Of a DNA stretch of 40,759 nt, positions 1 to 40,759 are shown piece after piece. The position numbers and the translations under genes are program-made. The stretch comes from Candidatus Woesebacteria bacterium (GTDB lineage: Bacteria; Patescibacteriota; Microgenomatia; UBA8517): contig JAFGPD010000027.1 of assembly GCA_016926185.1 (NCBI GenBank), forward strand, positions 1 through 40,759, given 5' to 3'. Positions within the stretch are counted from its first letter, which is position 1. Every line of letters starts with the position of its first letter. The notes below the pieces were generated by a model that did no database searches, was not told the DNA's origin, and was given only the letters and a program-made list of their open reading frames with translations.

Positions 1-72
1 CACAATTCACTTTTGAACAAAGAAGATAGTCTCTATAAGTATCTTTGGGATCTTCAAACAGCACAGATCTGA
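1..72 (+). CDS. C-terminal end of upstream gene, probably ABC transporter ATP-binding/permease protein (partial)
   Basis: Frame 1 reads HNSLLNKEDSLYKYLWDLQTAQI*, resembling the 'H..LL....Y..LW..Q' tail of MsbA-type exporters. Confidence 0.6.
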   Translation, partial: HNSLLNKEDSLYKYLWDLQTAQI

Positions 73-86
73 CATCATTTGTTTTC

Positions 87-115
87 TTGCCTCTGAAAGC
101 TTCATTTGGTATAAT
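87..115 (+). promoter_or_regulatory. sigma70 promoter for r-protein superoperon leader
   Basis: TTGCCT (87-92), 17-nt spacer, extended -10 TGgTATAAT (107-115). Confidence 0.75.
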
Positions 116-177
116 TACGTCCGTGGAGGTGGTTCGTCAAACATAGCCTCGAAAAGTACTTTTCTGGAAGGGTTATT

Positions 178-201
178 GGTGCCTTCTGGCACCTTTTTTT
201 T
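178..201 (+). terminator. Intrinsic terminator within rplC leader
   Basis: GGTGCC-ttct-GGCACC followed by 8 T. Confidence 0.75.
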
Positions 202-344
202 GGTCTCTTTTTAGTTTTTTAAATAAATGACCAAACCCTGCAAATAACGCTCCTTGAGCCGTGTATGAATAATACAAAAAAGGCGAAAGGTAAGTTGAAG
301 AGGGTGATGGATTAAAACTGCCTTGATGAAAATACAAAATAAAA

Positions 345-1106
345 ATGATCGATACAATTTTGGGTACGAAAAAGAAAATGAGCCAGACATTTGTCGGCGA
401 AACAAGAATACCTGTTACTTTAGTGCAGGCTGGGCCTTGTGTTGTAACTTCAATAAAGGATAAAGACCGCGATGGTTATTGGGCCGTGCAAATTGCGTAC
501 GGACAAAAGAAGCTGAAAAATATTAACAAGCCTCTTATGGGTCATTTAAAAGGTGCCATAGAAAAATCAAAAATCATAGATCAAAAATCAAAAGTGGCGC
601 CTAGCTTTATACGGGAGGTAAGACTTGAAGAAAAACCTGAGTTAAAGGTTGGCGATATAGTAAAAATATCAGATATTTTTACTCCTGGCGATGTTGTTCA
701 AGTTACCGGGATTGGAAAAGGGAAAGGTTTTCAAGGTGTTGTGAAGCGATGGGGTTTTGCCACCAGTGGACGAAGTCATGGTGAACACAGAAGAAGAAGG
801 GCTCCAGGATCGATCGGTCAGGGAACGGATCCGGGGAGGGTCCATAAAGGTAAAAAAATGCCAGGGCGAATGGGAGGATCGAAAATAACGATAAAAAATC
901 TTAAAATTGTCAAAGTTGATGAAGAAAATAATTTGCTTATGATCTCTGGATCGATTCCGGGATCTGTTAATAGTTTTATAGTTATAGCAAAAACAGCTGA
1001 AGGAAAAAGATCGGATCTTGAGAAAGAGGTAGAAGTAGCACCTGAGAAAGGAACTGATGCCCCCAATGAAGAAACAGAAAACACTGAAACCCAAAAGCAA
1101 GAATAA
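345..1106 (+). CDS. rplC: 50S ribosomal protein L3 (acidic C-terminal extension)
   Basis: GKGKGFQGVVKRWGF, PGRVHKGKKMPGRMG motifs. Confidence 0.98.
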   Translation: MIDTILGTKKKMSQTFVGETRIPVTLVQAGPCVVTSIKDKDRDGYWAVQIAYGQKKLKNINKPLMGHLKGAIEKSKIIDQKSKVAPSFIREVRLEEKPELKVGDIVKISDIFTPGDVVQVTGIGKGKGFQGVVKRWGFATSGRSHGEHRRRRAPGSIGQGTDPGRVHKGKKMPGRMGGSKITIKNLKIVKVDEENNLLMISGSIPGSVNSFIVIAKTAEGKRSDLEKEVEVAPEKGTDAPNEETENTETQKQE

Positions 1107-1115
1107 AAAAGTAAA

Positions 1116-1781
1116 ATGACTAAACTTAGTGTATATACAGTTAAAGGAACAAAGATAAAAGAGGGTATTAATTTACCTGAAAAATATATTGAGCAAAAAA
1201 ATATTTTTTTGTTAGCCCAAGCAATCAGGGTATATGAAAACAGACTACATGCTAAAAATGCAAGAACGAAAAGAAGGGGGGAAGTAAAGGCGTCGACCAG
1301 AAAGATCTATGCCCAAAAGGGTACAGGCCAAGCAAGACATGGTGCCCTTTCTGCACCGATATTTGTCGGTGGCGGTAAAGCTCATGGGCCTGATGGTAAG
1401 AGCAGGTCTTTACAGTTGTCAAAAAAAATGTCACAAAAAGCTCTTGCGGTATCATTATCACTTAAGGTTAAGGACGATCTTTTGCTGGTGGTTGACGGTC
1501 TGGAAAGTTTAAAAAAGACAAAGGAAGCGGCGGATCTTTTGAAGAAGTTGCTAAAAACAATTAATAAAAATAAGTGTGAAAATGTTTGCATTGCTGTTTC
1601 TGATGCAAACAAAAAAGTCTCAATGTATTTGATAAATATTAAGGGACTAAAAGTTGAACGTTTTTCTGACCTGAATGCCTATAAGGTATTTCAGGCTGAT
1701 GTTCTTATTGTAGACAAACAAGCTTTTTCGGAAAAACAAAATAAAAATATTGACGAAAAGAAAAAGGTTCAAAAAAAATAA
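1116..1781 (+). CDS. rplD: 50S ribosomal protein L4
   Basis: QKGTGQARHG, GGGKAHGP motifs; synteny. Confidence 0.98.
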   Translation: MTKLSVYTVKGTKIKEGINLPEKYIEQKNIFLLAQAIRVYENRLHAKNARTKRRGEVKASTRKIYAQKGTGQARHGALSAPIFVGGGKAHGPDGKSRSLQLSKKMSQKALAVSLSLKVKDDLLLVVDGLESLKKTKEAADLLKKLLKTINKNKCENVCIAVSDANKKVSMYLINIKGLKVERFSDLNAYKVFQADVLIVDKQAFSEKQNKNIDEKKKVQKK

Positions 1782-1784
1782 TCA

Positions 1785-2063
1785 ATGAAAAAGATAATAC
1801 CAATTTTAACTGAGAAAACTTTAAACGAAGCAAAAGAGGGAAGATATGCCTTCTGGGTGGATAACTCATGGAATAAGTACAAAATTTCAGAGGCGATCTC
1901 TAAACTTTACAGTGTCGACATTAAAAGTGTTAGAACAGTTAATTACAAAAAGTTGCAAAAAAGAAATTACATGGGACGATATAAAAAAATTCCCTCAAGA
2001 AAAAAAGCTTTAGTTACCCTTAAAGGAAAAGGGAAGATAGATATTTTTGAATCAAAAAGTTAA
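1785..2063 (+). CDS. rplW: 50S ribosomal protein L23
   Basis: PILTEK, KKALVTL; synteny. Confidence 0.96.
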
Positions 2064-2065
2064 AC

Positions 2066-2830
2066 ATGTCAAAACTTAAAAGGATATTACCAAAAAAATC
2101 AGGAAGATCACATGGTACAATTAGTGTCCGTCATCAGGGTGGAAGGAAGAAACGATTTATTAGAGAAGTTGACTTTAAAAGGGATAAAAGAGGTATATGG
2201 GCAATTGTTGAGTCTATAGAATATGATCCCAACAGGAATGCTAATATAGCACTTCTAGTTTACAAGGATGGGGAAAGAAGGTATATTCTTTCAACAGAAA
2301 AACTAAAAGAAGGAGACAAAGTTATTTCGTCTGAGACAGCACCGCTTAATTCAGGAAATGCCCTTCCTTTGAATAAGATTCCTGCTGGAACACAGATACA
2401 CAACGTTGAGATAACACCTGGCAAAGGAGGTCAGATAGTGAAATCTGCGGGATCAGTTGCATTGACCCAGGGGAAGGAAGATGACTTCGTTTTAGTTAAG
2501 CTTCCCTCGGGAGAGATAAGAAGAGTAAAAGGTGAGTGTTATGCAACGATCGGTCAGGTTGGGAATGCTGAACTAGCCTCAGAAAGGATTGGAAGTGCAG
2601 GAAGAAAAAGGAGAATGGGGATAAGGCCATCGGTTAGGGGTACAGCACAGCATCCGGGGTCCCATCCTCACGGAGGAGGAGAGGGAAGAAGCGGGGTTGG
2701 TCTTAAGTATCCAAAGACCCCCTACGGAAAACCTGCTGTAGGTAAAACCAGGAAAAAGAAAAAGTACTCAGATAAATATATTGTGAAGGGTCGAAAGAAA
2801 GGCTCTCACGCAAGAAATAAGTATAATTAA
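2066..2830 (+). CDS. rplB: 50S ribosomal protein L2 (short N-terminus)
   Basis: [22 protein letters not shown]. Confidence 0.98.
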
Positions 2831-2832
2831 AC

Positions 2833-3114
2833 ATGTCAAGATCAAGTAAAAAAGGACCATATGTAGATGAGAGGCTTTTAAAGAGAGCCAAAGAAGGTAA
2901 AGGGGAAAAGGGAAAAGCTATAAAAACATGGGCAAGAGAAAGTCAGATCGCCCCTGAATTTGTAGGTAAGTATTTTAAGGTTCATAACGGTAAGAACTTT
3001 ATTGAGGTCTTTGTGACCGAGGATATGGTGGGTCACAGGTTAGGAGAGTTTGCACCGACGAGAACTTTCAGAGGTCATGGTCAGGTTGTGAAGAGAATCA
3101 TAGAAAAGACTTAA
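2833..3114 (+). CDS. rpsS: 30S ribosomal protein S19
   Basis: [24 protein letters not shown]. Confidence 0.98.
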
Positions 3115-3131
3115 AAAGTAAAAATATACTT

Positions 3132-3680
3132 ATGAAAATTATAGCAACACAGAAATATTTTAGAATGACACCTCGAAAGCTGAGGTTGGTTGCGTCTATT
3201 GCAAAAAAGATGGAACCTGAGGAGGCTATTGCGAAATTACCTTTTCTCAAAAAAAGAGCAAAGGAACCAATAATAAAAGTTATCAAAACAGCTCTTGCCA
3301 ACGGAAAAGTTAAGGGTTTTACTCCAGACCAGTTGGAATTTGATGAGATCCAAATTTGTGAAGGACCAAGACTTAAAAGAGGAAGAGCAGTTTCCAGAGG
3401 ACGCTGGCATCCTTACCAAAGAAAGATGAGTCATATAAGAATTGTTTTAAAAACAAAAGAAGGTTCGGATAAAAAGACTGGAAAGCAGAAAAAAACAGTT
3501 GGTACTGAAAAAGTTGTTAAAGAGAAAACAAAAAAGATTAGTTTAGATCAGATCAGCAAACTGCGTTCAAATAAAGGTGAAGGCAAACAAAAAGCTGATA
3601 AAGAAATCGCAAAAGGTCAACAGAAAACAGCCAGAGAAACTATAAAAGACAGAAAGTCTGTTAGGACAACACATAAATAA
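3132..3680 (+). CDS. rplV: 50S ribosomal protein L22 with ~70-aa basic C-terminal extension
   Basis: RMTPRKLRLVA, GPRLKR, SHIRIVL. Confidence 0.97.
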   Translation: MKIIATQKYFRMTPRKLRLVASIAKKMEPEEAIAKLPFLKKRAKEPIIKVIKTALANGKVKGFTPDQLEFDEIQICEGPRLKRGRAVSRGRWHPYQRKMSHIRIVLKTKEGSDKKTGKQKKTVGTEKVVKEKTKKISLDQISKLRSNKGEGKQKADKEIAKGQQKTARETIKDRKSVRTTHK

Positions 3681-3681
3681 T

Positions 3682-4338
3682 ATGGGACAAAAAGTAAACC
3701 CGACAGGTTTTAGAGTGGGTACATATAAACCTTGGAAATCAAGGTGGTTTGCTGATGATAAAAAATATGAAGATTATCTGATAGAAGATATCAAGATCAG
3801 GGATTTTCTAAAAGAGAAACTTAAAATTGCTGGAATTACTAAGGTAGAGATCGAAAGGTTGCCCAAAAGTATTGTGATCATTATGACAGTTTCCAGGCCT
3901 GGCGTGGTCATAGGAAGGGGCGGTTCAGGAATTGAGCAGATAAAAGAAGATATTTTAGGTATTATTAAAAAAATCCGAGGCGGAGATGTTGATAATGTAC
4001 AAATAGACCCTAGAGTGGTAGAATTAAAAAACCCCGAACTATCGGCAAAATTAGTAGCTGATAGGATTGTGAACAATCTTGAGCGAAGAATGCCTCACAG
4101 GAGAGTGATAACAAGAGCAATAGACAGGGTTATGCAGTCAGGAGCAAAGGGTGTAAAGATAATCCTTTCGGGCAGGATCGCTGGTGCAGATATTGCAAGA
4201 AAAGAAAAATACCATCAGGGTTCGATACCTATTCAGACGTTGAGAAAGAACGTTGATTATGCTCAAGTCCCTGCTCTTTTAAAAAGAGGTTATGTGGGCG
4301 TGAAGGTTTTTATTCATAAGGATTATGAGGAGGAATAA
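3682..4338 (+). CDS. rpsC: 30S ribosomal protein S3
   Basis: MGQKVNPTGFR, RPGVVIGRGG KH motif. Confidence 0.98.
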   Translation: MGQKVNPTGFRVGTYKPWKSRWFADDKKYEDYLIEDIKIRDFLKEKLKIAGITKVEIERLPKSIVIIMTVSRPGVVIGRGGSGIEQIKEDILGIIKKIRGGDVDNVQIDPRVVELKNPELSAKLVADRIVNNLERRMPHRRVITRAIDRVMQSGAKGVKIILSGRIAGADIARKEKYHQGSIPIQTLRKNVDYAQVPALLKRGYVGVKVFIHKDYEEE

Positions 4339-4749
4339 ATGTTAGAACCTAAAAGAAAAAAGTACAGAAAAAGCTTTCGAGGTAGAATGAAAGGTAAGGC
4401 TTATCGGGGAAGTGATCTTGCCTTTGGTGATTATGGAATAAAATCTATAGGCAGAGGTTGGCTTTCCGGCAGACAAATTGAGGCAGCAAGAAGAGCAATA
4501 ACACACGCTATAAAAAGGGGCGGTAAAGTATGGATCAGAGTTTTTCCAAGCAAGCCTGTCACTGCCAGACCGGCAGGACAAAGGATGGGTAGCGGTAAGG
4601 GTGATATTAGTCATCATGTGGCTGTGGTGAAACCCGGATTGGTTCTTTTTGAGGTTGCAGGAGTTGAGGAAGATGTAGTTGACAACGCTTTTAGCAGAGC
4701 AATGGCAAAGTTACCATTTAAGTCAAAGATAGTAAAAAGAGAAGCATAA
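4339..4749 (+). CDS. rplP: 50S ribosomal protein L16
   Basis: [17 protein letters not shown]. Confidence 0.98.
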
Positions 4750-4750
4750 A

Positions 4751-4972
4751 ATGAAGAGAAAAGAATTAAAAAATCTAAACGATAAGACGGCAAGTCAATT
4801 GAAGGAAAAAGCTGGCAAAGATAAACAAAAACTTAGAGAATTGATGGCGGAGTTTTATGGGAAAGGTGATAAGAATCCTGAAAATATAAGACAGCTTAAA
4901 AAAGATATTGCCCAGACATTGACAATACTTAGACAAAAAGAGATCCAGGAAAAATATAATCAAGCAAAATAA
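4751..4972 (+). CDS. rpmC: 50S ribosomal protein L29
   Basis: IRQLKKDIAQTLTIL; synteny between rplP and rpsQ. Confidence 0.93.
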   Translation: MKRKELKNLNDKTASQLKEKAGKDKQKLRELMAEFYGKGDKNPENIRQLKKDIAQTLTILRQKEIQEKYNQAK

Positions 4973-4984
4973 ATCAAAAAATAA

Positions 4985-5293
4985 ATGAAAATACACGAAG
5001 GAAAAGTTGTAGGAAAAAAGATGGAAAAAACGGCAACGGTTGAGGTTGTGAGAGTAGTCATGCATCCTGTATACAAAAAAAGGTATAAAAGAAGAAAAAT
5101 ATATCATGTTCATGATGAATTAGGTTCACAGATCGGTCAGAAAGTGATATTTGTTGACTGTAAACCAGTCAGCAAACTTAAAAGATGGAAGGTGATAGAA
5201 ATTGTAGGAAAGGATAAAGCTGATTCTAATGAAAAATCAAAAGTTGCTAAAGGTAATAAAAAGACAACAAAAACAAAGGGTTCAAAGAAATGA
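4985..5293 (+). CDS. rpsQ: 30S ribosomal protein S17
   Basis: KMEKTATV, HPVYKK, PVSKLKRW. Confidence 0.97.
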   Translation: MKIHEGKVVGKKMEKTATVEVVRVVMHPVYKKRYKRRKIYHVHDELGSQIGQKVIFVDCKPVSKLKRWKVIEIVGKDKADSNEKSKVAKGNKKTTKTKGSKK

Positions 5294-5655
5294 TACAACT
5301 GAGAAGTATATTAAAACCTGCTGATAATTCGGGTGCCAAAAAACTCGCTGTGATTGGAGTGCCGGGGAGACTTGGTAAAAAAGCGACTGTCGGAGACGTC
5401 ATTAATTGTGTGGTTCATGGTGCTGATCCTAATGGTAGCGTTAAAAACAGGGAAAAAGTTAAAGTGTTGGTTGTACGAACCAGAAAGGAAGTTAAAAGAA
5501 ACGATGGCAGTTATGTACGTTTTGATGACAATGCTGGAGTTATTATCGATAAATATGGTTTACCTGTAGGAACGAGGATACTTGGACCGATAGCCAGAGA
5601 GGTAAGAGATAAAGGTTATACGAAGATCGCGTCACTTGCGCGCGAGGTTATATAA
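5290..5655 (+). CDS. rplN: 50S ribosomal protein L14
   Basis: ADNSGAK, RFDDNAGV, GTRILGPIARE. Confidence 0.98.
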   Translation: MIQLRSILKPADNSGAKKLAVIGVPGRLGKKATVGDVINCVVHGADPNGSVKNREKVKVLVVRTRKEVKRNDGSYVRFDDNAGVIIDKYGLPVGTRILGPIAREVRDKGYTKIASLAREVI

Positions 5656-5657
5656 AT

Positions 5658-5981
5658 ATGCTGAAATTTAAAAAAGGAGACAAGATACAGGTTACACAGG
5701 GTAAAGATAGAGGACGTAAGGGTACTATTGAGGCTGTTTTAACGAAAAAGAATGCTGTTTTAGTGCAGGGTTTAAACATGTACAAAAAGCATGTAAAGGG
5801 TTATCAGGGGCAAAAGGGTGGTGTATATGATGTTCCAAGACCTTTGGCTTTTTCAAAAGTTGCCCTGATTTGCCCAAACTGTAAAAAGATTACAAGGATA
5901 GGTTTTGAAAAAGCCGGTGAGGAAAAGGTAAGAATATGCAGAAAATGCAACCGGGAGATCAAGAAAGTTAAAGAAAAGTAA
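5658..5981 (+). CDS. rplX: 50S ribosomal protein L24 (CxxC...CxxC)
   Basis: KKGDKIQVTQGKDRG KOW motif. Confidence 0.97.
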   Translation: MLKFKKGDKIQVTQGKDRGRKGTIEAVLTKKNAVLVQGLNMYKKHVKGYQGQKGGVYDVPRPLAFSKVALICPNCKKITRIGFEKAGEEKVRICRKCNREIKKVKEK

Positions 5982-5982
5982 A

Positions 5983-6537
5983 ATGAGCAGATTGCAAGAA
6001 AAATACTACAGCGAGGTCACCAAAAAACTTTCAAAAAGTTTTGGTATTAAAAATATGTTAGCCTTGCCAAAGATAGAGAAAGTGGTAGTCAATATGGGAA
6101 TAGGTGAAGCGACCAAGAACAAAGAGCTTTTAGAGGAAGCAAGGACTGATATGGCAAAATTCACAGGACAACTTCCGAGTATAAGACTAGCAAGAGTATC
6201 CGTTGCAAGCTTTGGTTTAAGGAAGGGATCTCCGGTTGGTCTGAAAGTAACATTAAGAGGAAAAAGAATGTATGAATTTTTGGATAAACTATTTTCAATA
6301 GTATTGCCGAGACTCCGTGACTTTCGAGGTTTAAATAGAGACAGTTTTGATAAATACGGAAATTATACCTTAGGATTGACCGAACACACACTTTTTCCTG
6401 AGGTGCAATTAGGCAAGATCGGAAGCAGGGGTTTGGAAATAACGATCGTCACTAATACTGAGAATAAAAAACAGGCAGAAGATCTACTTGAGAACATGGG
6501 AATGCCTTTTAAAAAAAATGATCAGGAATCTAAATAA
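5983..6537 (+). CDS. rplE: 50S ribosomal protein L5
   Basis: PKIEKVVVNMGIG, LPRLRDFRGL. Confidence 0.98.
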   Translation: MSRLQEKYYSEVTKKLSKSFGIKNMLALPKIEKVVVNMGIGEATKNKELLEEARTDMAKFTGQLPSIRLARVSVASFGLRKGSPVGLKVTLRGKRMYEFLDKLFSIVLPRLRDFRGLNRDSFDKYGNYTLGLTEHTLFPEVQLGKIGSRGLEITIVTNTENKKQAEDLLENMGMPFKKNDQESK

Positions 6538-6540
6538 AGT

Positions 6541-6726
6541 ATGGCAAGAACAGCAAAAATTGTAAGAGAGAAGAAAAATCTTAAATATAAGGTAAGATAT
6601 AGAAATCGCTGCAGACTATGCGGTAGACCGAGAGGTTACCTGAGGAAGTTTGGACTTTGCAGGCTGTGTTTTAGAGAGAGAGCTCTTAAGGGAGAGATCC
6701 CTGGAGTTAAAAAATCAAGCTGGTAG
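6541..6726 (+). CDS. rpsN: 30S ribosomal protein S14 (Zn-binding type Z)
   Basis: [10 protein letters not shown]...LCRLCFRE...KSSW. Confidence 0.98.
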
Positions 6727-6745
6727 GTGAAATTATTAAAATAAT

Positions 6746-7162
6746 ATGTCAGATACAAGTAAAAAAATCATAAAAAGCTATAAACAGAATAATTATCCAA
6801 TTGGTGACTTTATGATAAAGGTCAAAAATGCAGTTGCCATAAACCAGAAGGAGATAGTATATCAGCAAAATTCATTGGTTTATGAGGTTGCAAAAAAATT
6901 AAAAGACTTAGGTTTTTTCGAAAAAGTCGAGAAAAATGATGATGAAATAAAGGTTAATATAAGTTATCACAAGAAAGAACCTGTAATAATAAGTATTGAC
7001 ATCGTTTCAAGACCTGGTCTTAGGGTTTATAAAAGTGCTCAGGACCTTGCAAAGGAAAAGGGTCCGTCTGTATTCATTGTCACTACTAGCAAAGGGATTT
7101 TGTCCCATAAAGAAGCAATAAAACAGAATGTTGGCGGTGAGGTGTTAGCAGAAATTCTTTAA
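6746..7162 (+). CDS. rpsH: 30S ribosomal protein S8
   Basis: PIGDFMIKVKNA, SRPGLRVY, GGEVL. Confidence 0.97.
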   Translation: MSDTSKKIIKSYKQNNYPIGDFMIKVKNAVAINQKEIVYQQNSLVYEVAKKLKDLGFFEKVEKNDDEIKVNISYHKKEPVIISIDIVSRPGLRVYKSAQDLAKEKGPSVFIVTTSKGILSHKEAIKQNVGGEVLAEIL

Positions 7163-7166
7163 TAAT

Positions 7167-7724
7167 ATGAGTAGAATTGGAAAACAACCAGTAGAAAAGC
7201 CGGATTCGGTAGAGATAAATCTAGATGGTCAGACTTTAACAGTCAAAGGACCTAAAGGTGAGATAAGCAAAAAGATCCCTAGACAAATTCAGCTAAGAAT
7301 TGATGGGGGTGTGGTTGTTGTTGAAAGAAAGTCAAATACAAAACAGAATCGTGCTTTGCATGGAACATATCGTGCCCTTATACAAAATATGGTTTTGGGA
7401 GTAACTGAAGGGTGGAAGAAGGAATTAGAAATAGTCGGTACGGGTTACAGAGCAGAAGGTTCTGATAAAGAAATCATACTGACTATTGGTTTTTCTCACC
7501 CCGTAAAGATAAAGGCACCTGAAGGTGTCAGCTTTAATGTCCAAAAGACTGATATTACAGTTGAGGGTGTTGACAAGGAAAAAGTTGGTCAAACCGCGGC
7601 TAATATTAGAAAAGTCAGACCACCCGAACCATATAAAGGAAAGGGTATCAAATATAAAGATGAAGTTGTTTTGAGAAAGCCTGGGAAAGCGGCAAAAGCA
7701 GCTGGTGCAGCAGGTGCGGCATAA
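7167..7724 (+). CDS. rplF: 50S ribosomal protein L6
   Basis: MSRIGKQPV, RPPEPYKGKGIKY. Confidence 0.98.
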   Translation: MSRIGKQPVEKPDSVEINLDGQTLTVKGPKGEISKKIPRQIQLRIDGGVVVVERKSNTKQNRALHGTYRALIQNMVLGVTEGWKKELEIVGTGYRAEGSDKEIILTIGFSHPVKIKAPEGVSFNVQKTDITVEGVDKEKVGQTAANIRKVRPPEPYKGKGIKYKDEVVLRKPGKAAKAAGAAGAA

Positions 7725-7729
7725 TCAAT

Positions 7730-8077
7730 ATGAAAAATATGTACAAAAAATCAAGTATTTATGGAACAATGAGCAGACCTAGAGTGTCTATTTCGAAATC
7801 AAATAAATATCTTTCCGCCCAATTGATCGATGATGAAAGAGCGAGAACTATTATTTCCGGTAGTGATAAAGATGTTAAAATTTCGAAAAATGATAAATCT
7901 AAGGAAATAGGTGATGGGAATAAGGTCATTAGGGCTTATAATTTGGGTATTGATTTGGCAAAAAAAGCAAAAAGCAAAAAGATAACAAGTGTTGTTTTTG
8001 ATAGGGGTAGATACAGATATCATGGACGTGTAAGAGCCTTGGCTGAAGGACTTAGAAAAGGAGGAATTAAACTATGA
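7730..8077 (+). CDS. rplR: 50S ribosomal protein L18
   Basis: RPRVSISKSNK, VVFDRGRYRYHGRVRALAEG. Confidence 0.97.
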   Translation: MKNMYKKSSIYGTMSRPRVSISKSNKYLSAQLIDDERARTIISGSDKDVKISKNDKSKEIGDGNKVIRAYNLGIDLAKKAKSKKITSVVFDRGRYRYHGRVRALAEGLRKGGIKL

Positions 8078-8628
8078 CAGGATACATACCAAAAGAAGAA
8101 AAAGAATTTGAAGAAACAGTAATTGAGATCAAAAGGGTTAGTAAAAAAACCAAAGGAGGCAATACTATACGATTTACTGCACTTGTTGTTGTAGGAGACA
8201 AAAAGGGCAGGGTTGGAGTAGGATTATCAAAATCTCCTGATGTAAGAGGTGCTATAACAAAGGCTTTTGATCATGCTAAAAGGAGACTTATCACAGTTCC
8301 TCTTAAAGGTGATACTATTCCATATGGGGCGGAAGAAAAGTTTTCGGCTGCAAAAGTTATACTTAAACCAGCACCATCCGGTTCGGGAGTTGTTGCGGGA
8401 GGTCCTATGAGAGCAGTTCTGGAGGCTGCAGGAGTTAGAAATGCTGTGGGAAAGATATTGGGAACAACAAACAAGGCATCAAATGTATATGCGACCATCA
8501 ATGCTCTCAAAAAGATCGGTAAAATTGACAGAAAACTAAATGCAAGAAAAGACATTTTTGCAGCTAAAAAGGACAAAAAAAATGATGATAGAAAAAGTAC
8601 TAAAATCAAAAAAGCTAGTAAAAAATGA
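8074..8628 (+). CDS. rpsE: 30S ribosomal protein S5
   Basis: RVSKKTKGG, ALVVVGD, AGGPMRAVLE. Confidence 0.98.
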   Translation: MTGYIPKEEKEFEETVIEIKRVSKKTKGGNTIRFTALVVVGDKKGRVGVGLSKSPDVRGAITKAFDHAKRRLITVPLKGDTIPYGAEEKFSAAKVILKPAPSGSGVVAGGPMRAVLEAAGVRNAVGKILGTTNKASNVYATINALKKIGKIDRKLNARKDIFAAKKDKKNDDRKSTKIKKASKK

Positions 8629-9158
8629 AAAATAAATTACCAAAAACAGTAAAAAGAAGAAATAAGAGGGTGGGTAGAGGTTATGGCAGCGGTAAGGGTG
8701 GTCATACCACAGGTAGAGGAGTCAAGGGTCAAAGAGCCAGGACAAAGAATAACATTCTTTTTGAAGGTGTAAAGATGAAAAAGTCTTATTTTAAAAGACT
8801 TCCTTTGATGCGTGGAAAAGGGAAATTCAGATCAAAACCTAAACCCATCATTGTCAATCTAGATTATTTGAATTTACTAAGATCTAATACGAAGGTTGAT
8901 ATTAATACACTTATACAAGAGGGGATTGTTAAAAGGGATGATGCTGAAAGATTTGGTGTCAAAATATTGGGTGGCGGTGAGATCAAAAAGAAAATAATCG
9001 TAATGTTGCCAGTTTCCAAATCTGCAGCAAAACAGATAGAAAAAGCAGGAGGCAAGATAGTAGAGGTTTCCGAAAGTATAAACAAAAAAACAGAGAAGGA
9101 AGATAAGACAACTAGAAAGGGATCCAACTCAAAAGCAAAAACTAAAAAAAGTAAATAA
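8625..9158 (+). CDS. rplO: 50S ribosomal protein L15
   Basis: RVGRGYGSGKG, GRGVKGQRAR; overlaps rpsE by 4 nt (no rpmD). Confidence 0.97.
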   Translation: MKNKLPKTVKRRNKRVGRGYGSGKGGHTTGRGVKGQRARTKNNILFEGVKMKKSYFKRLPLMRGKGKFRSKPKPIIVNLDYLNLLRSNTKVDINTLIQEGIVKRDDAERFGVKILGGGEIKKKIIVMLPVSKSAAKQIEKAGGKIVEVSESINKKTEKEDKTTRKGSNSKAKTKKSK

Positions 9159-9263
9159 TATTGACCAGAGTAGTCTTTGAAATTGAAACCATAGGCTGTT
9201 ATCTTAATTTAAGTTGTTGAACTCTTTGTGAATTTATAAAATATTTCTCAACTAAATCCATAA

Positions 9264-10544
9264 ATGCTAAATGATATCAAACAATTTTTTGGGAAAGCAT
9301 TTAAATCTCCTGAGATAAGAAAAAAACTTCTTATAACTGCAGGAATTTTAATTGTTTTTCGTCTGATGGCCCACATTCCTGCTGCTGGGATTGATAGAGT
9401 TTCACTTCAAAGGTTATTTTCTGGTAACGCACTCCTTTCACTTTTAGATGTGTTTTCCGGAGGAACATTAGCGAATTTTTCAATAATGGCCTTAGGTCTC
9501 ACACCTTATATAAACGCGTCAATAATTATCCAACTAATGACCTATGTGATCCCATCCCTGGAGGAACTTTCAAAAGAAGGTGAGTATGGCCAAGAAAAGA
9601 TGAATCAATATACTCGTTATATTACAGTTCCTCTGGCGATACTACAGTCATTCGGCATGTACACACTTTTGAAAAGTCAAGGAATTATCAGTAGTTTATC
9701 TGCTCTTCCTTTAATTGCACTTTTAATTACAATGACAACAGGATCTGTATTGGCAGTATGGTTTGGAGACTTGATAGAAGAATATGGTATAGGAAACGGC
9801 ACATCAACCTTAATATTTGCTGGTATAGTATCACGTCTTCCCGTTACGGTAAGCCAGTCTCTTATTACAATCTCCTCTCAGGATTATCTAAAAATTGCAA
9901 TATTTTTAGCAGTAGCGCTCATGATAATTGGACTTATTGTTTTTATGAATGAAGCGACAAGACAGGTTCCGATCAATTATGCTCGAAGGTTAGGGAGACA
10001 AACTTTAGGTGCTTCTTATCTTCCGCTTAGGCTGAACCAGGCTGGGGTTATTCCTATAATATTTGCAGTATCACTTGTTCTTATGCCTTCTTTGATCAGT
10101 CAGTTTTTGGCAAATGCACCAAACTTAAAAGTAGCCCAAATTGCCACCAAAATTGCTACATCTTTTAATCCACAATCCTTTTCGTATAACTTAGTTTATT
10201 TTCTTTTGGTTTTTGGATTTACATATTTTTATACTTCCGTTGTGTTCAATCCGGAAAAGATCGCGGAAAATCTGCAAAAGTCAGGAGGTTATATTCCCGG
10301 AATAAGGCCGGGAAAACAGACTGAGGAATATCTTACTGCAATATTAAATAGAATTACACTTGCCGGTGCTGCTTTTCTTGGTTTTATTGCGATACTTCCT
10401 TCGTTTTTCCAAAACGCTATCGGAGTGCAAAATCTGGCAATTGGCGGGACCGGAATCTTGATCGTTGTCTCGGTGGTTTTAGAACTTACACGTGACATGG
10501 AAGCACAACTTGTGATGAAAAGATACGACAGGTTTATTAGATAA
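9264..10544 (+). CDS. secY: Preprotein translocase subunit SecY
   Basis: ALGLTPYINASII, GIGNGTS, IPGIRPG, GGTGILIVV; multiple TM segments. Confidence 0.98.
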   Translation: MLNDIKQFFGKAFKSPEIRKKLLITAGILIVFRLMAHIPAAGIDRVSLQRLFSGNALLSLLDVFSGGTLANFSIMALGLTPYINASIIIQLMTYVIPSLEELSKEGEYGQEKMNQYTRYITVPLAILQSFGMYTLLKSQGIISSLSALPLIALLITMTTGSVLAVWFGDLIEEYGIGNGTSTLIFAGIVSRLPVTVSQSLITISSQDYLKIAIFLAVALMIIGLIVFMNEATRQVPINYARRLGRQTLGASYLPLRLNQAGVIPIIFAVSLVLMPSLISQFLANAPNLKVAQIATKIATSFNPQSFSYNLVYFLLVFGFTYFYTSVVFNPEKIAENLQKSGGYIPGIRPGKQTEEYLTAILNRITLAGAAFLGFIAILPSFFQNAIGVQNLAIGGTGILIVVSVVLELTRDMEAQLVMKRYDRFIR

Positions 10545-10548
10545 AAAT

Positions 10549-11199
10549 ATGAACTATATAATTATGGGGCCTCAAGGTTCCGGAAAAGGTACACAGGCTA
10601 AAATAATTGCGGAAAAGCTTGGGCTTTTCCATATGGAAAGTGGAAAAATGCTTCGGGTTATGGCAAAAACTGACAAAAGAATAAGGAATATGGTAAAAAA
10701 AGGACTGCTTGTTCCAGACCGGGAGACAATAAATTATATTGAAAAACATTTAACAGATAACAATGCCGGATTTGATAATTTGATATTTGATGGCTACCCA
10801 AGAACCTTAAGTCAATTTGAGCTACTTGTTAAATGGTTGAGATCTAAAGGTAAAGATATTGATTATATTATCTTTCTCAATGTCAGTGAGGATGAGTCTG
10901 TGAAAAGACTTTCCTCAAGAAGAACTTGTAGTAAGTGTGGTGAAGTATACAACTTGATTACTAATCCTCCATCAAAGCAAAATGCCTGTAATTGTGGAGG
11001 AGAGTTATTCCAAAGGGAAGATGACAAGCCAGATACTATAAGAAAGAGGTTAAATATTTTTAATAGTCAAACTAAGCCAATAATTGAAAAAGTAAGGGAA
11101 GATGGTAAGTTGATAGAAGTTGACGGTGAAAGGGATATAGATGTAATTTCTAATGATATTATTGCACGTTTAAAGGAGAAGAATGTCCGGCACAATTAA
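10549..11199 (+). CDS. adk: Adenylate kinase (Zn-binding LID)
   Basis: GPQGSGKGTQA P-loop, DGYPR, CSKC...CNCG, QREDD. Confidence 0.97.
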   Translation: MNYIIMGPQGSGKGTQAKIIAEKLGLFHMESGKMLRVMAKTDKRIRNMVKKGLLVPDRETINYIEKHLTDNNAGFDNLIFDGYPRTLSQFELLVKWLRSKGKDIDYIIFLNVSEDESVKRLSSRRTCSKCGEVYNLITNPPSKQNACNCGGELFQREDDKPDTIRKRLNIFNSQTKPIIEKVREDGKLIEVDGERDIDVISNDIIARLKEKNVRHN

Positions 11200-11941
11200 A
11201 CCTAAAAATAAGACCGATCAGAAAAAAATGATCGAGAGTGGAAAGAGGCTGTCTTACGTTAAAAATAGACTTAAAGAGGCTGTAAAGATAGGGGTGTCGG
11301 CTAAGCAGATAGAAGACCTGGCTGTTAAGCTGATCAAAAAAGAAGAGGGAAAGGCTTCGTTTAAAATGGTCCCGAACTACGATTGGGCAACCTGTATAAA
11401 CGTTAATGAAGGGATTGTGCATGGCATCCCCAAAAAAGAGATAGTCTTTCAAAAGGGTGATGTAGTTAGTGTTGATGTAGGAATATATTATGATGGTTTT
11501 CATACTGATACATCCTTTACTCTTGGGTTGGAAGTAGATGAAAAGACAGAGAAATTCCTAGAGATTGGGGAAAAGACGTTAAATAGTGCGATTGAGAAAG
11601 CCAAACCTGGAAATAGAATATATGATATATCAAAATCTATTGAGGACATGTTGAAAAAAAGTGGATACACACCTATAAAAGCACTTGTTGGACATGGGAT
11701 AGGCAGGCAGTTGCACGAGGAGCCTCAGATACCTTGTTATACATCGGGTGAATACAAAGATAGTCCGGTAATACCTGACGGAGCCTGTATGGCAATAGAG
11801 GTTATGTATAGTTTTGGAAGTGAAAAGCTAGTATTAGATGAGGATGGGTGGACAATTGTGACCAGTGATGGTAAAATATCAGCACTTTTTGAGGATACTG
11901 TAATTGCTGCCAAAGGAGGCACGAGAGTGTTAACCGCGTGA
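11183..11941 (+). CDS. map: Methionine aminopeptidase type I
   Basis: CINVNEGIVHGIP, GHGIG..LHEEP. Confidence 0.97.
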   Translation: MSGTIKPKNKTDQKKMIESGKRLSYVKNRLKEAVKIGVSAKQIEDLAVKLIKKEEGKASFKMVPNYDWATCINVNEGIVHGIPKKEIVFQKGDVVSVDVGIYYDGFHTDTSFTLGLEVDEKTEKFLEIGEKTLNSAIEKAKPGNRIYDISKSIEDMLKKSGYTPIKALVGHGIGRQLHEEPQIPCYTSGEYKDSPVIPDGACMAIEVMYSFGSEKLVLDEDGWTIVTSDGKISALFEDTVIAAKGGTRVLTA

Positions 11942-11956
11942 GAACGTGGGTTTTTT
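11934..11956 (+). terminator. Intrinsic terminator overlapping map stop codon
   Basis: CCGCGT-GAGA-ACGTGG then G and 6 T; GNRA loop. Confidence 0.55.
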
Positions 11957-11971
11957 GTGGTTTAAAAAATT

Positions 11972-12205
11972 ATGAAAAAAGAGGATACAAAGATCGTTGA
12001 AGGAGAGGTGCTGGAAGCCCTTCCTAATACAATGTTTAAAGTAAAACTTGACGATCATAGCAATGTCGTTGCAACCCTAAAAGGAAAGCTTCGAAGAAGT
12101 TATGTCAGGATCTTTCCGGGTGATCGAGTAAAGATAGAAATGACAAAGTATGATCGAGAAAGAGGAAGGATAGTTTTTAAGTTCAAATCAAAAAAGAGAA
12201 GATAA
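11972..12205 (+). CDS. infA: Translation initiation factor IF-1
   Basis: [24 protein letters not shown]. Confidence 0.97.
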
Positions 12206-12206
12206 C

Positions 12207-12320
12207 ATGAAAGTACAAAGTTCAGTTAAAAAAAGATGCAAAGACTGCAAAATCGTAAGGAGAAAAGGTAAGATTTATGTTATTTGCAAAAACCCTCGTC
12301 ACAAGCAGAGACAAGGTTGA
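12207..12320 (+). CDS. rpmJ: 50S ribosomal protein L36 (absent from ORF track)
   Basis: Manual translation [37 protein letters not shown]. Confidence 0.98.
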
Positions 12321-12365
12321 TCCTTAAGTTTTTTCATGAAAGGGTATTAAAGATATTAATAAAAT

Positions 12366-12779
12366 ATGCCAAGAATAGCAGGAGTAGATCTAAAAGATGA
12401 GTGGAATGTAGACTATGCCTTAACCAACATTAAAGGTATAGGTTGGTCGCGTTCAAAAAAGATATTAAATGAACTTAAAATCGAGAACAAGAAGAAAGTT
12501 GGTAAACTTACTAATGATGACATAAAAAACATTGCATCAAAGTTGGAAGCTGTTCCAACAGAAGGGGAACTGGTCAGACAAGTCAGGGCAGACATTCAAA
12601 GGCTTAAAGTTACAGGAACCTATAGAGGTGTGAGACATTCCAGGAACTTGCCTGTAAGGGGACAAAGGACTAGAAGCAATTCTAGAACAAAAAGAGGTAA
12701 GAGAAAAACTGTAGGAGCATTTAGAAAAGAAGCTTTGACAAAGATGCAGCAACAGACAAAGACAAAGTCTGACGAATAA
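12366..12779 (+). CDS. rpsM: 30S ribosomal protein S13
   Basis: RIAGVDL, YRGVRH..NLPVRGQRT. Confidence 0.98.
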   Translation: MPRIAGVDLKDEWNVDYALTNIKGIGWSRSKKILNELKIENKKKVGKLTNDDIKNIASKLEAVPTEGELVRQVRADIQRLKVTGTYRGVRHSRNLPVRGQRTRSNSRTKRGKRKTVGAFRKEALTKMQQQTKTKSDE

Positions 12780-12785
12780 AATAAT

Positions 12786-13184
12786 ATGGCAACAAGTGTT
12801 AAAAAAATAAATACGAAAAGTAAAGCAAAAAAGAAGGTTGAAATTGGAAGGATCTATATTTCAGCTTCATTCAATAATACCTTGGTGAATATTACCGATG
12901 AGGAAGGAAATACTTTGGTTTGGGGATCCGCAGGAGCCTCTGGTTTTAAGGGTACGAGAAAATCTACACCTTATGCGGCAACTACTGCAGTGGAAAAAGT
13001 CGTACAGGAGGCCAAGGATAATTTGGGACTTAAAGAAGTGGAAGTATTTGTTAAAGGTCCTGGGCCTGGAAGAGATGCTTCCTTGAGAGCAATAAAGGCA
13101 GGCGGTTTGAAAATATCGGCAATTTCAGACCTTACACCAATGCCACATAACGGACCGAGACCTAAAAAGAAAAGGAGAGTATAA
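12786..13184 (+). CDS. rpsK: 30S ribosomal protein S11
   Basis: SFNNT, GFKGTRKSTPYAA, TPMPHNG. Confidence 0.98.
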   Translation: MATSVKKINTKSKAKKKVEIGRIYISASFNNTLVNITDEEGNTLVWGSAGASGFKGTRKSTPYAATTAVEKVVQEAKDNLGLKEVEVFVKGPGPGRDASLRAIKAGGLKISAISDLTPMPHNGPRPKKKRRV

Positions 13185-13198
13185 ATAGATTTAAAAAA

Positions 13199-13795
13199 AT
13201 GGCAAGACAAGCAGGACCAAAAGATAGATTAAGCAGACGTGAAGGGTTTGACCTATTTGGTAAAGGTGCAAAATTGACACGACTTACTGTGCCACCAGGA
13301 ATGCATGGACCAAAAGGCACAAGAAGGAAGTCTCAATATAACATGCAGTTGAGGGAAAAGCAGAAAGTCAAAAGAATGTATGGAGTTATGGAAAGACAAT
13401 TCAAAAATTATATTGAAAAGGCATTTAAGTCCAAGGGTAACACTGGCGAGAGCCTTTTGTCACTTTTGGAAAGAAGACTTGATAATGTGATATTCAGATT
13501 GGGATTTGCCACAACCAGACCAGCAGCAAGACAGCTCGTGTCACATAAACATGTGTTGATTGATGGTAAGAAAGTAAACATCCCTTCTTATAGCGTAAAA
13601 GTTGGGCAGACAATAACTATTACCAAAAAGGCTCAGGAAATACCTGCAGTTAGAAAACAATTACAGGAAGATGTTAACTTGCCATCTTGGCTTAGGAGAA
13701 AAGCTATCGCAGGAAATATTAAGAAACTACCTACAATAAATGATATTGCAGAACCAATTTCTATTCAGGATATTGTTGAGTTTTATTCTAGATAG
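13199..13795 (+). CDS. rpsD: 30S ribosomal protein S4 (no Zn cysteines)
   Basis: QLREKQK, LERRLDNV, ARQLVSH, IVEFYSR. Confidence 0.98.
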   Translation: MARQAGPKDRLSRREGFDLFGKGAKLTRLTVPPGMHGPKGTRRKSQYNMQLREKQKVKRMYGVMERQFKNYIEKAFKSKGNTGESLLSLLERRLDNVIFRLGFATTRPAARQLVSHKHVLIDGKKVNIPSYSVKVGQTITITKKAQEIPAVRKQLQEDVNLPSWLRRKAIAGNIKKLPTINDIAEPISIQDIVEFYSR

Positions 13796-13816
13796 TTTGT
13801 AAGGAGGTGATTTTTT

Positions 13817-14731
13817 ATGGAAGATATTTTATTTGAAACAATAACAGAAAAAGAAAAAGACGGATACGCCAAATTTGTTATTACACCATTACCCCAGGGA
13901 TATGGAGTGACATTGGGAAACTCTCTCAGAAGAGTTCTTTTGTCAAGTTTGCCAGGGGCAGTAATAACCACAGCAAGAATTTCAGGAGTAAAGCACCAAT
14001 TTTCATCTTTGAAGGGCATGAAAGAGGATGTTGTAGAACTTATTTTGAATTTGAAGAAAGTCAGATTTGTTTATGATGGAGACAAGCCAGTTAAAGCGTC
14101 AATTAAAGCGGAAGGTCCTGGAGAAGTACTGGCAAAAGATATTCAAGTAGAGTCTACAGTTAAACTGGTCAATCCTGATCAGCCTATTGCTGTACTTTCA
14201 AAGGATGCAAAACTTTCAGCTAAGTTTGAAATAGAGTCGGGTATTGGATATTCACCAGCAGATGACAGGGCTACCGGTGAGGTCGGTCTTATACCTTTGG
14301 ATGCCTCATTCTCGCCAATAACAAGAGTGAACTATAAAGTTGAGGAAACCCGTGTTGGGAGACTGACAAACTACGATAAGCTGACTTTGGAAGTATGGAC
14401 GGATGGAAGTGTTACACCCAAGGATGCTTTGAAGAAATCTTCTGAAATACTGATATCTTACTTTAAACAGATTGTGAACCCAAAAAAGGTTGAAAAAGAA
14501 GAAAAGGAAAAGGAAGATGGACTAGGTCCAGAGGGAAAACTTTCAGTTGAGGAAATAAGTCTACCTACTCGTGTTGCTAATGCTTTGGTAAAAGCAGGAT
14601 ACGAAACAGTAGAAGATCTCGTTTATGCAAAAAAGGAGGACTTAGTTAAGGTGAGAAATCTAGGTGAAAAATCCGTTAAGATCATTGAAGCTGCACTTGG
14701 AGAGAAAGATCTTGAGTTTAAGGAGGAGTGA
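13817..14731 (+). CDS. rpoA: RNA polymerase alpha subunit
   Basis: GYGVTLGNSLRRVLLSS, DASFSPI, RNLGEKS; SD AAGGAGGTGA at 13801. Confidence 0.98.
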   Translation: MEDILFETITEKEKDGYAKFVITPLPQGYGVTLGNSLRRVLLSSLPGAVITTARISGVKHQFSSLKGMKEDVVELILNLKKVRFVYDGDKPVKASIKAEGPGEVLAKDIQVESTVKLVNPDQPIAVLSKDAKLSAKFEIESGIGYSPADDRATGEVGLIPLDASFSPITRVNYKVEETRVGRLTNYDKLTLEVWTDGSVTPKDALKKSSEILISYFKQIVNPKKVEKEEKEKEDGLGPEGKLSVEEISLPTRVANALVKAGYETVEDLVYAKKEDLVKVRNLGEKSVKIIEAALGEKDLEFKEE

Positions 14732-14735
14732 ATTT

Positions 14736-15170
14736 ATGAAAAAACGTAAAATTGGAATTAAACTCTCAAGAGGTCAAGCAGCTCGCAAGGCTCTTTTTAG
14801 ATCGCTAATAGGGGCTTTGGTTGAGCGTGGATCTATTGAGACCACTGAAACAAAGGCTAAAGCCATTGAGGGTAAAATTGCCAAATTAGTAATATCAGCA
14901 AAGAACGATAATGTTACCAGTAGAAGGAAGATCTATTCTTTTTTTGGCAATAACAGAAAGATCACCGATGAGCTTTTTGATATTGTCAAGAAAAATTTTT
15001 CCAAAAGAAACGCTGGTTTCACAAGGATCGTGAAGTTGCCGACAAGAAGAGGTGATGGAGCTCGAATGGTAAATATCGAGTGGGTCAAAGATAAAACCAC
15101 TTTGGAAAAAGAGCCAAAAAAAGAAAAACAGGTCAAAAATGTCAGAAAGCAGATTAAAAGTAAAAAATAG
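14736..15170 (+). CDS. rplQ: 50S ribosomal protein L17
   Basis: Start moved to ATG 14736 after SD AAGGAGG; IETTETKAK, GFTRIVK..RRGDGA. Confidence 0.96.
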   Translation: MKKRKIGIKLSRGQAARKALFRSLIGALVERGSIETTETKAKAIEGKIAKLVISAKNDNVTSRRKIYSFFGNNRKITDELFDIVKKNFSKRNAGFTRIVKLPTRRGDGARMVNIEWVKDKTTLEKEPKKEKQVKNVRKQIKSKK

Positions 15171-15179
15171 ATCTTAATT

Positions 15180-15617
15180 ATGAAGACTTATCAAACCAAA
15201 TCAAAGGATATTAAAAGATATTGGCATCTTGTGGATGTTGATGGGAAAGTATTGGGCAGAGTTGCAACTCAAATTGCTCAGCTTCTCATGGGTAAATACA
15301 AAAAAGATTATGTTAATAATTATGACATGGGAGATTATGTTGTGGTGATTAACGCCTCAAAGGTCGAAGTTACGGGCAGAAAAAAAGATCAAAAAGTATA
15401 CTACAGACATTCAGGTTATCCCGGAAATCTCAAAGAGATCACATTTAAAAAATATCTAGAGGACGATCCGGGGAAGATCATTGAAATTGCAGTATCGGGT
15501 ATGCTTCCTAAAAACCGTTTGCACAAAAAAAGAATGTCTAGATTGAAAACTTTTTCTGGTAACGACCATATTTATGAAGACAAATTCGTAAAAGCGAAAA
15601 AAAACAAAAAAGAGTAA
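15180..15617 (+). CDS. rplM: 50S ribosomal protein L13
   Basis: LGRVATQIA, GDYVVVINA, YYRHSGYPG, GMLPKN. Confidence 0.98.
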   Translation: MKTYQTKSKDIKRYWHLVDVDGKVLGRVATQIAQLLMGKYKKDYVNNYDMGDYVVVINASKVEVTGRKKDQKVYYRHSGYPGNLKEITFKKYLEDDPGKIIEIAVSGMLPKNRLHKKRMSRLKTFSGNDHIYEDKFVKAKKNKKE

Positions 15618-15628
15618 AATAGCATATT

Positions 15629-16042
15629 ATGCCAAAGAAGAAAAACAAAAAAGACTATACATATGCGGTAGGTCGAAGGAGATCTGCTTCCGCCAGGGTA
15701 AGACTTTTTAGAGGAAAAGGAGAGAGCACTGTTAATGGCAAACCTGCAGACAAATATTTTGTTGGTTCAATAATTGAGAATAAATGGAAAAAACCCTTTA
15801 TGGTTATTGATGAAGTAGATAAATATTACTTCACTGCAAAGGTAACAGGTGGTGGTAAACAAGGACAGTTGAATGCGGTTTTGCTGGGAGTCTCCAGAGC
15901 TTTGTCAAAGCTTGAAGAAGAAAAGTATAGAATTCCGCTCAAAAAGGCAGGTCTTTTAACAAGGGATTCCCGTGTTAGGGAACGAAGAAAAGTGGGAACC
16001 GGAGGAAAGGCGAGAAGGAAGAAGCAGTCTCCAAAACGATAA
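15629..16042 (+). CDS. rpsI: 30S ribosomal protein S9
   Basis: GRRRSASARV, GLLTRDSRVRERRK, QSPKR. Confidence 0.98.
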   Translation: MPKKKNKKDYTYAVGRRRSASARVRLFRGKGESTVNGKPADKYFVGSIIENKWKKPFMVIDEVDKYYFTAKVTGGGKQGQLNAVLLGVSRALSKLEEEKYRIPLKKAGLLTRDSRVRERRKVGTGGKARRKKQSPKR

Positions 16043-16089
16043 AATACTTGCACAGTATTTACTTCAGAAAAATCCAACAATTTTTATAA

Positions 16090-17073
16090 TTAACTTTTTG
16101 CGGAGAAAAATAATACTCCCGAGAGAAGAATTGCCAAGGATCCTGCAAAGAAGTAGATCAATGTATAATTTTCAATTCCGGAATCTGGTAATTGTGCTGT
16201 TGTGGGGATATTGGTAGGTGTTGTCAGATTCTGAGCTATCAATGCAGACGTTGGTGTTGGGGTGGGTGTAGATGTTGGTTCAGTCACGCCCCCAACTCCA
16301 CTTCCAGTAGTAGGTGTAGGACTGCTGGTAGGTGTTTTAGTAGGAGAAGGTGTATTGGTTGGAAGAGTAGTACCTCCTATTCCTGGATCATCAGTGGGAG
16401 TGGCTGAAGGGGTAGGTGTTGCTGATGGGGTGGGTGTTGATGTAGATACTGCTGCAGGTACTTCGTTAGTTGTGGGAGTGGGTGTAAGGGTTGTAATAGG
16501 TTCAGATGATCGTACTGTAATTGTGATTGGAGTAGTGGATGCAAGAACATTAGTTGTATCGGATGCATCGCTGACTAGTGTTTGTGCTTTGTACTTTACG
16601 CCATTCAGAAAATATTCTTGTGATGTGGTATAGGATAATGTTGTAGTACCTTCCTTAAGCGCAGTAAAAGTAATGTTTGCAGCTGTTCCTGAACCCTGAA
16701 CAGGAGTTGATCCAATTGGCAGTGAAATTGCAAAATCAATTAAATTTTCGTTCGGTAATATTTTAGGTTCTGTAAGATTGGAATTAGTACCTAGAAAGTT
16801 ACTTTTAGTAACATTATCTGCCTGCAATATTTCAGGATCGTAAGTAATGGCAAATTGTATTCCTGTGATTTGATTTTCTCCTGAATTTGCCTGTAATGAA
16901 ACCACAAAAGTTTCACCTATATTAACTGTTTGATCTGGTGTCTGAAATGACAGGGTGGTTGCTGGTGCCGCCTTCTCTCTGAATTCAGTAGATTCTCCAA
17001 CCAGATAAATTCCTGCTGCAACACCTCCAACTAAAATTATTAAAGTAATTATAGGTATTATCCATTTTTTCAT
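16090..17073 (-). CDS. Cohesin-domain surface protein with Thr/Pro linker and LPXTG-like (LPDSG) C-terminal anchor
   Basis: N-terminal TM; 'GETFVVSL...ITGIQFAITYDPEILQ...GTAANITFTALKEGTTTLSY' cohesin pattern; TP repeats; LPDSG followed by hydrophobic segment. Confidence 0.8.
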   Translation of the reverse strand: MKKWIIPIITLIILVGGVAAGIYLVGESTEFREKAAPATTLSFQTPDQTVNIGETFVVSLQANSGENQITGIQFAITYDPEILQADNVTKSNFLGTNSNLTEPKILPNENLIDFAISLPIGSTPVQGSGTAANITFTALKEGTTTLSYTTSQEYFLNGVKYKAQTLVSDASDTTNVLASTTPITITVRSSEPITTLTPTPTTNEVPAAVSTSTPTPSATPTPSATPTDDPGIGGTTLPTNTPSPTKTPTSSPTPTTGSGVGGVTEPTSTPTPTPTSALIAQNLTTPTNIPTTAQLPDSGIENYTLIYFFAGSLAILLSGVLFFSAKS

Positions 17074-17101
17074 ATATTACATTATTACATTTCTTATATA
17101 A

Positions 17102-17125
17102 AAACTCCAAACTATTTTGGAGTTT
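17102..17125. terminator. Inverted repeat between cohesin genes, likely terminator
   Basis: AAACTCCAAA-ctat-TTTGGAGTTT. Confidence 0.5.
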
Positions 17126-17178
17126 ACAGAAAAAATTTCTTAAATTTGTGATAGTGTCAACAACTATTTAAAATAGGT

Positions 17179-17787
17179 TTATTCTACAGAAATTATCAGA
17201 GGTGAACCCTTCATAGATACTCCCACTACGGTTCCATCTTCTTCCGCGAAAGCGTACATTGACTTATTGGAGTCAATTTCTATTTCTGTATCTGTACTAG
17301 ACGATGTAAAGGTGATCTTTGCTATTTGAGATTCTCCTGTTACCTCTTTGTAAAAACCTTGTCCGACAGAGTAATTTACGATTCCATTTTCATTATCAAT
17401 CTCTTTTTGAAGAATATTTTCTCCCGTCCAGAGATTTCCGGGTTCAATGTCATTCACTTGTATACTTGAAGGATCAAATTCCAGAACCAGAGTAAAAGCC
17501 ACTGGTGCAGGGTCAGGTAAAATGTCAAAGGATAGTGTTGAAGTGTGTTGCTGATTTTGATTCAGGTCTAACTCAGTTACTAAAAAGCTTACCTGGACAT
17601 TATCAGGAGTTACATTCTGTGATTTATTATTATTTGTGTTTTGTACAGAATAACCGTTATTTACATCATAATTATTTGTTCTTGGTTGTTCCTGAATTGA
17701 AACCCTATTTCTAAGAAGCAGAAATATCCCTAATGAAAATAAGGCAAGAAAAACTGCTATTAATATAATGTATTTTTTACTCTTCAT
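17179..17787 (-). CDS. Membrane-anchored cohesin-domain protein
   Basis: N-terminal TM, Asn-rich linker, 'AFTLVLEFDPSSIQVNDIEPG...IDNENGIVNY...IAKITF'. Confidence 0.75.
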   Translation of the reverse strand: MKSKKYIILIAVFLALFSLGIFLLLRNRVSIQEQPRTNNYDVNNGYSVQNTNNNKSQNVTPDNVQVSFLVTELDLNQNQQHTSTLSFDILPDPAPVAFTLVLEFDPSSIQVNDIEPGNLWTGENILQKEIDNENGIVNYSVGQGFYKEVTGESQIAKITFTSSSTDTEIEIDSNKSMYAFAEEDGTVVGVSMKGSPLIISVE

Positions 17788-17798
17788 TCTTGAGCGTC

Positions 17799-19853
17799 TT
17801 AGATTACTCGGCCAAAGTTCTCGAAGAGATAGACGTAGTCAATAATATTGACAACTCCATCATAATTTATATCCGAATCTGGATCGACTAGATCTGGATC
17901 AGAAGCCAATTTCCCAAAATCTCGGAACAGTATTCCATAATCTATGATATCTACATCACAATCATTATCGATGTCTCCGGGAAGATACTCGTTTCCGCAA
18001 AGTTTTTCTACTACCTCAATGGTAATAGGAGTAGTAGATTCCAAAGCGTTTTGATATACGTTTACGGCTGCCACTAAAGTATCTTGTGCGAAACTGATCG
18101 TTGTGGTTCCTACCGCATCAGCGCGAAAATCTATTGCTGCTAAAGTACCAACTCCTTGCACCCCTTCATTATTAGGGTCAGGAGGAGTAAGTATTGTGTA
18201 GTTGATTGTTCCAGCGCCGTTGTTAATTATTTCGTTGGTATCATCAGGATTTACAAAGAAGCTTTGCGGGTAGATATCCAAAGCTGTAAGTACACTGCGA
18301 TTTGTGCGTGAGATCTCCAATTCAGTTCCAATCACTTCATTAACACCGGTATTTATGTCGATGTAAACTGGAAATTCTGTTCCCAAAGCAACTCTAAGCT
18401 CGTCCGATCTCAGCAACAATGTGGTATCGGGTGGGCGGGAAGTGGCCGGTGTGGAAGTGGGGCGAGGTGTCGCAGTTGGGTTTGGAACTGTTGGTGTTGG
18501 TGTGGAAGTGGATACTGGTGTGTCTGTTAATGTAATAACTATTTGTGGAGAGGTGCCTGATTCTAATGAAGAATACATAAAACCGTTATTGCTTGCAGAC
18601 GATATTGCGAGAACAATTTCTTTATTAGCATAAGTACTCAATCTATATTTGACCCAATTAGTAATGTCAGCTTGTTGATCTGCAGTTCCGTCAGCTGTAA
18701 AACTGGTAAAGGGGTTATAAAGACCGACTCTATTGTTGTATGTCATATTCCCGTCCCAGTTATAGGAATTCGGTACATGAACAGACTGAAGGGAGGATGA
18801 TCCCTCATTAGAAGATACGCCCAATACGATACTGGCATTAGTGATTGTTGCAGGATCTACGTTAGGTAGAATGAATCTAAAGAAACTTATTTGTTCAGGT
18901 GAACCATCTACTCCAAGATTTATACTATCTCCAAAAGACGTGTTTGGCTGCGCTGCATCGACGTATGTGTCCTCAATTGCTTCGATTATCACTGTATTTG
19001 CGGGGACAGGAGTAGCAGTTGGTCTGGGAGTATTTGTCGGTCTAGGGGTAGAGGTGGGAGTAGATGTTATCACAGCTGTCGGGTTAGCAGGGTTAAGAAA
19101 TACTGTTAAAGGATCAAGCTGAGCTGGCAAACTTACTATTGGTTCCACAGCCGTATCAATACTTGTACAGGGTATTGCCGTGTTTTCATTGTCATAGCAT
19201 GTTTCTACAAATGAAATTTGCGTTTGGGTTGTTTCATTACTTATTGCGACAAAATGTAATTTGATTATTCCTGCAATACCACTTATGTGATCTTCGCAAT
19301 CGACGGTATCTCCATTAGGTCTGAAACATTGTTGTGTAGCATTATCATAGTCCCAGCCACCGATCAGTGATATGAAAAATTCACCTGTTGAGTTTGCCTG
19401 ATCAACTGCCGCTTGAGAATCGGGGAGTACTGCGTCTCCGATTCTATGATAAAAGTATGGATTTACCTCTGTAATATTTTCATCAGGGCTTACGATAATT
19501 GGTTGAGCTAAATTTATCAAAGAATTGTCAAAAGATACCATCACTTGGAAAGTTCTAACCTGATTATTTTCACCCGGGGTGGTGTCACTCGTTCCGGTAT
19601 CAAGCATAATATTTAACAAAGGTTCAGCACCTGTCTCATTTATATAATTTAATTCTATATTTGGTCCTTCTGCCCAATAAACTCTGGTACCAGCTGCTCG
19701 GGATGTATATAGCGCAAAACTGACAATCAAAAGAACAGTGACCGGCACACTTATCAAGATTATCAAAAGAGCAAGAAGTTGATATGTCACTGACCATTTC
19801 TTGAAGTCTTTGAAGGACTGAAAAATCTTTGCATTTCTGAGTTTTTTGAACAT
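17799..19853 (-). CDS. Multidomain surface protein: TM + cohesin-like + PT linker + DNRLRE/CBM96-like + PT linker + cohesin + dockerin
   Basis: 'EDTYVDAAQPNTSFG...SFFRF...SSLESGTSPQIVIT' DNRLRE pattern; duplicated Ca-binding loops GDIDNDCDVDIIDY / SDINYDGVVNIIDY. Confidence 0.8.
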   Translation of the reverse strand: MFKKLRNAKIFQSFKDFKKWSVTYQLLALLIILISVPVTVLLIVSFALYTSRAAGTRVYWAEGPNIELNYINETGAEPLLNIMLDTGTSDTTPGENNQVRTFQVMVSFDNSLINLAQPIIVSPDENITEVNPYFYHRIGDAVLPDSQAAVDQANSTGEFFISLIGGWDYDNATQQCFRPNGDTVDCEDHISGIAGIIKLHFVAISNETTQTQISFVETCYDNENTAIPCTSIDTAVEPIVSLPAQLDPLTVFLNPANPTAVITSTPTSTPRPTNTPRPTATPVPANTVIIEAIEDTYVDAAQPNTSFGDSINLGVDGSPEQISFFRFILPNVDPATITNASIVLGVSSNEGSSSLQSVHVPNSYNWDGNMTYNNRVGLYNPFTSFTADGTADQQADITNWVKYRLSTYANKEIVLAISSASNNGFMYSSLESGTSPQIVITLTDTPVSTSTPTPTVPNPTATPRPTSTPATSRPPDTTLLLRSDELRVALGTEFPVYIDINTGVNEVIGTELEISRTNRSVLTALDIYPQSFFVNPDDTNEIINNGAGTINYTILTPPDPNNEGVQGVGTLAAIDFRADAVGTTTISFAQDTLVAAVNVYQNALESTTPITIEVVEKLCGNEYLPGDIDNDCDVDIIDYGILFRDFGKLASDPDLVDPDSDINYDGVVNIIDYVYLFENFGRVI

Positions 19854-19876
19854 AAACTAAGCACTTAGTTACATTA

Positions 19877-19906
19877 ATAGTAAACTTACCGGTAAAGCAT
19901 TGTCAA
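19877..19906 (-). promoter_or_regulatory. sigma70 promoter of cohesin/dockerin gene
   Basis: TTGACA-18-TACTAT on minus strand; palindrome TTACCGGTAA in spacer. Confidence 0.55.
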
Positions 19907-20030
19907 TATGAAGATATAAAAGAGGCGAAAATTGTGGAAATTCACGTATTATGAATCTACCGAAGGTATTATAGGTATATATGATTTATCTAACTATGAT
20001 ACTCCGTTATAATAAATAATACTTTTTTGT

Positions 20031-21077
20031 ATGAGTAATTTAAAGAAAATACAAAAACGAAAACTTGACCATCTGCAAATTGCTGCTTCGGCGGAATCGC
20101 AGATTGGAGATACCGGCTTTCTGAATTACAAATTTATTCATAATCCTCTTCCTGAGAGCGATTTTGACAGGATCGATACTTCAACTCAATTTTTAGATAG
20201 GATAGTTAAATATCCAATATTGATATCTTGTATGTCTGGTGGAATAGCCGAAGGCGAGACTCTTAACAGAAATTTGGCTAAAGCTGCACAAAAGTACAAG
20301 ATTGCCATGGGATTTGGGAGTCAGCGAATAGCAATAGAGCATTCTGCCCTTGTACACCTTTTTGAGATGAGAGATGTTGCACCTGACATTCCGCTTCTTG
20401 CAAATATTGGGCTTGTACAGCTTAATTATGGCTTTGGCTTAAAGGAATTTCAAAAATGTGTAGATATGGTAGAAGCCGATGCTTTAGTGGTCCATATTAA
20501 TCCGATCCAAGAGGTTATTCAGCCGGAAGGAAATAGGAATTGGAAGGGGCTTTTAGGTAAACTTTCAAAAATCATTGATAAATTATCAGTTCCGGTGATT
20601 GCGAAAGAGGTGGGCTTTGGTCTTTCTGAAGATGCAGTAAAGAGGTTGTATAAAGTGGGTGTGAGGTATTTTGACACATCAGGATGGGGCGGGACAAATT
20701 GGGCAATGGTAGAGGGGCTAAGAAGTAAGTCAAACAGAGAATTGGGAGAATTATTCAGTGGTTGGGGGATCCCCACAACTGAATCTATAAAGATGTGTGC
20801 AAATTTCAAAGGATCATTACCTGATAGCGAAAGGAGTAAGATAAAAATAATAGGAAGCGGAGGAGTTAGAAATGGTGTTGATATCGCAAAAGCAATTTCA
20901 CTAGGTTCCGATATTGTTGGAATTGCAAGTCCTTTTGCCAAAGCGGCAATGAGATCAGTATCGGAAGTTGAGAAATTAATAGAAAGGTACGCAAAAGAAT
21001 TAAAAATAACGATGTTTGGAGTGGGAGCAGAAAGCATTAAAAAACTGAAAAAAGTTAAGTTAGTTGAACAAAAGTAA
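20031..21077 (+). CDS. fni: Type 2 isopentenyl-diphosphate delta-isomerase (FMN-dependent)
   Basis: RKLDHL, MSGG, GSQR, HINPIQE..QPEG, KEVGFG, GGTNW, SGGVRNG. Confidence 0.95.
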   Translation: MSNLKKIQKRKLDHLQIAASAESQIGDTGFLNYKFIHNPLPESDFDRIDTSTQFLDRIVKYPILISCMSGGIAEGETLNRNLAKAAQKYKIAMGFGSQRIAIEHSALVHLFEMRDVAPDIPLLANIGLVQLNYGFGLKEFQKCVDMVEADALVVHINPIQEVIQPEGNRNWKGLLGKLSKIIDKLSVPVIAKEVGFGLSEDAVKRLYKVGVRYFDTSGWGGTNWAMVEGLRSKSNRELGELFSGWGIPTTESIKMCANFKGSLPDSERSKIKIIGSGGVRNGVDIAKAISLGSDIVGIASPFAKAAMRSVSEVEKLIERYAKELKITMFGVGAESIKKLKKVKLVEQK

Positions 21078-21668
21078 TAATTCTTGCGGTTTTTTGATGA
21101 TGTAAGTTGGAATAGATTTTTTGAGCACACTTTCTGCTTCGTATCCCCAAGTGACTGCGGCCGACCTGACACTGACTCTTTTTGCAGCTTCGACGTCGCT
21201 TGTTTGGTCTCCGATATATATAGTATCTTTCTTTTTAAGCTTTATTTCTTTGATCACTTTTTTTATGGTACTATCTTTGCCGAAAAGTGAGCTAGTTGAG
21301 TAGACAAAATCAAAGCACATGTTTAGATCATTGTTTTTGAGGAAAGTTCTTACATTTTCCTCTGAATTATTGGTTATTATACCCAGCACATTACCTTTTG
21401 AGAGTTTTTTAATTACTTCATTGATCTTGGGGAAGGTCTTTAAACGTGGAATTATTTTTACCATTTCTTTGCTACCTTGTAACATCAGCTTTGGCAGTAA
21501 ATGTTTTGGAAAGTTAGTTTTTTTAATAAGCTTTTTAACACCAATAGAACGCGCATATTCAGGAGTTATATCGTCGCTGAAATATTCGGGAAAATTTTTC
21601 CTGAAGATTTCTATTGCAACATTGAAACTGTCACAGATCGTTCCGTCAAAATCAAAAATAAGGTTCAT
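21060..21668 (-). CDS. HAD-family hydrolase (phosphoglycolate phosphatase-like)
   Basis: FDFDGT motif I, YIGDQTSD motif IV, VTWGY. Confidence 0.9.
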   Translation of the reverse strand: MNLIFDFDGTICDSFNVAIEIFRKNFPEYFSDDITPEYARSIGVKKLIKKTNFPKHLLPKLMLQGSKEMVKIIPRLKTFPKINEVIKKLSKGNVLGIITNNSEENVRTFLKNNDLNMCFDFVYSTSSLFGKDSTIKKVIKEIKLKKKDTIYIGDQTSDVEAAKRVSVRSAAVTWGYEAESVLKKSIPTYIIKKPQELLLLFN

Positions 21669-21736
21669 ATCTTATATTATAATTTATTTCATGCTGCTGA
21701 GTCGTCATGATATAATTGTGCTCTGTAGAATTATCT

Positions 21737-23017
21737 ATGATACGAACAAAGTTATCTCCGCTTCCTAAAGATACTAAGGTTCCAAACCATGTCGCGATAA
21801 TCCCGGACGGTAATCGCAGATGGGCGAGAAGTAAGAATCTACATACTTTAAAAGGCCATAAAGCTGGTTTTGAACGTACAGTTGAACTTGGAAGAGCTAT
21901 GCGTAATTTTGGGATTCACACGACTACTATATGGGGATTTTCTACGGAAAATTGGGATCGAACCGAGGAAGAGATAAATTATTTAATGAAGCTTTATCAT
22001 AAACTTGTTGATGACTATCTGACTGACGCTCATAAAGAAAAAATTAGAATATTTCACTTAGGGAGAAAGGATCGTCTACCAAAATCATTGATTAATAAAC
22101 TAACAGATGCTGAGAAACAGACAGGGCATTATACTAAGTTTATTGTCAATATCGCTCTTGACTATGGGGGACACGATGATATTCTTCGAGCTGTGAAAAA
22201 GATAGTTGATAAAAATATTCCTTCTAGTGAGATTGATGAGGAACTATTTACTAGCTACACCGATCTTCATAACCAGCCTTACCCGTATGTCGATTTAATG
22301 ATTAGAACTTCAGGTGAGCAGAGGACCAGCGGCTTTTTACTTTGGCAATCTCATTATACAGAGTATTATTGGGAAAATAGTCACTTTCCTGATTTTACTC
22401 CTGAAAAGCTGAGAGAAGCTATTTTAGATTACTCAAGAAGGAGAAGGAGATTTGGAGGTAATGATGCAGAAGCACACTTTAAATTTAAACCTGAAGTAAT
22501 TGCCAAACTTGAGCTGAATTGGTGGAGGCTCGAGAGTGTTCCTGAGGGAACAAGGCTAAGAGATTATGCAGTATCTCACCTTGTAGAGCAATTTGGAATG
22601 AGTAAAACCTTAGCAAAAAAGGCTGCAAAATATATGGTTGAGGGCGCTTTGGAAGGTAAGGCAAAAAAATGGGGAAAATCTCTTGAGGCGATGAAACAAT
22701 TCTATCAGCTCGTTAGGGATGAAATAAAATTGGCCTTTGAACCCTCTCTGGCAGCATCTTTGCAAGTGAAGCTCTGGCGGGAGATTGAAAACAAAGATGA
22801 CATTGAAAAAGCAGTTGAGGCTCGGCATACTGCAAGGAATTTATATGCAGAAGTCTATCGCATGAGTGTCTATCAGGCAGCTAAGTTAGCGCATCTGAGA
22901 GTTTTGGCAAATATTGAAAAAAATCTTGCTGAGGCTGGAATGGGGGATCATCATTGGAAAAAGGCCCAAGATTATCTTGAGAAATTCTACTTCGCATTAA
23001 AAGAGAGAATAGCCTAA
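21737..23017 (+). CDS. uppS: Polyprenyl (undecaprenyl) diphosphate synthase with ~180-aa C-terminal extra domain
   Basis: HVAIIPDGNRRWA, FSTENWDR, IRTSGEQRTSGFLLWQ, RRRRFGG; start ATG 21737 downstream of TGaTATAAT. Confidence 0.93.
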   Translation: MIRTKLSPLPKDTKVPNHVAIIPDGNRRWARSKNLHTLKGHKAGFERTVELGRAMRNFGIHTTTIWGFSTENWDRTEEEINYLMKLYHKLVDDYLTDAHKEKIRIFHLGRKDRLPKSLINKLTDAEKQTGHYTKFIVNIALDYGGHDDILRAVKKIVDKNIPSSEIDEELFTSYTDLHNQPYPYVDLMIRTSGEQRTSGFLLWQSHYTEYYWENSHFPDFTPEKLREAILDYSRRRRRFGGNDAEAHFKFKPEVIAKLELNWWRLESVPEGTRLRDYAVSHLVEQFGMSKTLAKKAAKYMVEGALEGKAKKWGKSLEAMKQFYQLVRDEIKLAFEPSLAASLQVKLWREIENKDDIEKAVEARHTARNLYAEVYRMSVYQAAKLAHLRVLANIEKNLAEAGMGDHHWKKAQDYLEKFYFALKERIA

Positions 23018-23730
23018 AATTTATTTGTGAAGTGATCAATTTCAACAAACTCAGGTTTTCCACTGAAATTTTCCAAAAGTGAGATAAACTTGAAAAAATC
23101 CCTTTTGCTTTCAAAAGGATTTGTTAGATATTTTGGCAATGAGGCTCTTTCCACCCACTCAAGTTTCACCTCTTTGTTCGTTCTTATTTGTCCTTTCGGA
23201 TCATAAACTGCACAAAGATACATAAATTTATCTTCCAGCAATTTGTTTGTTTTAGTTTTGAATACCCGGAAGTGAACGATTGCACAAACATCAACCTTTT
23301 CAGCAGCAAGCCCTGATTCTTCTTTAAGCTCTCTTTTTGCAGCATCGGCAATTGACTCGCCATATTTGACCTTACCTGAGATGAATCCCTGACAGCCATA
23401 AAATGGCTGCTTGAGTCGAGTTCCAATTAAATATTTCTTTTTCTTCCCCCTTTTTTGTATACAGCACACCCACGCGGAAATCTTTGCCTGTTTTTCTACC
23501 TTTGCATTTTTATCATCGATCCTATTGGCGTATTCTTTGCCGATACTAGTTAATTTATATCTTCCGTTGATTTTTCTGATGAATTTGTATTTTTTTATCA
23601 GTTGATCTAGATGAAACTGAAACCGATTGTTTTCTATGAGATTACTGGGTTTCATGTCCGTATATCTCAAACTCTCAGAGAAAAGAAGTCTTTGCAAAAT
23701 ACCCAACTGAATATTGTGGAGTTGTTTCAT
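23014..23730 (-). CDS. Winged-helix + Nudix hydrolase fusion protein
   Basis: N-terminal 'LRYTDM..NNRFQFHLDQL..YKLTSIG' wHTH; Nudix box GKVKYGESIADAAKRELKEESGL. Confidence 0.85.
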   Translation of the reverse strand: MKQLHNIQLGILQRLLFSESLRYTDMKPSNLIENNRFQFHLDQLIKKYKFIRKINGRYKLTSIGKEYANRIDDKNAKVEKQAKISAWVCCIQKRGKKKKYLIGTRLKQPFYGCQGFISGKVKYGESIADAAKRELKEESGLAAEKVDVCAIVHFRVFKTKTNKLLEDKFMYLCAVYDPKGQIRTNKEVKLEWVERASLPKYLTNPFESKRDFFKFISLLENFSGKPEFVEIDHFTNKF

Positions 23731-23806
23731 TAATTGGGAGTATAAGATTGATACTTCGTTGTGTCTAGTCTAGTGGAGTCGACTTGAAGAATTGTCAAAG
23801 TTTTGA

Positions 23807-24523
23807 TCACTTGCCTTTTGAGTCTTCGGCACGTTTTATTTCTCTTTCGATCTTTTTGTCCTCTTTTTTTATAACTTCTTGAGCCTTCTCTCTTTTAACG
23901 TAAAAGTTCATCAGAGAGAAAGTGATCATACTTGCGAATACTACTCCTATGGTATTGACAATAAAAAGTAAAAGTGAACCATGGACAAGCTGCCAATTGA
24001 ATTCTGCAATTCCTATCCCAACAACCGCAAGAGGAGGAATGAGAGCAACAGAGATCGCAATACCCGGTAATGTTTCGTTTAACTGTGGTTTTACCAAAGC
24101 AAAGCTTCCTGCAAGCCCTGCAATTATTGCAACCATTACTATTGTCAATGAAGGTTCTGCCCTTGAAAGTATTTCGGGAGTTAAGGTTTGAAATTGAGAA
24201 GAGAAAAGCCAAGTGGCTGCAATTGCAGACCCTATCCCGTATGCGATCGATCTTGCCAAGGTAATAACACTTCTTGAGATAAGCCTGTGATCAGACATTG
24301 TTATTCCAAGTGACAAAGAAAGGATAGGATAAAGCATTGGCGCAATAAGCATGCTGCCTATGATAATTGCGGAGTTATTCAGATGAAGTCCAAAAGTTGC
24401 CGTGAGAACTGAAAGGATGATCATCAGAAAAAAATCTTGTCTGGGAGTACTTGCTGAGATCAATCTTTCTACAGCATCGTTTTTATCTTTTGATGTGAGA
24501 TTGTTGAAAAGTATTAACGCCAT
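23807..24523 (-). CDS. DUF389/TIGR00341-family membrane protein
   Basis: IIIGSMLIAP, LPGIAISVALIPPL motifs; multiple TM. Confidence 0.85.
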   Translation of the reverse strand: MALILFNNLTSKDKNDAVERLISASTPRQDFFLMIILSVLTATFGLHLNNSAIIIGSMLIAPMLYPILSLSLGITMSDHRLISRSVITLARSIAYGIGSAIAATWLFSSQFQTLTPEILSRAEPSLTIVMVAIIAGLAGSFALVKPQLNETLPGIAISVALIPPLAVVGIGIAEFNWQLVHGSLLLFIVNTIGVVFASMITFSLMNFYVKREKAQEVIKKEDKKIEREIKRAEDSKGK

Positions 24524-24853
24524 CAGAAATAGTGTAGCTTATTTATACTGCTTGTTCAAAGCAGTATTTTTTTATATTTATTACCTAATATTTTTCAATA
24601 TAACTGTAATACCATTTATGGAATGTGTTAGTTGCTTAATGGCCGGAGGACTGCGAAGGCGAAAACAATTACAAAAAGGATCAAAAGAAATATGGTGCCT
24701 AGATAGAGATTTTTGTTCATACTACTTAATTAATATATCTTTAAATTGAGTATTGCGCAAGTAAAGTAGGGGATGAGCTAATTTGAAGAATATATTTTTT
24801 AACTTTACAGTTTACAAAAACTTAAAAATTATTTTATAATAAAATATTCATAC

Positions 24854-24874
24854 TTTGTGTAATTTGTACACGAA
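24854..24874. promoter_or_regulatory. Putative NrtR operator (GT-N7-AC)
   Basis: TTTGTGT-aatttgt-ACACGAA between promoter TTTACA-18-TATAAT (24811-24840) and SD of NrtR-like gene. Confidence 0.6.
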
Positions 24875-24892
24875 GGAGGGAAGGAAAGAGAA

Positions 24893-25417
24893 GTGTCATA
24901 TTCAAGAAAAATATTTATCACAGGAATTTTGATTAGTTACTACAGAAAAGTAATTTACATTTGCACTAAGGATCAGATAATAAAAAATAATATCAAAAAA
25001 ACTCTTAGCGGATTATTTATTGATAATGTTTCGGGAAATATTTTCTGGACACCGATTGACATTAAGGAATCTTCAGGTGCCATGTATTTATTCTTTTTAG
25101 GAATAACCGACCATAAGGGGGTAAAAAATGATTACGATTTCAAGACCTTGAATAATAAGCTGACACGCAATGAAATGCTTGCTCTTGATATTATTAAGCA
25201 TAAGCTTTCCAAGTTGCAGCCTGAAGTAGTTGCACATTTTTTCAATAATGGATTTTTGATCAGTGAACTTTTTGATCTATATAGAACGCTAGTAGACAAG
25301 AATAAAGACCGCGCAAACTTTTATAAGCTAGTAAAGAAAAAAGACTATATTGTACCGGTGGGGAGAAGAAAAAGGGAAGTTTATCATCGCCCTCCTCAAT
25401 ACTATGAAATTAAATAG
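24893..25417 (+). CDS. NrtR-like regulator (C-terminal winged helix; degenerate Nudix part)
   Basis: 'FLISELFDLYRTLVDKNKDRANFYK...HRPPQYY' matches NrtR wHTH pattern; GTG start, purine-rich upstream. Confidence 0.7.
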   Translation: MSYSRKIFITGILISYYRKVIYICTKDQIIKNNIKKTLSGLFIDNVSGNIFWTPIDIKESSGAMYLFFLGITDHKGVKNDYDFKTLNNKLTRNEMLALDIIKHKLSKLQPEVVAHFFNNGFLISELFDLYRTLVDKNKDRANFYKLVKKKDYIVPVGRRKREVYHRPPQYYEIK

Positions 25418-25429
25418 TAAAAGCTGATT

Positions 25430-26008
25430 TTAGTCAGCTTGACCCTCTTTAGCTTGTTTTACTAGTTTCATGATAAATTTGTAATCGGATTGTAATTCTG
25501 CTTTTACTTCAGACAGGCTTACTGTTGACCATTTTTCTTTTACTTTGTATTCTGCCAAATCTATCACTTTATTGAAAGACATTCCTTCCTTGCTGAAATC
25601 TGCTATTGAACGCAAAAACCCGGAAATTGTAACAAATCTATAACAGTCTGCATTGGCAACAATCTCTGCTTCTTTCGACTTGTATTCAATAGTGCCATGA
25701 TGGGCTTTAATACAATGTAGAACCTTTTCGATTAGTGGTTTATTATTTGTATGCTTTTCCAAAAAGCTCTTTGCTTCCACTATGCTCATTTTTACATGGT
25801 CTTTCAATTTGTCTTCTTGTAGTGCTTGGCCAATCTTTAGGTCCATTAATATTGTTCCCAGAAGAACTATGTTTTTGTCTGCATTATATTTTTCTGATAG
25901 CATTTGTCCCTTTACGTTCGAGAGTTTGAAGTTGAACATGCTTGGAGCACCGTATTTTTTGATCTCGGAAAAAGCAAGTTCTTTAGCTTTTTTAATCAAT
26001 TGTTTCAT
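25430..26008 (-). CDS. HD-fold protein with degenerate HD motif
   Basis: 'LLGTILMDL', 'DH', 'CIKAHHG', 'EAEIVANAD' HD-family spacing. Confidence 0.7.
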   Translation of the reverse strand: MKQLIKKAKELAFSEIKKYGAPSMFNFKLSNVKGQMLSEKYNADKNIVLLGTILMDLKIGQALQEDKLKDHVKMSIVEAKSFLEKHTNNKPLIEKVLHCIKAHHGTIEYKSKEAEIVANADCYRFVTISGFLRSIADFSKEGMSFNKVIDLAEYKVKEKWSTVSLSEVKAELQSDYKFIMKLVKQAKEGQAD

Positions 26009-26514
26009 TTGATTGATATTATTTTAGCAGAGTTGTTATTCGTATCGTAAATACCATAAGTTGCAGGAACAATTTTGCCTTTTTTGTATCCACAAACGGG
26101 ACCGGGATTAACCAATAATGTGCCACCAACTTTCTCATTTCTTGCCATATGAGTGTGCCCATGAAATACTGCGTCGTAATGAGTGGATTGTGCCAGTCTT
26201 TCTCCGATGTTGTCGTAGTGAATTACAGCTATCCTTCTTTGCTCTATTTCAATTTCACCCAGTTGATCTAGAAGTATCACGTTTCCCGTTTTTTGTTCAT
26301 ACACTTTTTGAGTTATTTTAAACCTGTCTCCATCCACATTCCCCCACACACAATATGCCTTTTGGAAATTACGAGTTGCTATATGAAATGTTTCGGAAGC
26401 ACAATAATCACCACAAAAGATCGCATATTTAATCCCCTCTTTTTTAATTTTTTCGAGGGCTTTATTAAGATTTCCAAGTTGATCATGGATGTCTGATAAT
26501 ACTGCCAATTTCAT
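26005..26514 (-). CDS. YfcE/MJ0936-like metallophosphoesterase
   Basis: SDIHD, CGD, GNVD, GHTH, VNPG. Confidence 0.92.
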   Translation of the reverse strand: MKLAVLSDIHDQLGNLNKALEKIKKEGIKYAIFCGDYCASETFHIATRNFQKAYCVWGNVDGDRFKITQKVYEQKTGNVILLDQLGEIEIEQRRIAVIHYDNIGERLAQSTHYDAVFHGHTHMARNEKVGGTLLVNPGPVCGYKKGKIVPATYGIYDTNNNSAKIISIK

Positions 26515-26561
26515 AAATAAGGTTGCTCTTACCCAGAAGTATTTCTACGAGGTATGTAGCA

Positions 26562-26669
26562 TTATCGTAAAAGTAAGGCTGCAATGATGACAATTACTAC
26601 AATGGCTGCTAAAGGCAGTATTGATCTCATTCCTTTCACTTGTTTCTTTTCTTTCTTTTCTTTAGCCAT
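26562..26669 (-). CDS. 35-aa single-pass small membrane protein (absent from ORF track)
   Basis: MAKEKKEKKQVKGMRSILPLAAIVVIVIIAALLLR*; SD AGGAGGTGA just upstream. Confidence 0.75.
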   Translation of the reverse strand: MAKEKKEKKQVKGMRSILPLAAIVVIVIIAALLLR

Positions 26670-26705
26670 TAAAGATCACCTCCTCACACCAAAACCATTC
26701 TTATT

Positions 26706-27176
26706 TCAGTTTAGTATGTAAATGGAAAAATTCAATATAGTGGCAAAGGACACCCACAAAATATATGGAATTAAAAGGTTTGAAGATGTCTTGTCCAGAT
26801 CTTCGAAAAAGAATATCGTTTTAAGTATTAAAAACCAAAGAATGGTAATAACTACAAGTGCAAGACCGACCTCTTTGAACCCAAAAAACACAATAGACCA
26901 TAGAGAATTAAGTATTAATTGTGCCAAGTAGTAAGAAAATGCATTTGATCTGTCTTTTGTTGTTTGTTTGTTCCATATGATATAGAAAGAAATCCCCATG
27001 AGAATATATAAAATTGTCCAAACAGGTCCAAAAAGCCAATTGGGTGGATTAAACTTTGGCTTATTTAGGCTTGCGTACCAAGTAGGTATCGAGGGTGTTG
27101 TAAAGTACGACCCGATAAAACCCGCAAGAAAAGGAAGTGTGAGTGAAACCACAAGCTTTTTGAAATCAATCTTCAT
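26706..27176 (-). CDS. tspO: TspO/MBR-family tryptophan-rich sensory protein
   Basis: WYASLNKPKFNPPNWLFGPVWTILY, QLILNSLWS, LLIPYILWVSFA. Confidence 0.95.
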   Translation of the reverse strand: MKIDFKKLVVSLTLPFLAGFIGSYFTTPSIPTWYASLNKPKFNPPNWLFGPVWTILYILMGISFYIIWNKQTTKDRSNAFSYYLAQLILNSLWSIVFFGFKEVGLALVVITILWFLILKTIFFFEDLDKTSSNLLIPYILWVSFATILNFSIYILN

Positions 27177-27213
27177 AATTTAATATTAGCATTTAGTGTT
27201 GGCGGAGGATAGA

Positions 27214-27870
27214 TTAACTTGTTTGAATGTCGTATTCACGGAGTATTGGTATGAGGCGTGTCACTTCCCCATCGGTGATATCTTCCGGTGATATTTTTGT
27301 GTGATTAAAGATTTGTTGCTCAATTTTTTTCCAACAATCTTTAATTTTAGCTACTCGTTCCATAATTTGTGGACTAGATGTTTTGTTCAAATATTTTCTT
27401 TCTAGTGAACCGTTGATTTTCTCTATAAGTTTTGTGACTCCAAAAGGTGATATTCTATGATCTGAGTATGTAGCGATTTTTAAAGAAAAATCATTTGAGT
27501 GAAATGTATTTTCTCCCTTGGAGAAACCATATCCCTTAATTATTTTAAATGTAGTTTCTTCAATACCGATTTCCCGACATATCTCTTCTGTTGCAAAATG
27601 CTCATCATCACCAAATTTTTTAGTGAATTCTTTTTTAACCTTCTCCCAATATTTTAAGCCCTGCGGCTTAAGGTTTTCTGGAAAGAGTCTTAAGTTAAAC
27701 TTAATTATGTTTCCCATATCGTGAACAAGCGATGCAGTGATAACGGGATCTTTATTGATTTCTTTTTTAAAATTATCACAAATAATTAAAGCAACCCCCG
27801 CAACTCGCAACATATGTAGCTGAAGTTGTGGCATTATTTTGTATTTGTCGTAAATCTTTTGTATTTTCAT
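27214..27870 (-). CDS. HD-domain phosphohydrolase
   Basis: HMLRVA, LVHDMG, EH, YSDHR. Confidence 0.85.
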   Translation of the reverse strand: MKIQKIYDKYKIMPQLQLHMLRVAGVALIICDNFKKEINKDPVITASLVHDMGNIIKFNLRLFPENLKPQGLKYWEKVKKEFTKKFGDDEHFATEEICREIGIEETTFKIIKGYGFSKGENTFHSNDFSLKIATYSDHRISPFGVTKLIEKINGSLERKYLNKTSSPQIMERVAKIKDCWKKIEQQIFNHTKISPEDITDGEVTRLIPILREYDIQTS

Positions 27871-28373
27871 TTATTGAACTTGATCTTGACTTTGTTTGGA
27901 TCAGCACCTCTGATAATCTTATCTGCCATAACTATTTCCTCGTAAATTCCCGAAATAAGGTTGTATTCTCCTGCCTCTTTTGCAGTCACCCACTTAAAAT
28001 CTACCGCATCGTCATCAAGTTTTACTTTTCCACTTTTGTAATTTGCGTAGAAACTTAGGACCACAACAGGAACTTTATCTGGTCTGATGAAAGTCATATT
28101 TATTAAGTATCTGAGGTTACTTATTTCCAGGTTAACTTCTTCCTTTATTTCCCTTTTGAGTGAAACCTCTAATGCTTTATACCACGCCGGATCAGTCGTT
28201 CTTGGAGTGTTAATGTAGTCATCTACACTCACTTTCCCTCCCGGAACAGTCCACATGTTGGGGAAAGCTTTTTCACTAGGTGATCTTTTGGTTATCAAAT
28301 ATTTTCCAGCGCGGTGTATAATGCAGGTCAGAGAAACGAAATGAAGGTGTGGATCTGGGTACTTAAGCTTCAT
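27867..28373 (-). CDS. Nudix hydrolase with insertion in Nudix box
   Basis: WTVPGGKV...LKREIKEEVNL. Confidence 0.88.
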   Translation of the reverse strand: MKLKYPDPHLHFVSLTCIIHRAGKYLITKRSPSEKAFPNMWTVPGGKVSVDDYINTPRTTDPAWYKALEVSLKREIKEEVNLEISNLRYLINMTFIRPDKVPVVVLSFYANYKSGKVKLDDDAVDFKWVTAKEAGEYNLISGIYEEIVMADKIIRGADPNKVKIKFNK

Positions 28374-28417
28374 GTTTAGCTGAAATTATAACAGTGCTCT
28401 GTTAGAATACAAAGGTA

Positions 28418-28488
28418 CGGGGTGTGGTTCAGTGGTAGAATGGGCGCATGGGGTGCGTCCGGCCCCAGTTCGATTCTGGGCACCCCGA
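28418..28488 (+). tRNA. tRNA-Pro(GGG), CCA not encoded
   Basis: Cloverleaf: CGGGGTG/CACCCCG acceptor, anticodon loop ATGGGGT, T-arm CCCAG-TTCGATT-CTGGG, discriminator A. Confidence 0.95.
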
Positions 28489-28489
28489 C

Positions 28490-29089
28490 TCACTTTTTTG
28501 ACTTTGTCGGTTTAACAGTATACTTCTTGTGAGTTTTTTTACGATCACATTGATACCATTGATTTGGTTTAGACTTTATAACCTCTTTCATTACTTTTTT
28601 TCCAATGGATGTATATAGGTGCCCAAAGAATACATCTTCTTTGAGTCGTCTTTGTGCTTCGGCGTTTCCTGTAAGAGCTAATTCTTTTAGGGAAAGTACA
28701 TAATCTATATTGTCGGCATCTTTTGCAAGTTGCGATTCGTAGGTTTTTCTTTCCCTATATTCTTTTATTATTTTTTTTATTTCATCCGACCCTTCTCCTA
28801 TAAGTTTTAGTTGTGCCTCCCATGCTTTTTCTTCGTCTTGTGAAACATATTCCTTTTGATGCCAGTTGGAATCTCCGGTTCTGGATTCGGGTATATCATG
28901 GAATGCAGCCATGATCATAGTTTTGTGTGGATTTGCTTTAGCTTTCTTGGCAAGTAGATATGCAATTATTGTTACTCTTTGAGAATGTTCCGCTACTGAT
29001 TCCACTTTTTGAAGCATGTGCATTTTATGAGATCGCTCCATTTGTCGGAGAGAACCAACTTCGTAGAAAAAATTTATGAGATCTTTCAT
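28490..29089 (-). CDS. HD-domain 5'-deoxynucleotidase-like protein (YfbR/HD_3 type)
   Basis: ESVAEHS, FHDIPESRTGD, KDADNID. Confidence 0.9.
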   Translation of the reverse strand: MKDLINFFYEVGSLRQMERSHKMHMLQKVESVAEHSQRVTIIAYLLAKKAKANPHKTMIMAAFHDIPESRTGDSNWHQKEYVSQDEEKAWEAQLKLIGEGSDEIKKIIKEYRERKTYESQLAKDADNIDYVLSLKELALTGNAEAQRRLKEDVFFGHLYTSIGKKVMKEVIKSKPNQWYQCDRKKTHKKYTVKPTKSKK

Positions 29090-29092
29090 TAT

Positions 29093-30013
29093 CTAGTAAT
29101 TGTAAATTATTTTTTTAATTTCTTTTCTTAGAAAGAGTTTTTTTGTTATTCCAAGGTCGCCCGTAAAAGTAACAGGCAGCTTATTCATCAGAAGTTTCTG
29201 TACCTTTTTACTTTTTGTGTAAATATAATTTTTCCCTTCAGATATGCTTGGTGGTGTTAAAAACCAATTCTCTGATCCAAAGCTAATCAAGGCCTCTTCA
29301 ATATCATCCTTGTGATCCTTGACAAAATTGCGACTGTCCCAGAGCTCCAGTTGTCCAATGATTAATTTTTCATCCTTGTTGGGAAAGTTTTCTACATGGG
29401 TATCATTTTTTATCTCTTTAACCGGGTTTTTGTAAACTGCTTTATCCTGTTCTGAGAAATACTTACCGATCCAATCATTTTTCAGATCGGCATACTTTAG
29501 AACCTTATGATATGCATCAATGTCTCTTTTGTTCGTAACAGATGATTTAAAGTTAAGTGTGTTTGAAACTGTTGCATAACAAATAAGTCTGGCACTTAGT
29601 TTTGATATTTTTTTTGACATTTTATTTTTCTCATATTTCTCCCAAATGAGGGTTGTACACGCGCCAACTGGTTCGATGACAATCTTTCCTTTGGTAAGTT
29701 TTTTCCAGACTTTTTCGTAGCCAAAGTGATGGTCGTATAGTTCAATTATTCTTTCAGGAACTACAAATTTTGCCAGATGTTCTGGTTGGGATATATCAAC
29801 AATCACAAAGTCAGCGTTTGGGTATTTAAATTTTGTTTCGTGAGGCAATTCCCAACTTCTTATTGTTGGAGTAACGCTTTTATTCAACTCTCCTGGAAGT
29901 ATGCAGATACTGTTTTTCCCCAATTTTTGTAGCAGTTCATTGTAAGAAATTGCACATGCCAAAACATCAATGTCTGTGAATTTTTCACCTGCAGTAACAA
30001 CAATCCTGCTCAT
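29093..30013 (-). CDS. DHH-family phosphoesterase, Mn-dependent inorganic pyrophosphatase-like
   Basis: TDID, IVD, YDHH, EPVGACTTLI, SNTLNFKSSVT..RD. Confidence 0.8.
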   Translation of the reverse strand: MSRIVVTAGEKFTDIDVLACAISYNELLQKLGKNSICILPGELNKSVTPTIRSWELPHETKFKYPNADFVIVDISQPEHLAKFVVPERIIELYDHHFGYEKVWKKLTKGKIVIEPVGACTTLIWEKYEKNKMSKKISKLSARLICYATVSNTLNFKSSVTNKRDIDAYHKVLKYADLKNDWIGKYFSEQDKAVYKNPVKEIKNDTHVENFPNKDEKLIIGQLELWDSRNFVKDHKDDIEEALISFGSENWFLTPPSISEGKNYIYTKSKKVQKLLMNKLPVTFTGDLGITKKLFLRKEIKKIIYNY

Positions 30014-30444
30014 AAATATTTTATTTTAATATACTGTCCGAAGGCGTTTTTAACACTATTTAAAAGTGATTGATATTGTGTGTAATCTTTTGGATCTATC
30101 CATATATAGTTACTGTGATCTTTGCTCAAAATCACCTTGTTATTTTTTGCAAAAACCTCAAAGAAAGTTCCTACGATTTGCCACTGTTGACCTTTTACTT
30201 TTGGTCTCCACTCGTCAACGAAGAATGGTCTACCTAAAGTTACAGATAGTCCGGTTTCTTCCCTGATTTCTCTTAGTAAACTTTTATCAAATCTTTGTCC
30301 CGGTTCAATTCTCCCACCAGGAACGTCAAATTTCCCCTCATTGGAACCCTCCCCATAATTACCGGACTCTTGTAGAAGTAGGATCTTTCCTTTGTAATAA
30401 ACAAAAGCCTTAGTAGCAACGAAAAGCTTATCCACTTTGATCAT
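30010..30444 (-). CDS. Nudix hydrolase
   Basis: PGGRIEPGQ...LLREIREETGL; start moved to ATG 30444. Confidence 0.9.
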   Translation of the reverse strand: MIKVDKLFVATKAFVYYKGKILLLQESGNYGEGSNEGKFDVPGGRIEPGQRFDKSLLREIREETGLSVTLGRPFFVDEWRPKVKGQQWQIVGTFFEVFAKNNKVILSKDHSNYIWIDPKDYTQYQSLLNSVKNAFGQYIKIKYL

Positions 30445-30475
30445 GCGCAAATTGTAGCACAAAACGTATCAGAAC

Positions 30476-30997
30476 CTATTTGATGACTTTATAGTGGAAT
30501 TGCGTGACTTGAGTGGAGAGTTTTTTTGTATTTAGAAGTTTTAGATCGAGTTTGTTGTTTTTGTAAACAGTGTAAAGTGGAGTACCTTGTGTAAGAACTA
30601 ATGGATGGACATTCAAATATATTTCGTCGATCAGTCCTGCTTCCAGAAAACTTGCATTAAGTCTTCCTCCTCCGCCAATGAGAACTTTTTTATGACCTTT
30701 TTCTTTTAGTAGTTTTAAAGTCTCCTTCGGAGACTTGTTGGTGACAATGATGTTATCTTTTTTTTCTACTAACTGGTCATTTGTTGTTAGAGCTACCACC
30801 TGGATCTTTTTGAAATGTTCTAACTCCCCCGCACTTTGCATCAATCCGTAAGTGACTCGACCTAGTACTAAGTTTCCAGTTTCGTTTGTAAGATTAATAA
30901 AGTCTTCCCAGCTTTCAATAGATGTCCAGGATATGTCATGATTCGGTCCAGCAATATATCCGTCGACACTAATTGCATTTTGCTGTATTACTTTCAT
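30476..30997 (-). CDS. Dihydrofolate reductase / RibD C-terminal family protein
   Basis: SVDGYIA, LGRVTY, GGGRLNASFLEAGLIDEI..HPLVL..G. Confidence 0.9.
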   Translation of the reverse strand: MKVIQQNAISVDGYIAGPNHDISWTSIESWEDFINLTNETGNLVLGRVTYGLMQSAGELEHFKKIQVVALTTNDQLVEKKDNIIVTNKSPKETLKLLKEKGHKKVLIGGGGRLNASFLEAGLIDEIYLNVHPLVLTQGTPLYTVYKNNKLDLKLLNTKKLSTQVTQFHYKVIK

Positions 30998-31060
30998 CGT
31001 TGATATTATAACAAAATCCTACTTGTAATACCTATGGGATTGTGTTAAAAAATATCCAGC

Positions 31061-32140
31061 ATGGCGAGAAAGAAAAAACCCGAAGTGAAGGCTCCTGAAA
31101 AAAAGACAGATGCCTCTCAAAAACTTCAGGCGATAAAGATCGCGATGGAGCAAATTGAAAAACAATATGGAAAAGGCTCAATTATGCGATTGGGAGAAAG
31201 AGGTAAGGACCTTAAGATCGATGTGATCCCGACTGGCTCGATAGCAGTGGACCTCGCCTTGGGTGTCGGTGGTCTTCCTCGAGGCAGGATTGTAGAGATC
31301 TATGGTCCTGAAGCATCAGGGAAAACGTCACTGACACTTTCCGTTGTAGCTGAAGCACAAAAGGCAGGAGGACAATGTGCCTTTGTTGACGCAGAACACG
31401 CACTGGACCCTGCTTGGGCGGAAAAGATCGGGATAAACTTGGATGATCTTCTTTTATCTCAACCTGATTCAGGGGAGCAGGCATTGGAAATTACTGAAAC
31501 CTTAGTTCGATCGGGCGCATTGGATGTAATTGTTGTTGACTCAGTTGCAGCCCTTGTCCCCCGTGCCGAGCTGGAGGGAGAAATGGGGGATGCTGTAATG
31601 GGAATGCAAGCGAGGCTGATGAGTCAGGCTCTCAGAAAGCTTACGGGCGCGATCAGTAAAAGCAAAACCATTTTGATCTTTACCAACCAGATCCGTCAAA
31701 AGATCGGAGTGATGTTTGGCAATCCTGAGACTACTCCGGGAGGACTGGCACTTAAGTTTTATTCATCAGTTAGACTTGATATTAGAAGAATTGAAGTTTT
31801 GAAGGATGGGGACAATGTGATAGGATCGCGACACCGCGTACGAGTTGTTAAAAACAAGGTTGCACCGCCTCTGAAAACTGCAGAGCTGGATATTATGGGT
31901 GATGAAGGAATATCGAAAATGGGTGGGCTTATTGATGTTGCATCTGAACTTAAGATAATGGACAAAAAAGGAGCATTTTATTATTATGGTGACAAAGTAT
32001 TAGCGCAAGGAAGAGAGGCGGCAAAGATGGAGCTTGCGTCTAACAATAAACTTGCAAAGGAAATCGAGAAAGAGATAAGAAACGTTCTTGCTGAAGGCAA
32101 AAAACTTCCAAAGGAAATTGGTGAAGCTGAGGATAAGTAA
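31061..32140 (+). CDS. recA: Recombinase RecA
   Basis: [37 protein letters not shown]. Confidence 0.99.
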
Positions 32141-32234
32141 CTTCAATTAGACTATCAATAATTCATAGTTTGTATGGGTAATGAACAATAACTTATTTAT
32201 TGTGTTTCATCGCTTGATTATGTAATCAAACATT

Positions 32235-32406
32235 TTTACTTTCTTGTTCACCCAAGAAAGTAAACAAAGAAAGGTGCCCGGTGTTTTTCGAGTTGATATC
32301 TCTTCGCTCATGCTTTACAAAAAACGCGTTGCAAACACTTGCAATACTGTTTTTGTATTTTGGTTGTATTCGCTCATCGATATCAAAGCTCAAAACACAA
32401 GGGTAT
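32235..32406. repeat. Structured intergenic element, copy 1
   Basis: 12-bp hairpin + AAAGAAAG + long interrupted stem capped by TTGCAA-acac-TTGCAA; covaries with copy 2. Confidence 0.8.
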
Positions 32407-32507
32407 TGTTTTTTAGATTAAGTCAATGGAGATTGAATTTCTGACGGCATTTTAAGTATATTTCTACAGGATATTCTATTGATTTGGGTAAATGGTAGAA
32501 TGTGTCT

Positions 32508-33116
32508 ATGCCGGTGATCACGAAGATCGAGCCACAGAAAAATAAAAAGAGAGTTAACGTTCACCTCGATGGTGAGTTTTCCTTTGGACTGGATATTGAA
32601 ACTTACATGAAATCGAGTCTCAAGGTTGGGCAGAACTTAGCTGATGAAGAAGTCAAGCAAATAGTCAAAAAATCTGAATTTAAAAGCGCTTTGGATAAAC
32701 TACTTCACTACTCCACTCTCCGCCCAAGATCTGAAAAGGAAATAAATGACTGGCTGAAGAGAAAAAAAGTTGCAGAGAGTTTGCATAAAGAACTGTTCAA
32801 TAAACTAAAGCACCTGAAACTATTGGATGATGAAAATTTTGCTAAATGGTGGGTTGGGCAAAGGTTGCAGTTTAAAAATCGATCTATCAGAGAACTAGCC
32901 AACGAGCTTTATAAAAAAGGAATAGACAAAAACATCATTGAAGAAGTTTTGAAAGACTCGGAAATTAGTGAGGAAAGCTCAGCTGGGAAACTATTGGAAA
33001 AAAGATCTTTTGCATGGAGAAAATACACAGGCTGGGAAAAAAGAAAGAAAATGAGTGATTATCTGGCTAGGAAAGGGTTTAGCTGGGATGTTATTAAGAA
33101 GGTGGTTAAGGAATAA
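32508..33116 (+). CDS. recX: Regulatory protein RecX
   Basis: RPRSEKEI, LLDDENFAKWWV, ELYKKGID, YLARKGFSWD; downstream of recA. Confidence 0.93.
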   Translation: MPVITKIEPQKNKKRVNVHLDGEFSFGLDIETYMKSSLKVGQNLADEEVKQIVKKSEFKSALDKLLHYSTLRPRSEKEINDWLKRKKVAESLHKELFNKLKHLKLLDDENFAKWWVGQRLQFKNRSIRELANELYKKGIDKNIIEEVLKDSEISEESSAGKLLEKRSFAWRKYTGWEKRKKMSDYLARKGFSWDVIKKVVKE

Positions 33117-33199
33117 GTTTGTTTTATTAACTTCTATAGAGTTATGCAATTTTTTTAGATATTTTGTTACTAAGTAATTTTCTATAAGATTCAAAGATA

Positions 33200-33370
33200 G
33201 TCCATTTCTTGCTTGTCCAAGAAATGGACGAAAGAAAGACAGCCTGTAATAATTTAATAGCTCCAAGCCTCACTTATATTATGTAAAAAACGCGTTGGAA
33301 ACACTTCCAAGTGCTGTTTTTACTTTTTTATTGTATTCGTTCGTCTTGTCGAAATTAAATTCTTAACGGC
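33200..33370. repeat. Structured intergenic element, copy 2
   Basis: Same architecture and spacing as 32235-32406 with compensatory changes. Confidence 0.8.
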
Positions 33371-33422
33371 AAGAATATTTTCATACGTTGATTAATTTTG
33401 CGATAAAAGTTAAAATATATAC

Positions 33423-33517
33423 GGAGTTTAAGAAAAAGCATATGCGAAGGCTCACTAACATAGTTTCTTCGTTTATACAGGCCTGACTTAGTAGGTCTTT
33501 ACGGCTTTTTTGTCTCC
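33423..33517 (+). ncRNA. Candidate structured leader/ncRNA upstream of rny
   Basis: Promoter TTGATT-17-TAAAAT (33388-33416); GGAG...CTCC closing a long imperfect hairpin. Confidence 0.4.
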
Positions 33518-33529
33518 AATTAAAAAATT

Positions 33530-34798
33530 ATGGTAAAAAACAAAAAAATTGAAGACGTTAGTGCAAGCGAGCTTAAGGCTTTGGTGAAGGAGCTACGGGA
33601 AGATCGAAAGGTTTTTGAAAAGCGTCAGCAAAAGCTCGAGGAGAGAGAAAAAGAACTCATAAAACTTTTAGAAAAGGCTTCAAATCTAACTGCGAAAGAG
33701 GCTAAAAAGTTGCTTCTTTCTGAACTTGAGAAAGAACTTAAAGAAGAAAAAGCTAAAAAGATAAGAGCCTACGAGGAAAGGGTAAAACAGGAATCTTCCG
33801 AAAGAGCCAGGCAGATATTGGTTGAGGCCATGCGACATGGAGCGACTGAATATGTTGCCGAATACACTCTTTCTTCAGTTAAAGTTCCCAGTGAGGATGT
33901 TAAGGGAAGGATAATCGGCAAGGAAGGCAGAAACATTCGCGCTTTTGAAAAGGCGACAAAGGTTGAGCTTGAGCTAGACGAAACTAACGAGATCAAGTTG
34001 TCCTCTTTTGATTCGATAAGAAGAGAGATTGCAAAAAGAGCTCTTGAAAAACTTATCAAAGACGCAAGGATACAGCCCTCTCGGATAGAGGAAGTTGTCG
34101 AACAGACTGAAAAAAATATGGATGAAGTTCTTTTAGAGGAAGGCAAAAAGATTGCAGAAGAGTGCGGTGTTTATAATCTTCCGACGGAAATAATCTCTCT
34201 GATCGGTCGTTACAAATTCAGGACCTCTTATGGGCAGAACTTGGGAATTCATACTATTGAGGAGACCAAGATGGGTCTATCAATCGCAAAAGAGATCGGT
34301 GCTGATGTTGATATTGTCAGGTTAGGTTGTTTATTGCACGACATCGGCAAGGTGGTTGAAGGAGAAGGAACACATATAGACTTGGGAGTGAGAGTTTTGA
34401 AAAAACATGGGTTACCAAAGGAAGTCGTGAATGCTGTTGCGGAACATCATGAGGATAAGCCTTTCTCTTCTGTCGAGTCAGTGATCGTGTGGACCGCTGA
34501 TGCTATTTCAGGGTCCCGTCCAGGTGCCAGATATGAACCACATGAGGAATATGTTGACAGGATGGAGAAAATCGAAGAGATCGCCCAAGGATTCAAAGGT
34601 GTTGACACAGCTTATGCATTTCAAGCGGGCCGTGATGTCAGGGTCATTGTGAATCCGCAAGAGATCGATGATGACGGATTGACCGTTTTGGTCCATGATA
34701 TTGCGCAAAAACTGGAAAAAGAAGCTGAATATGCAGGACAAGTAAAAGTTACTGCAATACGAGAAATAAGAGCTACTGATACTACTGCAGCGAAATAA
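33530..34798 (+). CDS. rny: Ribonuclease Y (no N-terminal TM anchor)
   Basis: KGRIIGKEGRNIR KH, RTSYGQN, LLHDIGK HD, ADAISGSRPGAR. Confidence 0.96.
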   Translation: MVKNKKIEDVSASELKALVKELREDRKVFEKRQQKLEEREKELIKLLEKASNLTAKEAKKLLLSELEKELKEEKAKKIRAYEERVKQESSERARQILVEAMRHGATEYVAEYTLSSVKVPSEDVKGRIIGKEGRNIRAFEKATKVELELDETNEIKLSSFDSIRREIAKRALEKLIKDARIQPSRIEEVVEQTEKNMDEVLLEEGKKIAEECGVYNLPTEIISLIGRYKFRTSYGQNLGIHTIEETKMGLSIAKEIGADVDIVRLGCLLHDIGKVVEGEGTHIDLGVRVLKKHGLPKEVVNAVAEHHEDKPFSSVESVIVWTADAISGSRPGARYEPHEEYVDRMEKIEEIAQGFKGVDTAYAFQAGRDVRVIVNPQEIDDDGLTVLVHDIAQKLEKEAEYAGQVKVTAIREIRATDTTAAK

Positions 34799-34911
34799 TC
34801 CATCTTGACATAAAATATTTTTTTTTGTTAATCTTCCTACTTAGGAAAAGATGAGGTGTTTTCGAATAACTGTAAATGTACATCAACAAGATGTGCAAAA
34901 TAAAGATTAAA

Positions 34912-34934
34912 AGCCCTTCGGGGCTATTTTTTTT
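34912..34934 (+). terminator. Intrinsic terminator
   Basis: AGCCC-TTCG-GGGCT followed by ATTTTTTTT. Confidence 0.8.
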
Positions 34935-34952
34935 GACTGAAAGGGGGTGTTT

Positions 34953-35321
34953 ATGGCAGAAAATATAAAATATGAAAAGATAGAAATAGAAGGTGGACCA
35001 ACCTTTCTAAGGGTTATTAAAAATGGTCGTGATAGTTTGACTTCTGAGGACGATATAAACGCAGCATTGGGTAGAGAAAGCGGTCCTATTAGATATACAT
35101 CAGCTGTATGGACATTTGGTGACAGACAAGCTACGATGCCTATCCAAAGCGATGATGGTAGAAGAACAAACGTTGGCAGCTTTATGGCGATGGGAGATCA
35201 TTTAGAAGTACTTTATCCAGAAGGAAAAGATGGAGATGGTGAGAAAAGTGAGGGAGGGAAAATGGTAGTTATTAATAGATTACCTTATGGTTTTGAACCA
35301 AGAATAAATGGTAAGCAATGA
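34953..35321 (+). CDS. Hypothetical protein (122 aa)
   Basis: Open frame with SD AAGGGGGTG; no recognised motif. Confidence 0.7.
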   Translation: MAENIKYEKIEIEGGPTFLRVIKNGRDSLTSEDDINAALGRESGPIRYTSAVWTFGDRQATMPIQSDDGRRTNVGSFMAMGDHLEVLYPEGKDGDGEKSEGGKMVVINRLPYGFEPRINGKQ

Positions 35322-35423
35322 GTCAAGAGAATGCGTTGCCACACTTAATTGATACAGTATAAGTTGGTTTTTCCCCAAAAGCTTGACAAAAAGTTAACAT
35401 TAAGATATTCTTCCAAGCAGTAT

Positions 35424-35714
35424 ATGATCAAAAAGACCAAAAAGCAGCTGATCGAGCAGGTTGCCCGAAAAGCACACCTTCCGAAAAATGCCGCAGCAGA
35501 ATGCATCGATAGTTTTTTGGATGAAGTTGGAAGGGTATTGTCCAAGGGTGTCGGCAGTAAAGTGGTTCTTTCCGGATTCGGGACCTTTAAGGTTAAAAGA
35601 ATGGATGGAAAGACGGTAAAGATCCCAAATACAAATAAAGAAGTGAATATAAAATCCCACTTATCTCCCCGATTCACTCCCGGTAAAAAACTCAAAAGAC
35701 AGGTTAAAAGGTAA
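35424..35714 (+). CDS. hup: HU-family DNA-binding protein
   Basis: TKKQLIEQVA, GFGTFKV, PRFTPGKKLK; promoter TTGACA-17-TATTCT (35383-35411). Confidence 0.92.
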   Translation: MIKKTKKQLIEQVARKAHLPKNAAAECIDSFLDEVGRVLSKGVGSKVVLSGFGTFKVKRMDGKTVKIPNTNKEVNIKSHLSPRFTPGKKLKRQVKR

Positions 35715-35765
35715 GGTCTTCGGTTTATCAATCTTTGGTCTCAGCGGATGATATAATTGTGCTTG

Positions 35766-36788
35766 ATGGTTGACGGAAAAACTTCTGGTGTTTACAACAC
35801 CAATCAAAATGAAAGAACAGTAATTGTAAAGCAGCTGACAAAAAACTTTGAGGTTATTGAAAAGGAAAAAGGACTGACTGGGAGCATTCGTTCACTCTTC
35901 TCCCCTGCTAAAAAAACTGTCAAAGCTTTAAAAAATATTTCGTTCAATATTGCAAAAGGTGAACTCATTGGATTCATTGGCCCCAACGGGGCTGGAAAGA
36001 CCACTGCTTTGAAAGTGCTCTCCGGTCTTTTATACCCGACTTCCGGATTTGTTCAGGTTATAAATTTTCAGCCATGGGAAAAAAAAAGAGAATACCTCAA
36101 AAAGATATCTATGGTTATGGGCCAAAAAACCCAGCTTTGGTGGGACCTTCCAGCGATAGATACTTTTGAGCTCAATCAGAAAATATACGAAATACCTGAC
36201 ACAGAATATGAGAAAAACCTAAAGGAGCTGATCGATCTATTGGAAGTGGGTAGTATCTTAAAAAGGCAGGTCAGGACACTATCTTTGGGGCAACGAATGA
36301 GATTAGAGCTGGTGGCAGCGCTTTTGCACAGACCGGAAGTTTTGTTTCTGGACGAGCCAACGATAGGTCTTGACGTTGTTGCACAGCAAAGGATGAGGGA
36401 CTTCATTTACGAATACAACCGAAGACACAAAGCAACAATAATTCTTACTTCACATAATATGGATGATGTTGTAAATCTAACAAGAAGGGTAATTGTCATT
36501 GATAATGGGGAGATATTTTTTGATGGGCCATTAAGGAAATTGGTAACCGATTACGTTAAAGAGAAAACGATCACCGTTAATCTTTCAGGACAGACTGATA
36601 TTAAGGATTTTGAAACTATTGGTCAGGTTAAAAAAGTTAAATTCCCAGAAGTTGTCTTAGTGGTTCCAAGAGAGACTGCTGCAGTTGCCTCAGCTGAGAT
36701 CCTTCAAAGCTTTCCTGTGTCTGACCTGACTGTAGAGGAGGAGAAATTAGAATCGATCATTCAGCGAGTATTCAGAAGATCCGAATAA
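35766..36788 (+). CDS. ABC transporter ATP-binding protein
   Basis: GPNGAGKTT, LSLGQRMR, LFLDEPTIGLD, TSH. Confidence 0.95.
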   Translation: MVDGKTSGVYNTNQNERTVIVKQLTKNFEVIEKEKGLTGSIRSLFSPAKKTVKALKNISFNIAKGELIGFIGPNGAGKTTALKVLSGLLYPTSGFVQVINFQPWEKKREYLKKISMVMGQKTQLWWDLPAIDTFELNQKIYEIPDTEYEKNLKELIDLLEVGSILKRQVRTLSLGQRMRLELVAALLHRPEVLFLDEPTIGLDVVAQQRMRDFIYEYNRRHKATIILTSHNMDDVVNLTRRVIVIDNGEIFFDGPLRKLVTDYVKEKTITVNLSGQTDIKDFETIGQVKKVKFPEVVLVVPRETAAVASAEILQSFPVSDLTVEEEKLESIIQRVFRRSE

Positions 36789-36793
36789 ATACA

Positions 36794-37597
36794 ATGGAGA
36801 AGTTTGTAAAAATCTTCAAAATATCGGCTCAAAAGGAATTGGCTTACAGATCGAATTTTATTATGTGGAGAATTAGGAATATTTTGCAGATATTTTTGAT
36901 ATTCTTCTTGTGGGACAGTGTGTTTTCGGAGCCGCAAAAAACTATTTTTTCCTATGACAGACCAAAGATATTGACCTATGTATTTAGCCTACTTTTTGTT
37001 AGAGCCATTGTTCTTACGAGCCAAGCCACTGAAATCTCAGGACAGGTTGCAAGAGGAGATATAAGCTCCCTGCTTCTAAAACCAGTAGGTTTTTTTAAGT
37101 ATTGGCTCACTCGAGATGTTTCAAAAAAAATTATTAATGTATGTTTTGCTTTTTTCGAAGGACTGATCTTGTATCTGATCTTAAAACCTCAGATCTATAT
37201 TCAGACTAATCCGATCTATTTACTGCTTTTCATGATCTCTTTGATCATGGCTTTTTTTATATTTTATTTTCTGGTTATGGCCAATAACTCTATCCCCTTC
37301 TGGGTTCCCGAGGCTGCTTGGGGAGTCAATTTTATTCTCATCTCAGTATTGGTTGAATTTTTGTCCGGAGCAGTTTTCCCTTTAAATGTATTGCCCGTTT
37401 ATTTTCAAAACCTTCTTTCTTATACTCCTTTTCCATATCTAGTGTTTTTTCCGATACAGATATATCTGGGTAATTTTAGTTACATCTACGCAATAAAGGG
37501 GATAATTGTTTCCGGAGTTTGGCTTTTTCTGATATGTCTTTTGGTAAAGATACTCTGGGACAAGGGTTTGAGAACTTATCAAGCGCAAGGCAGTTAG
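36794..37597 (+). CDS. ABC-2 family permease (DUF990-like)
   Basis: AYRSNF, G.ISSLLLKP, LSGAVFPL; ~6 TM. Confidence 0.88.
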   Translation: MEKFVKIFKISAQKELAYRSNFIMWRIRNILQIFLIFFLWDSVFSEPQKTIFSYDRPKILTYVFSLLFVRAIVLTSQATEISGQVARGDISSLLLKPVGFFKYWLTRDVSKKIINVCFAFFEGLILYLILKPQIYIQTNPIYLLLFMISLIMAFFIFYFLVMANNSIPFWVPEAAWGVNFILISVLVEFLSGAVFPLNVLPVYFQNLLSYTPFPYLVFFPIQIYLGNFSYIYAIKGIIVSGVWLFLICLLVKILWDKGLRTYQAQGS

Positions 37598-37598
37598 T

Positions 37599-38528
37599 AT
37601 GGATAAAAAAAGTTTAAATATTACAATTCCGGACTTTTTTCAAAAGCTGGACCTTTCTAGATTGTCTGTTTTGTTGAAAAGAAGTACTTCGAAGTTTGCT
37701 CAAAAAATTAAATATTTTATTTTTAATTTTTCTTTTATTGTTGCAAGATTTCGTTATTACTTTGAGTTGTGGATGAAAATGACAAGGAACTCATTTATGG
37801 TTTTGCTCGCTCAAAAAAGATTGTTCTTCCTGTTTTTGATAGGGAAGTTATTGAGGTTTATCCTCTTTGGGGTCTTTCTGATATTTTTGGTAAAAGGCAG
37901 CGGCAGTCTTGCGGGATACTCCGTGAATGAATCGATATTTTTCTTTCTTACTTATAATCTAATTGATGTAATATCCCAGTTTTTGTACCGGGAGGTCTAT
38001 CGTTTCCGGCCGCTAGTTGTCTCGGGAGATCTTGATCTTATTATGACAAAGCCGTACAGTACTTTATTTAGGGTGCTTCTGGGGGGAGTCGATCTTATCG
38101 ATTTTGTAACGATCCTGCCTCTTGTGGTTTTATTAATTTATTTTGGGAGCATGCTTGATCCAACGTTCATCGAATTGGTTTATTTTTTGATATTGACACT
38201 TAATGGCTTGGTCATAGCCACCGCATTCCATATCGCTGTTTTGTCTTTGGGGATAATCACTTATGAAACAGATCATGTCATTTGGATCTATAGGGATCTG
38301 ACAAGTTTGGGAAGACTGCCTGTTGATATTTATAAACAACCCTTGAGGGCAATCATCACTTATCTTATTCCAGTGGGGTTAATGATGAGTTTTCCAGTAA
38401 GGTCGCTTTTGGGACTTATGCCATTTTGGGGTGTAGCCGGATCATTGGTTTTTGGATCATTGTTAATTATTTTGTCGATTAAGTTTTGGAACTTTAGTGT
38501 TCTGAGATATAGAAGTGCTGGTAGTTAG
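37599..38528 (+). CDS. ABC-2 family permease (DUF990-like); start uncertain
   Basis: SGDLDLIMTKP, PVDIY, YRSAGS C-terminus. Confidence 0.85.
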   Translation: MDKKSLNITIPDFFQKLDLSRLSVLLKRSTSKFAQKIKYFIFNFSFIVARFRYYFELWMKMTRNSFMVLLAQKRLFFLFLIGKLLRFILFGVFLIFLVKGSGSLAGYSVNESIFFFLTYNLIDVISQFLYREVYRFRPLVVSGDLDLIMTKPYSTLFRVLLGGVDLIDFVTILPLVVLLIYFGSMLDPTFIELVYFLILTLNGLVIATAFHIAVLSLGIITYETDHVIWIYRDLTSLGRLPVDIYKQPLRAIITYLIPVGLMMSFPVRSLLGLMPFWGVAGSLVFGSLLIILSIKFWNFSVLRYRSAGS

Positions 38529-38548
38529 CTGATAGTTTAAAAATACGA

Positions 38549-39520
38549 ATGAATAAACTTCTAGTCATATGCGGACCGACCGCAACAGGAAAGACTTCTC
38601 TTGCATTTGGGCTTGCAGAAAAGTGTGACGGGGAGTTGGTTTCTGCTGACTCCCGGCAGGTATATAAAGGCATGGATATAGGGACAGGTAAAGACTTGCC
38701 GGTTAATGCAAAATTCAAATATCAAAATACAAAATTAGGTGGCTACTATGAAATTGGTGAAGAGAGAGTATGGGGCTATGATCTTGTTGGGCCAACTGAA
38801 TCTTTTAATGTTGCAGATTATATCAAAGCTAGCAGGGCGATCATTGAAAATATATGGGAAAGAGGTAAATTGCCGATTCTGGTGGGCGGGACGGGTTTGT
38901 ATATTAAAGGTGTAGTCGATGGGATCGGCACTTCAGGTATTGGAAAAGATGATAAATTACGCAGAAAATTGTCTGGCAAATCTCCAAAAGAGCTTTACGA
39001 TTTACTGACAAGGTTCGACCTTGTCAGGGCGAGATCGTTAAATGAATCTGACAGAAATAACCCAAGAAGGTTGATTCGCGCAATAGAGATTGCAAAAAGC
39101 AAATCAAAAAAGAAAGATAGGAACATGGCAGTCAGGATAAAGGCAGACACTTTATTCATTGGTTTGAAGGCTTCAAAAGAGACAATTGACAAAAGGATTG
39201 TAAAAAGAGTTAAAGAAAGACTTGAAGAAGGATTTTTGGATGAGGTGAAATCACTTGAAAAGGAGGGTGTTGATTGGAGCAATCCCTCAATGAGCGCGAC
39301 TGGTTACAGGCATATAGAGGGATATTACAAGGGTGAAGAAACGAAGAGCGAGTTTATGCGGAATTGGAGAAAATCAGAAGTTCAGTATGCAAAACGTCAA
39401 ATGACATGGTTTCGCAAGGAAAAAAGAATTCACTGGTTTGACATATCCAATAGAGATTATAGAAAGACAATAGAAAAATATGTCCAGGAATGGTATTTTA
39501 AGAGTAAGCATGTTAGCTAG
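38549..39520 (+). CDS. miaA: tRNA dimethylallyltransferase
   Basis: GPTATGKT, SADSRQVYKGMDIGTGK, VGGTGLY, YAKRQMTWF. Confidence 0.97.
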   Translation: MNKLLVICGPTATGKTSLAFGLAEKCDGELVSADSRQVYKGMDIGTGKDLPVNAKFKYQNTKLGGYYEIGEERVWGYDLVGPTESFNVADYIKASRAIIENIWERGKLPILVGGTGLYIKGVVDGIGTSGIGKDDKLRRKLSGKSPKELYDLLTRFDLVRARSLNESDRNNPRRLIRAIEIAKSKSKKKDRNMAVRIKADTLFIGLKASKETIDKRIVKRVKERLEEGFLDEVKSLEKEGVDWSNPSMSATGYRHIEGYYKGEETKSEFMRNWRKSEVQYAKRQMTWFRKEKRIHWFDISNRDYRKTIEKYVQEWYFKSKHVS

Positions 39521-40499
39521 AAAAATCGAGATCTCTCACCGTACTGTAATATTCACTGTGGTCTTTTTGATCACGTTATGGTTTTTGTATCTCATTCGGG
39601 ATATCTTGCTTCAGTTTTTTATCTCGATTCTTCTAATGGCAATACTGAACCCCTTTGTCACAAAACTCGCTGAACACAAAATCCCAAGAGCCGTTTCAGT
39701 CCTTGTAGTTTATTTGTTTGTATTATTTATCGTTGTAGTTTCCGTGGCGGCTATAATTCCCTCTCTGGTTGAGCAGTCCACAATATTTGCAGGAAGGATA
39801 CCAACACTGATTGATAAAGTCGGCGCTTTTGGGTCATTCGAAGAAAGAGTGATCAACGAGCTTATCTCTTGGATAGGTAGTCTTCCTGCAAGTATTGCAA
39901 AGTTAAGTTTGTCAGTTTTATCTAACGTGCTTAATGTCTTTTTAGTAATGGTTTTTACCTTTTATCTGTTGATGTCACGAGATCAGCTAAATGAGCAGCT
40001 TGGCAGATATTTCTCCAGCAATAGAAAAGAAAGTATAGAAAGGCTTTTGGATCTAATAGAAAAAAGACTTGGCCGATGGTTGAGAGGTGAGATCGCCTTG
40101 ATGATCATGGTGGGCTCAACAACATATATTGGCCTTTTTATTTTAAATATCCCTTTTGCTTTGCCTTTGGCACTTATTGCAGGACTTTTGGAAGTAATTC
40201 CCAATCTTGGTCCTACACTCTCTGCGGTCCCAGCAGTTTTAATTGGATTAGGGATCTCCCCTCTGGTTGCGCTAGCTGTTGTTGCCTTATATTTTCTTAT
40301 ACAGCAGGTTGAGAACTACTATTTTGTACCAAGGATAATGCACAAAAGTATAGGTGTATCTCCAATCATCACATTGCTGGCCTTGGCGATAGGCTTTAGA
40401 GTTGCCGGAGTTGCGGGAGCGGTAATATCTGTACCTGTGGTGGCAATGATGCAGGTGTTGGCGGACGAATACCTTCTGGATAAAAACAAGATTGCATAA
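39510..40499 (+). CDS. AI-2E family transporter
   Basis: WLRGE, IPNLGP, IQQVENY..PRIM, GAVISVP. Confidence 0.92.
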   Translation: MLARKIEISHRTVIFTVVFLITLWFLYLIRDILLQFFISILLMAILNPFVTKLAEHKIPRAVSVLVVYLFVLFIVVVSVAAIIPSLVEQSTIFAGRIPTLIDKVGAFGSFEERVINELISWIGSLPASIAKLSLSVLSNVLNVFLVMVFTFYLLMSRDQLNEQLGRYFSSNRKESIERLLDLIEKRLGRWLRGEIALMIMVGSTTYIGLFILNIPFALPLALIAGLLEVIPNLGPTLSAVPAVLIGLGISPLVALAVVALYFLIQQVENYYFVPRIMHKSIGVSPIITLLALAIGFRVAGVAGAVISVPVVAMMQVLADEYLLDKNKIA

Positions 40500-40572
40500 T
40501 CCAAGCAGGCAGTTGAAATACTCCGGAGGATAGTAAGAATGTTTTCGAGAATCTTGTTATCTTTTATTAATA

Positions 40573-40603
40573 TTAAAAACCCACTTATTAAGTGGGTTTT
40601 TAA
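40573..40603. terminator. Bidirectional terminator
   Basis: TTAAAAACCCACTT-att-AAGTGGGTTTTTAA perfect 14-bp stem between convergent genes. Confidence 0.8.
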
Positions 40604-40608
40604 CTTCT

Positions 40609-40759
40609 CTGGAGGATAGTAAGCCAGATTCTGTTTCACGATGATAATCTGTCTCCCCGGTGAGATAGTTAAAAAACATCTCACGGGGCTTTGCTTAAAA
40701 GCAAAATGCCCTCATTTTTTGAACGTATTCGTTTGCACGAATTCAGAAAAGACACTTCA
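40609..40759 (-). ncRNA. rnpB: RNase P RNA, 3' part (runs off window)
   Basis: Minus strand reads ...AGACAGAUUAUCAUC-GUGAA-ACAGAAUCUGGCUUAC..., matching conserved regions CR-IV/CR-V. Confidence 0.85.

Follow-up and report, generated by a model that had tools for sequence, protein, structure and literature searches.

Genes and elements at the recA-recX-rny locus

The window analyzed here, a 40,759-nt stretch of DNA from a Candidatus Woesebacteria bacterium (assembly GCA_016926185.1, contig JAFGPD010000027.1), carries recA, recX and rny on the plus strand, and each of the two spacers between these genes contains a structured intergenic element of ~170 nt. The elements, at 32235-32405 and 33200-33370, are two of the five copies found with nhmmer in the 1.11-Mb genome (G000). 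Their parts and the neighboring genes are listed below, the strand given for an element being its putative RNA sense.

31061..32140, plus: recA, neighbor outside the element (Pfam RecA, E 2.7e-133)
32235..32405, minus: element copy 1, whole unit, recA/recX spacer (nhmmer, folds, orientation relative to RF01731)
32235..32264, minus: copy 1 hairpin P1, 12-bp stem with a 6-nt loop at 32247-32252
32265..32272, minus: copy 1 linker, candidate third strand of a triple helix; purine-rich on the plus strand, U/C-rich on the minus strand, mirrors the P1 purine strand
32273..32276, minus: copy 1 pseudoknot partner, GGTG on the plus strand; pairs with loop bases 32249-32252 (CACC) in a helix that covaries
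32277..32405, minus: copy 1 body, long interrupted stem (folds, covariation)
32303-32311 and 32368-32377, minus: copy 1 internal-loop motifs, YGARYGAR on the minus strand
32329-32344: copy 1 apical hairpin, TTGCAA-ACAC-TTGCAA
32502..33116, plus: recX, flanked by both copies (Pfam RecX_HTH1/2/3)
33200..33370, minus: element copy 2, whole unit, recX/rny spacer (85-88% identity to the C2 and C37 copies)
33200..33229, minus: copy 2 hairpin P1, loop at 33212-33217
33230-33237, minus: copy 2 linker
33238-33241, minus: copy 2 pseudoknot partner GACA; pairs with loop bases 33214-33217 (TGTC)
33242..33370, minus: copy 2 body, long interrupted stem (minus-strand minimum-energy fold equals the family structure; covariation)
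33270-33277 and 33335-33343: copy 2 internal-loop motifs
33295-33310: copy 2 apical hairpin, TTGGAA-ACAC-TTCCAA
33530..34798, plus: rny, RNase Y-like neighbor (RNase_Y_N, KH and HD domains)

The two copies lie 965 nt apart in tandem orientation and are homologues with different loops and different bodies. The original prediction had described diverged direct copies of one layout flanking recX, each with a 12-bp hairpin and 6-nt loop followed by a linker, a long interrupted stem, an apical hairpin and, on the minus strand, tandem G.A pairs around a covarying 2-bp core, and all four features are present in both copies. The two pairs of the core are GC in 20 and AU in 4 and, respectively, UA in 14 and CG in 7 of 26 family copies. 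The 34-nt pattern of hairpin core, N6 and linker matches the window twice, as compared with 0.00 matches expected from 100 shuffles. Copy 1 folds with -53.3 kcal/mol on the plus strand (z -5.53) and -48.5 on the minus strand (z -4.03), copy 2 with -45.0 (z -4.23) and -45.6 (z -4.65), and none of these folds was equalled among 200 shuffles. For copy 2 the minimum-energy fold is the family structure on the minus strand and differs from it on the plus strand.

Both linkers, purine-rich on the plus strand, resemble Shine-Dalgarno sequences. A 46-amino-acid open reading frame follows the linker of copy 1, while copy 2 and other copies have stops there, and a small-ORF reading of the linker was rejected for this reason.

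Covariation and the pseudoknot

One half of a pseudoknot is formed by the 12-bp hairpin, the loop of which covaries with 4-5 nt located behind the conserved purine linker. The family was analyzed with nhmmer profiles, sequence patterns and pair counting on fixed structures. Across many phyla, 91 distinct P1/pseudoknot segments have 94.7% of their cells paired, compared with 78.0% after shuffling (0 of 500 shuffles reach the observed value) and 40-51% in slid controls. P1 is paired in 95.5% of cells, with both-side changes in 6 of its 12 pairs, and the pseudoknot helix in 92.3%, with both-side changes in 3 of 4. Across the family the inner 7 bp of P1 are conserved and the outer 5 bp covary. Complementarity between the loop and its partner is absent in a few copies (e.g. 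L254, L256 and L065).

Thirty distinct full-length copies were collected. The full structure, derived from a single sequence of the set and projected onto a MAFFT alignment of 26 family copies, has 78.6% of its cells paired, as against 62.9% in shuffled data (0 of 500 reach it), with both-side changes in 47 of 61 pairs; when partners are slid by 1-3 columns, 39-45% of the cells pair. RNAalifold recovered the structure from a MAFFT alignment of five close copies and P1 alone from the 26 diverse copies, because the arms are misaligned in the latter. Missing from the original prediction were the pseudoknot, together with the mirror rule and the spread across phyla described below.

The mirror rule and a putative triple helix

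In every case the linker mirrors the purine strand of the hairpin. In 125 genomes of the family, the stem TTTCTTG/CAAGAAA with the linker AAAGAA, searched with a pattern that also fixed the loop, gave 39 exact matches and the stem TTCTTTG/CAAAGAA with the linker AAGAAA gave 15, while the two crossed combinations gave one atypical match and none. A third register, found in Ralstonia, joins the stem TTTCTTTG/CAAAGAAA to the linker AAAGAAA and keeps the rule. The stem class switches even on near-identical bodies: two copies from one genome, L040 and L254, agree at 137 of 142 positions of the body and at 27 of 48 positions of the module.

Such a mirror linker is the signature of a base-triple helix, which the knot probably forms. 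At the sequence level the candidate third strand matches the purine strand and the two change in a coordinated manner, as in the class of triple-helix H-type pseudoknots; the symmetry of the linker is equally valid on either strand. The rule thereby provides a concrete, testable structural hypothesis. Comparable H-type pseudoknots with a major-groove triple helix are those of the SAM-II and preQ1-II riboswitches and of telomerase RNA, along with the ENE/MALAT1-type triple helices at RNA 3' ends. The minus strand of the element shares with them the topology of S1, a U-rich L1 and S2, in which L1 runs parallel to the purine strand of S2, including a single C opposite a single G-C pair, but it has no sequence or Rfam match to them and its S2, at 12 bp, is unusually long. 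A riboswitch role is disfavored, because copies located between convergent genes cannot be 5' leaders. For six triples, a linker of 7-8 nt along a stem of 12 bp leaves little steric room.

Relation to TwoAYGGAY and strand sense

The TwoAYGGAY family (RF01731) was described by Weinberg et al. in 2010 (PMC2864571). According to Li et al. (bioRxiv 10.64898/2026.09.22.753630), TwoAYGGAY RNAs are extended, 3'-pseudoknotted, multi-copy and mobile-element-like, undergo copy-number swings and a 'mobile-element-like' expansion, have 48 matches in SBW25 and form doublets that are enriched in Pseudomonas; the main text mentions neither Patescibacteria nor a triple helix. The R200 repeat of Pseudomonas fluorescens SBW25, with 320 bp and 47 copies according to its description (PMC2718517), is probably an extended TwoAYGGAY element. 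The proposed partner of the AYGGAY loops, considered to be Csr/Rsm-binding, is CsrA; neither CsrA nor L7Ae was found in G000, a genome rated 94% complete.

Relatives of the element in Alloalcanivorax score 47-58 bits with RF01731, the gathering cut-off of which is 43 bits. The full module is located just 3' of the RF01731 match in 10 of 12 Alloalcanivorax loci, an eleventh being cut by the contig end. In Alloalcanivorax mobilis the module next to RF01731 matches, on their 3' side, agrees almost letter for letter with P1, linker and pseudoknot of the window copies. The family is new only in part, its module being the one that directly follows RF01731 matches in this genus. The proposal of an unannotated ncRNA family thus held with respect to covariation and to Rfam 15, where the suggested search gave no match to either window copy, and has to be amended with respect to the module.

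The window contains no RF01731 match at the gathering threshold and none at E <= 10 in 32100-33560. The AYGGAY motif is absent from both strands of copy 1 and in copy 2 occurs only within the outer P1 stem. As there is neither an RF01731 match nor an AYGGAY loop, the link of the window copies to RF01731 rests on the ~48-nt module and the general architecture. As in the extended form described by Li et al., a long basal stem is followed by a 3' pseudoknot in the same orientation, and the copies are intergenic, multiple (five here), variable in number and found in close pairs, with no associated protein gene. TwoAYGGAY possesses two AYGGAY-loop hairpins, whereas the window copies have a single apical hairpin with a GUGU loop. 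Doublets in Pseudomonas (according to the same source) and in Ralstonia (this analysis) are mostly divergent and the extended form is described in Pseudomonadota, while the pair in the window is tandem and its host is a CPR bacterium. We read the window copies as a novel variant within an already known family of mobile-like structured RNAs.

The position of the module directly 3' of RF01731 in Alloalcanivorax, where the RF01731 matches (54.1 and 51.3 bits) run on the strand opposite to the one read P1-first, indicates that the RNA sense here is the minus strand, antisense to recA-recX-rny. The earlier suggestion that the minus strand folds points the same way. Across 30 copies the YGARYGAR motif was counted 37 times on the minus strand and never on the plus strand; the minus-strand fold is the more stable one in 20 of the 30. 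The minus-strand P1 hairpins, which have U-rich tails, were flagged as terminator-like; their stems are A/U-rich, the tails are interrupted and they are antisense to the window genes. On the minus strand, promoter prediction gave no sigma-70-like site upstream of copy 1 or copy 2. In RNA under purifying selection G.U is expected to dominate over A.C; the G.T and A.C mismatches number 53 and 38 in the full copies and 23 and 18 in the P1/pseudoknot set, and show no strand preference.

Distribution across genomes and phyla

The P1+linker pattern was found at 45 places in 24 of 125 genomes of the same family, the reversed-pattern control giving 0, and copy counts range from 0 to 5 within genera. 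The ~48-nt module is almost letter-identical in Thioalkalivibrio, Alloalcanivorax, Ralstonia, Anaerotruncus, Oscillospiraceae, Nitrospinota and Nitrospirota. Viral contigs gave 0 matches and no link to phages, and the sole match in the plasmid collection is in Ralstonia, which has one divergent doublet. No stand-alone P1-type hairpins occur in G000.

The relatives from Ralstonia, Thioalkalivibrio, Nitrospirota and Nitrospinota, which are not in Rfam 15, have a single hairpin and share both the P1/pseudoknot module and a long hairpin body with the CPR copies. Their motif YGAGCG...GCGAG, with tandem G.A pairs near the apex, is an internal loop in the CPR copies. The bodies of these relatives are G+C-rich and directly capped by the motif, whereas the CPR copies add an apical extension of ~60 nt.

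Gain, loss and exchange of modules

Empty sites in relatives had been suggested as a check, and 28 of the 29 other family loci lack the element in both recA-recX and recX-rny spacers; among all 30 loci the spacers are filled only in G000 (both) and in G127 (one). Regardless of whether the element is present, recX keeps its position at all 30 loci. The window copies are insertions into this normally compact cluster, to which they are antisense. Elsewhere, G008 carries 242 nt including an element where convergent genes abut in G124 and G125, and, conversely, a site of 33 nt in G008 is occupied by a copy in G125. Unrelated loci on C2 and C37 carry copies with 85-88% identity to copy 2. The filled and empty orthologous sites, the similar copies at unrelated loci and the swapping of modules and bodies show that the element spreads.

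The recX-rny copies of G000 and G127 have nearly identical knot modules and unrelated bodies. Their orthology was rejected on account of the bodies, and we read them as either independent insertions or the outcome of a module exchange. In several Thioalkalivibrio copies the 5' outer arms have been replaced; this change, like the junction of module and body, falls at the hairpin. In a metagenome scan with RecX for strain-level relatives of the window, identity did not exceed 58%, and no exact insertion junction was obtained for the window copies.

Other copies adjoin unrelated genes, including those for an M20 peptidase, a glutamate dehydrogenase, a methyltransferase and a sugar dehydrogenase. 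Many are located between convergent genes and some are antisense to both neighbors, and all five G000 copies are co-oriented with the upstream gene. Most copies are single; a gene lies between two direct copies three times, namely recX (G000), a methyltransferase (G008, L016) and a glutamate dehydrogenase (G008, L031).

A non-autonomous mobile repeat had been proposed, and its presence or absence at orthologous sites agrees with this, whereas membership in the REP or MITE classes is not supported. With REP/REPIN, ERIC/BIME, MITEs and R200 the element shares short, protein-less, hairpin-forming intergenic repeats of patchy occurrence that are gained and lost between relatives. It differs from them in having neither terminal inverted repeats with target-site duplication nor a RAYT/Y1 link, in its low copy number (1-5), and in its pseudoknot and triple-helix signature, which are not known from those classes. 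Neither a target tetranucleotide nor a target-site duplication was found at the boundaries of recent copies or at filled and empty sites, and no gene-carrying version was found. As originally noted, the window contains no transposase, and there is none beside the other copies examined; an IS110 transposase is absent from G000. Linked HUH/TnpA and RT genes had been suggested as a check, and no link to a Y1 transposase or a reverse transcriptase was found. Reverse TRANSCRIPTASE shows no association, with RVT_1 present in 24 of 125 genomes and in 5 of the 24 element-bearing ones (~4.6 expected by chance) and absent from G008 and G019, which argues against a retron or another RT-dependent ncRNA.

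Proposed mode of action and alternatives

The best explanation, with a probability of roughly 0.55, is that both elements belong to a proliferating, protein-less structured non-coding family that acts as RNA, within a cross-phylum superfamily whose only described branch is TwoAYGGAY. On the minus strand, the orientation of that branch, the unit opens with a long interrupted 5' hairpin that has a short G+C clamp and an A/U-rich stem. Two YGARYGAR strands make up an internal loop and can form two tandem G.A pairs around the covarying 2-bp core, topped by the variable apical hairpin. The unit closes with a 3' H-type pseudoknot made of S1 (4-5 nt), the U/C-rich linker and the 12-bp P1, S1 being paired with bases on the 5' side of the P1 loop. 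Parallel and base-matched to the P1 purine strand, the linker could then place U.A-U and C+.G-C triples in the major groove of P1. The triple-helix knot may stabilize or define the 3' end of the RNA, either by blocking 3' exonucleases or by aiding termination; on the minus strand P1 is followed by a U-rich tail. The body might serve as a protein-binding platform, and copying might be performed in trans by host functions.

It is unlikely, although worth weighing, that the element instead functions as folded single-stranded DNA, a non-autonomous mobile element whose hairpins are read on one strand by an enzyme supplied in trans. Such enzymes would be HUH/Y1 transposases in the style of IS200/IS605 and REP/RAYT, or tyrosine recombinases acting on a folded site in the style of integron attC and CTX. 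The missing G.U-over-A.C bias and the clean gain and loss between congeners would fit, as would the break and replaced 5' arms at the hairpin, which is the pattern of a recombination site, and the 12 + 6 + 12 layout of P1, which matches a recombinase core site. DNA, too, forms tandem G.A pairs as well as T.A-T and C+.G-C triples. Y1_Tnp has five matches in G000 and is found in 16 of 24 element-bearing versus 46 of 101 other genomes, but it is lacking in 8 of the 24, and G008, a closed genome rated 98% complete, carries five exact-pattern copies with no Y1_Tnp match at E <= 1e-5. The Y1 association is therefore weak at most and absent from G008; no Y1_Tnp or integrase gene adjoins any copy examined, and the boundaries have no conserved target tetranucleotide or duplication. 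Moreover, relatives of the element match a curated RNA family, and the combination of a pseudoknot with a triple-helix signature next to it is typically seen in RNAs.

Less probable still is that the plus strand acts in cis within the recA-recX-rny mRNA in attenuation, 3' exonuclease protection or processing, with the linker resembling a ribosome-binding site. The co-orientation of the five G000 copies with the upstream gene, the good plus-strand folds, the Shine-Dalgarno-like linker and the promoter-like sites that follow each copy (recX, 32433-32462; rny, 33388-33416) are in line with such a role. It is contradicted by the copies beside unrelated genes, between convergent genes or antisense to both neighbors, by the near-universal lack of the element from other family recA-recX-rny loci, by the plus strand having no U-tract after P1 and no conserved small ORF after the linker, and by the plus-strand fold of copy 2, which is not the family structure. 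An arrangement in which recX is an excisable cassette, with the two P1 sites recombining in an integron-like manner and the pair as the functional unit, is very improbable. The three genes enclosed by direct copies and the Pseudomonas doublets seem to favor it, but recX is a conserved core gene that keeps its place whether or not the element is present, the enclosed genes are housekeeping genes of unrelated kinds, single copies prevail, the window copies differ in loops and bodies, and the doublets of Pseudomonas (bioRxiv 10.64898/2026.09.22.753630) and of Ralstonia mostly have no gene between them.

A broader version of the RNA reading is tentative: the ~48-nt knot would be the conserved driving part shared by a very large class of mobile ncRNAs across phyla, folded as a U.A-U/C+.G-C triple helix, with TwoAYGGAY as one interchangeable body and with bodies and knots recombining freely. 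In such a class, extending from CPR to Proteobacteria, Firmicutes, Nitrospirota and Nitrospinota, the knot might be a bacterial counterpart of the ENE/MALAT1 3'-end protector or, alternatively, a handle for host-encoded copying machinery.

Implications

Few unexplained structured repeats in bacteria are as abundant as the TwoAYGGAY-type elements. Their pseudoknot module is present also in CPR bacteria, which have genomes of ~1 Mb and few repeats, on a body devoid of AYGGAY loops. Since the module is carried by such a body and CsrA was not found, the conserved and probably essential part would be the knot rather than the proposed Csr/Rsm-binding loops. The few copies in closed CPR genomes, together with filled and empty sites in congeners, offer a tractable setting for studying how these elements move. 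For annotation, the elements account for unusually long spacers in compact operons such as recA-recX-rny, in whose mRNA the complement of the element is also a stable hairpin.

Element copies in the genome

On the best-supported reading, the two elements flanking recX belong to a CPR branch of a family of structured elements that encode no protein, spread, and occur across phyla; in this family a 3' pseudoknot bearing a triple-helix signature is the conserved core, and the bodies are interchangeable. This core, the knot module of about 48 nt, comprises the 12-bp hairpin with its 6-nt loop (P1), a linker and a pseudoknot partner; the body is a long interrupted stem.

The genome (1.11 Mb in 57 contigs, completeness rated 94%), of which the window forms contig C38, contains exactly five copies, as found with BLAST and an nhmmer profile, two of them in the window.

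Genes of the recA-recX-rny locus and element copies in the genome
31061-32140, plus strand: recA
32235-32405: element copy 1
32502-33116, plus strand: recX
33200-33370: element copy 2
33530-34798, plus strand: RNase Y-like gene (rny)
C2:10870-11061, plus strand: element copy (BLAST and nhmmer)
C37:7536-7729, minus strand: element copy (BLAST and nhmmer)
C25:8409-8642, plus strand: element copy, decayed (BLAST and nhmmer)

The features listed for both units in the original prediction were all located where it had placed them. A 34-nt pattern of hairpin core and linker matches twice in the window, against 0.00 expected from 100 shuffles, and none of 200 shuffles reached the fold of either copy on either strand (z-scores of -5.53 on the plus and -4.03 on the minus strand for copy 1, -4.23 and -4.65 for copy 2). 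An unannotated ncRNA family was one of the readings first proposed, and neither element is matched by Rfam 15: at gathering thresholds a tRNA is the sole match in the whole window (28418-28488, 54.1 bits), and at E <= 10 the region 32100-33560 yields no meaningful match.

Copy 2 and the C2 and C37 copies are 85-88% identical, while copy 1 represents a distinct subfamily. The decayed C25 copy combines arms from different subfamilies with a mismatched P1 and a 41-nt G+C-rich insertion at its apex. Sequence shared by the recent copies runs from the base of the long stem to the end of P1, and thus the unit is the ~170 nt originally marked. Stand-alone P1-type hairpins are absent from this genome. 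The genes flanking the copies are unrelated to one another, and several copies sit between convergent genes. The gene ending at the start of the C2 copy (C2:9521-10876) encodes a 451-aa protein with, by eye, an N-terminal helix-turn-helix-like domain and a metallopeptidase-like body.

The knot module

The linker mirrors the purine strand of the P1 inner stem: it has the same bases in reverse order and is not the complement. Across 125 family genomes, the first stem class (TTTCTTG/CAAGAAA) followed by AAAGAA, in a pattern that also fixed the loop, gave 39 exact matches (45 when one mismatch was allowed), and the second class (TTCTTTG/CAAAGAA) followed by AAGAAA gave 15. The crossed combinations gave one match with an atypical loop (first stem, AAGAAA) and none (second stem, AAAGAA). 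A third register, found in Ralstonia, is mirrored as well (stem TTTCTTTG/CAAAGAAA, linker AAAGAAA). The switch of stem class is not one inherited event: two copies in genome G012 have 137 of 142 body positions in common with different stem classes and a module identity of just 27/48, and the body type of copy 1 occurs with the other stem class in G099.

Bases in the 3' part of the P1 loop can pair with the 4-5 nt behind the conserved linker, and both sides co-vary in an alignment of 30 distinct full-length family copies, the observed pairs including GTCC/GGAC, CTCC/GGAG, GCCC/GGGC, CACC/GGTG, TGTC/GACA, CTAC/GTAG and CGTCC/GGACG. In a set of 91 different 49-nt segments spanning many phyla, 94.7% of the P1 and pseudoknot cells are paired, which 0 of 500 shuffles reached (78.0% in shuffles), with a covariation score of 0.450 versus 0.158. 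The pseudoknot helix itself is 92.3% paired, with two-sided changes in three of its four pairs, and sliding the partners by 1-3 columns leaves just 40-51% of cells paired. For the whole structure in 26 family copies, 78.6% are paired versus 62.9% in shuffles, with two-sided changes in 47 of 61 pairs. These values are somewhat biased towards the structure, as it was derived from a single member and projected onto a MAFFT alignment.

On the minus strand the linker is U/C-rich and runs parallel to the purine strand, its single C facing the single G-C pair. The U.A-U and C+.G-C major-groove triples of H-type pseudoknots use such a parallel pyrimidine linker. We infer that base triples may form between linker and P1, where 7 or 8 linker bases across a 12-bp stem would be a tight fit. 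The plus strand has the same symmetry, there as a purine motif, and therefore the mirror rule alone fixes no strand.

Distribution and relation to TwoAYGGAY RNAs

Of the 125 family genomes, 24 have the P1 and linker pattern, with 1-5 sites per genome, and the reversed-pattern control has no matches there. Presence within genera is patchy, with counts of 5, 0 and 0 in one genus. The pattern undercounts, since G125, one of these two zeros, has a copy with the second stem. When one genome per prokaryotic species was scanned, at least 122 module stretches came up; carriers among the matches listed include many Thioalkalivibrio, Alloalcanivorax mobilis, Anaerotruncus massiliensis, an Oscillospiraceae MAG, Nitrospinota, Thermodesulfovibrionia/Nitrospirae, and Woese-, Gottesman- and Chisholmbacteria. 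The A/T-rich module is nearly letter-identical across carriers, even beside very G+C-rich bodies. The pattern has no match in 2.9 million viral contigs. BLAST of a plasmid collection with the Alloalcanivorax element found one match, on a Ralstonia solanacearum megaplasmid (L251, CP059377.1:696280-697735), where two single-hairpin elements form a divergent doublet filling the glgX-glgB spacer, knot modules pointing outward; Rfam gives just spurious microRNA-type hairpin matches there. Less than 400 nt from a Chisholmbacteria copy there is a match to a group I intron (L166:74-286, 82.7 bits), and a sub-threshold T-box-like match (L139:811-1022, 58.6 bits versus a cut-off of 93) adjoins the Oscillospiraceae copy.

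The body of the Alloalcanivorax element scores 54.1 and 51.3 bits with the TwoAYGGAY family (RF01731, cut-off 43), and the match runs opposite to the P1-first reading. RF01731 matches 17 places in that genome, 10 of them over the cut-off, and in 10 of the 12 loci fetched a full module lies directly 3' of the match (one is cut by a contig end and one lacks it). RF01731 has no match in the module-carrying Anaerotruncus, Thioalkalivibrio, Oscillospiraceae and Nitrospinota genomes. A 2026 preprint describes TwoAYGGAY RNAs of Pseudomonadota with a lengthened basal stem, additional hairpins, a 3' pseudoknot and short repeats on the 5' side; it gives median copy numbers of 11-23 (up to 202) and frequent doublets, 68.4% of them divergent, and terms the expansion "mobile-element-like". 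Neither Patescibacteria nor a triple helix appears in its main text (bioRxiv 10.64898/2026.09.22.753630). A search of open-access main texts found no prior description beyond the cited papers.

RF01731 is defined by two AYGGAY-loop hairpins, whereas the window copies lack both and give no RF01731 score. The internal-loop motif YGAGCG...GCGAG is common to them and the single-hairpin relatives: it caps the body directly in Ralstonia, Nitrospirota and Nitrospinota, surrounds a short inserted hairpin in Thioalkalivibrio, and is the position of an apical extension in the CPR copies. Neither CsrA, the proposed partner of AYGGAY loops, nor an L7Ae-type protein was found in this genome.

Short C-rich motifs (AAUCYCCAUYGA type and UUGUCCCCAAAAC type) lie just 5' of elements in the RNA sense (window 32406-32500 in minus sense, loci L032, L029 and L031) and recur across genera, copy 1 included; they recall the short 5' repeats reported for TwoAYGGAY in Pseudomonas.

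Strand and level of action

Most likely the elements are transcribed into RNA from the minus strand; the knot would then define and protect the 3' end of that RNA, and the body would bind a protein. This sense, putatively antisense to recA-recX-rny, is assigned because homology to the RF01731-matching relatives sets the orientation. Other features fit it. The internal-loop strands read YGARYGAR, with 37 matches on the minus and none on the plus strand of the 30 copies; both strands of the motif are present in 14 of the 30 and can pair as tandem G.A around a covarying 2-bp core. In 20 of the 30 copies the minus strand folds more stably than the plus strand, and for copy 2 only the minus-strand fold gives the family structure. 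Minus-strand P1 hairpins have U-rich tails behind them and were flagged as terminator-like.

In the main rival explanation, the fold would act in single-stranded DNA while the element transposes or undergoes site-specific recombination. This would explain the exchange of modules at the hairpin and the missing strand bias, as G.T and A.C mismatches are about equal (53 versus 38 in the 30 full-length copies, 23 versus 18 in the P1 and pseudoknot set). Such near-equality counts against a selected RNA, and would be expected if the fold acted at the DNA level or if most inserted copies were decaying.

Insertion and spread

The copies at recA-recX-rny are insertions stretching a normally compact operon. 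In 30 family loci recA and recX are always adjacent, and rny is next in 28, the other two loci ending before it. The empty sites sought in relatives exist: in most of these loci both spacers are free of a detected element, which occurs only in the present genome (both spacers) and in G127 (recX-rny). By coordinate arithmetic, the recA-recX spacer measures 361 nt here, and 24 of the other 29 loci have less than ~120 nt. The G127 copy has its knot module in common with copy 2, on an unrelated body, and on a metagenome contig a knot module broken by a G+C-rich insertion lies ~50 nt past recX. Promoter-like sites for recX and rny are predicted just downstream of each copy, so these genes need not rely on read-through. 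On the plus strand one C-rich motif overlaps the recX promoter-like site (32433-32462).

In G008, 242 nt including an element follow the glutamate dehydrogenase gene, while in its congeners G125 and G124 the same two convergent genes directly adjoin, with 0 and 2 nt separating the aligned blocks. The situation is reversed a few hundred bases along, with a copy in G125 (190 nt) versus 33 nt in G008. No target-site duplication was seen at the boundaries of recent copies or of filled and empty sites.

Of the mobility genes proposed as linked, Y1 transposases are found in 16 of 24 element-bearing genomes versus 46 of 101 others, but are absent from G008 despite its five exact-pattern copies. Reverse transcriptase genes (24 of 125 genomes) overlap the element-bearing set at chance level (5 versus ~4.6 expected). 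The present genome lacks an IS110 transposase; it encodes one reverse transcriptase (403-aa frame) and one classical IS200-type Y1 transposase (142 aa), besides four larger proteins of 227-427 aa that match Y1_Tnp weakly (C11:22314-23018, C27:3799-4158, C11:34053, C11:25454, C2:20705, C54:1862), none of these genes adjoining an element copy.

A small inserted hairpin, rich in G+C, about 41-56 nt long and with similar ends, occupies the apex of the C25 copy (C25:8525-8565, locus L002) and breaks the linker of the metagenomic module downstream of recX (L268:2096-2152), with a possible second copy in the present genome at C32:1801-1849. It looks like a separate mini-element landing inside these elements. 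Extra second-class knot-type hairpins without a linker occur just past P1 in L016 and L028 (G008) and L017 and L032 (G019), and a similar one stands on its own at an empty site of G008 (L031, about 2290-2320); they may be landing neighbours for new copies or remnants of older ones. Six distinct Thioalkalivibrio copies (L140, L146, L177, L188, L189, L235) have a different conserved flank, ending in CAACNGGC, in place of the 5' outer arm of P1, and the break, exactly where the conserved inner stem starts, looks like a recombination or insertion junction.
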